Part shown: positions 1 to 64,000 of the stretch, piece after piece
How the letters are laid out: each line of letters begins with the position of its first letter
Numbering within the stretch: position 1 is the first letter of the stretch
Assembly (NCBI GenBank): GCA_003223395.1
Contig: QHUZ01000056.1
Coordinates: forward strand, 597-64,596
Length of the DNA: 64,000 bases
Source of the DNA: Gemmatimonadota bacterium
GTDB taxonomy: Bacteria > Gemmatimonadota > Gemmatimonadetes > Gemmatimonadales > GWC2-71-9
Direction of reading: 5' to 3'
The notes under the pieces: model-generated
Seen by the model: the letters and a program-made list of their open reading frames with translations, nothing else
Database searches by the model: none
What the model was told of the DNA's origin: nothing
Made by a program: the position numbers and the translations under genes

Positions 1-1
1 C

Positions 2-565
2 GGGACCGTGGCGTTCGGGTGGAAGGGCGGAATCGGGACGTCGAGCCGGAAGCTGTCAGAAAAATGGGGTGGCTGGACGGTCGGCGTTTTGGTGCAGACG
101 AATTTTGGCGGGGATCTGCGTATTGATGGTGTGCCGATTGAGATTCGTGTAGGGGCGCAGCATGCTGCGCCCCTACCCCCAAACGGTGATGGCTCAATCA
201 TGATTGTGGTCGCCACAGATGCTCCCCTCGATCACCTACGCCTAACTCGTCTGGCCAACCGCGCCCTCACCGGCCTGGCGCGCACCGGGAGCTCCATGAG
301 CAACGGGAGCGGCGACTATGTGATCGCGTTCTCCACACGGCGTCGGACGGTCGGATCGTCGGACCGTTTGACCGATACAACCGAGGTTGTCAGAAACGAT
401 GTGATGTCGGGATTATTCCAAGCGACCATCGATGCCACGGAGGAAGCGATCTACAACTCCTTATTGCGGGCGGAGACGGTCCGGGGCTATCGTGGCACTG
501 TGCGTGCCCTTCCCGTCGATTCCACCATCACGATCCTCAAACGGCACGGAGCCATCCCGCGATGA
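2..565 (+). CDS. DmpA/S58-family aminopeptidase, C-terminal part (5' end outside window)
   Basis: ORF open to the window edge. DGSIMIVVATDAPL and GSGDYVIAFST motifs are typical of the L-aminopeptidase/D-esterase family. ATGA overlap with the next gene. Carries the 28-bp palindrome at 149-176 in frame. Confidence 0.7.
   Translation, partial: GTVAFGWKGGIGTSSRKLSEKWGGWTVGVLVQTNFGGDLRIDGVPIEIRVGAQHAAPLPPNGDGSIMIVVATDAPLDHLRLTRLANRALTGLARTGSSMSNGSGDYVIAFSTRRRTVGSSDRLTDTTEVVRNDVMSGLFQATIDATEEAIYNSLLRAETVRGYRGTVRALPVDSTITILKRHGAIPR
149..176. repeat. 28-bp perfect palindrome GTAGGGGCGCAGCATGCTGCGCCCCTAC (copy 1, intragenic)
   Basis: Self-complementary. Read in frame as VGAQHAAPLP inside the DmpA-like CDS. 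Confidence 0.9.
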
Positions 566-1749
566 CCGAAGGTCTCTCCCCCAACCTGCAGCATCTCGAG
601 ACGTCGGCGACGATCGCGATTTCGGCGGAAGCCAAGCGGCGCAAGGCCGCGGGGGAGGACGTCATCGATCTCGGCGCGGGCGAGCCCGACTTCCCGACGC
701 CGTCGATTCCCGCCGAGGCGGGGATTCGCGCGATCAAAGACGGGAAGACGCACTATTCCGCCAACGAGGGAATCCTGGAGCTGCGCGCCGCGGCGGCGAC
801 GCATCTCTCCCTGCTGTCGGGCGGCCGGCCGGTCAACGCCGATCACATCGTGGTCTCGAATGGCTCCAAGCAATCGCTCTTCAACGCCTGCTTCACCCTG
901 TTCGGCCCTGGCGATGTCGTCGCGATTCCGTCGCCCGCGTGGGTGTCGTACCCGCAGATCGTACACCTCGCGCGCGCGCGACCCGTGATGATCGCCGGCG
1001 ATCTGGAGTGGAGCCTCAAGGCGAGCGTGAAGGACCTCGAGCGCATGTTGCCAGGGGCCACCGGGCTGATTCTCTGCTCGCCCTGCAATCCCACCGGCGC
1101 CGTGTACACGCATGCCGAGATCCGCGCGATCGCGCAGTGGGCGAAGGCCAAGAAGGTGTGGGTGATCGCGGATGAGATCTATCGGCGGATTCACTACGGC
1201 ACGGGGCCGGCGCCGTCATTCCTCGATCTCCCGGACGATCTGCTGGAGCGCGTGGTGCTCATCACCGGTGTCAGCAAGACGTACGCGATGACCGGGTGGC
1301 GCATCGGCTTCGCGCTCGCGCCCGCCAAGATCGCGAAGGCGATGGCGGCGCTGCAGTCGCACACCACGACGGGCGCAAATCATCCCGCGCAATTCGCCGC
1401 CGCGGCTGCCCTCGGCGACGAACGCGTGGAGCAGGACGTCAATCGCATGGTCGGTGAATTCCGCAAGCGCCGCGACCTGGTCGTGGCCCGCTTCCGGCAG
1501 GATCTGCCGGGTGTCGAATTCGTCGATCCGCTCGGCGCGTTCTACTTCTTCTTTCGAGTGGACTCGTTCGGCAAGATCACGGGAACGGACTTCTGCACGC
1601 GTCTGATTACGCAGAGCGGCGTCGCACTAGTCCCAGGCGCCGCGTTCGGCGACGATCGGTGGGTGAGGTTGTCTTATGCGGCAGCAACCGATTCGATCAA
1701 GCAGGCACTCGATCGAATTGTGAATTTCGCCCGCAAACTGGGGGACTAG
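562..1749 (+). CDS. PLP-dependent aspartate/aromatic aminotransferase (class I/II)
   Basis: 395-aa ORF with NPTG and SKTYAMTGWRIG (PLP-lysine region), AspC-like throughout. Confidence 0.9.
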   Translation: MTEGLSPNLQHLETSATIAISAEAKRRKAAGEDVIDLGAGEPDFPTPSIPAEAGIRAIKDGKTHYSANEGILELRAAAATHLSLLSGGRPVNADHIVVSNGSKQSLFNACFTLFGPGDVVAIPSPAWVSYPQIVHLARARPVMIAGDLEWSLKASVKDLERMLPGATGLILCSPCNPTGAVYTHAEIRAIAQWAKAKKVWVIADEIYRRIHYGTGPAPSFLDLPDDLLERVVLITGVSKTYAMTGWRIGFALAPAKIAKAMAALQSHTTTGANHPAQFAAAAALGDERVEQDVNRMVGEFRKRRDLVVARFRQDLPGVEFVDPLGAFYFFFRVDSFGKITGTDFCTRLITQSGVALVPGAAFGDDRWVRLSYAAATDSIKQALDRIVNFARKLGD

Positions 1750-2930
1750 AGTTTCGCCGGCCGATGTGACAGCACCTCAACTCCATTTGCCGTCATCATG
1801 CAGTCATCTTCGATCCGCACCCCAAACTTCCCGAGCTGATAGATCCCCGGTTCGTCGGTAAACACGATCCCGGGCTCGAGCACGGTCGTATTGCCTTCGA
1901 CCATGTACGGCGGCTCGTGGCCATCCATACCCATGCCGTGCCCCAACCGGTGCGTGAAGTACTGCCCGTAGCCCGCATCGGTGATCACCTTCCGGGCCGC
2001 ACGATCGACCTGCTGACACTGGGTGACGCCCGGTTTCGCGTTCTCGATTGCGGCCGTCTGCGCGTCGTGCACGATGTTGTAGACCTTCTTGAACTCATCG
2101 GACGGTGCGTCGCCGAACCAGATCGTGCGCGTGATATCCGACGTGTAGCCCTCGACCCGCGACCCGGCATCGATCAGCACCACCGTCTCGCGCGTGAGCT
2201 GCCCGGCCGAGGGACCACCGTGGGGTAACGCGCTGGATGGGCCGAACTGCACCAGGCCGCCACCCGGCGAGCCGCGGCTCGCCATTTCGCGCGAGAGCAG
2301 CTGCGCGACGTCGCGCTCCGTCATGCCGACGGCCAGCTGCGAGAACGTCGCGGCGATCGACGCTTCCGTGGCCGCGATCGCTTGCCGGATCAGGGCGATC
2401 TCCTCGGGGCTCTTGATGATCCGCAGGCGCTCGGTGACCAACGCGCCGTCCTCGAACCGCCAACCGGGAAGCGTGCGGGCGAGACGGCGATAGCTCTGGT
2501 AGGACGTCGTGGGCTCGATCCCCATGACCCCGGAGGGCCCCGCGGCCCTGCCAACGAGGGTCCACGGATTCTCGTGCTCTTCCCAGCCACGGGCGTCGCT
2601 GATGACGGTGTTGCGCTTGATGCGCTCGACCTCGAACGACGGGCAAACGATGACCGGCGCGCGACTCGCCGGAATCATCAGGAGGATCAGCCGCTCGCTG
2701 CGCCCGGGATTGTAGCCGGTGAAGTACTGGAAGTTCGTACTGGGCTCGACGACGAGGAGATCGAGTTTGCGCGACTTGAGCTCGTCCTGGGCGCGCGCGA
2801 TGCGTTGCGCGAATACTTGAGGGCCGACCGTGGGTGTCTGTGACCGCCCGACCGCCCGACCGCCGGTCGTCCGAACCGTTGCTCCCATCACCACACCGCC
2901 AGTGACCGCCAGAAACTCGCGTCGTTCCAT
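1746..2930 (-). CDS. M24-family Xaa-Pro dipeptidase/aminopeptidase with Tat-like leader
   Basis: 394-aa ORF. MERREFLAV leader. M24 metal-ligand blocks DAGSRVEGYTSDITRT, HRLGHGMGMDGHE and EPGIY..RIED. Confidence 0.85.
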   Translation of the reverse strand: MERREFLAVTGGVVMGATVRTTGGRAVGRSQTPTVGPQVFAQRIARAQDELKSRKLDLLVVEPSTNFQYFTGYNPGRSERLILLMIPASRAPVIVCPSFEVERIKRNTVISDARGWEEHENPWTLVGRAAGPSGVMGIEPTTSYQSYRRLARTLPGWRFEDGALVTERLRIIKSPEEIALIRQAIAATEASIAATFSQLAVGMTERDVAQLLSREMASRGSPGGGLVQFGPSSALPHGGPSAGQLTRETVVLIDAGSRVEGYTSDITRTIWFGDAPSDEFKKVYNIVHDAQTAAIENAKPGVTQCQQVDRAARKVITDAGYGQYFTHRLGHGMGMDGHEPPYMVEGNTTVLEPGIVFTDEPGIYQLGKFGVRIEDDCMMTANGVEVLSHRPAKL

Positions 2931-2981
2931 AGTGCGGCTATATTACGCGAGCCTCACTCGCGCGGGAAGGCGCAGAACCGC

Positions 2982-3497
2982 ATGCATTTCGAAGCACGCA
3001 TCGAGCCGCTCAACGGCAAACTTCCGAAGGTGACGTACCGCTGGGATCCTGAGACCGACATCCTGACCGTCGCCTGCAAAGGTGTCCCGAAAGGGAACGG
3101 GATGAACGGGACGGTGGATCTCGAGGGCGGGGACGGCTCCTTTGTCGTGATCGACGTCGCCGGCGGGGCACTGCGCGGCGTGGATGTCGTCACGTGGCCC
3201 GACGATGTGCGGACCGTTGCGACGCTGCAGCCGCCGGAAACGTCGAAAGAAGGCCAGGTCACGTTTCCCAATCGCCGGTCCCAACCGGGGATCGCGGCCG
3301 TGGAGGTCGATACGGCGCTGACCGTAGACAAAAACCAGTCGGAATCGGTCTTTCACATTCGGGTGGGGCGGCAGCGCGCGGCGACGGTGGTGCGCGTGGC
3401 CGATCACATGCTGGTGGAGGTCGACAAGCAGTCCCGCATCGCCGGACTGTGGCTGCTCGAGGTGCCACCCTTCCCGAACGTCGAAGCTACGGCGTAG
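2982..3497 (+). CDS. hypothetical protein (DUF2283-like N-terminus)
   Basis: 171-aa ORF. YRWDPETDILTV resembles the DUF2283 motif. Its stop overlaps the next start (TAGTG). Confidence 0.5.
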   Translation: MHFEARIEPLNGKLPKVTYRWDPETDILTVACKGVPKGNGMNGTVDLEGGDGSFVVIDVAGGALRGVDVVTWPDDVRTVATLQPPETSKEGQVTFPNRRSQPGIAAVEVDTALTVDKNQSESVFHIRVGRQRAATVVRVADHMLVEVDKQSRIAGLWLLEVPPFPNVEATA

Positions 3498-4135
3498 TGG
3501 ACGAGAGATTCGAGCGCTACGTCACCGAGCTGTTCGCCGCTGAAGACCCGATTCTCTCAAAAATCCGCGCCCGCCACGCTGCCGAGAATCTCCCAGCGAT
3601 CAACGTTTCGCCGGAAGAAGGCAAACTGTTGTACGTCCTGTTGCACGCGATCCAGGCGAAGCGCGTGCTGGAGATCGGCGCCCTTGGCGGCTACAGCGGC
3701 GTGTGGCTTGCCCGCGCGCTGCCGCCCGGCGGCGAGTTGACGACAATCGAAAAGGACCCCAAGCACGCGAAAGTGGCGCAGGAAGCGTTCGATATGGCGA
3801 AGCTGCACGGTCGCGTGCGGCTCGTCGCAGGCGCCGCGCTCGACGTCCTGCCGACGCTCACTCCCGGCTTCGACGCGGTGTTCATCGATGCCGACAAGGA
3901 GCCGCTCCCCAAGTATTTCGATTGGGGCATGAAGCTGCTCCGGCGCGGCGGCCTGCTGTTGTGTGACAATGCATTCTTCCACGGCGCGGCGATCGATCCG
4001 AACGATCGATCTCCCAACGCCCTCGGTGTGCGGGCGTTCAACGAGCTGGCGGCGCACGATCGCCGGCTGGTGGCGACGATCATTCCCGTGAGAGATGGAT
4101 TGGTCGTTGGGGTGAAGATTCGGGAGAGCGCATGA
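3497..4135 (+). CDS. class I SAM-dependent O-methyltransferase (caffeoyl-CoA OMT-like)
   Basis: GTG 3497 is in frame with ORF 3194-4135. From VDERFERYV onward it matches O-methyltransferase family 3 (VLEIGALGGYSGVWLA, FIDADKE). The upstream part of the long ORF is Arg/Gly-rich and overlaps the previous gene. Confidence 0.85.
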   Translation: MDERFERYVTELFAAEDPILSKIRARHAAENLPAINVSPEEGKLLYVLLHAIQAKRVLEIGALGGYSGVWLARALPPGGELTTIEKDPKHAKVAQEAFDMAKLHGRVRLVAGAALDVLPTLTPGFDAVFIDADKEPLPKYFDWGMKLLRRGGLLLCDNAFFHGAAIDPNDRSPNALGVRAFNELAAHDRRLVATIIPVRDGLVVGVKIRESA

Positions 4136-5103
4136 CCTGGTGGCAGGCGCTGATCGCCGCGGGCGCCATTCCGGCGGCATACGCGCCGCCGCTCAGCGGC
4201 GGGAGTACACGAGACGAGGTAGAAGGCGGCGAGCGCGCCGATCTGGTCGAGGGGAACGAGCTCCAAACGCATCCGATTCCCGAACCCCGAATCCCTCACC
4301 CCGTCTCATTTCTCAATGGCCTGCAGCGTTGGAGCGTCGTCGCGTACGACGGCGTGGCCCAGATCGTCAACGCCTACGTCGCCGCGGCGGTGTGCCGGCG
4401 GGACGACCGCGGCGTGTTGCACGCGACGTTGGAGCGGACCCGCGCGTTTGCGATCGCGCCGCTCGACCGCGTGAGCCCGACCCTGCGGCCGCTGCTCGAG
4501 CAGGCGGCTCCTGACATCGAGCCGATCGATGGTGAGCTGGTGGGGCAGCCAGCGCGCTATCTGGAGCAGGTCGAGAGCACCGTGCGACGGGCGCGCACGC
4601 ACCTCGAGCGCGAGCTGGCCGAGGCGGCGACGGCGGCGCTGGGCCCCGCCGAGTGGCTCGTCCTCGACGGCCTTCTCTCCCGCTCACCGGCGGTCGCGCG
4701 GCATCCCCGCGCCCTCGGCGTCATCAAGAGTCATGGCGCGCAGTTTCTGGAGGGCCGCGGACTTGAGCGCGCGTTGACGCTGCCGGCGGGATATCGGACG
4801 TCCGTCTTTGCCGTGCGTGGTGGGCATACCCGCACCGAGGTGTACTCGTGGTACCTGCGGCTGTGGCCGTGGGAAGGGAACGACTTGCAATATGGACTGC
4901 TGCGGGTGGAAGCGCGCGCCGATCGCGAGACCATCGCGCGCGCGTCCGCGCTGAGCGGCTGGCTGTGGGCCGAGCGGGCGCCCCTCGCGACGCCGGCCAC
5001 ACGCTGGGACCGGCTGTTGTATCCTTTACATCACGTGGAGGAATACCTGAAGGCTCGTGCGCCGCGCGCCCCGGCGGCTCGGTCCCTGTTACCGGTCGCA
5101 TGA
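4132..5103 (+). CDS. nurA: NurA-like nuclease (tentative)
   Basis: 323-aa ORF coupled by ATGA to the HerA-like gene. WLVLDGLL and GVIKSH blocks and the C-terminal LYPLHHVEEYLKA resemble NurA motifs. Assignment rests mainly on context. Confidence 0.5.
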   Translation: MTWWQALIAAGAIPAAYAPPLSGGSTRDEVEGGERADLVEGNELQTHPIPEPRIPHPVSFLNGLQRWSVVAYDGVAQIVNAYVAAAVCRRDDRGVLHATLERTRAFAIAPLDRVSPTLRPLLEQAAPDIEPIDGELVGQPARYLEQVESTVRRARTHLERELAEAATAALGPAEWLVLDGLLSRSPAVARHPRALGVIKSHGAQFLEGRGLERALTLPAGYRTSVFAVRGGHTRTEVYSWYLRLWPWEGNDLQYGLLRVEARADRETIARASALSGWLWAERAPLATPATRWDRLLYPLHHVEEYLKARAPRAPAARSLLPVA

Positions 5104-6909
5104 TCGATAAAGCGATCCCAGTCCCGATCGAACGGGTCGTTGCGTCCGAGCTCAAGCCGGCGACGCCGCACCAATTCCACTTCTGGACACCGACGGATAC
5201 GAGCATCGGGATTCGTGCGATCGTCAAAGTCGGGGGAAGTGGGACGGGGGACGAGGGACGGGTGGTGTACGGAGTGGTCACGGAAGGATTTGCCTACTCC
5301 GATCTGGCGACCCCCCTGCACGACGTCGTGGGTGCCGAAGGCGATCCAGCGCGCGTCGAGGCCCCCACCGCGCGCCAGCAGATCCGCTACTGGACCGCTG
5401 CCGTCCTGCGGCGACTCGCCCGTCTACCTCGACGCCGATTTCCTGCTCGGCCCCGAGGCGGCGCACCTCAACCTCTCCGGGGTGTCGGGTCTCGCGACCA
5501 AAACCAGCGCGGTCGAGTTCCTGCTGGCGTCGATCTTCGCGCACTTCCCCGCGCATAAAGGCCGGGTGGCGGCGGTGTGCTTCAACGTCAAAGGCCCCGA
5601 CCTCTGCTTTCTCGATCAACCCGGTGATCTCAGCGACCAAGACCGGCAGCGCTACGAACGGCTCGGGGTGCCGTCCACGCCCTTCGAACGCGTGCAGCTC
5701 TACGCGCCGCTCAAGGCGGATGGCGTCAACCTCAACACACTGCGCACGCACGCCGATCTCGTCGGCGACGTGGAGCCGCTGACGTGGGGTTTGCAGGAGG
5801 TCGTAGACTACGCGGAGGTGTTGCTCAATCGCGACGACATCGACGCCAAAGCTGACGCGTTTATTGATTTTCTCAGAGACAGGGTCTTGGGAAGAACGTT
5901 CGACGACGGCTTCGGCACCACGCACCGCGTGCAGACGTTTGCCGACTTGGACCGGCTGTTTCGCTCGATCTTCGACGGACTCGAGATCACCGCCGGGGGT
6001 CGGAGCGACACGTGGCGCACCCACCACATCGCCACGATGCGGAAGGTGCGTAACCGGCTGCTGAATATCTCGACGCGCTGCAAGGGACTCGTAACCGACG
6101 ACGGTCCGTCCAGCGATCTCCCCTGGAAGGAATTCCAGGATCGCACGGTCTATGTCATCGACATCGCCAACGTCGATCCCCTGGGGCAGGATCTCGTCTT
6201 CGCCCGCGTCGTCTCGAAGCTGCGCGAGCAGCTCGAGCGCCGGGAGCTCGGCGTAGATGCCGTGGTCGTGTTCGTCGATGAGCTCAACAAGTACGCGCCG
6301 GGTGACGGTCCCGATACCTACGTGAAGAAGATGTTGCTCGACATCTCAGAGCGCGGCCGCTACCTCGGCCTGGTGCTGTTCGGGGCGGAGCAGTTTCGCT
6401 CGCAGGTCCACCGCCGCGTCGTGGGCAACGCGGGAACCCAGATTTTTGGCCGCATGGACATGGATGAGCTGGCGACGCCGGGTTATCAGGTGCTCACGCC
6501 CGCGACCAAGAGCAAGCTCGCGACGCTGCCGATCGGCGAGCTGATGGTGCGGCATCCCCACTTTACGCAGCCGATCTTCATCCGCTTTCCGAAGCCGCCT
6601 GTCCTGCGCGGCCGGGACGGGGTGGAGCGGTTTCCGCCGGCAGCGGACGTCCCGTTCGAAGATGCGGTCGTGCGACAGTTGGTGCGTCTCGACCGTCGCG
6701 TCCGGCCGAACCAGGTGAAGGATCTGATCGCGGAGCGCGAGCAGGATGACGTACGGCGCGCGCTCGCCGCCGTGCGCCGCACCCGGCCTGACGACGTACT
6801 CGCCTACTTCCGGAAGGTGCTGGGCGCTCGCGTAGACGCCGAGTCAAACCGGCCGCGGGAGCACCAGGCAGTGCCGCCACTCAACCCCATTTCCGACGAG
6901 CCCTACTGA
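5100..6909 (+). CDS. herA: HerA-like (DUF87) ATPase, reading frame interrupted by an apparent +1 shift near 5412
   Basis: The N-terminal barrel part (MIDKAIPVPIERV...IRYWTAAVLR) is in the frame of ATG 5100. The rest (DSPVYLDADFLLGPEAAHLNLSGVSGLATKTS, Walker B AVVVFVDELNKY, C-terminal MVRHPHFTQPIFIRFPKPP) is in the frame of ORF 5140-6909. Confidence 0.75.
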
Positions 6910-6910
6910 C

Positions 6911-7768
6911 ATGAACCAGCGCCACGCCGTAGTCGTCAGCCTGGCAGTGGCCGCGTGCGGTGGGGGTGGGGGGGGTCCGAAGGTCGCGCTGCGGTTTCAC
7001 CCCCCAGCCGGGGCGGTGTATCACTACGCACTCGAGCAACGGACGCAGGTCGGCATCGAGTCTGGGCCGCTGGCGGCGATGGGTAAGCAGCGGCTCTTCA
7101 TGCGCGTGCACTTCACGCAGACCGTCAAGGGACCGGGCGAGGGTGGCACCGAAGTCGACGTGGTGTTCGAGTCCATGGAAATGGAGATCCCGGGTGTGTC
7201 GCCGGATGTCATCGCGCGCGAGATCGCGAAGCTGAATGGACTGCGCAGCACGCTTGTGTACGATGAGACCGGTAAAATCGTCCGCAGCCACTTCGAGCCG
7301 ACCCCCGGTACGCCGCCCGATCTGACGAGGCAGATGTCGAGCGGCGTGCAGGCGATGACCTTCGGATTCCCCGATCACCCGGTCGGGAAAGGCGATTCCT
7401 GGACCATTACGACGCAGCTGCCGCTCCCGCAGGTGCCGGGGACCAACGCATCACAGGCGGGTCCCGCGATATCGACGCTGACTGTCCGCGAGATCCGGAT
7501 CACCGGGGCCGACACGGCTGTGGTGGTGGACATCAAGACGGCGTTTCCGTCCGGACCGATCCACATCAGCTCCGGTGGGCAGTCCGGCACCATCAAGCTC
7601 GAGGGCGATCTCGCCGGCCATCAGCAGTTCTCGATTTCGCGGGGCGCGATCCTCGATGGGACGATCAAGGGCAGCACGAAGATGCATCTTGCGAGCGCCC
7701 TGTTCGGCGCGAAGGGGATGGACATGGTGACCGACACCGAGAGCTCGATCTTCCTGCTTCCGGACTGA
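6911..7768 (+). CDS. lipoprotein of unknown function (paralogue 1)
   Basis: Signal peptide with lipobox SLAVAAC followed by a Gly run. Shares KVALRFHP..AVYHY and GDSWTITT blocks with the next ORF. Confidence 0.7.
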   Translation: MNQRHAVVVSLAVAACGGGGGGPKVALRFHPPAGAVYHYALEQRTQVGIESGPLAAMGKQRLFMRVHFTQTVKGPGEGGTEVDVVFESMEMEIPGVSPDVIAREIAKLNGLRSTLVYDETGKIVRSHFEPTPGTPPDLTRQMSSGVQAMTFGFPDHPVGKGDSWTITTQLPLPQVPGTNASQAGPAISTLTVREIRITGADTAVVVDIKTAFPSGPIHISSGGQSGTIKLEGDLAGHQQFSISRGAILDGTIKGSTKMHLASALFGAKGMDMVTDTESSIFLLPD

Positions 7769-8592
7769 TGAAGCTCGGGCACCTCGCGGTCATCCTGTTT
7801 GCGGAGGTTGCCGCCTGTAGCGGCAAGGTCGCGCTGCGCCATCGCCCGCGTCGCGACGCGGTCCACCACTATGTGCTGACGATGCGCTATAGCAGAGACG
7901 ATGCGCCGATCGTGGCCTCAGTCGCTCGGACCGATCAGGTCTGGACCATCTACTACACGCAGCTCGGGCGCTTCACCGACCGACGCGGCGCGGGGAGCGA
8001 GGTCTCGCTCCAGATCGATTCGGCACAGCTGCAACCGTCCGGAGCCGATCCCGATCTGTCCCCAATGAATGGCGCGACGATTTTGGCTTTCCTCGACGGC
8101 CGCGGGCAGCTGCAGCGCACGGAGCCCGACACCTTTCCTGGTCTCACGCACGACATGGTTCTGCGGCTTCGGGCGATCGCCGCGGCCGTGGCCCCGTGGT
8201 TCCCCGAGGAGCCCGTCGAGCCTGGCGACGCGTGGACCGTGACGACGCCCGCCCCCCTGGAGGTGTTGGAAATGAGCGGGCAGGATTCTTCGAAACTGCA
8301 ACTGCACGCCACGCTCAACGCGCTGCAGAAATCGGTGAACGATTGGATCGCGGACGTCGGGATCAATGGTCAGCTCCCTACTGACGAGACGCGCGTGACG
8401 ACGAGCTTGGGCGCATTGCCGGCGCGATTGTCTGGAACCATGATCGGCCGGTACACGTTTTCGCTGCCACGCAGCGTCATGATTTTCGAAGAGCTGTCTG
8501 TGAGGCTGACGCTCGTGACCGACGCCCCGATGGTGGGCAGAGACACCGTTTTGTCTCGGCTCGTGACTCAGACGACGATCCGCTTGCAATGA
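7768..8592 (+). CDS. lipoprotein of unknown function (paralogue 2)
   Basis: Lipobox AEVAAC. KVALRHRP..AVHHY and GDAWTVTT blocks are paralogous to 6911-7768. 1-nt and 4-nt overlaps with its neighbours. Confidence 0.7.
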   Translation: MKLGHLAVILFAEVAACSGKVALRHRPRRDAVHHYVLTMRYSRDDAPIVASVARTDQVWTIYYTQLGRFTDRRGAGSEVSLQIDSAQLQPSGADPDLSPMNGATILAFLDGRGQLQRTEPDTFPGLTHDMVLRLRAIAAAVAPWFPEEPVEPGDAWTVTTPAPLEVLEMSGQDSSKLQLHATLNALQKSVNDWIADVGINGQLPTDETRVTTSLGALPARLSGTMIGRYTFSLPRSVMIFEELSVRLTLVTDAPMVGRDTVLSRLVTQTTIRLQ

Positions 8593-9797
8593 AGCTCGCG
8601 CACCTCGCCGACCTGCATCTGGGCTTCCGGCAGTTCGACCGGCAGACGTCCAAGGGTGCGAATCAGCGTGAGGTGGACGTCGCCGAGGTCTTCAAGCGCG
8701 CGGTCGACGACATCCTGGAGCAGAAGCCGGAGCTGATCGTCGTCGCCGGCGACCTGTTTCACTCGGTCCGGCCAACCAACGCCGCGATCCTGTACTGTTT
8801 CCGCCACCTCCAGCGGCTGCGGACCGGTTTGCCCAACACGCCGATCGTCGTGATCGCGGGCGAGCACGACACGCCGCGCTCCACCGAGACGGGCAGCATC
8901 CTGCGTCTCTATGAAGCCCTGGGTGTCGAAATCGCGGTCGAAGCAGCGCGCCGGATCGTTCTTCCCAAGCTCGACTGCGCGGTCCTCGCGGTGCCGCAGC
9001 AGGCGCTCGCTCGAGCCGACCGTCCCGCGCTGCGTCCGGAACCCGGCGGGGGGGGGCCCACGCTCAACGTGCTCGTCACCCACGGCGTGTACGGTGGGCT
9101 CGGCGAGGAACGTGGCACGATCGAATACGGCGGCGCCGAGTTGTCGCGCGAGCTGCTGGCACCCGAGAAGTGGGATTACATCGCGTTGGGCCACTACCAC
9201 ACGGCGCAATCCGTGGCCACCAACGCGTGGTATTCCGGGAGTCTCGAGTACCTGCCACCGAACCCGTGGGGCCAGCTCCAGGACGAGGCTGAACAGAAGA
9301 AGTCCAAGCGCAGCGGGAAGGGCTATCTCCTCGTCGAGCTTCCCGGCGCGCGCGTCACGTTCCGTCCTATCGCTCCGGTGCGGCGCCATATCGATCTGCC
9401 GCCGATCAGGGGTGCCGGACTCAACGCCAAAGAGCTCGATGCGCAGATCGCCGAACGCTTGGGGAGCGCCAAGATCGACGATCAGATCGTACGCCTCCTC
9501 GTGTGGGACGTCGATCGCGCGGTGGCACGCGACCTCGATCACGCGGCAATCCGCGGATACAAGGCCCGCGCGTTGAACTTTCAGCTCGATCTGCGTCGGC
9601 CCGAGGCGCAACGGAACATCACGGCGGCAGGTCCTGGCACCAAACGCCAGACGCTCAACGAGACGGTGCGGGATTTCCTCGGACGCCGGCCGCTCGATGC
9701 CGAGCTGAATCGCGAAACGTTCGTGACGCTCGGCGTCGAATACCTGGAAGCAGCGGGTCGGAGCGACGCCGAGACTGGCGCCGGTGGCTCCGCGTGA
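8589..9797 (+). CDS. sbcD: SbcD/Mre11-family DNA repair exonuclease
   Basis: Calcineurin-like phosphoesterase motifs HLADLHLG, AGDLFH, AGEHD, THG and GHYH. Confidence 0.85.
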   Translation: MKLAHLADLHLGFRQFDRQTSKGANQREVDVAEVFKRAVDDILEQKPELIVVAGDLFHSVRPTNAAILYCFRHLQRLRTGLPNTPIVVIAGEHDTPRSTETGSILRLYEALGVEIAVEAARRIVLPKLDCAVLAVPQQALARADRPALRPEPGGGGPTLNVLVTHGVYGGLGEERGTIEYGGAELSRELLAPEKWDYIALGHYHTAQSVATNAWYSGSLEYLPPNPWGQLQDEAEQKKSKRSGKGYLLVELPGARVTFRPIAPVRRHIDLPPIRGAGLNAKELDAQIAERLGSAKIDDQIVRLLVWDVDRAVARDLDHAAIRGYKARALNFQLDLRRPEAQRNITAAGPGTKRQTLNETVRDFLGRRPLDAELNRETFVTLGVEYLEAAGRSDAETGAGGSA

Positions 9798-12223
9798 AGC
9801 TGCACCGGCTGCGGCTCGTCAACTTCCGCCAGCACGCCGATACCGAAATCGTGTTCGGGGACGGCATCACGGGCATCATCGGGCCGAACGGCTCGGGCAA
9901 GACCTCATTGCTCGAGGCCATCGCCTGGGCGATCTACGGCAATCTGGCCGCACGCGGCGACAAGGACTCGATCCGTAACCTACGCGCCAAAGCGCGCGCC
10001 CCGGTGCGCGTGGAGCTGGAATTCTCGCTGGGGAGCCATTCGTTTCGCGTCGAACGCGGTCTCAACAACGCCGAGCTGTACCAGGATGGCGTCGTCGTCG
10101 CCAATTCGCTCAAGGAAGTCACCGCCCGCTTGCAGCGCGTCCTCGGCATGACGCACGACGAATTCTTCAACACCTACTTCACCGGTCAAAAAGAGCTGGC
10201 GGTCCTCGCCGATGCCACGCGGCCCGAGCGCGCGGCGTTTCTGTCGCGCGTGCTGCGGCACGAGCAGCTCACGCTTGCGCAGGAGCGGATCCGCGAGCGC
10301 CGGAACGCGCTGGGACACGAAGTGGAGGGACTCGAAACCGGCCTCCCGCCCCAGTCCGAGCTCGAGAAGGAGCGGAAGACCGCCGAGGGACGGCTGACGG
10401 ATGCGCGCAAGGCCGCGACGTCGGCGGGGGCCGATCGAACCAAGGCGCAGCAGGCACTCACCGAGGAAGAGCCACGCTGGCAGCAGTGGGTGGAGCGGCG
10501 GGAGCGGACGCTGTCGCTGCACGGTGACTTGCGCGTGGCAGAGCAGGGCGTCGTCGTCGCGCGCCAGGAATTTCAGCGGCTGGACAAGGAATTGGCCGAG
10601 GCGCTGGCCGCGCGCGAGGAGCTGCGCAAGCTCGATGCCGAGGTCGCGCCGATCTCGAAACTCAAAGCGGAGCTCGCCGAGCTGGATCGGTTGCACCGCG
10701 AAGACGCCGCGCGTCGCGAGGAGCAGGCAAAGGTCACCGAATTGATGCGAAATCTGAGCGTCCTGGATCGCCGTATCGAAGAGCTGGCGGACGCCGAGGC
10801 GGCGCTCGCGCGCGCGACCGCGGAGGCGGGCGCGCTCGCCGAACGGCTCGAAGCCGCCGACACGGTGGCCAGCGAGCAACAGGCTGCCTGGGTGCGCGAG
10901 AAGGAATACGCGAACACGCGGCGCGTCGAGCTGCTCAAGCAGCATGAGGAGGTCAAGGATCAGCGCGACAAGATCGAACGGCTCGGTCCTGAGGGGCAGT
11001 GCCCGACCTGTCTGCGGCCGCTGGGTGTGGAGCATCGCGCCGTGCTCGACGTGCTGAACAGCCAGCTCGACGTGATCGTCACCGACGGCACGTACTTCAA
11101 GCAGCGTATCGAGCAATTGGCGACGCCGCCGGCTGCCGTCACGCAGGCGGAGGCTGCGCGCGACGCGTTGCGCGAAGAGGCACGGCAGATCACCGAGCGC
11201 GAGGGAAGCCTGCGCGCGCAGGCGGGCGAGCGGGCCCGCGCGCAGAAAGAGCGCGCCGGTCTCGCCAAGCGCACGCAGGAGATCGAGCGGCGCGTCGCCG
11301 CGCGCGATGCGGGCTACGACGCGGCGCGGCACAACGCCGTGCGCACAGAGCTGGCTCGGCTCGAGCCGGTCGCGCTAGCGGCCGCGGCGCTCTCCGCGCG
11401 GGCCGACCGGGCCGAGGCGTTGGTGGGCGAAGCGGAGCTTGCCGAGAAGTCGCTCTCGACGCGGGAGGAGCACGTCAAGCAGCTCGCGGACGCGGTGCAG
11501 GCGCAAGGGTTTTCCGAGCCCAAGTTTCAGGCCGCGCGGGAGCGCCACGATCGCGCGGCGCATGCGCTGCGCGCCGCCGAGCTGGCTGTGGCCGAGACGC
11601 GCGGCGACCTGGTGGCGGCCGAAAACGCGGTGCGCGAAACGGAGCGCCGGGCCGCGGAGCGTGCGGCGCGCGAGCGCACCATCGCCGAGCGCAAAGTCGA
11701 GCTGCGGCTCCATAACGAGCTGGACCGCGCGTTCTCCGACCTCCGCGCCGAGCTGAACGCCGCGATGCGGCCCGAGATCGGTACGCTGGCGTCCGCGTTC
11801 CTGGCCGATCTCACGGATGCGCGCTACGACGAGGTGGATCTCGACGAGGACTACCGCGTCGTCGTCCTCGACGAGGGCGTGCCCAAGCCGGTCATCTCAG
11901 GCGGGGAAGAGGACATCGCGAACCTCGTGCTGCGGCTCGCGATCTCGCAGATGATTGCCGAGCGTGCGGGCCAGCCGCTGTCCCTGCTCGTGCTGGACGA
12001 GATCTTCGGCTCGCTCGATGAATCGCGCCGCCAGCACGTACTCGCGCTGCTGCGGCGTTTGGGCGATCGTTTCCCCCAGGTCGTTCTCATCACGCACATC
12101 GAACAGGTGCGCGACGGACTCGACCGCGTCATTCGCGTGTCTTACGACGCCACCACAGGGGTGAGCGTCGTGCGCGACGAAACCGCCACCCTGGGACCAC
12201 CCGATGCGAGCGTGGCTGCCTGA
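9794..12223 (+). CDS. sbcC: SbcC/Rad50-family SMC-like ATPase
   Basis: GTG 9794 (GTGA overlap with sbcD). Walker A GPNGSGKTS, long coiled coil, zinc hook CPTC, signature SGGEEDIANLVLRLA, Walker B LLVLDE. Confidence 0.85.
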   Translation: MKLHRLRLVNFRQHADTEIVFGDGITGIIGPNGSGKTSLLEAIAWAIYGNLAARGDKDSIRNLRAKARAPVRVELEFSLGSHSFRVERGLNNAELYQDGVVVANSLKEVTARLQRVLGMTHDEFFNTYFTGQKELAVLADATRPERAAFLSRVLRHEQLTLAQERIRERRNALGHEVEGLETGLPPQSELEKERKTAEGRLTDARKAATSAGADRTKAQQALTEEEPRWQQWVERRERTLSLHGDLRVAEQGVVVARQEFQRLDKELAEALAAREELRKLDAEVAPISKLKAELAELDRLHREDAARREEQAKVTELMRNLSVLDRRIEELADAEAALARATAEAGALAERLEAADTVASEQQAAWVREKEYANTRRVELLKQHEEVKDQRDKIERLGPEGQCPTCLRPLGVEHRAVLDVLNSQLDVIVTDGTYFKQRIEQLATPPAAVTQAEAARDALREEARQITEREGSLRAQAGERARAQKERAGLAKRTQEIERRVAARDAGYDAARHNAVRTELARLEPVALAAAALSARADRAEALVGEAELAEKSLSTREEHVKQLADAVQAQGFSEPKFQAARERHDRAAHALRAAELAVAETRGDLVAAENAVRETERRAAERAARERTIAERKVELRLHNELDRAFSDLRAELNAAMRPEIGTLASAFLADLTDARYDEVDLDEDYRVVVLDEGVPKPVISGGEEDIANLVLRLAISQMIAERAGQPLSLLVLDEIFGSLDESRRQHVLALLRRLGDRFPQVVLITHIEQVRDGLDRVIRVSYDATTGVSVVRDETATLGPPDASVAA

Positions 12224-13172
12224 AGCGCGAGTAACCGGCCCCGAGCCAGCCGTCGAGCGCGACATCGAGGGGCTGAATCGCGTCTTCGCGGAGGCGTTCA
12301 CCGACCGCTATCGCCGCGACGGCCTAATCGGCGTCCGCGTGCCGCAGCTGAATCCGCTCGTCTGGCGCTACGCGCTGCTCGATGCTGGCGAGGGCGCGAT
12401 GGTGTGGCGCGACGAGCATGGCGATATCGCGGCGTTCAACGTGGCGCACCAGGCGGGCGCCGAAGGGTGGATGGGGCCGCTCGCCGTGCGCCCGGACCGC
12501 CAGGGCACCGGCGTCGGGAAAACGATCGTGCGTACCGCGGCCGACTGGCTGATCGATCGTGGCATCACGACGCTCGGCCTCGAAACGATGCCGCGGACTC
12601 CCGAGAACATCGGCTTTTACGCGCGGCTCGGGTTCGCACCGGGTTTCCTGACCGTGACGCTGACCAACGAGATCGCCACGCGCGGCCATCCGGCGCCCGT
12701 CCTGCTGTCGCGCCGGCCGGCGGACGAGAAGGACGCGGCGATGGCGTCGGGCCGCCGCCTCGTGAGCGATCTCATCTCCGGCATCGACTTCTCGCGCGAA
12801 ATCCTGCTCACTGCCGAGCTCGGCCTCGGCGATACGTCGCTGGTCGAGGGCGATACGGGACTCGATGCAATGGCGGTGTGGCACTCCGCGCCGCTCGCCG
12901 ACAGCCGGACGCGCGATGAAGTCCGCGTGTTGAAGCTGGCCGCGCGGAGCGACGCCGCGTTCGATGCCGCGATCAGCGCGGTCGAAGCGGCGGCGGCGAA
13001 GGCGGGCATCCGCCGGATCGCCGTCCGCTGCCAGAGCCGCTACGCCGAGGCGTTCCGCCGCCTCATCGCGCGCGGCTATCGCGTGCGCTGGACCGATCTG
13101 CGGATGACGTACGAGGGCTACCCCGAACGGCACGCGGAGCACGGTGTGCTGTTCTCGAATTGGGAGATCTGA
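12204..13172 (+). CDS. GNAT-family N-acetyltransferase (two-domain)
   Basis: 322-aa ORF. RPDRQGTGVGKTIV acetyl-CoA binding motif. The start overlaps the sbcC end, so the exact start is uncertain. Confidence 0.7.
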   Translation: MRAWLPEARVTGPEPAVERDIEGLNRVFAEAFTDRYRRDGLIGVRVPQLNPLVWRYALLDAGEGAMVWRDEHGDIAAFNVAHQAGAEGWMGPLAVRPDRQGTGVGKTIVRTAADWLIDRGITTLGLETMPRTPENIGFYARLGFAPGFLTVTLTNEIATRGHPAPVLLSRRPADEKDAAMASGRRLVSDLISGIDFSREILLTAELGLGDTSLVEGDTGLDAMAVWHSAPLADSRTRDEVRVLKLAARSDAAFDAAISAVEAAAAKAGIRRIAVRCQSRYAEAFRRLIARGYRVRWTDLRMTYEGYPERHAEHGVLFSNWEI

Positions 13173-13211
13173 TCCTTCGGAGTCCTGCCGATATGCTGTG
13201 ATATTGCGTTT

Positions 13212-13233
13212 AGGCTGACCAGCCTATTTCATT
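13212..13233 (+). terminator. weak hairpin plus T-rich tail after the GNAT gene
   Basis: AGGCTG-ac-CAGCCT followed by ATTTCATT. The stem is short. Confidence 0.25.
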
Positions 13234-13272
13234 CGAAGAACGTGGCGCGCATGGATAGCTCGAGGGGAAAGG

Positions 13273-13371
13273 GCGCCGTCTAACAAGCGCTTGAAGCTGG
13301 CGGCGCGCGTAGATTAGGGAATGAATCGTTCTTCAGCGCGCCGCAGCTTAAGCGCGATCCGTTAGGCGCCA
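13273..13371. repeat. ~95-bp hairpin repeat, copy R1 (REP/MITE-like)
   Basis: Arms CTAACAAGCGCTTGAAGCTGGCGGCGCGC and GCGCGCCGCAGCTTAAGCGCGATCCGTTAGG flank a 27-nt loop. Near-identical to the copy at 14928-15023. Confidence 0.85.
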
Positions 13372-13379
13372 GCGGCCTT

Positions 13380-14291
13380 ATGCGACCCTCCTGCAGATAC
13401 GCCCTCATTCTTTCTCTTGCTGGCGCCCTGATAGCATGCAGATCGCGCGTCGCCGCACAAGAGCGGCAAACACACCCGATCCCGCCAGTCCTCCTGAACC
13501 ACCTCTATGTCGTCGTCGACTCAGAAACCCTCACTGCCCTCCTAGCCTCTCCGTTGATCACGCAGCAGCTCGAGAGCCTCGAGACCCGCACGACGACGGC
13601 CAACGGCGGGCAAACGTGGACCGGGCATTACCTCCGGGGGCAGAACACGTACATCGAACTCTTTGGTCCCGGCGGGTTCCCTGGCGCTCGGCCAGGCATG
13701 ACAGGCATCGGATTCGGCGTCGAAGAGTCCGGTGGTGTGACGGCGCTCAGCGCCGCCTTCTCCGCGCGCGGTATTGCGTTTGACACCTCCACGCGAGTTC
13801 GGCTTGTTGACGGGAGCGAAATCCCCTGGTTCTTCGTCGGCGCACTCGCCGCATCCGACTCGGTCACGCCCACGTTCAGTACGTGGGTGATGGAGTACCA
13901 TCCTGTCTGGGCGGCCAGACAGGCGGCCACGGACTCTGCCTCGCCATCGGACATCACGCGCCGTCGTTTTCTCAAGCTCTTCTATGACCCTAAACGGCTA
14001 CTACGCGACGTCGTCGGAGCGACAGTGGCCATTCCCCGGTCGGAGCTGTCCAAGCTCGCCGCCGAGTTGGAGGTCTTCGGATACGTGGTAACCCGGCGCC
14101 GGGATCGCGTTCTTGCGCATGGGACCCAGTTCGACCTCATCATCGTGTCCGCTACACCCAGTCGGCGCGGGCTCCTCGAGCTACGGCTAGCCTTGAATCG
14201 GGTGAAGGATGGCCAGCGGGAATACCGGCTTGGCTCCCGGTCCCTGATGCGCTTTGACACCGGCCTTAACGCGACCTGGAGTTTCTTCTGA
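13380..14291 (+). CDS. secreted hypothetical protein
   Basis: 303-aa ORF with signal peptide (ALILSLAGALIAC). Lower GC than its surroundings. Family not confidently recognised. Confidence 0.6.
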   Translation: MRPSCRYALILSLAGALIACRSRVAAQERQTHPIPPVLLNHLYVVVDSETLTALLASPLITQQLESLETRTTTANGGQTWTGHYLRGQNTYIELFGPGGFPGARPGMTGIGFGVEESGGVTALSAAFSARGIAFDTSTRVRLVDGSEIPWFFVGALAASDSVTPTFSTWVMEYHPVWAARQAATDSASPSDITRRRFLKLFYDPKRLLRDVVGATVAIPRSELSKLAAELEVFGYVVTRRRDRVLAHGTQFDLIIVSATPSRRGLLELRLALNRVKDGQREYRLGSRSLMRFDTGLNATWSFF

Positions 14292-14302
14292 TCATGAGGC
14301 GT

Positions 14303-14366
14303 GGCGCCTAACACGCGCCTGAAGCTGATGCTCGGCGCCGCAGCTAGGCGCCATCCGTTAGGCAGC
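14303..14366. repeat. hairpin repeat, short variant R2
   Basis: GCCTAACACGCGCCTGAAGCTG...CAGCTAGGCGCCATCCGTTAGGC. Same arms as R1/R3 but lacks the central loop segment. Confidence 0.75.
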
Positions 14367-14413
14367 ACCCACTGTGTGACGTCATTCCGTTTGATCGGGG
14401 TATACAGATTCGG

Positions 14414-14914
14414 ATGACGACCAAATCCCCGCTCTCACGGGCTCAGCGAAGGTCGAGGATTGGGGTGTTGCGCATGTGCCGCGCTCTCGGTGTTCTCGGT
14501 ATTGCAGGCTCGTTGGCTTGCCACGACGCTCCCACGGCTCTGCCGACCGTTCAGTTACTTGTTCGTAGTGACAAACTGCAATACTCCCTTGCTTCTGACG
14601 TTGAAGCGAGGACGGAACTTGTGAACCTCGGTCCAGCCGTGGTCTACGCTCCTATGAACGAGTACGTCTATGTCGAACGACGCGAGGGCGGCAGGTGGCA
14701 GGATCGGCATCCCTGGTTCGCTGTAGATGGCCTTGGTATCAGTTTCCCCGTGGATGTCGGCGATACCTTGTCGGGATTCTCAATGAACTTTGCTTACGTG
14801 GACCGGCGACCAGGTGTGTATCGGTTTGTCTTTGAAGTCGCGTTCGACTCCCTCGGGCGCCGCCTTGTCCCCGAAGAGCAGCGGGTTTCTCCCCCGTTCG
14901 AATTGACGCCATAA
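14414..14914 (+). CDS. hypothetical lipoprotein
   Basis: 166-aa ORF. Lipobox-like GSLAC after a basic N-region. TATACA box 7 nt upstream of the ATG. Confidence 0.55.
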   Translation: MTTKSPLSRAQRRSRIGVLRMCRALGVLGIAGSLACHDAPTALPTVQLLVRSDKLQYSLASDVEARTELVNLGPAVVYAPMNEYVYVERREGGRWQDRHPWFAVDGLGISFPVDVGDTLSGFSMNFAYVDRRPGVYRFVFEVAFDSLGRRLVPEEQRVSPPFELTP

Positions 14915-14927
14915 ATCTGCGGCAGGT

Positions 14928-15023
14928 GCTGCCTAACAAACGCTTGAAGCTGACGGCGCGCGTAGATTGTGGAATGAATCTTTCTTCAGCGCGCCGCAGC
15001 TTAAGCGCGATCCGTTAGGCGGC
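14928..15023. repeat. ~95-bp hairpin repeat, copy R3
   Basis: Aligns base-for-base with R1 apart from a few substitutions. Confidence 0.85.
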
Positions 15024-15082
15024 TACCTGCTTCACACCCTCAAGCCCTACCATCATCGAACCGTTAGACAGGGAGCGCAATC

Positions 15083-15238
15083 ATGAGACTCACGAAGAAT
15101 CTCGGTATGCTCCTACTGGGCATCTGGCTCCTGATACAAGGTCTTGAGGCGCTGGTTGGACTCAGCTTCAGAGGACTCGGGACTATAGAGGCCATCCTTG
15201 CTCTCGTGGCGGGGATCCTCATCATGGTCGGTCGCTAG
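15083..15238 (+). CDS. small two-helix membrane protein (51 aa)
   Basis: Not in the ORF track (<60 aa). AGGGAG lies 8 nt upstream of the ATG. MRLTKNLGMLLLGIWLLIQGLEALVGLSFRGLGTIEAILALVAGILIMVGR resembles DUF3096-type small membrane proteins. Confidence 0.45.
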   Translation: MRLTKNLGMLLLGIWLLIQGLEALVGLSFRGLGTIEAILALVAGILIMVGR

Positions 15239-15262
15239 CTAAGCGCCATTCGTTAGGCGGCT
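15236..15262. repeat. hairpin repeat, right-arm-only fragment R4
   Basis: TAGCTAAGCGCCATTCGTTAGGCGGC matches the right arm of R1/R3. Overlaps the stop codon of the small ORF. Confidence 0.6.
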
Positions 15263-15282
15263 AAATAGGTAGGAGGGCAACG

Positions 15283-15590
15283 ATGGCGAAGATTACGGGA
15301 GTCGGCGGCGTCTTCTTCAAGAGCAAAGGCGACAGTGCTGCACTATCCTCAAATGGCCGGCCGATAAGGCCGAGGATCAAGGCCTTACAAGCAAATCTTC
15401 CTTCATGATCAACTACCGGGTCGACAACCTCGGCGAGCTGCTGGAGCAGCTGCGTGCGGGCGGTGTGGACGTCATCCAAGGACCCGAATCGCACGAGAAC
15501 GGCAAGTTTGCGTGGATCATGGACCCAGACGACAACAAAGTCGAGCTCTGGGAGCCGAAGGTATGGGACGACAAGAACAAGGGTGCCTGA
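15283..15590 (+). pseudogene. VOC/glyoxalase-family gene remnant (frame break and internal deletions)
   Basis: MAKITGVGGVFFKSKGDSAA is in one frame. ILKWPADKAEDQGLT..SSFMINYRVDNLGELLEQLRAGGV...GKFAWIMDPDDNKVELWEPK is in another. Segments expected between these blocks are missing. Confidence 0.7.
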
Positions 15591-15790
15591 GAAACGCCGA
15601 CGGCAACATCGACAATATGGCTACCGCTGCGCGTCGGTATTGACTTCGGTGCATACGGGTCACGTCGATGACTCCAGTCCGCATTGAACCATCTGATATC
15701 AACTTTGAAGTACCTGAGGCTGTCCAACGGTTGGCTTGCGAGGCATGACCCCTTAGCTTAGGCCAACCTCGCCAGGCTGCGTCTGGGCAC

Positions 15791-17074
15791 ATGTCACCTC
15801 TAGCCGTTCGCGTCGGTGCCGGCGTCCTCGCTCTCCTCGCTCTTATCGCCCTGCGCGGCAAGCGCTGGGCCTACCTCGTATTCGTCGTGCTCGGGCTCCT
15901 CTATTTTCCCGCGCAAACCCACTTCCGCGTGCACGCACCGAAATGCGAGCAGCTCCTTCCCACGATGCAGGTGCTCGTCCTCTCGCTGCACAACTACGCG
16001 TACATCGCGCTCTTCGCCGGCTTCTACTGGATGTCGTGGGTACAGTTCCGGAGGGCTGACGCGCGCGGCGTCTGGGCGCTGCTCGCGACGCTGCTCGTGG
16101 GAGCCCTCGTCGAGATCGCCGAGGGCATGACGCTGACGGGGCGGGGACATTGCCGCGTGCGGGATCTCGTACCGGACGCCGCAGGCGCCTTGGGCGCGGC
16201 GCTGCTGCTCGCGGTCTGGTCCTGGCTCCGCCGGAAACCGGCGTACGTCAGACTGGTGAGGCCTCACGCAGCGGCCGCTCCACGCGCGGCTGCCCCCACA
16301 TCCCGTGCTGCCGTTCCTCCACGCGGTGTTCCGCCCCCGCCCCCCCGGGGTCTACCGGGGTTGTACGTACCTCCGCCCCCGCCCCCGGATTTTTCACCGG
16401 GCCCGAGCCCTGTTACGCCAGCGGCGGACATCGCTCCGACGCATGAGGTCGCGCCGAGAGAGGGGCGGGCGGGGGGGGCGATCGCTGCACGTCAAGCGGT
16501 CGTGCAACAGCTCCAGGCGATCCTGGGACGTCTCCGAGCAATGTCACGACGCCTGTGGGCGTTCATACGAGGACGTCGCCGCACCATCGTCGTTGGCGGC
16601 ATCCTCCTGGCGGTTGTGGGCGCCGGGGCCGTCGTGATTCTGCGTCTCCCGGCGCCAGCGCCTGTGGTCACCCAACCGACCGAAGCACCGCCTCCAGAGC
16701 CCCCACCGCCCCCGCCTCGGCCCCTCCAGTCGGAAGCCGAGGGGTACTACGAGCCGAGCTACAAGTTCACGGTCTCCGATCGGCGCTTCACCCGCCTGAC
16801 GCTGCGTCCCGAACCCTTTGTCACGTTCGCGCGGACCGGGACACGGGATGAGGTGGGGTGTGCAGATGCACGGATTAGCCCGGCCGCGGTACACCTGCGC
16901 TGCGAGTTCGAGCGCGTCGGCATCATGGTCACGATCGAGGGCCAGTTCCCGTCACGCTCGGTCACGAGCCGCCTCGACGCGCCGGTCCTGAACGCCGTGG
17001 TCACGGTCACCAATACGCGCGGTGAGACGCTGTTCCGCGCGCGCGAGTCGTTCTATTGGCACACGCCCGACTGA
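15791..17074 (+). CDS. membrane protein: VanZ-like N-terminal domain, polyproline linkers, C-terminal globular domain
   Basis: 427-aa ORF. Four N-terminal TM helices, PPPPPRG/PPPPPPD and PPPEPPPPPPRP tracts, a further TM helix, then about 110 aa of non-repetitive sequence. Confidence 0.6.
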   Translation: MSPLAVRVGAGVLALLALIALRGKRWAYLVFVVLGLLYFPAQTHFRVHAPKCEQLLPTMQVLVLSLHNYAYIALFAGFYWMSWVQFRRADARGVWALLATLLVGALVEIAEGMTLTGRGHCRVRDLVPDAAGALGAALLLAVWSWLRRKPAYVRLVRPHAAAAPRAAAPTSRAAVPPRGVPPPPPRGLPGLYVPPPPPPDFSPGPSPVTPAADIAPTHEVAPREGRAGGAIAARQAVVQQLQAILGRLRAMSRRLWAFIRGRRRTIVVGGILLAVVGAGAVVILRLPAPAPVVTQPTEAPPPEPPPPPPRPLQSEAEGYYEPSYKFTVSDRRFTRLTLRPEPFVTFARTGTRDEVGCADARISPAAVHLRCEFERVGIMVTIEGQFPSRSVTSRLDAPVLNAVVTVTNTRGETLFRARESFYWHTPD

Positions 17075-17090
17075 AGATGGTCGCGGAGAT

Positions 17091-17408
17091 TTAGGCTCGG
17101 CCCGGCATTCCCGACACGTAAACGACCTGCGCGAGTCCGAGCACTTCGATCGTGTGCGGCAGGTTCGGCGGCAGGTCGAGCCGGTCTCCAGGCCCGAGGT
17201 CGACCGCCTCGGCGCCGGCGGTGACCCGCAGAAAACCTTCGACGACCCAGCGCGTTTCGGGAAACGCGTGCGCGTGCTCGGCCATCCGCGCGCCGGGGAG
17301 ATCCGACCACCATGCGGTGACCATGCCTTCGCGCTCGAGCGCGCGACGCAGCGTGGCCACCTGCAGCGGCCCGAGCTGCGGGTCCCAACGGCGCGCGGCG
17401 AGTGTCAC
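17091..17408 (-). CDS. cupin-domain protein
   Basis: GTG 17408 forms a GTGA overlap with the upstream small ORF. Cupin motifs HAHAFPETRWVVEG and GDRLDLPPNLPH. Confidence 0.7.
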   Translation of the reverse strand: MTLAARRWDPQLGPLQVATLRRALEREGMVTAWWSDLPGARMAEHAHAFPETRWVVEGFLRVTAGAEAVDLGPGDRLDLPPNLPHTIEVLGLAQVVYVSGMPGRA

Positions 17409-17539
17409 GACACGAAGCGCGGCGCGCCGACCAGAATGCGGCGCGCGATCAGGATGATCGCGCCCGCATACAATAGATGAATCGTGCCGCTCGGCACTTG
17501 CGCCACGAACAGCAGCAAGAACCACGCGATCAGCATCAC
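17405..17539 (-). CDS. small membrane protein (44 aa, lmo0937-like)
   Basis: VMLIAWFLLLFVAQVPSGTIHLLYAGAIILIARRILVGAPRFVS. Found by hand, not in the ORF track. Confidence 0.45.
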   Translation of the reverse strand: MMLIAWFLLLFVAQVPSGTIHLLYAGAIILIARRILVGAPRFVS

Positions 17540-17780
17540 GACAGCGGCGAGCAGTGTGAGATTCAGGGCGATTGACCTTTAGGGTCCGGAAAGTATTCTA
17601 GTACGCAGGGGCGGGGAGATCAAACTATTGAGCCAACAAGCTCGATTGCGGACCCGGATACTGCGGCCCATGTCATGCCCCCACCGTGGGGAAGACAGAA
17701 TTCGTGGTGAGGGACCCATCATTACTTTCGGGCTTCAATAACCCTCCTCGTTCCTGTTGTAATCGATCGGCCGGTCCATG

Positions 17781-18998
17781 CTATGTGGTCCCGGCCGATC
17801 GCTTTTGGGTGACTGTTTGCCAGAAGTACTTCGGCGCCAGCAGCGCCCGCCCCTTGATCACAAATCCCACCAGCAGGATCACGATCCACAACGCATAGGC
17901 GACCGACACCTCCTCGCGCAGGTGCGGCGCCAGAAACTGCACTACCCAGAGCACGAAGAGCGCCGTGGCGTCGAACCAGTCGAATTCCATGTTCGCGAGC
18001 ACCACGAGGCCCAATCCCGTTTGCAGCAGGGTGAGGATGATCTCCAGGCGCTGACCGGTGTCGAAATGGAAGTCGGCCCAGGTGCCCGTGTGGTGGTAGT
18101 GCGAGTACCCGTAGACCAGCGGGATCATCGCGGCGAGCACGGTCCACTGATTGATGTTGCTTGAGACCATGTTCATCAGCGCCATCGGCGCATGCGTCAC
18201 GCGCCGCGCCCACAGGAATGCCGAGACCTTTTCGGGAAACTCCGAGAGGAACGGGGCGACCCATTGCACGAGGACGAACTGGCTGATGCCCAGTGTGGCC
18301 GCCACCGCGAGCATCGATTCGAGGAACGGATGCGCCGTGACGTACAACAGGAGGCCACCCCCGCCGAACAACGCGCCGATGGCTGCGGGGCGGCGCCAGC
18401 CGCGCTGCCGGTAGGCCCATTGCGACGCACGCGGGGCGTCGGCGAGCTCGTCGACGTGGTGGGGCGGATTCCGTAACAAGACCAGCAGATAGCCGACGTA
18501 CAGCAGCAACAGGACCAACGCGTCGATCCAGCTGATCGACTGCTTCCAGACGATCACGCCAAAGTAAAGCAGCGGCGGAACCAGGCCGATCACCTCGACG
18601 GCGTGCTCCGGCTGGAGCTTGATCGGTGGCACAGGCGGGTCGCCCTGGCGCCGTCCGAAAAACGCGAAGACGAAATAAATCATCGGCCAGCCGAGACCGA
18701 GCAGGAGCCGGATCGCGCCCGTCAGATTCGCGATGGCGAGGTGCGCGCGCTCGGGATCCCGTCCCGCGTCCCACGCGATGACCGCCTCGACGGCGAACTC
18801 GGGAAGCGTCTGGAGCCACGCCAGGATCGCGAGTGCCAGGCCTTGCGAGATGAGAAACTGCGCGGCTTCCGCGCCCCAGGCGACGAGGAATGCGGACAGC
18901 AGCATGCTGGGGAAGGTCCACAGCGCCGCGAGCGCCGTGCCTCCCGCGTGCGTCGCCTGGGCGAGTAGCTTTAGGTATGCCGCGCTGCGTCGTAACAC
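17781..18998 (-). CDS. polytopic cation exchanger-like membrane protein (CaCA-like, tentative)
   Basis: 405-aa hydrophobic ORF with about 10 TM helices and a two-fold internal layout. The start may be an internal Met, because 18998 overlaps the divergent PTPS gene. Confidence 0.55.
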   Translation of the reverse strand: MLRRSAAYLKLLAQATHAGGTALAALWTFPSMLLSAFLVAWGAEAAQFLISQGLALAILAWLQTLPEFAVEAVIAWDAGRDPERAHLAIANLTGAIRLLLGLGWPMIYFVFAFFGRRQGDPPVPPIKLQPEHAVEVIGLVPPLLYFGVIVWKQSISWIDALVLLLLYVGYLLVLLRNPPHHVDELADAPRASQWAYRQRGWRRPAAIGALFGGGGLLLYVTAHPFLESMLAVAATLGISQFVLVQWVAPFLSEFPEKVSAFLWARRVTHAPMALMNMVSSNINQWTVLAAMIPLVYGYSHYHHTGTWADFHFDTGQRLEIILTLLQTGLGLVVLANMEFDWFDATALFVLWVVQFLAPHLREEVSVAYALWIVILLVGFVIKGRALLAPKYFWQTVTQKRSAGTT

Positions 18999-19390
18999 GT
19001 CGGGTCCATTTCAATGCCGCGCATCGGCTCGCGAATCCGCGTTGGAGTGAAGCGGAAAATGAGCGTGTGTTCGGCGTCTGCAACAGCCCCAACTTTCACG
19101 GGCACAACTACAACCTCGACGTCTCCGTCGAGGGCGACATCGACCCCGACACCGGGTATGTCCTCGATATCGCACGCCTCAAGGAGATCGTGAACGAGTG
19201 TCTGGTCCGTCACCTGGACCACAAGAACCTCAATCTCGACGTTCCCTGGTTTCGGGAGCTGAACCCGACAGTGGAAAACATCGCGATCGTGTGCTGGCGC
19301 GTGCTCGCGCCCGCCGTTCCCCCCGCCCGGTTGAAGCGCATCCGGCTGTGGGAGACCGAGCGCAACTACGTCGACTACGAAGGAACGTGA
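18977..19390 (+). CDS. 6-pyruvoyl-tetrahydropterin synthase family (PTPS-I-like, Cx5HGH)
   Basis: ATG 18977. [10 protein letters not shown] and [11 protein letters not shown] followed by [17 protein letters not shown]. Confidence 0.85.
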
Positions 19391-19392
19391 GT

Positions 19393-19986
19393 ATGGCGCA
19401 CACGCAGTCTGCAGAGGTGCAGATTCCATTCCAGACGCTCGTGCACGAGATGCTCGAGCAGCTGGGCGAGGACCCGAAACGCGAGGGACTGCGGCAGACG
19501 CCCGCGCGCGTGGAAGCCTCGCTCAAGTGGCTGACGCGCGGCTACGGCATGGACGTCGAGGAAGTCGTCGGCGACGCGGTGTTCGAGGAAAAGCACGAAA
19601 GCATGATCTGCGTGCGGGACATCGAGATCTATTCGATGTGCGAGCACCACATGCTGCCGTTTTTCGGCAAGGCGCACGTTGCCTATCTCCCGAACGGCAA
19701 GATCGTCGGGCTGTCCAAGATCCCGCGGGTTGTCGAGGTCTTCGCCCGCCGGCTCCAGGTGCAGGAGCGGCTGACCGATCAGGTTGCCGAGGCGCTGTGC
19801 CGCGTGCTGAAGCCCCTGGGTGTCGGCGTGGTGATCGAGGCTTATCACCTCTGCATGATGATGCGCGGCGTCGAGAAGCAGAATTCCAAGACGGTGACGA
19901 GCGCGCTGCGCGGCGCGTTCCGGGACGACGCCAAGACGCGCGATGAGTTCCTGCGGCTGGTGCACGGAGGGGCCGGGCTGCCTTGA
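19393..19986 (+). CDS. folE: GTP cyclohydrolase I
   Basis: ATG 19393. [19 protein letters not shown] and QVQERLT signatures. Confidence 0.95.
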
Positions 19987-20681
19987 AGGTCGCGCTGGTG
20001 ACGGGTGCATCGCGGGGCATCGGCCTCGCGGTCGCGGAAGCGCTGCATGCGACCGGCATGCACGTCGTGCGCGTGGCGCGGAGCCTGCGCTATCGGTCGA
20101 GCGAGCGGATGACGGACATCCCCTGTGACGTCACCAAGCCGGTCGCGGTAAAATCGCTCGTCGACCGGATCGTCGGCGAGCTCGGCTTGCCGGACGTCGT
20201 GGTCAACAACGCCGGCGTCTTCTTCATCAAGCAGCTCGCCGAGACCACGTACGATGACTTCGCGCTCACGCTCGCAACCAACCTGACGGCGCCGTTTTTG
20301 ATTGCGCGCGCGCTGGTGCCGGGTATGGTGCTGCGCGGCAGCGGCCACCTGGTCACGATCGGCTCGATCTCCGACTACATTGGATTCCCGGGTTCGACTG
20401 CCTACGCGGCCAGCAAGTTCGGTTTGCGGGGCATGCACGAGGTGATCCGCGCCGAGACGGCGCGCAGCGGGGTGCGCTCGACCCTCATCTCGCCGGGACC
20501 GGTGGACACCGACATCTGGGACGCCGTGGATCCTGATTCCAAGCCGGGTTTCACCAAGCGCAAGGACATGATGCGCGCCGAGGATATCGCGGCGGCAGTG
20601 GTGTACGCAGTGACGCAGCCGGAGCAGGTCGCGGTCACAGAGATCCGGCTGCGGCCGACTCTCTACTCGCCGAGGGGATGA
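19983..20681 (+). CDS. short-chain dehydrogenase/reductase (possible pterin reductase)
   Basis: TTG start overlapping the folE stop. TGASRGIG cofactor motif and YAASK catalytic motif. Confidence 0.85.
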
Positions 20682-20687
20682 GCGGCG

Positions 20688-21317
20688 GTGCACATCGAGC
20701 TCACCGAAATGTTGCGCTGTCCTGAACCACATCGAGAGGAGATGCTGGTTCTTTCGACGGGCGAGGTGAAAGACCGCATGGTGCGCTCCGGGCTCATCGG
20801 CTGCCCGGTGTGTCACAAGGAGTATCCGATCGCGCGCGGCATCGTGAATTTCCGGCGCAACAAGGAGCGCGTCGCGAAAGAGTCATCCGGCCCGCGCCCC
20901 GCGTACGCGCCACCCTCGCCGCTGCCGTCCGCCGATGCCGCGAAACTCCAGGCGTTGCTCGAGCTCTCGGGGCCCGGCGGCTACGTCGTGCTGGTCGGCG
21001 CCGCAGTGCGCCAGGCGCCGCGGCTCAGCACGCTGATGGAAGGGATTCATTTCGTCGGGATCAATCCGCCGCCCGACATGGAAGAGCAGCCCACGCTGTC
21101 CCTGATCTACGCCACCGAGAAAGTGCCGCTGCGCACGTCCGTCGCGCGCGGCGTCGTCGTCGGCGCCGACCTCGCGACCTCGCCGTGGCTGGTCGAAGCC
21201 CATCGCGTGCTGCTGCGCGGCCGCCGCTTCGTGGTGGAAAACGAAGAGCCCGAACTTCCGATCGGGCTCCTCAAGCTGGCGGCGGAACACGGCCTCTGGG
21301 TCGGGGAGAAACGCTAG
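20688..21317 (+). CDS. Trm112-like zinc-ribbon domain protein
   Basis: N-terminus LRCPEPH...CPVCHKEYPIARGIVNF. The remainder is uncharacterised. Confidence 0.5.
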   Translation: MHIELTEMLRCPEPHREEMLVLSTGEVKDRMVRSGLIGCPVCHKEYPIARGIVNFRRNKERVAKESSGPRPAYAPPSPLPSADAAKLQALLELSGPGGYVVLVGAAVRQAPRLSTLMEGIHFVGINPPPDMEEQPTLSLIYATEKVPLRTSVARGVVVGADLATSPWLVEAHRVLLRGRRFVVENEEPELPIGLLKLAAEHGLWVGEKR

Positions 21318-23152
21318 GCGATCGGGCTCTCGATGCTGGCGGTCATCGCATCCGCCGACGCATACGTCGCATCGATCAGATCCTTGTACCGCTTCTCGAC
21401 CTCCCGGCGCTTCACCTTGAGCGTCGGCGTCAGCTCGCCGCTCTCGATCGTAAAGTCGTTCTCGAGCAGCAGCACCTTCTTGGGCGTCTCGAACTTCGCG
21501 AGCTCGCGCAACATGCCCATCACCTCGCGCTCCACCTTCGCCTGTACATCGGGCAGCTGCAGCAGCTCGGCGCGCGACGCGTAGTGCAGGCCCCGCTCCT
21601 GCGCCCAGCGCTCGAGGTTGTCAAAATTCGGCACAATCAGAATGATGGGGAACTTGCGGCGGTCGCCGTACATCATGGCGTTGGCGACGAATTTGTTGCG
21701 CTTGACCATCATCTCGATCGGCTGCGGCGCGATGTACTTCCCGCCGGCCGTCTTGAGCAGCTCCTTCTTGCGGTCGGTGATCTTCAGGTACCCGTCCGAG
21801 TCGAGCTCGCCGATGTCGCCGGTGTGGAGCCAGCCCTCCGAGTCGACCGTTTCGGCTGTCGCCTCGGGCAGCTTGTAGTAGCCTTTCATGATGTTCGGGC
21901 CGCGGGCGAGAATCTCGCCATCCTGCGCGATCCTGAGCTCGACGCCGGGAATCGCGCGGCCGACCGTTCCGAGCTTGATGCGGTCGAGCGGATTGAGCGT
22001 CAGCACGGGCGACGTTTCGGTCAGCCCGTATCCCTCGATGACCGGGAGCCCGGCGCTATAGAAGAACTTGGCGATGTCCGCCGACAGCGGCGCGGCGCCG
22101 GAGACGAAGAACCGGATCTTCCCGCCGGTGCGCGCCCGGAGCTTCGAGAAGACCAGCCGGTCTGCGAGTTTTTTCTTGAGCCGGAGTCCAGCGGGAATGA
22201 GCAGCCCCGCCAGCGACAACGTCGCCCACTGCTCGCCGGCGCGCTTCGCCCAGAAAAAGATGTTGCGTTTGATCGCGCTGCCCGACAGCGCGTTCTCGAG
22301 CACCCGCGCGTACACCTTTTCGTAGAGCCGCGGCACCGATAAGACCACCGTCGGCTTCACTTCGCCCAGGTTTGTCGCAACGGTGTCGAAGGATTCGGCG
22401 TAGTTGATGATCACGCCGGCCTGGAACAGCGTGTAATCCACCATCCGCTCGTAGCTGTGCGACAGCGGCAGCATCGACAGACACTCGTCGCCGCCGCCGA
22501 TCGGGATCATCTGCAGCACCGCCTGCACATTCGACCAGATGTTGTGGTGCGACAGCATCACGCCTTTCGGATCGCCGGTCGTGCCCGACGTATAGATCAG
22601 CGTCGCCAGGTCATCGGGCTGCGCCTGCAGCGCTTCCTCTCTCCACTTGGGATGCTGCGGCGCGGCGGCTCGGCCCTTGGCCTCGACGGACTCGAGCGCC
22701 ACGACGCCTTCGGTGCGCCGCTGGGCTGCCGCGGGGGCGTCGAACACGATGACATGCTTGAGGCCGGAAAGATTACCCTTCGCCTCGAGCACCTTGTCCA
22801 GCTGCGCGGCCGTAGACACGAAGGCGGCGACCGATTCGGAATCGCGCAGGATGTATTCGGTCTGCTTCGCGGTGAGCGTCGGATAAATCGGGACATCGGT
22901 CGTGCGCGAGGTCAGGCAGGCGTAATCGCTCAGCGCCCACTCCGGACGGTTTTCCGAGACGATCGCGACTTTGTCGCCCGGTTTGATACCCAGCTCGCGC
23001 AGGCCGAGGGAGATCGCCTGTACGCGCTCGAGCGCCTGGCGATGGGTGACGGACACCCAGGCGCCGCCCACCTTCGACCGGAACGCCGCCGGCAAACTGG
23101 CGTGCCGATCCACGGTGGTGAAAAACAGCTGAGTGAGGGTGCCTCGGTTCAC
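21314..23152 (-). CDS. long-chain fatty acid-CoA ligase (AMP-forming)
   Basis: 612-aa ORF. AMP-binding motif YTSGTTGDPKGV, then TGDIGELDSDGYLKITDRKK. Confidence 0.9.
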   Translation of the reverse strand: MNRGTLTQLFFTTVDRHASLPAAFRSKVGGAWVSVTHRQALERVQAISLGLRELGIKPGDKVAIVSENRPEWALSDYACLTSRTTDVPIYPTLTAKQTEYILRDSESVAAFVSTAAQLDKVLEAKGNLSGLKHVIVFDAPAAAQRRTEGVVALESVEAKGRAAAPQHPKWREEALQAQPDDLATLIYTSGTTGDPKGVMLSHHNIWSNVQAVLQMIPIGGGDECLSMLPLSHSYERMVDYTLFQAGVIINYAESFDTVATNLGEVKPTVVLSVPRLYEKVYARVLENALSGSAIKRNIFFWAKRAGEQWATLSLAGLLIPAGLRLKKKLADRLVFSKLRARTGGKIRFFVSGAAPLSADIAKFFYSAGLPVIEGYGLTETSPVLTLNPLDRIKLGTVGRAIPGVELRIAQDGEILARGPNIMKGYYKLPEATAETVDSEGWLHTGDIGELDSDGYLKITDRKKELLKTAGGKYIAPQPIEMMVKRNKFVANAMMYGDRRKFPIILIVPNFDNLERWAQERGLHYASRAELLQLPDVQAKVEREVMGMLRELAKFETPKKVLLLENDFTIESGELTPTLKVKRREVEKRYKDLIDATYASADAMTASIESPIA

Positions 23153-23949
23153 GGCTTGATCTCCACGACAAAAATCACGGGACTGCCGGGCAGAGAATCT
23201 CCATGAAATTTCCGCATCGTGGCGGTGACGACTACAGAGTCGGGCAGAGGTCCGGCGTGCAATCGCACCTGCACCTGCGCGGTACCGTCCGTGGCGGTGA
23301 ACACGGTGTCTCTCGGCAATAATGTGACCGCGGGAACGCTGTCCGGATAGGTGGTAGCGGCGTACACGACGCGCCGGGTTGCGGCGGCCCCTCCGAGCGC
23401 GACCGTCGCGATTTGCAGAGGAGTGGAGAGCGAATCCACCGTGCTGTCGGTCGGCGTCACATCCAGCGTGTCACGCGTGCTGACGGCGGCCGCCATCGAA
23501 TCCAGCCGTGCCAGCACCTGCACCGTTTGCGGATTCGAAAACAGGTTTCCGGTGCGCGCCTGCAGCCGGGCCGTTCCCACCAGCGTCGCGAGCGAAACGC
23601 CGGTCGTACTGTCTATCACGTCGAGCGTGCTGTCGAGGGAGCTCCACAAGAGCTGTGCCTGGACCGAATCGCCCAGGCCGTTCAGCGCGCGTCCCCGAGG
23701 CCGGAAGGTGTTGGTGACCTCGACCCGGCCGCTGTCGGGCAACACGATTTCGATCGCCACGGCCTGGTTTGGATCGGTGTTGATCTTGCAAGCGAGCGCC
23801 GCCCCCCCCGCCCCCCCCGCCGCCCCCGTCGCGAGCGCCAGCAGCGCGAGTCTCCGAATCAGTGGCTGCCAGTCCTCTCTTCGGGCGCGCGCGAGGCAAT
23901 GGGGGAAGCACCAAGATCGTGAAGCGCCTGCGTCGCGTGCTCGATCCAT
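23149..23949 (-). CDS. secreted/lipoprotein of unknown function (start uncertain)
   Basis: LALLALATGAAGGAGGAALAC signal/lipobox followed by a beta-rich Thr/Val-rich body. GTGA overlap with the fadD-like start. The annotated ATG would overlap the TPR gene by about 90 nt. Confidence 0.5.
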   Translation of the reverse strand: MDRARDAGASRSWCFPHCLARARREDWQPLIRRLALLALATGAAGGAGGAALACKINTDPNQAVAIEIVLPDSGRVEVTNTFRPRGRALNGLGDSVQAQLLWSSLDSTLDVIDSTTGVSLATLVGTARLQARTGNLFSNPQTVQVLARLDSMAAAVSTRDTLDVTPTDSTVDSLSTPLQIATVALGGAAATRRVVYAATTYPDSVPAVTLLPRDTVFTATDGTAQVQVRLHAGPLPDSVVVTATMRKFHGDSLPGSPVIFVVEIKP

Positions 23950-24335
23950 TTCTGCGCGTCGGGTCCCCGGGGCGGGTGCGCCAGGAAGGTTTTCAGATGC
24001 TGGGCGGCGCCGTCGGGATCGCCCCGTTGCAGCAGGAGAAACGCCAGTCCGTAATGCGCGCCGGCGAGCGAGCTGTCGAGCTCGAGCGCGCGCCGGTAGT
24101 GGCGAATCGCTTCGTCGAAGCGGCGCGTCTTGGTGAACGCGATGGCCATGTTTTGCAGAATGCGCGCGTCGTTGGGGAGGTCGCGCAGCGCCAACCGATA
24201 CGACGTCAACGCGGCGTCATAATCCCCCTGACGCTCGAGGGCTAACGCCTCATTGAGATAATCGAGACGTTGTGGTCTGAGATCGTCGCTTCCTCCCGAC
24301 GAGCCCCCGCCGAACAAGCGACGCCAAAAACCCAT
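23859..24335 (-). CDS. TPR-repeat protein
   Basis: ATG 24335 (MGFWRRLFGG). Three to four TPR units (ALERQGDYDAALTSYRLAL...). Confidence 0.7.
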   Translation of the reverse strand: MGFWRRLFGGGSSGGSDDLRPQRLDYLNEALALERQGDYDAALTSYRLALRDLPNDARILQNMAIAFTKTRRFDEAIRHYRRALELDSSLAGAHYGLAFLLLQRGDPDGAAQHLKTFLAHPPRGPDAQKWIEHATQALHDLGASPIASRAPEERTGSH

Positions 24336-24349
24336 GGGGCGAAAATAGC

Positions 24350-24379
24350 TTGCGGCTGCTGACGCTGGCAATGTAGAAT
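24350..24379 (+). promoter_or_regulatory. candidate promoter TTGCGG-18-TAGAAT, 8 nt before ATG 24388
   Basis: AT-rich -10 box in GC-rich sequence. No Shine-Dalgarno between the box and the start codon. Confidence 0.4.
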
Positions 24380-24387
24380 CCCCCACC

Positions 24388-24894
24388 ATGGCTCAAGTTC
24401 GCAGCAAGCCCCCCCGGGGCGTGCTCCAGGTGGACTGGGCGTTCTTCGGGGAGTTGTGCCGGGTGCTGGCGCTCAAGGTCTTTCGCGAGTACGACCCCGA
24501 AGTCGTCATCGGGATCGCGAAAGCCGGCGTCATTCCCGGCGCAGTCGTCGCGAGCATCCTGCAACGCGACTTCGCGTCGATCGCCATCACGAAGGAAGGG
24601 TCCGTGATCGCCGGTCCGCCGCGCCTCGTGACCGGCAAGCGCGTGCTGCTGGTCGACGAGACCTGCGAATCGGGGAACACGATGAAGCTCGCGCTCGCGG
24701 CCGTGCGCGACCTCAAACCCGCTGCGGTGAAGACGGCGGTGTCGTTCAAGACCGGCACGTACAAGCCCGACTTCCACGCGCTCGAGAACGAGAACTTTAT
24801 TATCCTGCCGTGGGACCTCGAAGTCATCGTCGACGGCGAGATCGTCGTCCGCCCCGACTACCGCGCCAAACTGAAAGAGACCCCGCCCCGTTGA
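24388..24894 (+). CDS. phosphoribosyltransferase-family protein
   Basis: PRPP-binding motif VLLVDETCESGNT. Confidence 0.8.
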   Translation: MAQVRSKPPRGVLQVDWAFFGELCRVLALKVFREYDPEVVIGIAKAGVIPGAVVASILQRDFASIAITKEGSVIAGPPRLVTGKRVLLVDETCESGNTMKLALAAVRDLKPAAVKTAVSFKTGTYKPDFHALENENFIILPWDLEVIVDGEIVVRPDYRAKLKETPPR

Positions 24895-26270
24895 AAGATC
24901 GTCTCGCCGCCGCAGTCAAACTGTCTCGCGCCGATTACACCGAAATCCGCGTCGAACGCACCTGGAGCTCCGCCGTCGCCTTCCGAGGCCGCCGGCTGGA
25001 AACCGCGACCGTCAGCGAGGACCAGGGGGGGTTCGTGCGCGTGCTGAACACGGGGTGCGGCTGGGGCATCGCCTCGTTCACCTCGCTCGATGAGTTGCCC
25101 GCCATGGTCACGCGCGCGAACGAGCTGTCGCGCGCCGTGCGCGTGGATGAGCCGATCAGGCTCGCGGAGACGCGCCCGCAGACCGGCGATGCCATCCTCG
25201 AGCTCGACGGTGACGTGCGCGGCGTGCCGCTCGCGGAAAAGAAGCAGCTGCTCGACCGCTACAACGGCGCGATGCTCGCGGTGTCGGACAAGATCGTGGA
25301 CACGCAGTCGAGCTACCGCGACGAGGTCTCGGAAGTCTGGTTCGTCAACTCCGAAGGGACGTCGCTGTACCAGCTGCGGCCCGAGGTCGTCGTGTCCGGC
25401 ACGGCGATCGCACGGCGCAACGGCAATATCGAGAAGGGGCTCGAGTCGATCGGCCTGCGCAAAGGGTGGAACAGCGTCCAAACCTTCGAGGAGCAGTTCC
25501 GCGTCGTGGCGCAGCGGGCCGTAGACCTGCTCGCGGCGCCGCGCGTGCGCGGCGGCGCGTATCCTGTGATTCTGGACAACGAGCTCGCGGGCGTCTTCAT
25601 CCACGAAGCGTTCGGGCATCTGTCCGAAGCGGACTTCGTGTACGAAAACCCGCAGGCGCGCGAGATGATGACGCTGGGGAGGCGTTTCGGGAAACAGGTT
25701 TTGAACGTCGGCGACAATGGCGCCGCGCAGGGACTGCGCGGCACGTTGCCGTACGATGATGAAGGCACGCCCACGCAGGACACGCCGCTCATCAAGGAAG
25801 GGATCCTCGTCGGCCGGTTACACTCGCGCGAGACCGCCGCGAAGCTCGGCGAGCAGCCGACCGGCAACGCCCGCGCGATCTCATTCCGTCACCCGCCGAT
25901 CGTGCGCATGACCAACACCTACATCGCCCCCGGCAAGGAGGGTGTCGGATTCGACGACCTCATCACCGACATCAAGCTCGGCGTCTACGCCTGCGGCGCG
26001 TTCGGCGGCCAGACGATGCTCGAGAACTTTTCGTTCACGGCGGGCTGGGGCTACATGATTCGCGACGGCAAGGTCGCCGAGCTCGTGAAGGACGTCGTGC
26101 TGGCGGGCAATCTGTTCCAGACGCTCGATCGCATCGATCACATCGCCGGCGACTTCACCTGGAATCAGATGGGCGGCGGCTGCGGCAAGGGCGGCCAGTT
26201 CCCGCTGCCGGTTACTGAAGGGGCGCCGCACGTGCGCATCGAGGAAGCACTGATCGGCGGGGACATATGA
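24891..26270 (+). CDS. tldD: TldD-family metalloprotease
   Basis: TTG 24891 (TTGA overlap). HEAFGHLSE zinc motif. The upstream part of ORF 24456-26270 is an out-of-frame overlap with the PRTase gene. Confidence 0.9.
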   Translation: MKDRLAAAVKLSRADYTEIRVERTWSSAVAFRGRRLETATVSEDQGGFVRVLNTGCGWGIASFTSLDELPAMVTRANELSRAVRVDEPIRLAETRPQTGDAILELDGDVRGVPLAEKKQLLDRYNGAMLAVSDKIVDTQSSYRDEVSEVWFVNSEGTSLYQLRPEVVVSGTAIARRNGNIEKGLESIGLRKGWNSVQTFEEQFRVVAQRAVDLLAAPRVRGGAYPVILDNELAGVFIHEAFGHLSEADFVYENPQAREMMTLGRRFGKQVLNVGDNGAAQGLRGTLPYDDEGTPTQDTPLIKEGILVGRLHSRETAAKLGEQPTGNARAISFRHPPIVRMTNTYIAPGKEGVGFDDLITDIKLGVYACGAFGGQTMLENFSFTAGWGYMIRDGKVAELVKDVVLAGNLFQTLDRIDHIAGDFTWNQMGGGCGKGGQFPLPVTEGAPHVRIEEALIGGDI

Positions 26271-27613
26271 TCGATCGCCTGCTCGACGCCGCTCGCGGCA
26301 AGGTCGATGGCGCCGACGCGCTGTGGCGGCGGGAGGAGCAGACCGCGGTTTCGTTCGAATCGGGCCGGCTCAAGGCCGCCGGCATCTCCGAGGAGGCCGG
26401 ACTCAACCTGCGTGTGGTGGCGCAGGGCCGCATGGGCGTGGCGGGCACGACTGCGGCGAAACCGGATCCGAAAGAGCTGGTCGCTCGCGCCCGTGCGTCC
26501 GCGGAACTCGGAGAGGCGGTAGAGCTGGCGTTTCCGAACGCGAGCCCCCAGTCCCTACCGCCGATTCCCACCTTCTTCGACCGCACCGCCAACGCATCGC
26601 TCAGTGAATTGATCCGGATGGGTCGGCTGCTGGTCGAACGGTTGGCGCGGCCGGATTGCCAGGTCAACGTCGCCGTGCAGCGGGAGGTCGCGGACACCGC
26701 CGTCGGCAACACCGCGGGCGCGCGCGGCGAGTACCGCGCTACGGGCATCGCGGTGACGGCGGACATCACGCGTATTGCGGGCGACGACGTGCTGATGGTC
26801 TACGATCAGTACGTCGGGGCCGACATGCCGAGCGACGCCGATCTCGAGGCGCTCGTGCGGTCTGTGGACACGCGGCTCACCGCGGCGCTGAAGATCGTTA
26901 CGCCGCCGGACGGCGCGCTCCCCGTCGTGTTTACTCCCGCCGGACTGGCCGCGGTGGTCCTGCCGCTCGAACAGGCGCTCTCCGGGAAAACCGTGCTCCA
27001 GGGCAGTTCGCCGCTGGCGGGCAAGGTCGGGGAGGCGTTGTTCGATGTGCGCCTTTCCATTCGCGACGATCCGCTGACACCGGGCCGGCCGTTGTCACGC
27101 CCGGTCGACGACGAATGCGTCCCGTCGCGCTGCAACGGACTCGTCGAGCGAGGGGTCGTGGGGCAATTCGTCTACGATCTCGAAACCGCCGCACGCGCCA
27201 AGACGCAGAGCACGGGCAACGGCCGGCGCGGAGTGTTCGGGAAACCGCACATCGGTTACACGAACATGCTGTTTCGGATGGCGGATGGCCCGCAGGCAGG
27301 GGCGCAGCATGCTGCGCCCCTCCCTACGTTGGGCGGCGGCCTCATCGATGATATTCAGGATGGATTGATCGTCGATGACCTGATCGGTGTGGGGCAGGGC
27401 AACGTGATCAGCGGCGCGTTCAGCCACCCGGTGGGACTCGCCTATCGCGTGCAGAACGGCGAGATCACGGGTCGTGTGAAGGACGCCGCGGTCGCCGGGA
27501 ACGCCTACGATCTCCTCAAGAAGATTGGGGGATTCGGTACAGACGGACGGTGGCTCGGTGCGCGGTGGTCGCCGTCGCTGTTGCTGGAAGGCGTCAGCGT
27601 GGCCCGTAGGTAA
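26267..27613 (+). CDS. pmbA: PmbA/TldE-family protein
   Basis: 448-aa ORF coupled to tldD (ATGA). PmbA_TldD C-terminal block GNVISGAFSHPVGLAYRVQNGE. Contains the palindrome insert at 27299-27320. Confidence 0.85.
   Translation: MIDRLLDAARGKVDGADALWRREEQTAVSFESGRLKAAGISEEAGLNLRVVAQGRMGVAGTTAAKPDPKELVARARASAELGEAVELAFPNASPQSLPPIPTFFDRTANASLSELIRMGRLLVERLARPDCQVNVAVQREVADTAVGNTAGARGEYRATGIAVTADITRIAGDDVLMVYDQYVGADMPSDADLEALVRSVDTRLTAALKIVTPPDGALPVVFTPAGLAAVVLPLEQALSGKTVLQGSSPLAGKVGEALFDVRLSIRDDPLTPGRPLSRPVDDECVPSRCNGLVERGVVGQFVYDLETAARAKTQSTGNGRRGVFGKPHIGYTNMLFRMADGPQAGAQHAAPLPTLGGGLIDDIQDGLIVDDLIGVGQGNVISGAFSHPVGLAYRVQNGEITGRVKDAAVAGNAYDLLKKIGGFGTDGRWLGARWSPSLLLEGVSVARR
27299..27320. repeat. 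22-bp palindrome GGGGCGCAGCATGCTGCGCCCC (copy 2, intragenic)
   Basis: Identical core. Read in the same frame (GAQHAAPLP) inside pmbA. Confidence 0.9.
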
Positions 27614-27636
27614 GCGCGCAGCATGCTGCGCCCCTA
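27606..27636. repeat. palindrome copy 3 (intergenic, between convergent genes)
   Basis: GTAGGTAAGCGCGCAGCATGCTGCGCCCCTAC. The pmbA TAA lies in the left arm and the TAG of the minus-strand V4R gene lies in the right arm. Confidence 0.85.
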
Positions 27637-28143
27637 CGCGGCGCCCAATGCCTCCGCGTAGCTCCGTCCCGCCGTCATCTCGCTATACACCTTCTCCAGA
27701 ACATGAGGCGTTGCCGACAGGAACCGGCAGCGGTCGTCCCCGCGGCTGCGGCATTCGACCTCCATCACCGCCACCGTCTCGTCCGACAATCGTCCCAGGA
27801 AATCGGCCAGCATGCCGGCCGAGAAGAAGCACATCGGCGCCTGCGCCGTGCCGGGCTCCGCTTCGGCCCAATCGGTGGAGTCCAGCGCGAGTGCGCCGGT
27901 CCCGACGGGAGTCAGGGTCACGGCGCCCCAGCCGCCGTTCGTGAAGAACTCGGAGAGCGTCTCGCCCAGCAGGTCGGCATCGAGATCGGTCGCACTGTTC
28001 ACGGCGGTGAAGGCCTTGAAGAGGCCTTCGCCGGCGGCGTAGCCGGCTTCCTGCAGGACGGCGATGAGCTGATCAGGAGCACGCGAGGCGAGGCTCGCAT
28101 GCAGTTGGCGAACGATACTCGGAGCCGTCATATGGGAAGGCAA
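27634..28143 (-). CDS. V4R-domain (4-vinyl reductase-like) small-molecule binding protein
   Basis: C-terminal CFFSAGMLADFLGRL...VECRSRGDDRCRF is typical of V4R. Confidence 0.65.
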   Translation of the reverse strand: MPSHMTAPSIVRQLHASLASRAPDQLIAVLQEAGYAAGEGLFKAFTAVNSATDLDADLLGETLSEFFTNGGWGAVTLTPVGTGALALDSTDWAEAEPGTAQAPMCFFSAGMLADFLGRLSDETVAVMEVECRSRGDDRCRFLSATPHVLEKVYSEMTAGRSYAEALGAA

Positions 28144-28144
28144 C

Positions 28145-30945
<2,801 letters not shown>

Positions 30946-30980
30946 AGTTTCGCTCGGGAACTCGGAGTCCGTCAAGCGCG

Positions 30981-30988
30981 TGTAGATT
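30981..30988 (+). promoter_or_regulatory. -10-like box tgTAGATT, 8 nt before ATG 30997
   Basis: Same TGTAGAWT-8-ATG layout as at 24372. No Shine-Dalgarno. Confidence 0.3.
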
Positions 30989-30996
30989 TGCACGGC

Positions 30997-32337
30997 ATGA
31001 AAACCATTCTTCTCGCCACCGTCATCACGATCACACTCTGCCGACGATCTGCGTCACAAGCAGCGGGATCTGTGGCCGCGGGATCTGTGGCCCCCATTGG
31101 CGCCTACCCGGTCGTCCCGCAGCTGCCGGGCATGGGACGTCCGGTGGACACCGCCGCCGTCGCGGCCCGCCGGCGCGCGCTGCTCAAACGCATCGGCAGC
31201 GGCACGGTCCTGATTCCGGCTGGGCACGAGCGGGACATCGAGCAGGACTACGTGCAGGACAATGATTTCCGCCAGGACAACACGTTCTACTACTTCACCG
31301 AGCTGGAAACGCAGGACGCCGTCCTCCTCCTGACGGCCCGCGGTCCGGATTCACTCGAGACGGTGCTGTTTCTGCCACCGCGGACCCCTTCGCAGGAGCG
31401 GTGGACGGGGTTGCGGCTCGGGCCCGACAGTGTGGCCGTGCGGCTCTCCGGCATTGCCACCGTGCTGCCGCTCGATTCGCTCGACAGTCGGGTCCATGCA
31501 GCGCGACAGCCGCTCTACACGCCGCAAGGCCACGGGCGGGGACAGCGCGCCGCCGACGCGGCATCCGCCACCTTGAACGTCACGCCGATTGTCGACTCGA
31601 TGCGCGCCGTCAAGGACGCCGACGAGATCGCCCGGCTGCGTCGCGCCGTGGACATCAGCGTCGCCGGCCATGTCGCCGCGATGCGGGCTGCGCGGCCGGG
31701 GATGTACGAGTACGAGCTGGAAGCTGCGCTCGAAGCCGGTTTCCGCCGCAACGGCGCTGACCGTCTCGGGTATCCGTCGATCGTCGGCAGCGGTCCCAAT
31801 ACCACGACGCTGCATTACGACGTGAACCGGCGCCGCACGGAAAACGGTGACCTCGTCGTGATCGACGCGGCGGCGGAGTGGGGCCAGTACACCGCCGACG
31901 TCACGCGCACGTTTCCGGTGAACGGGAAGTTCACACCGCGCCAGAAGGCGATTTACGATCTGGTGCTCGGCGCCCAGCAGGCCGCATTCGATGCGGTGCG
32001 TCCCGGAATTACGATGCGCGAGCTGGACGGCATCGCACGGAGATACATGCACGAGCACTCCGGGAACCTGTGTGGCGAGCGGACGTGCGACGACCGCGAG
32101 TACTTCAATCACGGTCTCGGCCACCCGATCGGGATGGATGTGCACGACGTCGGGATCAGCCGCCCGCTCGAGCCCGGCATGGTGATCACGCTCGAGCCGG
32201 GGATCTATCTGCAGGCCGAAAACCTGGGCGTGCGGATCGAGGACGACGTGCTGGTCACCGCCAAGGGCGCGGAATGGTTGTCGGCGGGGGCACCGCGTAC
32301 GACCGATGCGATTGAGCGCGTTATGCAGGGACGCTAG
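30997..32337 (+). CDS. pepP: Xaa-Pro aminopeptidase (M24B) with signal peptide
   Basis: ATG 30997 (MKTILLATVITITL). AMP_N-type N-domain, then YPSIVGSGPN, DAAAEWGQYTADVTRTFP, HGLGHPIGMDVHD and EPGIY..RIEDD. Confidence 0.85.
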   Translation: MKTILLATVITITLCRRSASQAAGSVAAGSVAPIGAYPVVPQLPGMGRPVDTAAVAARRRALLKRIGSGTVLIPAGHERDIEQDYVQDNDFRQDNTFYYFTELETQDAVLLLTARGPDSLETVLFLPPRTPSQERWTGLRLGPDSVAVRLSGIATVLPLDSLDSRVHAARQPLYTPQGHGRGQRAADAASATLNVTPIVDSMRAVKDADEIARLRRAVDISVAGHVAAMRAARPGMYEYELEAALEAGFRRNGADRLGYPSIVGSGPNTTTLHYDVNRRRTENGDLVVIDAAAEWGQYTADVTRTFPVNGKFTPRQKAIYDLVLGAQQAAFDAVRPGITMRELDGIARRYMHEHSGNLCGERTCDDREYFNHGLGHPIGMDVHDVGISRPLEPGMVITLEPGIYLQAENLGVRIEDDVLVTAKGAEWLSAGAPRTTDAIERVMQGR

Positions 32338-33123
32338 CTACGTTTCGTCCTTTTCGTTCTTGATGTCGGCGAGCAGTGCGGCAGCGTCTTTCTTGTATTG
32401 CCCATCGAGCACGTCCACCTCGGGCAGCGTCGCGACCACCTGTAGCTGCTCGCGCGCCTTCGAGTAGCGGCCCAGGTCGGTGTAAACCTCCGCCAGCTCG
32501 AGTCGGTGGTAGATGTGGTTCGGCGCGAGCCGTACCGCGATCTCGAGGTGCTTCACGGCGTCGTCCCAGTTCGCCTTGTCCATGAAGCCGCCGCCGAACA
32601 GCGCCTTCGCAAAGAAGCGCTGAATCCCCGACAGCCGCTTCACCTCGGCATTCCACGCGCCCAGGACGTGGTGGGCGTTGTCGTAGGTGGAGTCGATTTG
32701 GACAGCGCGCGTCGCTTCGTCGTAAATGATTTTGGCGTACCGCACCCGTTCCTTGCTGCCTTTGGTGCGTGACAGGCGGCCCAGCACCATCGAGAGCGCG
32801 TAGTGCCCGTCGGGCCGCGTCGAATCCGCGCGAATCGCGCGCTCGGCATAGCCCCGGCCCACGGAATAAAGGCTATCTCGGCGCCGCTTGAGGGAATCGG
32901 CATTGCCCTGTATTTGTTTGGCGACGTCGGCGATCGCCCGCGCCGCCTTCCAGTTCGCCGCATAGCTCAGCGAGTCGACGGCAAGGGCGGCCTGATAGTG
33001 GCGGAGTTGCACGTCCGGATGCATCAGGCCCGCGCTGTCTCCGAGCGCGACATGCTGGGCCGCCGTCTGGGCGGCGAGAGTCGCGCCGAAGAGCGGAGCG
33101 AGCAGACACAAGGAGAGGCGCAT
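32338..33123 (-). CDS. secreted TPR-like helical repeat protein
   Basis: Signal peptide MRLSLCLLAPLFGATLAAQ. Helical repeat body. Confidence 0.6.
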   Translation of the reverse strand: MRLSLCLLAPLFGATLAAQTAAQHVALGDSAGLMHPDVQLRHYQAALAVDSLSYAANWKAARAIADVAKQIQGNADSLKRRRDSLYSVGRGYAERAIRADSTRPDGHYALSMVLGRLSRTKGSKERVRYAKIIYDEATRAVQIDSTYDNAHHVLGAWNAEVKRLSGIQRFFAKALFGGGFMDKANWDDAVKHLEIAVRLAPNHIYHRLELAEVYTDLGRYSKAREQLQVVATLPEVDVLDGQYKKDAAALLADIKNEKDET

Positions 33124-33129
33124 GAAACA

Positions 33130-34461
33130 ATGATCGTCCCACCCCTGATCGAGCGCAAGCGCGACGGCGGCACGCTGAGTCCCGAAGAGTGGTCAGCCCT
33201 CGTCGCCGAATACACAGCCGGGCGGATCCCCGACTATCAGATCGCGGCGATGCTCATGGCGGTGTTCATGCGCGGCTTGGACCGGCAGGAGCTCGCCGCG
33301 CTCACCGACGCGATGCTCGCGTCGGGCGACCGCCTGTCGTTCGACGGCTGGGCGACGCCGCGCATCGACAAGCACTCCACCGGCGGCGTGGGCGACAAGG
33401 TCTCGCTCGTGCTGGGACCATTGGTCGCGGCCTGCGGCGTCGCGGTACCGATGATGTCGGGTCGAGGACTCGGGCACACCGGCGGCACGCTCGACAAACT
33501 CGAAGCGATCCCCGGATTTCGCACCAACCTGTCGCTCGCCGAGGCGAAGGCGCAGGTGCAGAAACTCGGCTGCGCGCTGATCGGCCAGACCGCCGAGATC
33601 GCGCCCGCCGACCGCAAGCTGTACGCGCTGCGTGACGTCACCGCGACGGTCGAATCGATTCCGCTGATCTCTGCGAGCATCATGTCCAAGAAGCTCGCCG
33701 AAGGACTGAACGGCCTCGTGCTCGACGTGAAAAACGGCAGTGGCGCGTTTCTGCCGGAGGTCGCGCGCGGCCTCGAGCTGGCAAAGACGATGATCGCGCT
33801 GGGCGAGGATCGCGGCTGCCCGACGGTGGCGCTGATTACCGCGATGGACCGGCCGCTGGGGCGCGCCTGCGGCAATGTGCTCGAGACCGAGGAAGCGATT
33901 CTGGCGTTGCGCGGTGAAGGACCGCCGGATCTGCTCGAAGTGACGTACGCGCTGGGTGTGGAGATGCTGTTGCAGGGCGGCATCGAGAAGAACACGAAGA
34001 AGGCGCGCAAGAAACTCGAAACCGCGATCGAGTCGGGTCTCGCCGCCGAGAAGTTCGAGCAGATCATCGAGGCACAGGGTGGGAATCCCAAGGCCGTCGA
34101 AGATCCGTCGGTGCTCCCACAGGCGCTGGCGGTCGAGGTCTACGCCGCCCAGCGCACGGGAGTCGTGCAGCGCGTCGAGCCGCGCACCATCGGTCGCGCG
34201 ATCATCGCGCTCGGCGGCGGCCGCCGCACAGTCGACGATACCATCGACCCGACGGTCGGCTTCGTCATCACCGTGAAGCCGGGGGACAAGGTGCTGGAGG
34301 GTGAGCCGATTGCGTCCGTGTTCGCCAAGGATGCGGACGGCATCCGCACGGGCTTTGACGCGCTGAATCAGGCGATTGTGATTGGCGACAAGCTGACGCA
34401 GAAACCGCTACGGCTCGTGTCGCACCGCGTCACCCGCGCGGGCGTCGAGGAGCTTGCCTAG
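33130..34461 (+). CDS. deoA: thymidine/pyrimidine-nucleoside phosphorylase
   Basis: ATG 33130 (MIVPPLIERKRDG). HSTGGVGDK and SGRGLGHTGGTLDKLE motifs. Confidence 0.9.
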   Translation: MIVPPLIERKRDGGTLSPEEWSALVAEYTAGRIPDYQIAAMLMAVFMRGLDRQELAALTDAMLASGDRLSFDGWATPRIDKHSTGGVGDKVSLVLGPLVAACGVAVPMMSGRGLGHTGGTLDKLEAIPGFRTNLSLAEAKAQVQKLGCALIGQTAEIAPADRKLYALRDVTATVESIPLISASIMSKKLAEGLNGLVLDVKNGSGAFLPEVARGLELAKTMIALGEDRGCPTVALITAMDRPLGRACGNVLETEEAILALRGEGPPDLLEVTYALGVEMLLQGGIEKNTKKARKKLETAIESGLAAEKFEQIIEAQGGNPKAVEDPSVLPQALAVEVYAAQRTGVVQRVEPRTIGRAIIALGGGRRTVDDTIDPTVGFVITVKPGDKVLEGEPIASVFAKDADGIRTGFDALNQAIVIGDKLTQKPLRLVSHRVTRAGVEELA

Positions 34462-34663
34462 GGGAGCGGTTTCTGGCCGGTGCCCGGCCCCCAGTCGCGC
34501 ACGCTCTCTTCGTCGGCCGCTTCCTGCACATCCCGCTCGGCGGCTTCCAGCTCCGATTCGTCCACGTCCGGCCGCTCGCGCCGCGCTGCAGCAGCGTCTT
34601 TACTGGGCCAGAAGAACCACCCCAGAATGATCAGCAGCACCACGACCCCCGCGACGAGGCCCA

Positions 34664-34664
<1 letters not shown>
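34458..34664 (-). CDS. small membrane protein with acidic tail
   Basis: 68 aa, one TM helix followed by an Asp/Glu-rich tail. The start overlaps the gyrB stop (TGATG). Confidence 0.45.
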
Positions 34665-36950
<2,286 letters not shown>

Positions 36951-36957
36951 AGCCCAT

Positions 36958-36986
36958 AAAATACACGGAAGTCATTGTCCTGTCAA
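36958..36986 (-). promoter_or_regulatory. near-consensus promoter TTGACA-17-TATTTT, 7 nt before GTG 36950
   Basis: Read on the minus strand as ctgTTGACAggacaatgacttccgtgTATTTTatgggctGTG. No Shine-Dalgarno. Confidence 0.55.
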
Positions 36987-37007
36987 CAGTTAAGGGTGTG
37001 GCGGAAG

Positions 37008-37229
37008 TTACGGTACAGCCACGACGTAGGTGTCCCGCTGGGCCGCAAAACCGGCCGCGTCCCGCGCCACCAAGGACATCGGAATGTGGGTTCCGGGCTG
37101 GGTGCCCGAGGGGATGATCAGGCGATAACGGGTGCTGATGACCTGGTTGAAGCCGCCGTCATCGACCCACTGCTGCGCTCCGGCCGTGATCCACAGCGAA
37201 TCGATGCCGTCAGCGTCCTGGGCGCGCAC
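37008..37229 (-). CDS. hypothetical protein, probably a lipoprotein extending upstream to about 37388
   Basis: The frame stays open upstream and encodes SRKARGKIPGALALLFAAAC (basic n-region plus lipobox). There is no ATG/GTG/TTG upstream of 37229. ATT 37388 or a CTG start is possible. Confidence 0.4.
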   Translation of the reverse strand: MRAQDADGIDSLWITAGAQQWVDDGGFNQVISTRYRLIIPSGTQPGTHIPMSLVARDAAGFAAQRDTYVVAVP

Positions 37230-37348
37230 CGTCCCGCCAATGGTGTCGGCGCGGCTGGCGACGACCGTCGTATCATCGATCGTGAACGAGACCTGCGGGG
37301 GCCCGGGGCGCTCCCGTTCGCCGAGGCAGGCCGCGGCGAACAGCAGGG

Positions 37349-38131
37349 CTAGCGCCCCTGGAATTTTGCCGCGCGCTTTTCGAGAAATGCGGTCGTCCCC
37401 TCTTTCATGTCCTGGGTCGCGGCCAGCAGGCCGAAGTGATTCGCCTCGAGCAACAGGCCTTCATCGAGCGTCATCTCCAGGCCCTGATCGACGGCTTCCA
37501 TGGCCAGCCGTATGGCCAGCGGCCCCATCGCGAGGATACCCCGCATCATCTTCTCGGATTCGGCGAGGAGGTCCGCGGCCGGGACGACCTTGTTGACCAG
37601 CCCGATCCGGTAGGCCTCCTGCGCGTCGATCATTTCGCCGGTCAGAATCAATTGCATCGCCACGCCCTTGCCCACGAGGCGCGGCAGACGCTGCGTGCCG
37701 CCGTAGCCGGGCGCGATCCCGAGCTTGACCTCCGGCTGGCCGAACTTCGCGTTCTCGCTGGCGATGCGGATGTGACACGCCATGGCGAGCTCGCAGCCGC
37801 CGCCGAGCGCGAATCCGTTGATCGCCGCGATGACCGGCTTGCCGCAGGTCTCGAGTCGCCGAAGCACGCCCTGGCCGCGCTGCGCGCGCGCCTTGCCATC
37901 GAACGGCCCCTGCCGCGACAGATCGCCGATGTCGGCGCCGGCGACGAACGATTTCGGGCCCGCGCCGGTGAGGATCGCGCCCTTGATCACGGAATCGGTA
38001 GCGATCCGCTCGCCCGCATCACTGAGCTCCAACATTACCTGATCGTTGAGCGCGTTCAGTTTGTCTGGACGGTTCACTGTTACGAAAGCGATTCCATCCC
38101 GGACTTCGAATACGAGAGTCTGGTAGGTCAT
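37349..38131 (-). CDS. enoyl-CoA hydratase/isomerase (crotonase family)
   Basis: ATG 38131 (MTYQTLVFEVRDGIAFVTVNRPDKLNAL). FVAGADI and GGGCELAMACH motifs. Confidence 0.9.
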   Translation of the reverse strand: MTYQTLVFEVRDGIAFVTVNRPDKLNALNDQVMLELSDAGERIATDSVIKGAILTGAGPKSFVAGADIGDLSRQGPFDGKARAQRGQGVLRRLETCGKPVIAAINGFALGGGCELAMACHIRIASENAKFGQPEVKLGIAPGYGGTQRLPRLVGKGVAMQLILTGEMIDAQEAYRIGLVNKVVPAADLLAESEKMMRGILAMGPLAIRLAMEAVDQGLEMTLDEGLLLEANHFGLLAATQDMKEGTTAFLEKRAAKFQGR

Positions 38132-38144
38132 GGCGACATATCCT

Positions 38145-38223
38145 AAAGCGGGGACATGCAAAAGCTAGGTGCACAGACGCACCGCGGCGCGTCTGTTGCC
38201 TAGTATTTGCATGTCCGCGCTTT
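38145..38223. promoter_or_regulatory. 79-bp imperfect inverted repeat filling the divergent intergenic region
   Basis: Arms AAAGCGGGGACATGCAAAAGCTAGGTGCACAGACGC and GCGTCTGTTGCCTAGTATTTGCATGTCCGCGCTTT with an 8-nt loop. Confidence 0.6.
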
Positions 38224-38235
38224 AGTTTCTGCCAC

Positions 38236-39258
38236 GTGCCTATCCAAGCAATCTCATGGTCCCCTTCGGGTGCGGTGCGCATCATCGATCAGCGTGCGCT
38301 TCCTGATGCCGAGCTGACACGGGATCTCGAGAGTGCGGAGTCGGTCGCGGATGCGATCCGCCAGCTGCAGGTGCGCGGCGCGCCGCTGATCGGCATTGCG
38401 GCCGCGATGGGCCTCGTCGCTGCCACGCGCCACCAGCGCTCCGCGTCGCGCGCCGACTTCGTCGCGCGTGCACAGGACGTGGCGGCGCTGCTGGGCGCCT
38501 CCCGCCCGACCGCGGTGAACCTGCGTTGGGCGCTCGCGCGCATGCTGCGGGTCGCCGAGGAGACGCCGGGCGAGGGAAGTGACCTGTGGGAACGGCTCCG
38601 TGCCGAAGCGACGGCGATCTGGGAAGAGGACCGCGCCATGTGTCGCCGCATCGGCGAACATGGGCTCACGCTGCTTGCCGATGGCGCGAACGTGCTGACC
38701 CACTGCAACACCGGCGCATTGGCGACGGGCGGCATCGGTACCGCCCTCGCGCCGATCTACCTCGCGCATGAACAGGGGCGCAAGGTGCACGTCTACGTGG
38801 ACGAGACTCGACCGCTGCTCCAGGGCTCGCGACTCACGATGTGGGAGCTGGTGCACGCGGGGATCTCGTGCACGCTGATCACCGACGCCACGGCGGCCAC
38901 CCTGATGCGGCAGGCCAAGATCGACGTCGTCCTCGTCGGCGCCGACCGGATCTGCGCGAACGGCGATTTTGCCAATAAAATCGGCACTTATGGCCTGGCG
39001 GTCCTGGCGCGGCATCACGGCGTGCCGTTCTATTGTGCGGCGCCCTGGTCAACCGTGGACGTGGCGTTGGCCGACGGCGACCTGATCCCGATCGAGCAAC
39101 GCTCGCCCGCCGAGGTTACGATGATCGCGGGCCGGCCGATTGCACCCGATCAGGCCACCGCGCTGAACCCTGCCTTCGATGTCACGCCGGCGCGGTACGT
39201 GACGGGATTCGTCACCGATCGCGGGATCGTTCAACCACCGTTCTCGGGGGAGTCGTAA
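38236..39258 (+). CDS. mtnA: S-methyl-5-thioribose-1-phosphate isomerase (eIF-2B alpha/beta/delta family)
   Basis: 340 aa. RGAPLIGIAAAMG, THCNTGALAT and VGADRICANGDFANKIGTY blocks. Confidence 0.85.
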   Translation: MPIQAISWSPSGAVRIIDQRALPDAELTRDLESAESVADAIRQLQVRGAPLIGIAAAMGLVAATRHQRSASRADFVARAQDVAALLGASRPTAVNLRWALARMLRVAEETPGEGSDLWERLRAEATAIWEEDRAMCRRIGEHGLTLLADGANVLTHCNTGALATGGIGTALAPIYLAHEQGRKVHVYVDETRPLLQGSRLTMWELVHAGISCTLITDATAATLMRQAKIDVVLVGADRICANGDFANKIGTYGLAVLARHHGVPFYCAAPWSTVDVALADGDLIPIEQRSPAEVTMIAGRPIAPDQATALNPAFDVTPARYVTGFVTDRGIVQPPFSGES

Positions 39259-39260
39259 CC

Positions 39261-40736
39261 ATGACCGCTGTCCTCGCGCTCGATCAGGGAACCACCGGCA
39301 GCACCGCGCTCGTCCTCAGCGACGCAGGTCGCGTGCTCGGCCGCGGCTATCGCGAGTTCACCCAGCACTTCCCCTCGCCCGGCGAGGTCGAGCACGACGC
39401 CGAGGAGATCCTGCGCGTCACCATCGAGGCGGCGCGCGAAGCGATCCGCCAGGCGCATGTGACGCCCGACGCCATCGGCATCACGAATCAGCGCGAGACG
39501 GTGTGCGCGTGGGAGCGCGAGACTGGCCGACCGGTGCATCGCGCCATCGTGTGGCAGGATCGGCGTACGTCGGAACGCTGCGCGCAGCTCAAAAAGCAAA
39601 AGAAGGAACCGCTCGTCCGCGCGCGCACCGGGCTCGTGCTCGATCCGTACTTCTCCGCGACCAAGGTCGAGTGGTTGCTCGATCACGTGAAAGGACTCCG
39701 CAAGCGCGCGAAGGACGGCGACGTCGTGTTCGGCACGATCGACACCTGGCTGATCTACCGGCTCACCAACGGCAAGACGTTCGCGACCGATCACACCAAC
39801 GCGTCGCGCACGATGCTGTACGACATCGGCAAGCGCGCGTGGGATCGCGACCTGATGAAACTGTTCGGTGTGCCGCGCGACGCGCTGCCCGACGTGCGGA
39901 ATTCGAGCGGCGACTTCGGCACGGCGGCGGCCGAGCATTTCGGTGCCGAGCTGCCGATCAGCGGCGTCGCGGGTGACCAGCAGGCAGCGCTGTTCGGTCA
40001 GGGCTGCTGGCAGCCCGGCCAGGCGAAGAACACGTACGGAACCGGGGCGTTTCTGTTGCTCAACACCGGAAAGCGCCGCGCCAACTCCAAGCGCGGCTTG
40101 CTGACGACGTTGGCCTGTGGTCCGCGTGGCGAGCCGGTGTACGCGCTCGAGGGCAGCGTCTTCATCGCCGGTGCGGCGATGCAATGGCTGCGCGATGGAC
40201 TGGGCATCATCGCCAAAGCCGCCGAGTCGGAGCCAATGGCGCGGAGCGTCGATGATACCGGTGGCGTGTACTTCGTTCCCGCCTTCGTCGGGCTCGGCGC
40301 GCCGCATTGGGAGCCCAATGCCCGCGGCACGATCGTCGGCCTCACCCGCGGCAGCAGTCGCGCGCATCTCGTCCGCGCGGCGCTCGAAGCGATGGCGTTC
40401 AGCACCAAGGATGTCCTCGACGCCATGACGGCCGACGCAAATCTCAAACTGTCGAGCCTGCTGGTCGACGGCGGTGCGGCCGCCAACGATTGGCTCATGC
40501 AATTTCAGGCCGACGTGCTTGGCGTGACGGTCGCTCGGCCCGATCTCGTCGAGACGACGGCGCTCGGCGCCGCGGGACTCGCCGGCCTCGGTGCCGGCCT
40601 GTGGAAATCGGCCGACGACTTCCTCGCAGGTCGGCTCTTCACGAAGTTCACACCGAGTGCGGCCCGGCGCGGCGTGCAGGCACGCGCCGCCGAGTGGCAT
40701 CGCGCGGTCGAGACGGCGTTGCACTGGGCAGGATGA
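39261..40736 (+). CDS. glpK: glycerol kinase
   Basis: ATG 39261. LALDQGTTGS, FGTIDTWLIYRLT and GDQQAALFGQ motifs. Confidence 0.95.
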   Translation: MTAVLALDQGTTGSTALVLSDAGRVLGRGYREFTQHFPSPGEVEHDAEEILRVTIEAAREAIRQAHVTPDAIGITNQRETVCAWERETGRPVHRAIVWQDRRTSERCAQLKKQKKEPLVRARTGLVLDPYFSATKVEWLLDHVKGLRKRAKDGDVVFGTIDTWLIYRLTNGKTFATDHTNASRTMLYDIGKRAWDRDLMKLFGVPRDALPDVRNSSGDFGTAAAEHFGAELPISGVAGDQQAALFGQGCWQPGQAKNTYGTGAFLLLNTGKRRANSKRGLLTTLACGPRGEPVYALEGSVFIAGAAMQWLRDGLGIIAKAAESEPMARSVDDTGGVYFVPAFVGLGAPHWEPNARGTIVGLTRGSSRAHLVRAALEAMAFSTKDVLDAMTADANLKLSSLLVDGGAAANDWLMQFQADVLGVTVARPDLVETTALGAAGLAGLGAGLWKSADDFLAGRLFTKFTPSAARRGVQARAAEWHRAVETALHWAG

Positions 40737-40808
40737 AGCCCGGACACACAACCGCAGCACGACGATCGGCATCTTACGTGTGGGTGCTAGAACGGGCTTA
40801 ACACGGAG

Positions 40809-40817
40809 TGGTATAAT
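40809..40817 (+). promoter_or_regulatory. extended -10 box TGgTATAAT, 6 nt before ATG 40824
   Basis: Perfect TGnTATAAT in a GC-rich context. No Shine-Dalgarno in between. Confidence 0.45.
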
Positions 40818-40823
40818 TCAGGT

Positions 40824-41228
40824 ATGACGGCTGGCACGAAGTTCGCCCTCGGCGCGGTCCTGATCGTCGGCTCGGTCGGCTATCTGATGGCGTCCGGAAT
40901 CAAGCAAACCGGACAGTATTTCCTCACGCCCAGTGAGCTGGCGCAGCGCGTCTCGGCCGATCCGTCGTTCTATGATCTCGGCCTCAAGGTCGGCGCGCGC
41001 GTCGTTCCCGGCACTGTGTCCAAGGAGACCGCGACGCAGACCCTCCGCTTCAACATCACCGACGGCACGGTCAACTACCCCGTCATCTTCAAGGGCCTGC
41101 CCCCCGACACGTTTACCGACTCGGTCGAGGTCGTCGTCGAAGGACGACTCCAAAAGGACGGCGTCATCCACGCGACCAACGTCCTCGCCAAGTGCGGGTC
41201 GCGCTACGAAGCAGTTCCCAAAGCCTAA
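40824..41228 (+). CDS. ccmE: cytochrome c maturation heme chaperone CcmE
   Basis: 134 aa. N-terminal TM helix, OB-fold body and KCGSRYE heme-binding region variant. Confidence 0.8.
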   Translation: MTAGTKFALGAVLIVGSVGYLMASGIKQTGQYFLTPSELAQRVSADPSFYDLGLKVGARVVPGTVSKETATQTLRFNITDGTVNYPVIFKGLPPDTFTDSVEVVVEGRLQKDGVIHATNVLAKCGSRYEAVPKA

Positions 41229-43268
41229 ATGAGTCTGCTCGGACACCTTTCCCTCTGGCTCGCCTTCCTGGTCGGCCTGTGGGGAGCGATCACCGGATTC
41301 GTCGGCGGCGCGCAGCACCGCCCCGACCTGCAGCAAAGCGCGCGCAACGCGACGTTTGCACTGTTCGGTGCGCTACTCGTCGCGGTGATCTCGCTCGAAA
41401 TCGCAATCTTCCGTCACGACTTCAGTCTCCAATACGTGGCAGGTCGCACGAGCCGCAACTTGCCGACGTTTTATCTGTGGTCCGCGCTGTACTCGGGACA
41501 GGAGGGCAGCCTGCTGTTCTGGGCGGCGGTCCTGAGCTTGTTCGGCGCTTTGACGCAGCTGTTCACGAGTCGGCGCCACCGGGCGTACCTGCCGTACGTC
41601 GCCGCGATCACGTCGCTGGTCGCCACCTTCTTCGTGAGCGTGATGCTCTTCGCCCCCGCCAATCCGTTCCAGCGGGCGGCGTTCACGCCGCTCGACGGCT
41701 CGGGCATGAACCCGCAGCTGCAGAACCCCGGGATGGTGTTCCATCCCCCGATGTTGTACCTCGGCTACATCTCGATCACGATCCCGTTCGCGTTCGCGAT
41801 GGCGGCGCTGCTCACCAAGAAGCTCGATGCGGACTGGCTGGTGGCGGTGCGCAAATGGACGATCGTGTCGTGGCTGTTTCTCAGCATCGGCCTGCTCATC
41901 GGCATGTGGTGGGCGTACGTGGAGCTGGGGTGGGGCGGGTATTGGGCCTGGGATCCGGTCGAAAACGCCGCCCTGTTACCGTGGCTCGTGATGACGGCCT
42001 TTTTGCATTCCGTGATGGTTCAGGAAAAGCGCGGGATGCTGAAGAAATGGAATCTCGCGCTCGTGCTCGGCGCCTGGCTCCTGTCGATCTTCGGGACGTT
42101 CCTCACGCGCTCCGGCGTGATCGCGAGTGTGCACTCGTTTACGCAATCGCCGGTCGGCTACTTCTTCCTCGCGTTCCTGGTCGTCGCCGCGATCGCCTGT
42201 GCCATCGTGTACATCAAACGGCTACCACTGCTCGAGGCTGAGTCAACGCTCGAGTCGGTCGTGAGCCGCGAAGCGAGCTTCCTCTTCAACAATCTGCTGC
42301 TCATCGGCCTCGCGTTTTCGGTGCTATGGGGCACGCTGTACCCGATCATTTCAGAATGGGTACAAGGGGTCAAGGTCACCTACGGCCCGCCGACCTTCAA
42401 CTTCGTGAACATTCCGCTGGGGTTGGTGTTGCTGTTCCTGACCGGAATCGGCCCCCTCATCGCCTGGCGCCGCGCCTCGACCACAAATCTCCGCCGGCAG
42501 TTCGCGGTGCCGGTGACCGTCGGCGTGTTCATGCTCCTGATACTCCTCGTCGCCGGCATGCGGGAGCTGGGCGCGCTGCTCGCCTTCAGCATCGGGGCGT
42601 TCGTGTTCGGGACCGTGTTCCAGGAATTCGCGCGGGGGGCGCGCGCGCGGCACCGGCAATACGGTGAATCCACCGGGTTCGCCGTGCTGCAATTGTTGTC
42701 GCGCAATCGCCGCCGCTACGGCGGCTACATCGTGCATATCGCGATCGTTTTGCTCTTCGTCGGCTTCGCGGGGATGGCGTTCAAGACCGAGACGGAGGCA
42801 ACGCTGCGCCCGGGCGAATCCGCCGAGCTGAGAGGCAGCGATGGCCACCTGTACACGTTTACGCACCTCGGTATCTCGCAATACAACGCGCTCAATCGGC
42901 AGGTGACCGCGGCACTCCTCGATGTGCGCCGCGACGGCAAGGACATCGGTCGGCTGCGCACCGAAAAGCGCCAGCATGTCGATGCCCTCGGCAATCCGAC
43001 GTTTGAGCCATCGACGGAAGTCGGCATCATGAGCGGTCTGCGCGTGGACCTGTACGTCGTGCTTGCGGGTCTCGTGAACGGCACGGAGCAGGCGGTCTTT
43101 CGCTTCACGATCAATCCGCTCGTCTGGTGGGTGTGGTTCGGCGGCTTCGTCCTCGTGATTGGCGGGCTGATCGTGCTGTGGCCGGGCGGCGTCGTCGTGG
43201 CTGTGAAGGGCTCGAAGGCGTCGCCGGCGCAAGCGGGATACGCCGTGAAACTGGAGGCCGAGCGGTGA
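41229..43268 (+). CDS. ccmF: cytochrome c heme lyase subunit CcmF
   Basis: 679-aa polytopic protein. WGGYWAWDPVEN tryptophan-rich motif. Confidence 0.9.
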   Translation: MSLLGHLSLWLAFLVGLWGAITGFVGGAQHRPDLQQSARNATFALFGALLVAVISLEIAIFRHDFSLQYVAGRTSRNLPTFYLWSALYSGQEGSLLFWAAVLSLFGALTQLFTSRRHRAYLPYVAAITSLVATFFVSVMLFAPANPFQRAAFTPLDGSGMNPQLQNPGMVFHPPMLYLGYISITIPFAFAMAALLTKKLDADWLVAVRKWTIVSWLFLSIGLLIGMWWAYVELGWGGYWAWDPVENAALLPWLVMTAFLHSVMVQEKRGMLKKWNLALVLGAWLLSIFGTFLTRSGVIASVHSFTQSPVGYFFLAFLVVAAIACAIVYIKRLPLLEAESTLESVVSREASFLFNNLLLIGLAFSVLWGTLYPIISEWVQGVKVTYGPPTFNFVNIPLGLVLLFLTGIGPLIAWRRASTTNLRRQFAVPVTVGVFMLLILLVAGMRELGALLAFSIGAFVFGTVFQEFARGARARHRQYGESTGFAVLQLLSRNRRRYGGYIVHIAIVLLFVGFAGMAFKTETEATLRPGESAELRGSDGHLYTFTHLGISQYNALNRQVTAALLDVRRDGKDIGRLRTEKRQHVDALGNPTFEPSTEVGIMSGLRVDLYVVLAGLVNGTEQAVFRFTINPLVWWVWFGGFVLVIGGLIVLWPGGVVVAVKGSKASPAQAGYAVKLEAER

Positions 43269-43822
43269 GCGAACAGCTGAGTCGCCGGCGGTTCTTCGCG
43301 CTCGCCGCGGCGGCCGCCGGCGCCGTCATTCAGGACACGGTGCAGGCGGGGCGCGTCTACGATCCGCAGCGGGCCGGCCGCGCGCAGGCGCCCATCACGT
43401 CCGCCGATAACGACGCGCGCATTCAGGCGATCGAAAAAAAGCTCCGCTGTAGTTGTGGCTGCGGCCTCGACATCTACACTTGTCGCACGACCGACTTCCA
43501 GTGCACCTACAGTCCCGCGCTCCACCAGGACGTCCTCCGGCTGGCGGGGCAGGGGAAGACGGCACAGCAAATCCTCGACGAATTCGTGAAGCAATACGGC
43601 CAGGTGGCATTGATGTCGCCTCCCAGGGAGGGCTTCAACCTCGCCGGCTACTTCCTCCCCGGCGTCGCGATCGTTGTCGCGGCCTTCTTCCTGCTGCGGA
43701 CGCTGCGACGCTGGACCCGCGAAGCCGAGGGCGCCGCTCCGGCACCCGCCACGCTGCCGCCGAATGCCACGCCCGAAGAGCTCGAGCGCCTGCGCCGCGA
43801 GCTCGACCGGCTCCCCGGCTAG
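43265..43822 (+). CDS. ccmH: CcmH-like cytochrome c biogenesis protein with Tat-like leader
   Basis: GTG 43265 (GTGA overlap). SRRRFFALAAAAAG leader, LRCSCGC motif and a C-terminal TM helix. Confidence 0.65.
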   Translation: MSEQLSRRRFFALAAAAAGAVIQDTVQAGRVYDPQRAGRAQAPITSADNDARIQAIEKKLRCSCGCGLDIYTCRTTDFQCTYSPALHQDVLRLAGQGKTAQQILDEFVKQYGQVALMSPPREGFNLAGYFLPGVAIVVAAFFLLRTLRRWTREAEGAAPAPATLPPNATPEELERLRRELDRLPG

Positions 43823-43834
43823 CCGGGTCTCTCC

Positions 43835-44147
43835 ATGCTCGAGCTGATTCTCGGGGTCCTGCTGGCCGCGGGAGCGACCTACTTCGTCCTGCTCCCAATC
43901 CTCCGGCCACCCGTCGAATCGGCAAATGGTGCCGAGCCCGGCGATGAGGGCGAAGACCCCGCGGACGACATGAGCGCGCAGACGGTCGCGTTCCGAGCAC
44001 GGTCCCCGCCCAGAGAAAGACGCCCAGTTCTGCTCGGATTGCGGCAGGCGCCTAGGAGCGGCTTCCGGTTACTGCGCGCGCTGTGGCACGGCGCTCGAAG
44101 ATGATGCTCGCTACTGCAATCGCTGTGGAGCCCGCGTCGCCGCCTGA
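43835..44147 (+). pseudogene. small TM protein with C-terminal double zinc ribbon, split across two frames
   Basis: MLELILGVLLAAGATYFVLLPIL... is in the frame of ATG 43835. FCSDCGRRLGAASGYCARCGTALEDDARYCNRCGARVAA (stop 44145-44147) is in another frame that has no start codon of its own. Confidence 0.4.
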
Positions 44148-44207
44148 CTCTTGCGTTTTCGAGTCCCGTTTCCTATCAGTCTGCATCCCCGAACTCTGGA
44201 GCGCGTC

Positions 44208-44696
44208 GTGAACCGATGGGTCTCGCGATTGTTGATCGTACTGCTGCTCGTGGCGGTGACAGCGTCGACGGCGGATGCGCAGCGGCGGCGCCGGCGCGCG
44301 ATCGCGACGAATTCCGGTCCAACGTACGGCGCACATGTCGGCTACAACTTCGACGGCGACGATCTGCTCCTCGGCGCCCAGCTCTCCTGGCCACTCACGC
44401 CCGATCTCGCGCTCTATCCCACGTTCGACTACTACTTCGTGAGCGGCGGCTCGCTGTGGGCGCTGAACTTCGACCTGAAGTACCGGCCGCCCACCCGCTA
44501 CGGCGCCTGGTACGTCGGCGGCGGACTGAACTGGTCGCACGCGAGCTCCGGTGGCGTCAGCGGAAGCGACACCAATCTGAATCTGCTCACCGGACTCGAG
44601 GGACGCCGCGGCCGGACGCGGCCCTACATCGAGGGCAAATTCATCCTCGGCAACGGCAGCTCGTTCCAGATTGTCGGCGGAGTCAACTGGCGCTAG
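44208..44696 (+). CDS. small outer-membrane beta-barrel protein
   Basis: GTG 44208 gives the signal peptide NRWVSRLLIVLLLVAVTASTADA. Alternating beta-strand pattern and a C-terminal aromatic residue (VNWR). Confidence 0.6.
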   Translation: MNRWVSRLLIVLLLVAVTASTADAQRRRRRAIATNSGPTYGAHVGYNFDGDDLLLGAQLSWPLTPDLALYPTFDYYFVSGGSLWALNFDLKYRPPTRYGAWYVGGGLNWSHASSGGVSGSDTNLNLLTGLEGRRGRTRPYIEGKFILGNGSSFQIVGGVNWR

Positions 44697-44697
44697 G

Positions 44698-46389
44698 CTA
44701 GAACTCGAACGTCTCCATCTTGCGCAGCGCCATCCTGAGCGGAAGAATCGTGGCCGCCGTGCACACCGCGGCGGCCACCACAAACAAGACCAGCATTTCC
44801 GGCGTCACCCCCACCGCGTGGCCTTCCCAGGCGGACCGTACGTACGTGTAAACCGCACGCGAGAGGAGCATCAACACGCCGGCGAGCAGCGCGATGGTCG
44901 CCATCATGAACACGAGGCCGCCGAAGGACGTGGGAATCTGCGCGGCGTTCTCCGTCTCGAACTGCGGATAGAGCGTGCCGAACGTCAGCGCCATCGCGGA
45001 GATCGCGAGCGTCAGCCCGGCCATGGTCGCGAGACTCAGAATCATCATGAACGGCGTCACCTCGAGCAGCGCGTTGGTCAGCCCCGTGAGGATCATGCCG
45101 AGGATGAGGAGCGGCAGCGTTCCCACCCAGTATTTGGACCAAAGCAGCGCGCGCAGGTCGAGCGGCGAAGAGCGCAGCAGCCACATCTGCCTACCCTCGA
45201 GCGAGACTGCGGGGAAGATGAAGCGCGCCGCGATCGAGGCGAGCACGAAGCCCGCGAGGCCGAGGTTCAGGAACGACACGAGATTGACGTAGAAGAAGCC
45301 GACCGGCTCGCCGCGATGCAGCGGCAACGCCTGAATGTTGAACAGATACACGACGATGAGGACCGCGAGCAGGATCAATTGGCTCCACTGCGTCGTGTCG
45401 CGGAAGAAGAGCTTGATGTCTTTGAGCACGAACTCTCGCTTCGCGACTGGGAGCCAGCGCAGCAGCGACCCCACCGTCCAGCGCCACAGGCCACCACGAA
45501 TGAAGCGCTCCGCGCCCTCCTGGGCCTTGGTGAACCCCTGCGCATACAGCGCGCGGTGCAGCACCGCACCGAGCGTGACGAATGCGGCAGCGGTGGTCCA
45601 GAGCAGGAGGAGCGGGAGCGGATCCAGCTCGTGCCGCAGATATCCCATGATCGCCTGCGACGCCCACTCACTGGGCAGAAACGGCGACGTGGGCCCGCGG
45701 AGCAGAATGACGAAGTCCAACAGGTTGCGGAATCCTTCGGGCCGGGCCAGCTGCTCGGGCCGGATCATGCGGAACAGCAAGATCACGCCGCCGGCGGCGC
45801 CGAGCGCGATGATGGACAGCAGATCGCGCGTGCGGCGCGCAGGAAAGATGTTGACGAGCACCAGGGTCACGGCGCAGCCCAAGACCGCCGGCAAAATCAG
45901 CATCGGGACGATCGCGAGCAGGGCGTAGAGCGCGAAGAACACGCCTCCCTTGAACACGACACCATAGGCGGCGAGGATCGGCACCGCCATCAACGCCACC
46001 ATCCACGACGAGTGCAGCAGCGTCTCGCCCAGCTTGGCGAGATACAGGCGCAGCCAGTCAACCGGCGCCGAGACGAGGAGGTCGAGATCCTTCGCGAGGA
46101 AGAAGCTCGACAATGCCGTGATCACGTTCGAGAGCACGAGGATCGAGATGAACGACAGCAGGATGAGCCCGAGGATTTTTCCGGGGATCAGGGGCCCGAG
46201 CTCCTCGACCGCGCGGAGGGTCTTCAGGATCCGGTACAGCACTCCAAACACCCCCGCCCAGAACGCTCCGCCGACCAGCGCCAGGATGACGAGCTTGCCG
46301 GTGCCCCCGCTCGCACGCTCCTCGCGGAACCGCTGCAGCGCGGTTCGCCACTTGGGCTGCAGGACATGTGCGAGCGACGGTTGCTTCAT
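44698..46389 (-). CDS. ABC exporter permease (putative-ABC-exporter type)
   Basis: ATG 46389 (MKQPSLAHVLQPKWRTALQRF) forms an ATGA overlap with the ATPase gene. About 12 TM helices. Confidence 0.7.
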   Translation of the reverse strand: MKQPSLAHVLQPKWRTALQRFREERASGGTGKLVILALVGGAFWAGVFGVLYRILKTLRAVEELGPLIPGKILGLILLSFISILVLSNVITALSSFFLAKDLDLLVSAPVDWLRLYLAKLGETLLHSSWMVALMAVPILAAYGVVFKGGVFFALYALLAIVPMLILPAVLGCAVTLVLVNIFPARRTRDLLSIIALGAAGGVILLFRMIRPEQLARPEGFRNLLDFVILLRGPTSPFLPSEWASQAIMGYLRHELDPLPLLLLWTTAAAFVTLGAVLHRALYAQGFTKAQEGAERFIRGGLWRWTVGSLLRWLPVAKREFVLKDIKLFFRDTTQWSQLILLAVLIVVYLFNIQALPLHRGEPVGFFYVNLVSFLNLGLAGFVLASIAARFIFPAVSLEGRQMWLLRSSPLDLRALLWSKYWVGTLPLLILGMILTGLTNALLEVTPFMMILSLATMAGLTLAISAMALTFGTLYPQFETENAAQIPTSFGGLVFMMATIALLAGVLMLLSRAVYTYVRSAWEGHAVGVTPEMLVLFVVAAAVCTAATILPLRMALRKMETFEF

Positions 46390-47144
46390 CGTCCCAACAC
46401 CTCGGCCAGCTCCCGGACCTGTGCGCCGCCCGTGAGCTTCAGGAACAGCTCCTCGAGACTCGCGTCGCCGGCTTGATGCTGGCGCCGCACATCGCTGACC
46501 GTGCCGGCGGCGACGATTTTCCCGTGCTGGATGATCGCGATCTGATCGCACATCGCTTCGGCGACCTCGAGCGTGTGCGTGCTCATCAACACCGTGCCGC
46601 CGCGCTCGACGAATTGCCGGAAGATGTCCTTCAGCAGGCGGGCGGCTTTGGGATCGAGCCCGACCATGGGCTCGTCCACGACGATGCACTCGGGGCGGTG
46701 AATCAGCGCGCTCGAAATGATGAGTTTCTGGCGCATGCCGTGACTGTATGCTTCGACGAGCTCATCCTTCCAGCTCGTCAGCTCGAACACTTCGAGCAGC
46801 TCCGCGATGCGGCGCTCGACGCTGTCGCCTTCCTGCCCGTACAATCCGGCGACGAACCGCAAAAACTCCGCGCCGGTGAGTTTGTCGTACACGAAGGGGC
46901 GGTCCGGGATGAACCCGAGCCGCATCTTGGCGGCCAGCGGATTGACGTGCACGTCGTCGCCGCCGAGCAGCACTCGGCCCTGGGTGGGCCGCAGGATCCC
47001 GGCGATCATGCGCAATGTGGTCGTCTTGCCTGCGCCGTTTGGTCCCAGGCAGCCGAACAGAACGCCACGTGGCACATGCAGGCTGATGTCGTCGACGGCG
47101 ACGAAGCTGCCGTAGAGTTTGGTGAGATTCTCCAGGCGGATCAT
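46386..47144 (-). CDS. ABC transporter ATP-binding protein
   Basis: Walker A GPNGAGKTT, Walker B IVVDEP, H-loop STH. Confidence 0.9.
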   Translation of the reverse strand: MIRLENLTKLYGSFVAVDDISLHVPRGVLFGCLGPNGAGKTTTLRMIAGILRPTQGRVLLGGDDVHVNPLAAKMRLGFIPDRPFVYDKLTGAEFLRFVAGLYGQEGDSVERRIAELLEVFELTSWKDELVEAYSHGMRQKLIISSALIHRPECIVVDEPMVGLDPKAARLLKDIFRQFVERGGTVLMSTHTLEVAEAMCDQIAIIQHGKIVAAGTVSDVRRQHQAGDASLEELFLKLTGGAQVRELAEVLGR

Positions 47145-48649
47145 AGTACCTCGAGCTTCAGCCGGCCGATGAGCGGGACGAGCTCGACCTGCCGTGCGAG
47201 CCCCCCGATGGCGATCGGCAGATGTGCGGCGTCGGCCGGGAATTGATCGAATGTCGGGTCCACGGCGATCCAGTCGTTGAGATAGACCTCAGCCCATGCG
47301 TGATAGTAGAAGCGGCCATCCAGATAGATCAGTCCCGCCACCGTGCGCGCCGGTAACCCGGTCGAGCGCGCCAGCGCGACGAACAGCGTGGCCGCCTCAT
47401 TGCAATCACCGCGGCCAGTCTCCAGCACCTTCGCGGCGCTCGGCACGCTGCCGGCTTGTGGGACGGCACGTCGCACCGTGGCGTGAACCCAGTGTGTGAG
47501 CAGCTCCGCCACCCGCGCCGGACTGCGCTCGCGCTCGATGACGCGGCGGGCCTGGGCGGCAATCCGCGGGTCGTGACTTTGAATCAACGGCTCCGGCTGG
47601 AGCCAGCGGGCGAGCGCTGTATCGCCCGAGGGGAGCCGATAGGGTGCGGCGTGCGCTTGGAGCGCACCGGCCTGTACGAGCTCGAGCGTATCTCGGCCGT
47701 TCCGGCGCACGCGCATTCGTGTGCGCTCGGGCGGATCGCCGCGAACCCCCGCAACCAGCGCGGTCAGCGGCACGATCTCACCGAGGCCCGGCGCGGCGCT
47801 GCCGCGTGCCACGCGGGCGGTGTCACGCTTCTTGAAGTTTTCGTAGACGATCTCGAACGCCGCGCGCTCCATCGCGAATCCCTGGTCGTCCGCGCTTTTC
47901 GTGGAGGCAAGCACGATGCGGCCCTGCGCATCGATCCAGCTGCTCGTCGGCACACCATTGGCGTCGTGATCGATGCGGAACGCGCGCACGGTGTCGAAGT
48001 GCTCCGGGACCCACGTCATCGTCGTCGAATCGAGGTCGGCGCTGTCGGACACCACGAGCGTCGATTCGGCGGACACCCGGGCCGTAACGTCCCGGCCCGT
48101 CAGGAGCAGTGGGTCGAAGAGCCGCGCGGTATAGGCGCGGCCCGAGCGCAGCTCGCCGCCGAACGCGAGCCGCAGCGGCAACAAGGTCGGCAGCGTGACC
48201 GGGCCCCGCAGCGGGATTCGGGTCATCTGCGAGTCACCCTCGGAGATGATGGCAATCGACAACACCGTATCGCCGAGCACGCGGCCATGGGCGGCGAATT
48301 GGCCGAGATCGCCGTCGAAGGTCGCTTCCAGAGTCTGCAGTCGCAGGGCCCGTGACAGCATGGCGGTGCTGCGGGCATCGGTGCGATGGAGCTTCCCAAG
48401 CGCCGGCACGTCGAGCACGAAGACGTTTTCGACTCGGATCGCGTCCGGGAGGGTGTCGATCGTGGTCGAGGAGTAGCCGACCTGTTGGCCCCCGACTTCG
48501 AGCCGATAGAACAGCCCACCCGGCGCCACCGCCATCGCCGCCGCAGCCAGCCGCGCGCCGGTGGAGCGGAAGACTTCGCGCTTCACGAGCCACCCGAGCG
48601 ACAGCGCCCACGCACCGAGCACGGCGATCACCCAGGTACGGCGATTCAC
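47141..48649 (-). CDS. transglutaminase-like domain protein, membrane anchored
   Basis: N-terminal TM helix. Cys-protease-like core GRGDCNEAATLFVALARSTGLPAR...YHAWAEVY...DPT. Confidence 0.8.
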   Translation of the reverse strand: MNRRTWVIAVLGAWALSLGWLVKREVFRSTGARLAAAAMAVAPGGLFYRLEVGGQQVGYSSTTIDTLPDAIRVENVFVLDVPALGKLHRTDARSTAMLSRALRLQTLEATFDGDLGQFAAHGRVLGDTVLSIAIISEGDSQMTRIPLRGPVTLPTLLPLRLAFGGELRSGRAYTARLFDPLLLTGRDVTARVSAESTLVVSDSADLDSTTMTWVPEHFDTVRAFRIDHDANGVPTSSWIDAQGRIVLASTKSADDQGFAMERAAFEIVYENFKKRDTARVARGSAAPGLGEIVPLTALVAGVRGDPPERTRMRVRRNGRDTLELVQAGALQAHAAPYRLPSGDTALARWLQPEPLIQSHDPRIAAQARRVIERERSPARVAELLTHWVHATVRRAVPQAGSVPSAAKVLETGRGDCNEAATLFVALARSTGLPARTVAGLIYLDGRFYYHAWAEVYLNDWIAVDPTFDQFPADAAHLPIAIGGLARQVELVPLIGRLKLEVL

Positions 48650-49152
48650 GAGACCGCCCGCTGCAGCGCCGCCTCGAAGACTTGCTGATCCTCGGGGCGC
48701 TCGACGACGAACGACACCTGTTCGGGGAATTGCGCGCTACCGCGATGGGCGTGCAACACCGTCGCCATGATTTCCGCTGAATCCTCGAGCGTCAGATTCC
48801 CGGCGCCCGTGCCGAGCGGCGGCGCGCTGAGGTGCACGAACTCCCATTCCTGCGCCTGATGCAGCGTGGACAGCCAGGCACGCGCGACGTTGCCGCGCGT
48901 CACCGGCTCCGTTTCGCTGCGAATGATGGCGTGGATCACGAATTCCGCGGGGAGATCGCCACCGGCGGCGGTCACGACCGCGCCCCCGACCGCCAGCTCG
49001 CGGTTCAGGCGGATGCGGTTCTGGAATTGTTCACCGCCGGCGATCTCGACGCGCCGCAGCGCGGCGGCCGTGGGATCGAGGCGAGTGGTGGCGGGACGGA
49101 CGAGGGCATCGGCGGCGAACGACGCGAGATCGTCCACGACTACGCGAATCAC
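48646..49152 (-). CDS. macro-domain protein (ADP-ribose binding/hydrolase family)
   Basis: 168 aa. DALVRPA, GGAVVTAAGGDL..FVIHA and SAPPLGTGAGNL blocks. Confidence 0.8.
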   Translation of the reverse strand: MIRVVVDDLASFAADALVRPATTRLDPTAAALRRVEIAGGEQFQNRIRLNRELAVGGAVVTAAGGDLPAEFVIHAIIRSETEPVTRGNVARAWLSTLHQAQEWEFVHLSAPPLGTGAGNLTLEDSAEIMATVLHAHRGSAQFPEQVSFVVERPEDQQVFEAALQRAVS

Positions 49153-50105
49153 CTACCCGACATTTCCCGCGAGCGGCGGTACATCGCAGTCGCTTCGTCG
49201 GGGCGGTTCAACCGATCCAGTACCTTGCCGATGCCGTACAGCGCTTTCGGATTCGCGGGCTGCAGCTCGACCGCTCTTTCGTATGCGGCCAGCGCGCCGG
49301 TCAAATCATCCATGTGATTGAGCGCTTCGCCGAGGTAATACCAGGCGGCCGCACGTTCCGGCTCGACGGCGACCGCGCGCTGCAGTTGGTCGGTGCCCTC
49401 GCGCCACATGCCACGGCGCGTGAGGACGATGCCGAGGTTGAACAGCGCTTCCACGTTGTTCGGGTCGGCGCGCAACACGCGCTGCAGGTCGCGCTGCGCC
49501 GCGGCGTAGCGGACTGTGGCACCGAGGATCGCGGCGCGGTTCATCAGCAGCGCGGGATTGTCGGGTTCGCTCTCGAGCGCGCGGTCCAGCTCCGCCAGGG
49601 CGCCGTCGCGATCACCACGAGCATCGAGAATTAACGCGAGGTTGTTGCGCGCTTTCACGTGCTTGGGATCGCGCGCGAGGAGATCGCGATACGAGGCAGC
49701 AGCCCGCTCGGTCTCCCCGCGCTCGCTGGCTTCCCTGGCCGCGATGTACAGCGGGTCGTCAGGCGTCGGAGCCGATGGCTCCGGCGGGGCGGTCGAGGAC
49801 GGTGGAGGAGGTGGAGGCACTGTAGGCGGTGGAGCAGCCGGCGGGGGCGCCGGAGGTTCTGGCTCGCCGTCGTCCAGCCTTGCCTTGATGTCTGTAGGTG
49901 TCAGGGTCGCTAGAGGTTGCGCGATGCGAAGTGGCGGCGGCTGTTCGTCGCGCGCGACATCGTTCGGGGTCGCGATCGCTCCCGTTTGGGTCAGCGATTC
50001 CGCTTCCTCGATGAGTTCGGCCGCGACCCGTGCCCGCTCCTGCGACGTCTGCCAGCGGCGTTCGCGCTTGCCTCCGGGGGGGCCGGGGGGGCCGCCGCGG
50101 TTCAT
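49149..50105 (-). CDS. TPR-repeat protein with proline-rich N-terminal region
   Basis: PPAPPPAAPPPTVPPPPPP tract followed by 5-6 TPR units. Confidence 0.75.
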   Translation of the reverse strand: MNRGGPPGPPGGKRERRWQTSQERARVAAELIEEAESLTQTGAIATPNDVARDEQPPPLRIAQPLATLTPTDIKARLDDGEPEPPAPPPAAPPPTVPPPPPPSSTAPPEPSAPTPDDPLYIAAREASERGETERAAASYRDLLARDPKHVKARNNLALILDARGDRDGALAELDRALESEPDNPALLMNRAAILGATVRYAAAQRDLQRVLRADPNNVEALFNLGIVLTRRGMWREGTDQLQRAVAVEPERAAAWYYLGEALNHMDDLTGALAAYERAVELQPANPKALYGIGKVLDRLNRPDEATAMYRRSREMSGR

Positions 50106-50160
50106 GTCAGCACCTGCGCGTTTGGGGTCATGGGGGATGCTAACGTAGGAAAGTGGAGAG

Positions 50161-50190
50161 TTGACCGCAAGCCAGTTGCCTATCTAGCCT
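50161..50190 (+). promoter_or_regulatory. candidate uvrA promoter TTGACC-18-TAGCCT
   Basis: Lies 8 nt upstream of ATG 50199. AAGGG between the box and the start codon could alternatively serve as a Shine-Dalgarno. Confidence 0.3.
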
Positions 50191-50198
50191 AAGGGTCT

Positions 50199-53048
50199 AT
50201 GCCCGGTGATGCGTTGATTGTCCGCGGCGCACGCGAACATAACCTCAAGAACATCGACGTCGAGTTGCCCCGGAACGCCCTCGTGGTCATCACGGGGCTG
50301 TCCGGCTCGGGGAAGTCGTCCCTTGCCTTCGACACGATCTACGCCGAGGGACAGCGTCGCTACGTCGAATCCCTTTCCGCCTACGCCCGGCAATTCCTTG
50401 GGCTCATGGACAAGCCCGACGTGGACGCGATCGAAGGACTCTCGCCGGCGATTTCCATCGAGCAGAAGACCGCGGGCGCCAATCCGCGGTCTACCGTCGG
50501 CACGATCACTGAGATCTACGACTACCTGCGCCTGCTGTGGGCCCGTACGGGGACGCCGCATTGCCCGAACGATGGCACGCCGGTCGAGCGGCAGTCCGCG
50601 TCACAGATCACCGATCTCGTGCTCGAGTGGCCGGAAGGTACCAAGATCGAGGTACTCGCGCCCCTGGTGCGTGGGCGCAAGGGTGAGTTTCGCGACGTGT
50701 TCGAGGCGATGCGCAAACAGGGCTTCGTGCGTGTCCGCGTCGATGGCGAGACGTACGATCTGACCGACGTTCCCAAGCTGAACAAGCGCCAAAACCACGA
50801 GATCGCCGTGGTGGTCGATCGGTTGGTCGTGCGTCCCTCCGACCGCGGCCGGCTCGCCGACTCGATCGAGACCGCGCTGAAGGCGGCCGACGGCGTCGTG
50901 GAAGTCGTCCGTCAGACTGGCAGCCCGCGGTCCCGGATGTTCTCCGAGCGCTATGCGTGCCCCAAATGCGGGCTGTCGTTGCCCGAGCTCGAGCCGCGCC
51001 AGTTCTCGTTCAACTCGCCGTACGGTGCCTGTCCCGATTGCTCAGGACTCGGCACGCGGCGCGAGGTGAACGCCGATCTCGTGCTGGGCGACCACAGTCT
51101 GTCGATTCTCGAGGGCGTCGTGCTCCCGTGGGGCGAGCCGAGCGGCTACCTAAGGAAGGTGGTGCTGCCGGCGCTCGCCAAGACCTACAAGTTCGATCTC
51201 AACACACCGTGGCGTGATCTGTCTCCCGCGGTCCAGAAGATTCTGCTCAAGGGCGCGCCCGGAAAAACGATCACCTATCAGTACGACAGCGAGCGCTGGC
51301 ACGGCTCCTATGAATCGGCCTGGAAGGGCGTGCTCGATCACGTCGACAAGCGCTACCGCGAAACGGCCTCCGATGCGGTGCGTGAGCAGCTCGAGCAGTT
51401 CATGGTCGAACAGCCGTGCCCCACGTGCGGCGGCCGCCGTCTCAAACCGGAGAGCTTGTCGGTCCTGGTCGCCGGCAAGAGCATCGGCGACGTCGTGGCG
51501 CTTCCAGTGCGCGAGGCACTCGACTTTTTCTCGAAAGTCCCCTTGCGCGGCAATGGCCGAGCGGGGCTTGATCCGGAAATCTCCCGTCCGATTCTGAAGG
51601 AAGTGACCGACCGGCTGCGATTCCTCGTGGATGTCGGCCTCGACTATCTGACGCTCGAACGTTCCGCGGTGACGCTCTCGGGCGGCGAGGCCCAGCGAAT
51701 TCGGCTCGCGACGCAGATCGGCAGCCGTCTCGTCGGTGTGCTGTACATCCTCGACGAGCCGTCGATTGGCCTGCATCAGCGCGACAACGCGCGCCTCCTG
51801 GCCACGTTGAAGGAGCTGCGCGACCTCGGCAACACCGTGCTGGTCGTGGAGCACGACGAGGAAACGATCCGGTCGGCGGACTATGTCGTGGACCTAGGGC
51901 CGCGCGCCGGCCGGCATGGGGGCGAAGTCGTGGCGGCAGGACCGCTCGACGAGGTGCTCGGCAGTCACGACTCGCTGACCGCGCGGTATCTCCGCGGCGA
52001 GCTGCGCATTCCGCTGCCGCCCCGGCGCCGTATCGCCAGCACCGATCGCATGCTCCGTGTGCTGGGCGCGAAGCACCACAATCTCAAGGATCTCACCGTA
52101 GACGTTCCGCTCGGACTGTTCGTCGCGGTAACGGGTGTGTCGGGCTCGGGAAAATCGACGCTCGTGACCGACATCCTGTACCAGGCGTTGGCGCGTCACT
52201 TCTATCGCGCCAAAGTCGTCCCCGGTGCGCATGAGCGGCTCGAGGGACTCGACCATATCGATAAAGTGATCGACATCGACCAGAGCCCGATTGGCCGCAC
52301 GCCGCGCTCCAACCCGGCGACGTACACGGGGCTCTTCACGCCGATCCGGGAGCTCTTCACCTATCTCCCGGAGTCGAAGCTGCGCGGCTACGGACCGGGC
52401 CGATTCTCGTTCAACGTCAAGGGAGGCCGCTGCGAGGCGTGCCAGGGCGACGGACTGGTGAAAGTCGAGATGCACTTTCTGCCTGACGTGTACGTCCCGT
52501 GCGAAGTCTGCAAAGGCCGGCGTTACAACCGGGAAACATTGGAGGTCCGTTATAAAGGAAAGTCGATCGCCGACGTGCTCGACCTGACGGTCGCCGACGC
52601 GCTCGACTTCTTCGAGCATCAACCGCGCATCAGAGCGAAACTCGAGTTGCTCAATGACGTAGGTCTGGGATACATCCACCTCGGGCAGTCGGCAACGACC
52701 CTCTCGGGCGGTGAAGCCCAGCGCGTGAAGCTCGCGACTGAGCTCGCCAAACGGGATACGGGTCGCACGCTGTACATCCTGGACGAGCCGACGACCGGAC
52801 TGCACTTCGAGGACGTACGGTTGCTGCTGGAAGTACTGCACCGGCTCGTGGACAAGGGGAATACGGTCGTCGTCATCGAACACAATCTGGACGTCGTGAA
52901 GACCGCCGATTGGGTGATCGACCTGGGGCCCGAAGGTGGGGAGCTGGGTGGTCGCGTGGTGGCGGAAGGGCCGCCCGAGAAGATCGCGCAGTCCAAAGGC
53001 TCTCATACGGGCGAATTCCTGCGCAAGGTGTTGCAGGCGGGAGACTAG
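50199..53048 (+). CDS. uvrA: excinuclease ABC subunit A
   Basis: 949 aa. Two ABC modules ([18 protein letters not shown]) and zinc-finger cysteines. Confidence 0.98.
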
Positions 53049-53078
53049 GCCATAGGTTGGACGAGGCAAGGAGGCCGC

Positions 53079-53354
53079 GTGTTGAACGGTCCTGAACTTC
53101 CGATGATGATCTTGTTTGTGAGTATCGCCGCGGTGTTCATCATGCGCGGCCAGTTTGGGCGCGCCATCGCCGAGCGGATTGCGGGGCGCGCGCGGACCGC
53201 CACCGAAGACCAGGATGTCCGAGAGCTCAAGGGCGAAGTGGAAGAGCTGCGCAACCAGCTGTATGAAGTGCAGGAGCGGCTCGATTTCGCCGAACGCCTG
53301 CTCGCGCGCCAGGACGAGCGCGCCGGTGTCTTGCCCAAACGCGGGGCCGAGTAA
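53079..53354 (+). CDS. small single-pass membrane protein, ERLDFAERLL family, copy 1
   Basis: AAGGAGG lies 4 nt upstream of the GTG. TM helix, AIAERIAG box, C-terminal QERLDFAERLLA. Confidence 0.75.
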   Translation: MLNGPELPMMILFVSIAAVFIMRGQFGRAIAERIAGRARTATEDQDVRELKGEVEELRNQLYEVQERLDFAERLLARQDERAGVLPKRGAE

Positions 53355-53357
53355 TCC

Positions 53358-53606
53358 ATGCCCGAAGAAGTCGTCTTTCTGTTCGTGTTGACCATCATTG
53401 GGTCATCGGTGCTGCTGTTCCCGCTGGTGCGCGCGCTCGCGGAGCGGATTCGGCCGCGGGCAGTCGACGCCGGCGTCAGGGAAGAGCTGCAGATGCTGCG
53501 CGAGGACCTGTTGGCCGAGATTCAGCAGGCCCGCCGCGAGATCGGCGACCTGGGCGAGCGCATCGACTTTACCGAACGTCTCCTGGCCAAGAAGACCGAG
53601 CGATGA
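53358..53606 (+). CDS. small single-pass membrane protein, copy 2
   Basis: TM helix, ALAERIRP box, GERIDFTERLLA. Confidence 0.75.
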   Translation: MPEEVVFLFVLTIIGSSVLLFPLVRALAERIRPRAVDAGVREELQMLREDLLAEIQQARREIGDLGERIDFTERLLAKKTER

Positions 53607-53842
53607 ATGGGCCCGAAGCCGTCGCCGCATTCATGTTCTTCGGCGGCACGTTCTGGGTCCTGCGACCGGTGGCCGCGGCGGTCGCGAAACGCATCGCGGG
53701 CGAGCACCGCAAACCCGGCATGGATCCGGCCGAGCGTGACGAAATCATGAGCGAGCTGCGGCAGGTGCGCGAGGAAGTGGCGGAATTGGCCGAGCGGATG
53801 GACTTCGCCGAACGGCTGCTGGCGAAGCCGAGAGGCGGGTAA
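53603..53842 (+). CDS. small single-pass membrane protein, copy 3
   Basis: ATGA overlap. TM helix, AVAKRIAG box, AERMDFAERLLA. Confidence 0.75.
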   Translation: MNGPEAVAAFMFFGGTFWVLRPVAAAVAKRIAGEHRKPGMDPAERDEIMSELRQVREEVAELAERMDFAERLLAKPRGG

Positions 53843-54120
53843 TGGAAGACATTCTCCCGCTTTTCATTCCAATTATCGCGGTGGGCGGCTTCTTTGCCTG
53901 GATGATTGCGCTGTCTCCGGTCGGGAAGGCTTTCGCGGAGCGCCTGCGTCACGGCCCCGTTCCGCCGGGCGGCGGAACCGCCGACGATCATGCCGAGTTA
54001 GCCGAAAGCGTGGAGCAGCTGCGCCGGGAGGTGGCGGAACTGGCGGAGCGAGTAGATTTTACCGAACGGCTGCTCGGCCAGCAGAAGGCCATGGGGCAGC
54101 TCGAGAAGCCGAGAGCCTGA
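53842..54120 (+). CDS. small single-pass membrane protein, copy 4
   Basis: TAATG overlap. TM helix, AFAERLRH box, AERVDFTERLLG. Confidence 0.75.
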   Translation: MEDILPLFIPIIAVGGFFAWMIALSPVGKAFAERLRHGPVPPGGGTADDHAELAESVEQLRREVAELAERVDFTERLLGQQKAMGQLEKPRA

Positions 54121-54166
54121 TGTTGCCCGCTGAAACGGGCCGCGGATGCGCGGCGTAGGAGAACAC

Positions 54167-54538
54167 GTGCTTTTACAGACGCCACTGCCGCCCACACCGG
54201 TCATTCCGTTCGATCCGAATCAGCTCATTCCGCTGATCGGGATGATCGGGGGATTCGTCGTAGTGGGCGTCGTGTTGTATGCATTCTTCAAGTCGGATCT
54301 GGCCGCGGCCTTTGCCGAGCGGATTCGGGCGGGGAAGCATCGCCGCAAGAAGTGGAAGGGACTGGGTGGGGAGTGGACCGACACGCCCGCTGAAGGATTG
54401 GCGGACGGGGATCACGTGGTCGAGCTGGAGCAGCGCGTGACCGACATGCAGGGGCAAATTGCCGAGATGGCCGAGCGGCTGGATTTTGCGGAGCGGCTGC
54501 TTGCGCAAAAGCGCGAGCGCTCATTGCCAGGAGCCTAG
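54167..54538 (+). CDS. small single-pass membrane protein, copy 5 (longer linker)
   Basis: GTG 54167 is preceded by AGGAG (the ORF track starts at 54146). TM helix, AFAERIRAG box, AERLDFAERLLA. The stop abuts the pspA ATG. Confidence 0.7.
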   Translation: MLLQTPLPPTPVIPFDPNQLIPLIGMIGGFVVVGVVLYAFFKSDLAAAFAERIRAGKHRRKKWKGLGGEWTDTPAEGLADGDHVVELEQRVTDMQGQIAEMAERLDFAERLLAQKRERSLPGA

Positions 54539-55303
54539 ATGGGGATCATCGATCGTCTGTCCACGCTGATCCGGTCGAACATCAACGACCTGATCTCGCG
54601 CGCCGAGAACCCGCAGAAGGTCCTCGAGCAGCTCATCGTCGACATGCGGAACCAGCTGGCAAAGGCCAAGCAGCAAGTCGCGGCGGCCATCGCCGATGAG
54701 AAGCGTCTCTCCGCGCAGGCCGAGCAGGAGAAGAAGCTCTCCGAAGACTGGGAGAAGCGGGCGGTGCTCGCCGTGCAGGAAGGCCGGGACGATCTCGCCA
54801 AGCAGGCGCTGCTCCGCTACAACGAGCATGTCCAGGGCGCCGTGCAGCTGCAGGAAACGTGGGTCAAGCATCGGGAGGAGACCGAACGGCTCAAGGCGTC
54901 GCTCCGCCAGCTCAACGACAAGATCGAAGAAGCCAAGCGCAAGAAGAACATCCTGATCGCGCGCCAGAAGCGTGCCGAGGCCCACAAGCGCATTCAGGAG
55001 ACGATGGGCGCGATCTCCGACAAGAGCGCGTTCGAGACGTTCGAGCGGATGGCCGAGCAGATCGAGCACGAGGAGCGGAAGCTGATTGCCGCGGCCGAGG
55101 TGAACGAAGATCTCTCCGGCGATTCCCTCATCAAGCAGTTCCAGGGAATCGAGGTGAAAGCCAGCGCGGACGAGCAGCTGCTCGCGCTCAAGCGCAAAAT
55201 GGGCTTGCTGCCCGGAGGGACCCAGGAGCAGGCCAAAGCGCTCGGCAAAGGCGCGAAGGATGCAGAGTTGCTCGAGGATGACGACGCGGAGCAGAAGAGC
55301 TGA
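54539..55303 (+). CDS. pspA: PspA/IM30-family membrane stress protein
   Basis: 254 aa. MGIIDRLSTLIRSNINDLISRAENPQKVLEQLIVDM N-terminus and an extended coiled coil. Confidence 0.9.
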   Translation: MGIIDRLSTLIRSNINDLISRAENPQKVLEQLIVDMRNQLAKAKQQVAAAIADEKRLSAQAEQEKKLSEDWEKRAVLAVQEGRDDLAKQALLRYNEHVQGAVQLQETWVKHREETERLKASLRQLNDKIEEAKRKKNILIARQKRAEAHKRIQETMGAISDKSAFETFERMAEQIEHEERKLIAAAEVNEDLSGDSLIKQFQGIEVKASADEQLLALKRKMGLLPGGTQEQAKALGKGAKDAELLEDDDAEQKS

Positions 55304-55337
55304 ACAAGCCGGAGGCTCCTTCCTCTAATAAGCTGTC

Positions 55338-55366
55338 GAGCGCCACGTTCGTGGCGCTCTTTGTTG
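55338..55366 (+). terminator. Rho-independent terminator-like hairpin after pspA
   Basis: GAGCGCCAC-gttc-GTGGCGCTC (9-bp perfect stem) followed by TTTGTTG. The right arm contains GTG 55351, the predicted start of the next CDS. Confidence 0.5.
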
Positions 55367-56439
55367 CGGCCCTCGTCGTCCTGTTCATCCTCAGAGTCAT
55401 CGATGTGCTGCTGCTCGTCTTCCTGGCAATCCTCCTCGCCGTCTATCTCTCGGCGATCACCGACTGGCTGGAGCATCGCTTCAACATGCGGCGCTGGCTG
55501 GGGCTGACGCTCACCGTCTTGGCGACCGTCGCGGGCGTCGCGAGCGTCGCGGCGCTGCTGGCCCCGCCGGTCGTCGAACAGACGCGCGCGTTGATCAGCG
55601 GCCTGCCGCAGACGCTCACGAACATTCAGAGTGTGCTGGCGCGCTGGGCGAGCCAGTATCCCGTGCTCGACCAGACCGAGCTCGCGAATCCGTCGTCGGG
55701 CGCCGTGTCGGGCCTCGTCACTGACGCGTTCGCCTTCTTGAGCGGCTCGATCTTCGGCTACGTGCGCGGCGGCGGCATGATCTTCATCGAAGGGGCGAGC
55801 GTCGTGGTGATGGCGCTGTATCTCGCCCGCCAGCCGGGCATGTATCGCGACGGCCTGATCTCGCTCTTCGCACCACGCCACCGGAGCATCGCCGACCACG
55901 TGTTCGATGACACCGCGGCGACGCTGCGGGCATGGGTGGTGGGTCAGCTCATCGCGATGGCCGTGCTCGCCGCCTTGACCGCGATCGGCCTGTTGATGCT
56001 CGGCGTGCCCTACTGGCTGGCATTCGGCATCTTCACCGGCCTGGTGGCGATCGTGCCATTCTTCGGCACACTCATCTCCACGCTCCTGCCCGCGCTCTTC
56101 ATGGTGGCATCCGGGGACTGGTTGACCGTCCTGCTCGTCCTGGTGCTCGGTGTGGTCGTCCACGTGTTCGAAGCGAACGTCGTCGTGCCGCGCATCATGC
56201 AACGCAAGGTCGAGCTGCCGCCGGTCCTCACGATTGCCAGCGTGCTCGTGATGGGCACGCTGCTGGGAGCGATCGGCCTGATCGTCGCCGTGCCCGTCTT
56301 GTGCGTCACGATGGTCCTGATCCGGCACATCCTGCACGGTGAGATCTACGATGAGCCGGGCCGCTTCAAACCCGCCGTCCTCCGCACCAGCGGCGCGTGG
56401 TCGGGAGTGGAGCGCCGGCAAGTCGCAGCCAAGAAATGA
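55351..56439 (+). CDS. AI-2E family transporter (PerM/YhhT-like)
   Basis: 362-aa polytopic protein. The LLLVFLAILLAVYLSAITDWL and VPRIMQRKVELPPV blocks are typical of the family. Confidence 0.85.
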   Translation: MALFVAALVVLFILRVIDVLLLVFLAILLAVYLSAITDWLEHRFNMRRWLGLTLTVLATVAGVASVAALLAPPVVEQTRALISGLPQTLTNIQSVLARWASQYPVLDQTELANPSSGAVSGLVTDAFAFLSGSIFGYVRGGGMIFIEGASVVVMALYLARQPGMYRDGLISLFAPRHRSIADHVFDDTAATLRAWVVGQLIAMAVLAALTAIGLLMLGVPYWLAFGIFTGLVAIVPFFGTLISTLLPALFMVASGDWLTVLLVLVLGVVVHVFEANVVVPRIMQRKVELPPVLTIASVLVMGTLLGAIGLIVAVPVLCVTMVLIRHILHGEIYDEPGRFKPAVLRTSGAWSGVERRQVAAKK

Positions 56440-57506
56440 CGACGCCGCAGCATCGTTTCCTGATCATCGCGGACGGTGAGTTCGGTCCCCTCACCTCGAA
56501 GACGGCCAACTCCTGCATCCGCTATTTCCCAGAACGGATTGTCGCCGTGCTCGACCGCAAGCAGGCGGGGAAGACGGTGCAAGACGTCCTTGGATTCGGC
56601 GGCAAGATTCCGGTCGTCGGCGACTTCGAGCGGGGCATCGCGCAGGGCAAAGGCGCGACCGCCGTCCTGATCGGCATCGCCCCCCTCGGCGGACGGTTGC
56701 CGGACGAATGGAAGGCGTGGCTGCGCACCGCGATCGAGCAGAAGCTCGAGATCTGGAGCGGCCTGCACACGTTCGTCGGCGATGATCCGGAGCTCGGCCC
56801 GCTCGCCAAAGCGCGCGGCGTTCGCATCCTCGATGCGCGCCGGCCGCCCCCCAATCTCCCGATCGCCGACGGCCGCGCCGCCGACGTTGACGCGCTCGTC
56901 GTGCTCGCCGTGGGATCCGATTGCAACGTCGGCAAGATGACCGCGCAGCTGCAGCTCCGCGATGCGTTGGTGAAGCGCGGCCATCGCACGAGCTTCGTGG
57001 CGACGGGGCAAACCGGGATTTTCATCGAGGGGTGGGGGATCGCGGTGGATGCGGTCGTCGCGGACTTCATCGCCGGCGCCGCGGAGCAGCTCGTCCTCCA
57101 GGGTGCGAAGGACAACGACATCGTGCTCGTGGAAGGGCAGGGCAGCCTGATTCACCCAGGATACTCCGGCGTCACGCTGGGCCTGCTGCACGGCTCCTGT
57201 CCCGACGCGCTGATTCTCTGTCATCAGGCGACGCGCGATTACATCGGCGACTATCACGGCCGCGAGCCGTGGGTGAAGATCCCGTCGTATGTCGAGATGA
57301 TCGAGATCTACGAGAGTGCGGCGCAGCCGGTACATCCGACGAAGGTGATCGGGATCTGTCTCAACACGTACGACATGGACGAGAGCGCGGCGCGGGAGGC
57401 GGTCGCCAAGGCTGCCGAGGAAACGGGTCTGCCGGCGACGGACCCGGTGCGGTTTGATTCCGACGTGCTCGTGGACGCGATCATCGGAGCGCGCGCGACG
57501 ATTTGA
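56436..57506 (+). CDS. DUF1611-domain protein
   Basis: ATG 56436 (ATGA overlap). VGSDCNVGKMT P-loop-like motif, EGQGSLIHPGYSGVTLGLLHGS. Confidence 0.8.
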   Translation: MTTPQHRFLIIADGEFGPLTSKTANSCIRYFPERIVAVLDRKQAGKTVQDVLGFGGKIPVVGDFERGIAQGKGATAVLIGIAPLGGRLPDEWKAWLRTAIEQKLEIWSGLHTFVGDDPELGPLAKARGVRILDARRPPPNLPIADGRAADVDALVVLAVGSDCNVGKMTAQLQLRDALVKRGHRTSFVATGQTGIFIEGWGIAVDAVVADFIAGAAEQLVLQGAKDNDIVLVEGQGSLIHPGYSGVTLGLLHGSCPDALILCHQATRDYIGDYHGREPWVKIPSYVEMIEIYESAAQPVHPTKVIGICLNTYDMDESAAREAVAKAAEETGLPATDPVRFDSDVLVDAIIGARATI

Positions 57507-57563
57507 TAGTAGCGGCGCGAAATTGGTACCACACGCCGCTCCTCCCGTTCCTATCGTGCCGCG

Positions 57564-58226
57564 ATGCGATTCCTGCACTGCGCCCACGCCGAATTCCTGC
57601 TCGTGGTCCCGCGCCTCACGCGGACTCGGCTCGGCATCGCGCTCCTGGCACTCGGCACGACACTCGTGTGGCTCAGCGCGCACGCCTTGGACGCCCTCAC
57701 GGTCACGCTACAGGCCGGAGCGCTCGGCGCGATCCTCGGCGCGGCCGCGATCGTGGGGGATGAGAGCGATCGGGCGGCGCTGAGCACCGCCCTCACGCAT
57801 CCCACCACGCCACTCGCCATCGCGACGGGGCGCTGGCTCGCGATCGTGGTCCCGGCGTGGGCCCTGGTCATGATCTGCGCGACGGCGACCGGCTGGCGCA
57901 CGGACGGGGTTGTGGCGGGGATGATCGCCACGGCCGCGGTTGGCAGCTTTGCGTTGGCGCTCGTGCTCCCGCTGGGCCGCGGCGTGGCGCTCGCGCTCTT
58001 CCTCTTTATGGCGATCGCCGGCACGATCCCGCCGGAGCGGCTGGTCGATCTCGCACGCCCGGGCGTGGTGCGCCTGACCGCGGCCAGCGCGATGGAGCTC
58101 GGACCGGCGCTCTGGCACTACCGCGATATCGTCGCCGCCGATTGGGGTGCGATCCTCCACGCGCTCGCGTGGACAGGGCTCGGCATTCTCGTTGCGGCGG
58201 CCTTCATCGGTCGACGTCAGCGATGA
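57564..58226 (+). CDS. hydrophobic membrane protein (possible ABC-2 permease partner)
   Basis: 220 aa, about 6 TM helices. ATGA overlap with the downstream ABC ATPase. Confidence 0.55.
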   Translation: MRFLHCAHAEFLLVVPRLTRTRLGIALLALGTTLVWLSAHALDALTVTLQAGALGAILGAAAIVGDESDRAALSTALTHPTTPLAIATGRWLAIVVPAWALVMICATATGWRTDGVVAGMIATAAVGSFALALVLPLGRGVALALFLFMAIAGTIPPERLVDLARPGVVRLTAASAMELGPALWHYRDIVAADWGAILHALAWTGLGILVAAAFIGRRQR

Positions 58227-59095
58227 CCGACTATGCTCTGACGCTCACCGACATCCGTGGCCACAGGCTCGGCCCCGTCTCCCTCGCGCTGCTGCCCGGC
58301 GAGATTGCGGGGTTGGTCGGGCCGGCAGGGGCGGGGAAGACGAGGCTGCTCCGTGTAGCGGCGGGCGCGGTGAAACCGAGGACCGGAGAGGTGCGCGTGT
58401 GGGGAATGCGCGTCACCGATCCCGCGGCGCGCCGGCTCATCGGATATGCCGGCGACAATCCGGTATTTCCGCGCGCGCTCACCGTTCACGAAGTGCTGAC
58501 GTACTATGCGCGCCTGCATTGCGGGATGAGCAACGAACGCAATGCGCGGGGGCTGGTGCGCGAAGCTCTCGAGATCACCGGCCTGGCGGCGGCAGCGAAG
58601 CTGCGCGCGGACTCGCTCGGGAGAGCGGATCTGCACCGTCTCAACTTTGCGCAGGCTGCGCTGGCTGGACGGCGGGTGCTGCTGCTCGATGAGACATTCT
58701 CGGGGCTCGACGCCTTCGCGCGCCGGGATCTGCGTGGCCGGATCGCGCGGCTCGCGGCGGAGGGCGTCGCCGTGTTGATCACCGCGCGCGACCCCGCCGC
58801 GCTGGAACGGCTCGCCGCGCGTGTACTGGTCCTGCGCGACGGACGGATCGTCCGCGCCGGTCCCCTGGCGACCCTCCTCGGCGAGCGCGTTCTCGAAGTG
58901 ATTCTGGACGCCCCACCCGCCGAGCCGCCTCCCGGTTTCCGCGTCACCGCCGCCGGTTTGGAGGCGCCGCTGGCCGGCAGGACCGTCGAAGCGGCGCTGG
59001 CGTTGTGCCGGGCGCACCGGCTGCCGGTTCGGGCCTCGCGCGTGCGCGTGAAGTCGCTCGAGGAGATCGTGCTGGAAACCCACGACGCCCACTAG
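58223..59095 (+). CDS. ABC transporter ATP-binding protein
   Basis: ATG 58223 (MTDYALTL). Walker A GPAGAGKTR, Walker B LLLDE. Confidence 0.8.
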   Translation: MTDYALTLTDIRGHRLGPVSLALLPGEIAGLVGPAGAGKTRLLRVAAGAVKPRTGEVRVWGMRVTDPAARRLIGYAGDNPVFPRALTVHEVLTYYARLHCGMSNERNARGLVREALEITGLAAAAKLRADSLGRADLHRLNFAQAALAGRRVLLLDETFSGLDAFARRDLRGRIARLAAEGVAVLITARDPAALERLAARVLVLRDGRIVRAGPLATLLGERVLEVILDAPPAEPPPGFRVTAAGLEAPLAGRTVEAALALCRAHRLPVRASRVRVKSLEEIVLETHDAH

Positions 59096-59110
59096 TACGT
59101 TTCGCCGTCA

Positions 59111-60541
59111 ATGACGGCGCACGTTTCGCTTTTCAATACGCTGACCCGCCGCGTCGAGCCGCTGCAGCCGGTCGCGCCGCCGCGCGTCACGCTGTACACC
59201 TGCGGCCCGACGGTCTGGAACTACGCGCACATCGGCAACTTCCGCACGTTTCTGTTCGAGGACTTGCTGCGCCGCTGGCTGGAGGCATCGGGTTACGACG
59301 TCTTCCAGATCATGAATCTCACCGATGTGGACGACCGCACGATCAAGGCCGCGCGTGTGGCAGGGAAAAGGCTCACCGAGCACACGGCACCGTTCACGCA
59401 GGCGTTCTTCGAAGATCGCGATTACCTGCGCATCAAGCCGGCGCACGTCTATCCCGAGGCAACGAAGTACATGCCGCAGATGATCGCCCTGGTCTCGCGG
59501 CTGCTCGAACGGGGCGTCGCATATAAAGGAGAGGACGGCTCGGTCTACTTCGCGCTCCAGAAGTTTCCGACCTACGGCCGGCTGTCGCAGCTGGACAAGC
59601 GCGAGATCAAGGTCGGCGCGCGCGTCGCGAGCGACGAGTACGCGAAGGGCGATCCGAGCGATTTCGCGCTCTGGAAAAAAGCCGACGCCGAAGACGAGAC
59701 TGTCGGTGCCGCTTGGGATGCGCCGTTTGGCCGCGGCCGGCCCGGGTGGCATCTCGAATGCTCGGCGATGTCACTCGCAGAGATCGCGAAATGCTGCAAC
59801 GTGCAGACGCTCGACATCCACGCCGGCGGGATCGATTTGATTTTTCCGCATCACGAAAACGAAATCGCGCAGTCGGAGGGCGCGACGGGCCAGCCGTTCG
59901 CGCGCCACTGGGTGCACGGCGAGTTTCTCAACGTGCGTGGCACGAAGATGTCGAAGCGGCACGGAAACTTTCTCACCGTGCGCGACCTGCGCGAACAGGG
60001 TGTGGATGCCGCGGCGGTTCGGCTGCTGTTTTTTCAAACGCACTATCGCCAGCCGGTAGACTTCACGGACGAAGCGCTCGAGGCGGCGAAAGAAGGCGTG
60101 CGGCGGCTCGGGGAGTTTCATCAGCGACTGGAAAAAACAGGGAGAGGGGAGAAGGGAGAAGTACTATCCGGTCTCGCTGACAAACTCGAGGCCGATGTCG
60201 CGACCGCGTTGAACGACGATCTCAACGCGCCGCGCGCCGTTGCCGCGCTGTTCGACTTCGTCCGGGCCGTGAATCGCGAGCTCGACAAGCCGGTCCCGCC
60301 GCCTGGAACGGCGCGCGCGCTCGCCGCGTTCGAGCGGGTGACCGGCATTCTGGACGTGCTGCCGACGGCACGGGCGGCGGACCCGGCACTCGCAGGCTGG
60401 GTCGAGGAGCGGATCGCCGCCCGGGCGCAGGCCCGTAAGTCCAAGGATTTCAAGGCCGCCGACGCGATCCGGACCGAGCTCGCCGCGCAGGGCATCGAGA
60501 TCGAAGACACGCCGCAAGGCACCAAGTGGCGACTGCGCTGA
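59111..60541 (+). CDS. cysS: cysteine-tRNA ligase
   Basis: 476 aa. HIGN (HIGH-type) and KMSKR motifs, with CGPTVWNYAHIGN. Confidence 0.95.
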   Translation: MTAHVSLFNTLTRRVEPLQPVAPPRVTLYTCGPTVWNYAHIGNFRTFLFEDLLRRWLEASGYDVFQIMNLTDVDDRTIKAARVAGKRLTEHTAPFTQAFFEDRDYLRIKPAHVYPEATKYMPQMIALVSRLLERGVAYKGEDGSVYFALQKFPTYGRLSQLDKREIKVGARVASDEYAKGDPSDFALWKKADAEDETVGAAWDAPFGRGRPGWHLECSAMSLAEIAKCCNVQTLDIHAGGIDLIFPHHENEIAQSEGATGQPFARHWVHGEFLNVRGTKMSKRHGNFLTVRDLREQGVDAAAVRLLFFQTHYRQPVDFTDEALEAAKEGVRRLGEFHQRLEKTGRGEKGEVLSGLADKLEADVATALNDDLNAPRAVAALFDFVRAVNRELDKPVPPPGTARALAAFERVTGILDVLPTARAADPALAGWVEERIAARAQARKSKDFKAADAIRTELAAQGIEIEDTPQGTKWRLR

Positions 60542-60571
60542 CGAGGCCTAAGTCGTTCGAAGGCCATCCCT

Positions 60572-60600
60572 TGCCATAGCTGCCAACCCCGTCTAAGATA
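60572..60600 (+). promoter_or_regulatory. candidate promoter TTGCCA-17-TAAGAT upstream of the tRNA-tuf cluster
   Basis: Good sigma-70 spacing, about 27 nt upstream of the first tRNA. Confidence 0.45.
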
Positions 60601-60627
60601 CGGGTCTGTCGGACTCAGCCTTGACCA

Positions 60628-60699
60628 GCTGACGTAGCTCAATGGTAGAGCAGCTGATTTGTAATCAGCAGGTTAAGGGTTCGAGTCCCTTCGTCAGCT
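60628..60699 (+). tRNA. tRNA-Thr (anticodon TGT)
   Basis: Cloverleaf folded by hand. Acceptor GCTGACG/CGTCAGC, anticodon loop TTTGTAA, T-arm AAGGG-TTCGAGT-CCCTT. Confidence 0.9.
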
Positions 60700-60729
60700 C
60701 ACTGCCGAAGCGTAAGAGGAACCAACAAA

Positions 60730-60762
60730 CCCCGCGCGCAGCGACACGCGGGGTCTGTTGTC
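60730..60762 (+). terminator. hairpin CCCCGCG-n10-CGCGGGG plus TCTGTTGT between tRNAs
   Basis: 7-bp GC stem with a moderately T-rich tail. Confidence 0.3.
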
Positions 60763-60790
60763 AGAGGATGTTTCGTGGGGCGAGGGGCGC

Positions 60791-60874
60791 GGTGGGGTGC
60801 CCGAGCGGCCAAAGGGAGCAGACTGTAAATCTGCCGCGCTTAGCGCTACGAAGGTTCGAATCCTTCCCCCACCA
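60791..60874 (+). tRNA. tRNA-Tyr (anticodon GTA)
   Basis: 84 nt with a long variable arm. Acceptor GGTGGGG/CCCCACC, anticodon loop CTGTAAA. Confidence 0.9.
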
Positions 60875-60885
60875 CTTTGTAGCGC

Positions 60886-60958
60886 GCGGGCGTAGCTCAG
60901 TTGGTAGAGCATCAGCCTTCCAAGCTGAGGGTCACGGGTTCGAGCCCCGTCGCCCGCT
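60886..60958 (+). tRNA. tRNA-Gly (anticodon TCC)
   Basis: Acceptor GCGGGCG/CGCCCGC, anticodon loop CTTCCAA. Confidence 0.9.
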
Positions 60959-60975
60959 CCTTGTCCTGAGTAAAG

Positions 60976-61048
<73 letters not shown>

Positions 61049-61101
61049 CTGAACTGAAAACGAGCGACGACGATGTTCATTCGACGATTTTAGGAGAGTT
61101 C

Positions 61102-62301
<1,200 letters not shown>

Positions 62302-62303
62302 CC

Positions 62304-62369
62304 GGAATGATGGAACGATGGAACGATGGAACGAAAAGACATTCCATCATTCCATCATTCCGTCGTTCC
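62304..62369 (+). repeat. long hairpin built from tandem octamers (GATGGAAC)x3 and (ATTCCATC)x3
   Basis: Three 7-bp GATGGAA/TTCCATC helices plus GGAA/TTCC, separated by C-A mismatches. Loop CGAAAAGACA. Lies between the tuf stop and the rpmG start. Confidence 0.7.
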
Positions 62370-62381
62370 AACGGGGTTTAG

Positions 62382-62534
62382 ATGCCACGCGAAAATATCA
62401 TAATGGAGTGCACCGTCTGTAAGAGTCGGAACTATTTCACGACCAAAAACAGGCGCAAGCACCCGGAACGGGCGGAGTGGAAGAAGTTCTGCCCGCGGTG
62501 CAATAAGCAGCAGGCGCACAAGGAATCGAAGTAA
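62382..62534 (+). CDS. rpmG: 50S ribosomal protein L33
   Basis: 50 aa, found by hand (below the ORF-track cutoff): [50 protein letters not shown]. Confidence 0.9.
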
Positions 62535-62785
62535 TGGCCACGGAAGTTCTGACGGGCGGCGGGGGAAGCCCCGGCGTCCGTCCGCGCGGCCGGATCGCTG
62601 GATTCATCCAGTTCCTGCGCGAAGTGCGCAACGAGCTGCGCAAAGTCACGTGGCCGACGTTTGACGAGCTGAAGAAGGCGACGACCGTGATCGTCATTTT
62701 CGTCACGCTGCTGGGGATCGCGATCGGATTGATGGACTCGTTCTTCCAGTTCGTCTTCGTGAAGCTGGTGGCGAGGCTGTTCTAA
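62534..62785 (+). CDS. secE: preprotein translocase subunit SecE
   Basis: 83 aa. FLREVRNELRKVTWPT motif and one TM helix. TAATG overlap with rpmG. Confidence 0.9.
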   Translation: MATEVLTGGGGSPGVRPRGRIAGFIQFLREVRNELRKVTWPTFDELKKATTVIVIFVTLLGIAIGLMDSFFQFVFVKLVARLF

Positions 62786-63330
62786 TGCCTGACCTGCGCT
62801 GGTACGCGATTCAGACGACCGCCGGGCACGAGAACAAGGTGCGCAACTTGATCGCGCGCCGCATCGCCGAGGATACGCGGCCCGAGGCGGAGAAGCCGAT
62901 CCGCCAGGCCCTGGTCCCCACGCAGGAAGTCGTGGAGATCAAGAACGGCAAGAAGGTGAACGTCGAGCGGAAGATCTACCCGGGGTACGTGCTGGTGGAG
63001 ATGGACCTGAATCAGGAGACCATCCACACCATCAACGGCATCCAGGGCGTGATCAAGTTCGTGGGAACCAGCCGGATGCCGATGCCGTTGCGTCCGGACG
63101 AGGTCAACCGCCTGCTCGGCGTTGAAGAAGCGATCAAGGAAGAGGAGCCCACGGAAGCGATTCCGTTCCTCGTGGGCCAGGTCGTGGAAATCACGGAAGG
63201 ACCGTTCTCCGATTTCAGCGGAACGGTGCAGGAAGTGCTGCCGGACAAGGGCAAGGTCCGCGTGTCGGTTGCGTTGTTCGGCAGACCGACCTCGGTGGAA
63301 TTGGATTATTTGCAGTTAAAGGCTCACTGA
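62785..63330 (+). CDS. nusG: transcription termination/antitermination factor NusG
   Basis: 181 aa. WYAIQTTAGHENKV N-terminus and a KOW motif in the C-terminus. Confidence 0.95.
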   Translation: MPDLRWYAIQTTAGHENKVRNLIARRIAEDTRPEAEKPIRQALVPTQEVVEIKNGKKVNVERKIYPGYVLVEMDLNQETIHTINGIQGVIKFVGTSRMPMPLRPDEVNRLLGVEEAIKEEEPTEAIPFLVGQVVEITEGPFSDFSGTVQEVLPDKGKVRVSVALFGRPTSVELDYLQLKAH

Positions 63331-63380
63331 CCACGGAATGCGTGGGAGTCCGCTCCTAGCGGACGACAATAGAGGAAACG

Positions 63381-63806
63381 ATGGCCAAGCCAATCACCGC
63401 AGTAGTGAAGTTGCAGGTGCCGGCCGGGCAGGCGACGCCTGCTCCCCCGGTGGGCACGGCGCTCGGGCCCCACGGTGTCAACATCATGGAATTCGTGAAG
63501 CAGTTCAACGCGAAAACCGGCAGCGCCCAGGGCATGGTGACGCCCGTCGTCGTGACGATCTACAAGGATCGCACGTTCACGTTTGTGACCAAGACCCCGC
63601 CTGCGGCGGTCTTGCTCAAGAAGGAAGCGGGCATCGAGAAAGGCTCGGCGACCTCCAACCGCGAGAAAGTCGGGAAGGTCACGCGCGCCCAGCTGAAGAA
63701 GATCGCCGAATTGAAGATGCCGGACCTGAACGCGACCGATCTCGAAGGCGCGATCAACATGATCGCGGGCACGGCGCGCTCAATGGGCCTGGTGGTGGAG
63801 GGCTGA
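63381..63806 (+). CDS. rplK: 50S ribosomal protein L11
   Basis: 141 aa. [34 protein letters not shown]. Confidence 0.97.
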
Positions 63807-64000
63807 TGCGCACGCACGGGAAGAAATACCGCGCGGCGGTTGGCACCATTGAGCCGCGGAAGCTGTATCCGCCGCCGGCGGCGGTCGAGCAGGTGAAGAA
63901 CAGCGCGTTCGCGAAGTTCGACGAGTCGGTGGACGTCGCGGTGCGGCTGGGTGTCGACCCCAAGCACGCCGACCAGATCGTGCGCGGCACCGTCTCGCTG
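63806..64000 (+). CDS. rplA: 50S ribosomal protein L1 (3' end outside window)
   Basis: ATG 63806 overlaps the rplK stop. HGKKYRAA...FDESVDVAVRLGVDPKHADQIVRGTVSL. Confidence 0.9.
   Translation, partial: MRTHGKKYRAAVGTIEPRKLYPPPAAVEQVKNSAFAKFDESVDVAVRLGVDPKHADQIVRGTVSL

Follow-up and report, generated by a model that had tools for sequence, protein, structure and literature searches.

Why does a row of small, diverged membrane-protein genes stand directly in front of a gene of the PspA/IM30 family, and what could their products do for PspA? PspA, IM30, and Vipp1 are bacterial ESCRT-III membrane-repair polymers, and to our knowledge their membrane targeting is understood only in a few model systems, namely PspBC, LiaI, and PspM. 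The question is raised by the window, i.e. the whole 64,000-nt stretch of Gemmatimonadota DNA analysed here, in which a first-pass annotation had listed five same-strand ORFs before pspA, described two boxes conserved among them, and likened their products to PspB.

The array and pspA in the window

All five ORFs were found, on the + strand and encoding proteins of 79–130 aa. The first gene of the array is copy 1 (53079..53354, 91 aa), whose GTG start has AAGGAGG 4 nt before it, and it is followed by copy 2 (53358..53606, 82 aa), copy 3 (53603..53842, 79 aa), and copy 4 (53842..54120, 92 aa). Copy 5 (54146..54538) has 130 aa when read from the ATG at 54146, or 123 aa from the GTG at 54167; the GTG appears the more likely start because the Shine–Dalgarno sequence TAGGAGAA precedes it. 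From copy 1 to pspA, the junctions measure, in order, +3, −4 (ATGA), −1 (TAATG), +25, and 0 nt, the last of these being the TAG stop of copy 5 abutting the ATG of pspA.

One architecture is common to all five copies: a short N-terminus precedes a single transmembrane (TM) helix, which is followed by an AxAERI box and, beyond a variable linker, by a long helix running to ERxDFxERLL. Copy 1 combines a short N-terminus, AIAERIAG after the TM helix, and a long helix with terminal ERLDFAERLL. The corresponding boxes are ALAERIRP and ERIDFTERLL in copy 2, AVAKRIAG and ERMDFAERLL in copy 3 (TM helix AVAAFMFFGGTFWVL), and AFAERLRH and ERVDFTERLL in copy 4, while copy 5, which represents the pspA-proximal type, has a Pro-rich N-terminal extension, the basic linker KHRRKKWK, and ERLDFAERLL. 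Alignment of the five copies, whose pairwise protein identity is 34–39%, reproduced both conserved boxes, with A29, A31, and R33 and then E66, R67, D69, F70, E72, R73, L74, and L75 being invariant.

A strongly hydrophobic 18-mer lies near the N-terminus in 96% of family members, and the mean number of K+R is 0.7 before the TM helix versus 3.0 in the 15 residues after it; the predicted topology is N-out, C-in. AlphaFold2, given an alignment built from database proteins, modelled copy 1 with helices at residues 6–23 (TM), 25–34, and 41–83 (the long helix), at a mean pLDDT of 75.8. The 3–4 heptad spacing of the hydrophobic residues in the long helix can be read straight from the sequences. A Foldseek search of the model against the PDB returned nothing (best E 4.5), which was to be expected because the model consists of simple helices.

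The last gene of the unit is pspA (54539..55303, + strand, 254 aa), with AGGAG 6 nt before its ATG. Its product matches PF04012 with an E value of 1.2e-42 (146.4 bits against a gathering cut-off of 33.9) over protein residues 2–219 and model positions 1–216 of 220, and matches TIGR02977 with an E value of 1.9e-36 at 125.9 bits, below the equivalog cut-off of 242.95; it is therefore a member of the family rather than an equivalog of proteobacterial PspA. A terminator-like hairpin with a T-run (55338..55359, + strand; 9-bp stem with seven GC pairs, tail TTTGTTG) begins 35 nt past the pspA stop, overlaps the start of the next ORF, and is probably the 3′ end of the array–pspA unit; the hairpin is shared by one related locus (L003), and none was detected in another (L005). 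On the other side, uvrA (50199..53048, + strand), which encodes UvrA domains, is the neighbour of the array; since the two share a strand and 30 nt separate the end of uvrA from copy 1, co-transcription of the array with uvrA is possible. A search for a promoter upstream of copy 1 gave neither a sigma-70-like nor a sigma-54-like match between uvrA and the array; no sigma-54 match was found within 52505–54961 and no sigma-70-like match anywhere within 49800–57800. The idea that the motif mimics a PspA helix was rejected: a DNA repeat family had tied the motif to positions 55048–55083 of pspA (MAEQIEHEERKL against MAERLDFAERLL), but the family HMM gave PspA about 2 bits, a score reached by 8% of shuffles.

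Age, size, and range of the family

The frames of the named genes have GC1/GC2/GC3 values of about 0.72/0.42/0.78, which fits the coding pattern, and the equivalent small genes in related contigs were called independently by the JGI and NCBI gene callers. Every copy has a positional orthologue in related genomes at 60–83% identity, compared with 34–39% among the paralogues, and among close relatives the copy order is colinear, with position-specific orthologues. Measured against these orthologues, dN/dS across the five copies was 0.09–0.44. Copy 1 has its orthologues at the first array position in five loci (L001–L005; 63–70% identity, dN/dS 0.21–0.26); the values for copy 2 are 62–80% and 0.15–0.44, and those for copy 4 are 63–79% and 0.15–0.33. 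Copy 3 (dN/dS 0.09–0.29) belongs to the most conserved paralogue type across genomes, which makes up the bulk of the top database matches and has nearly identical TM helices, and genes like copy 5 (dN/dS 0.14–0.34) close the array in related loci. The motif is written with differing synonymous codons in the five copies, the DNA identity of the 71-nt motif segment is 65–76%, and no long near-identical DNA tracts were found among them. The five ORFs are thus real genes under purifying selection. The GC pattern, the orthologues, the dN/dS values, and the synonymous codons exclude chance or composition as the source of the signal, and the concern voiced at the outset that composition might drive the boxes falls away with dN/dS below 1 across orthologues. 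Recent duplication and gene conversion are ruled out by the paralogue identity, the motif DNA, and the positional orthology, in agreement with the earlier view of the copies as old, diverged paralogues that are being maintained.

Clustering at 90% identity gives more than 7,593 clusters for the family, and clustering at 50% gives 2,204 representatives with E ≤ 1e-3. The first-pass annotation had not recognised the family, and indeed neither the copies in the window nor 148 diverse members matched a Pfam or NCBIfam model for the family. SHOCT (PF09851) lay outside the 25 Pfam families most frequently matched by the 148 members and was absent from the window copies at E ≤ 10; by eye, its spacing from Phe to the terminal LL also differs. 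No relatives were found on viral contigs, and this is therefore not a phage cargo family. All of the best 80 genome loci, like every named family member, come from Gemmatimonadota, a phylum (as Gemmatimonadetes) absent from the main text of two Psp phylogenomic surveys, one of them PMC11237479; as far as that main text goes, the impression that such an array before pspA had not been described holds.

Array size ranges from 2 to 14 copies with a median of six, so the five copies that had drawn attention in the window are just one value within a phylum-wide range. The 361 junctions within arrays have a median gap of −1 nt and include 118 overlaps of 4 nt. Of 69 loci with sufficient downstream sequence, 68 have a same-strand pspA no more than 700 nt beyond the array; the packing of a tandem array into one operon with pspA, and its conservation across relatives, thus extend well beyond the window. 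In 38 of these 68 loci pspA comes directly next, and in the other 30 a CesT_Tir_1 gene (PF22550, E 2e-25), the only gene inserted in the sister clade, stands between. Directly upstream of the array, uvrA was present in 38 of the 59 loci with enough upstream DNA, and this frequent neighbourhood means that part of the synteny may be historical. Two fused ORFs, P0001 (two copies) and P0277 (a copy plus the PspA N-terminus, in raw-read data), appear to be artefacts of frameshift or read-through and were left out as evidence.

The C-terminal helix is also found outside the arrays. The pattern ERxDFxE[RK]x[LIVM] occurs in 119 of 120 homologues of a TM2-domain protein from Gemmatimonadales, and no linkage of this TM2-fusion gene to pspA was found. 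The presence of the helix on a protein encoded elsewhere suggests a module for docking or assembly that can be carried from protein to protein.

Resemblance to PspB and KcsA, and the link to pspA

The likeness to PspB noticed at first pass stands for the architecture. PspB (PF06667/TIGR02976) is about 75 aa long with one N-terminal TM helix, an N-out/C-in topology, and a cytoplasmic helical domain, and the array proteins, at 79–130 aa, agree with it in size range (about 75–130 aa for the two together), in topology, in the heptad repeats of the cytoplasmic helix, and in belonging to a pspA operon. They might be true, divergent PspB homologues, forming a PspB-only, multi-copy Psp module that sequesters PspA and sets it free as the classical module of E. 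coli does, but we consider this unlikely. TIGR02976 was the commonest weak NCBIfam match, hit by 61 of the 148 members (best E 3.1e-5) against 20 for the next family; the family HMM aligned colinearly, at about 16–18 bits, along almost the whole of E. coli PspB, TM and helix included, through a common L-E-x-x-L-D stretch; only nine of 2,000 segment-shuffled PspB controls reached the family HMM's score for PspB; and hhalign placed rvaELeERlD opposite RIQALESILD with the heptads in register. Moreover, PspB duplicates within operons are on record (PMC11237479). Against this, none of the window copies or the 148 members reached the cut-off of PF06667 or TIGR02976: in the window, TIGR02976 was listed for copies 2–4, at 13–15 bits where the cut-off is 51.7, and not for copies 1 and 5, and PF06667 was not among the listed Pfam matches of any window copy and had a best E of 0.025 among the 148 members. 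The hhalign probability was 52% (P 1.4e-4) against a PspB profile that is narrow because the best 120 matches from which it was built all come from Enterobacteriaceae; a plasmid tblastn added one 50%-identical Aeromonas sequence.

In the reversal controls, the PspB HMM gave real members 2.3 bits versus 2.1 bits with the cytoplasmic part reversed, and the family HMM, which gave PspB 15.7 bits, gave segment-shuffled versions 6.4 ± 3.1 and a version with reversed cytoplasmic part 11.5, so that the direction-specific share is just about 4–6 bits. In addition, the non-homologous tail of KcsA scored 20 bits under the family profile, equal to or above PspB. The ERxDFxERLL extension and the AxAERI box, which define the family, are absent from PspB. 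The array also differs in having 2–14 copies that lie upstream of pspA, where pspB lies downstream: the classical order pspA–pspB–pspC with the regulator PspF is not matched, and no PspC or PspF was called within 10 kb, with neither PspC nor Sigma54-activator Pfam families among the genes within about 10 kb in two loci (L086 and L087) or the window neighbours examined. A search for a solved structure of PspB found none. Homology of the family to PspB is thus unproven, and a similarity this weak, most of it indifferent to sequence direction, gives no basis for transferring function from PspB.

KcsA, whose part in our analysis was limited to that of a structural analogue and of a decoy against which to judge the PspB match, brings up a different possibility, namely that the array encodes a self-contained membrane bundle, hetero-oligomeric and joined by the ERxDFxERLL coiled coil in the way that C-terminal four-helix bundles keep the KcsA and NaV tetramers together, with an activity of its own (for example as a pore, leak valve, or scaffold), and that PspA is co-expressed just to shield the membrane against, or alongside, this bundle and does not dock specifically. 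The family profile matched KcsA (3eff) over TM2 and the C-terminal bundle (E 0.005; ...LHERFDRLERML aligned with ...LEERLDFAERLL) and also matched the C-terminal coiled coils of bacterial NaV channels. These channels resemble the family in having, behind a TM helix, a cytoplasmic helix of the pattern E-R-h-D-x-x-E-R-h-L (ERFDRLERML in KcsA, ERLDFAERLL in the family), and the C-terminal region of KcsA forms a parallel four-helix bundle (PMC2217246); the family, however, has no channel domain. Every face of the last two helical turns is invariant, and, within each paralogue type, the TM helices show strong conservation and contain GG and aromatic motifs, which suggests specific helix packing. 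Self-assembly fits the near-invariant ERxDFxERLL faces and the resemblance to the KcsA tail as well as docking to PspA does. We nevertheless regard such a stand-alone bundle as distinctly improbable. The KcsA match is weak and can be accounted for by architecture and a short motif, the resemblance being most likely convergent; nothing in the TM helices points to polar pore-lining residues; a range of 2–14 copies speaks against a machine of fixed stoichiometry; and the near-universal coupling to pspA is explained no better by a self-bundle than by docking. That this coupling is itself incidental, the small genes belonging with uvrA or a conserved syntenic block and having an unrelated membrane role, seems very improbable. 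It would fit with uvrA being so close to the array on the same strand without a promoter match between them, with the frequency of uvrA as upstream neighbour, and with the TM2 protein that carries the same helix away from pspA. However, the linkage to pspA (68/69) is much tighter than that to uvrA (38/59), the stop of the last copy in the window adjoins the pspA start codon, and the sole gene inserted in the sister clade is CesT/Tir-like, itself a known PspA partner context.

A candidate PspA-anchoring module and its known counterparts

The reading that we prefer, and judge moderately likely, is that paralogous small bitopic inner-membrane proteins are encoded, in Gemmatimonadota, by a tandem, translationally coupled array that forms a gene unit with pspA, and that these proteins are oligomerising, membrane-embedded partners or anchors of PspA. 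That they touch PspA physically is something we infer from gene order and coupling. The small proteins would sit in the inner membrane, N-out/C-in, with a tiny periplasmic N-terminus; the AxAERI box would be a juxtamembrane amphipathic helix, and the cytoplasmic heptad-repeat helix would end in the near-invariant ERxDFxERLL surface. Through this common helix the proteins may oligomerise with themselves and with each other, and as membrane-embedded partners they would tether, nucleate, or regulate the PspA/IM30 polymer at the membrane. The differing TM helices, one per paralogue type, could confer different specificities for membranes or protein complexes, which would explain how arrays expand and contract between 2 and 14 copies while each type stays conserved. 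A multi-sensor or multi-anchor module for PspA is a plausible candidate role for the array.

A stronger version, which we offer tentatively, is that the ERxDFxERLL helix is a dedicated motif for PspA recruitment or assembly, by which the 2–14 adaptors and the TM2 protein target or nucleate PspA at different membrane sites or lesions. If so, Gemmatimonadota would keep an expandable, combinatorial set of adaptors for which bacterial Psp biology offers no described counterpart, conceptually akin to the recruitment of ESCRT-III by adaptors in eukaryotes. Our study adds a very large family without a Pfam or NCBIfam match that is tied to pspA in nearly every examined locus of one phylum and always occurs in multi-paralogue arrays, in which one invariant cytoplasmic helix is combined with differing TM helices. 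Should the helix bind PspA, it would be a new docking motif, and the arrays would offer a natural experiment on the tuning of a membrane-repair polymer by diverse adaptors; should it not, the family would still be a new one (a Pfam candidate) with a portable oligomerisation module. A test of the hypothesis should be feasible, because an array is present in the genus Gemmatimonas (L036, a Gemmatimonas sp. MAG) and cultured species of this genus exist.

The proposed role is comparable to those of PspB/PspC in E. coli and of LiaI in B. subtilis. A published PspA context is the CesT/Tir–PspA dyad of the yjfI–yjfJ type (PMC11237479). The dyad recurs next to the array in 30 of the 68 pspA-linked loci, whereas the window locus has no CesT/Tir gene, and in the sections of the survey consulted here no array of single-TM proteins precedes the dyad. 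In gene order as well as in proposed role, LiaI is the closest functional analogue. In the liaIH operon of B. subtilis, the gene for this small membrane protein lies directly upstream of liaH and is co-expressed with it, and LiaI anchors the PspA homologue LiaH to the membrane (PMC9239133). LiaI, however, is present in single copy and belongs to the multi-TM LiaI-LiaF-TM domain family (PMC11237479), whereas copy 1 is predicted to have one N-terminal TM-like helix. The family showed no detected sequence similarity to LiaI, and neither LiaI nor DUF2157 was among the listed Pfam matches of the window copies and the 148 members; nor does a LiaFSR-type regulator adjoin the array. The array thus resembles liaIH only in its proposed role and in gene order, small membrane proteins being encoded immediately before a PspA-family gene, and differs from it in having 2–14 paralogues at a time.

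Five small genes upstream of pspA

Five consecutive small ORFs on the + strand, copy 1 (53079-53354, 91 aa), copy 2 (53358-53606, 82 aa), copy 3 (53603-53842, 79 aa), copy 4 (53842-54120, 92 aa) and copy 5 (54146-54538, 130 aa), lie between uvrA (50199-53048, +) and a PspA/IM30 gene, pspA (54539-55303, +; PF04012, E 1.2e-42), as the first-pass annotation had read them. Its remark that no gap precedes pspA also held, the pspA ATG abutting the stop of copy 5. A Shine-Dalgarno AAGGAGG precedes the start of copy 1, copies 2 and 3 overlap by ATGA and copies 3 and 4 by TAATG, an AGGAG lies upstream of the pspA ATG, and TAGGAGAA precedes GTG 54167 in copy 5, which is probably the true start of this gene. 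The gap between the uvrA stop and copy 1 is only 30 nt (53048-53079); no sigma-70-like or sigma-54-like promoter match was found near it, and transcription of the array and pspA may start inside uvrA or run through it. On the 3′ side of pspA, a strong hairpin (55338-55359; 9-bp GC-rich stem and T-run) straddles the GTG start (55351) of an AI-2E family transporter ORF (55351-56439, +). The related locus L003 has the same hairpin (8577-8598), but in L005 none was detected. It may be the operon terminator or a structure affecting translation of the next gene.

Further downstream, on the same strand, lie genes for a DUF1611 (N- and C-domain) protein (56397-57506), a hydrophobic 220-aa ORF (57564-58226) and an ABC ATPase (57857-59095). 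The order AI-2E, DUF1611, 222-aa gene and ABC ATPase recurs in the related locus L086, so that a conserved syntenic block extends beyond pspA. Divergently oriented upstream of uvrA is a gene (49149-50105, -) for a TPR-repeat protein whose long N-terminal region is rich in Pro and Ala.

The five small ORFs are real genes and no composition artefact. Alignment of the five proteins revealed invariant A29, A31, R33 and E66, R67, D69, F70, E72, R73, L74 and L75, so that the two boxes noticed at first reading are indeed common to all copies, and the divergence claimed outside them is evident from an overall pairwise identity of only 34-39%. GC1/GC2/GC3 are about 0.72/0.42/0.78 in the named frames, a coding pattern. 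The motif is written in synonymous codons that differ from copy to copy, DNA identity between copies over the 71-nt motif segment is 65-76%, and no long near-identical DNA tracts were found among the copies, indicating that the protein is what is conserved and that no recent gene conversion has occurred. Compared with orthologues from five related genomes, the small genes gave a dN/dS of 0.09-0.44 and pspA one of 0.03-0.11, at a dS of 0.6-1.6, which is near saturation; the concern that base composition drives the boxes is thus answered. Equivalent small genes in related contigs were called independently by the JGI and NCBI gene callers.

The best matches of copies 1-5 (60-83% identity) are colinear in the closest genomes (L001-L005, L047), which rules out recent amplification and agrees with the earlier view of old, maintained paralogues; some genomes carry extra inserted copies. 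Copy-1-like genes stand first, and copy-5-like genes last and adjoining pspA, in the majority of 22 loci compared. Conservation is highest in the copy-3-like type, whose TM helices are nearly identical in many genomes. The TM helices of the paralogues are conserved and paralogue-specific, and the copies are old, ordered, sub-specialised paralogues, each conserved, under birth-and-death evolution.

Family extent and linkage to pspA

With a profile of the five copies, more than 7,593 clusters (90% identity) were matched, all of them lacking a Pfam domain; the family had not been recognised at first reading either. Named matches were all Gemmatimonadales 'hypothetical protein' or bore plainly spurious automatic names from JGI (UbiJ, YlxW, ArsR). 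Searched exhaustively with HMMER, 1.84 billion representatives gave 2,204 clusters (50% identity) at E <= 1e-3, 321 of them at E <= 1e-10. No relatives were found in viral contigs. Some database ORFs (P0001, P0003, P0045, P0277) are composite, joining a pair of array copies or, in P0277 from raw-read data, a copy and the N-terminus of PspA; in all likelihood they are artefacts of frameshift or read-through rather than real fusions.

Scanning one genome per species confirmed at least 429 loci, the best 80 of which are all from Gemmatimonadota and carry the family as same-strand tandem arrays. Copy number and co-occurrence with pspA, which the first-pass annotation had proposed to survey, were 2-14 copies (median 6, in arrays lying wholly inside the locus and followed by pspA) and a same-strand pspA within 700 nt in 68 of the 69 loci that have 1.4 kb or more of sequence downstream of the array; conservation and linkage therefore extend to related genomes. 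The sole exception, L072, has another architecture (a TM2-domain protein). Immediately upstream is uvrA in 38/59 loci. The 361 intra-array junctions have a median gap of -1 nt, and 4-nt overlaps account for 118 of them, a signature of translational coupling. The array and pspA form a coupled, conserved gene unit.

As in the window, pspA directly follows the array in 38 of the 68 loci; in the other 30 the gap is about 400-600 nt, filled by a gene of about 130 aa in the 22 where an ORF was readable. The one such gene scanned (L040:6280-6675, 131 aa) matches CesT_Tir_1 (PF22550, E 2e-25). This insertion marks a sister clade, the window having no such gene between array and pspA, and it joins the array to the CesT/Tir-PspA dyad, described as a PspA context in PMC11237479.

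Protein anatomy and a portable helix

For copy 1, AlphaFold2 (62 aligned sequences, mean pLDDT 75.8) predicted three helices: the TM helix (6-23), the juxtamembrane AxAERI box (25-34) and, after a short loop, a long helix (41-83). Of 390 members, 96% have a strongly hydrophobic 18-mer near the N-terminus; mean K+R is 0.7 ahead of the TM helix and 3.0 over the next 15 residues. This indicates that the proteins should be bitopic, N-out and C-in, with only 4-25 periplasmic residues. Hydrophobic residues of the long helix, as read from the sequences, are spaced 3-4-3-4 for about four heptads, which indicates a coiled coil. In its last two turns (E-R-h-D-F-a-E-R-L-L), however, residues are invariant on all faces, suggesting an interface engaged on every side and not just a simple zipper core. 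Mimicry of a PspA helix by this motif was also tested as an explanation, and was rejected.

At L072, the locus without pspA, the TM2-domain protein (1548-2006, +; PF05154, E 1.2e-15) ends in ...ELAERVDFAERMLAQQKER. A search with it gave 1,130 relatives, the best 120 being full-length TM2 (NINE) proteins, 133-171 aa long and for the most part about 141-152; wherever an organism is named, it belongs to Gemmatimonadales. In 119 of these 120 ERxDFxE[RK]x[LIVM] is kept, and in none was the AxAERI box present. These proteins (P0396-P0515) join the TM2 (NINE) domain to an ELAERxDFAERxL C-terminal helix. In five contexts (L081-L085) the TM2-fusion genes adjoin the transhydrogenase genes pntAB, in some cases together with a glycosyltransferase gene, and no pspA was found nearby. 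Judged from these sequences, the C-terminal helix is a portable module: one invariant cytoplasmic helix with coiled-coil periodicity is shared.

Candidate partners of PspA and known systems

The favoured reading, to which we give somewhat better than even chances, is that the family proteins would oligomerise via the shared cytoplasmic helix and act as membrane-embedded partners that tether, nucleate or regulate PspA, the variable TM helices giving different membrane or complex specificities; this would account for the variable repertoire of copies. Anatomically the family is unusual, on good evidence; a functional tie to PspA is proposed from gene context. The C-terminus of KcsA is organised as a bundle of four helices (PMC2217246), an analogy that makes parallel bundles plausible. 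It is rather improbable that the array forms a self-contained hetero-oligomeric membrane bundle with PspA merely co-expressed, and, given pspA at nearly every locus, very improbable that the synteny is incidental.

True homology to PspB, with PspB-like signalling, is unlikely, if slightly less so than the self-contained bundle. The PspB-like architecture first proposed is real; homology is not established. TIGR02976 (PspB) was the commonest weak NCBIfam match (61/148 diverse members, best E 3.1e-5; next family, 20/148), and E. coli PspB aligned in colinear fashion with the family HMM over nearly its whole length, at 16-18 bits; a score of 17.5 bits was reached by only 9 of 2,000 shuffles that preserved segments. 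Using a narrow PspB profile, hhalign paired 'rvaELeERlD' with 'RIQALESILD' in the same heptad register, but at a probability of only 52%, and no sequence reached the curated PspB cut-off. A PspB HMM scored real members (2.3 bits) much as it did those with the cytoplasmic part reversed (2.1 bits), and the family HMM gave the PspB cytoplasmic part 9.5 bits forward vs 3.7 bits reversed, so that only a few bits are direction-specific. The non-homologous C-terminal region of KcsA (PDB 3eff chain K), with ...LHERFDRLERML, equalled PspB at 20 bits; in the family profile A2, its …LHERFDRLERMLDDNR matched the family motif …LEERLDFAERLLAQQR (E 0.005), and C-terminal coiled coils of bacterial NaV channels matched weakly. 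The likeness to KcsA is probably convergent, a useful structural analogy and a decoy. Unlike PspB, the family genes lie upstream of pspA, and in two annotated relatives (L086, L087) no PspC or PspF gene was called within 10 kb.

Gemmatimonadetes are not mentioned in the main text of two Psp phylogenomic surveys, and full-text literature searches on Gemmatimonas phage shock protein and on PspB-like proteins, PspB paralogues or PspB duplicates returned nothing relevant, in line with the initial impression that such an array before pspA had not been described. The genus Gemmatimonas has cultured species, so the hypothesis should be testable. As a kind of system, small membrane proteins that partner PspA are already known, PspB/C serving as such in E. 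coli. What appears new, on sequence evidence, is a phylum-wide multi-paralogue array of a family that has no match in the databases and whose members have one docking-like helix in common, a helix borne by TM2 proteins as well. The analogue for the array is LiaI, which anchors or partners LiaH at the membrane from the same upstream gene position (PMC9239133).
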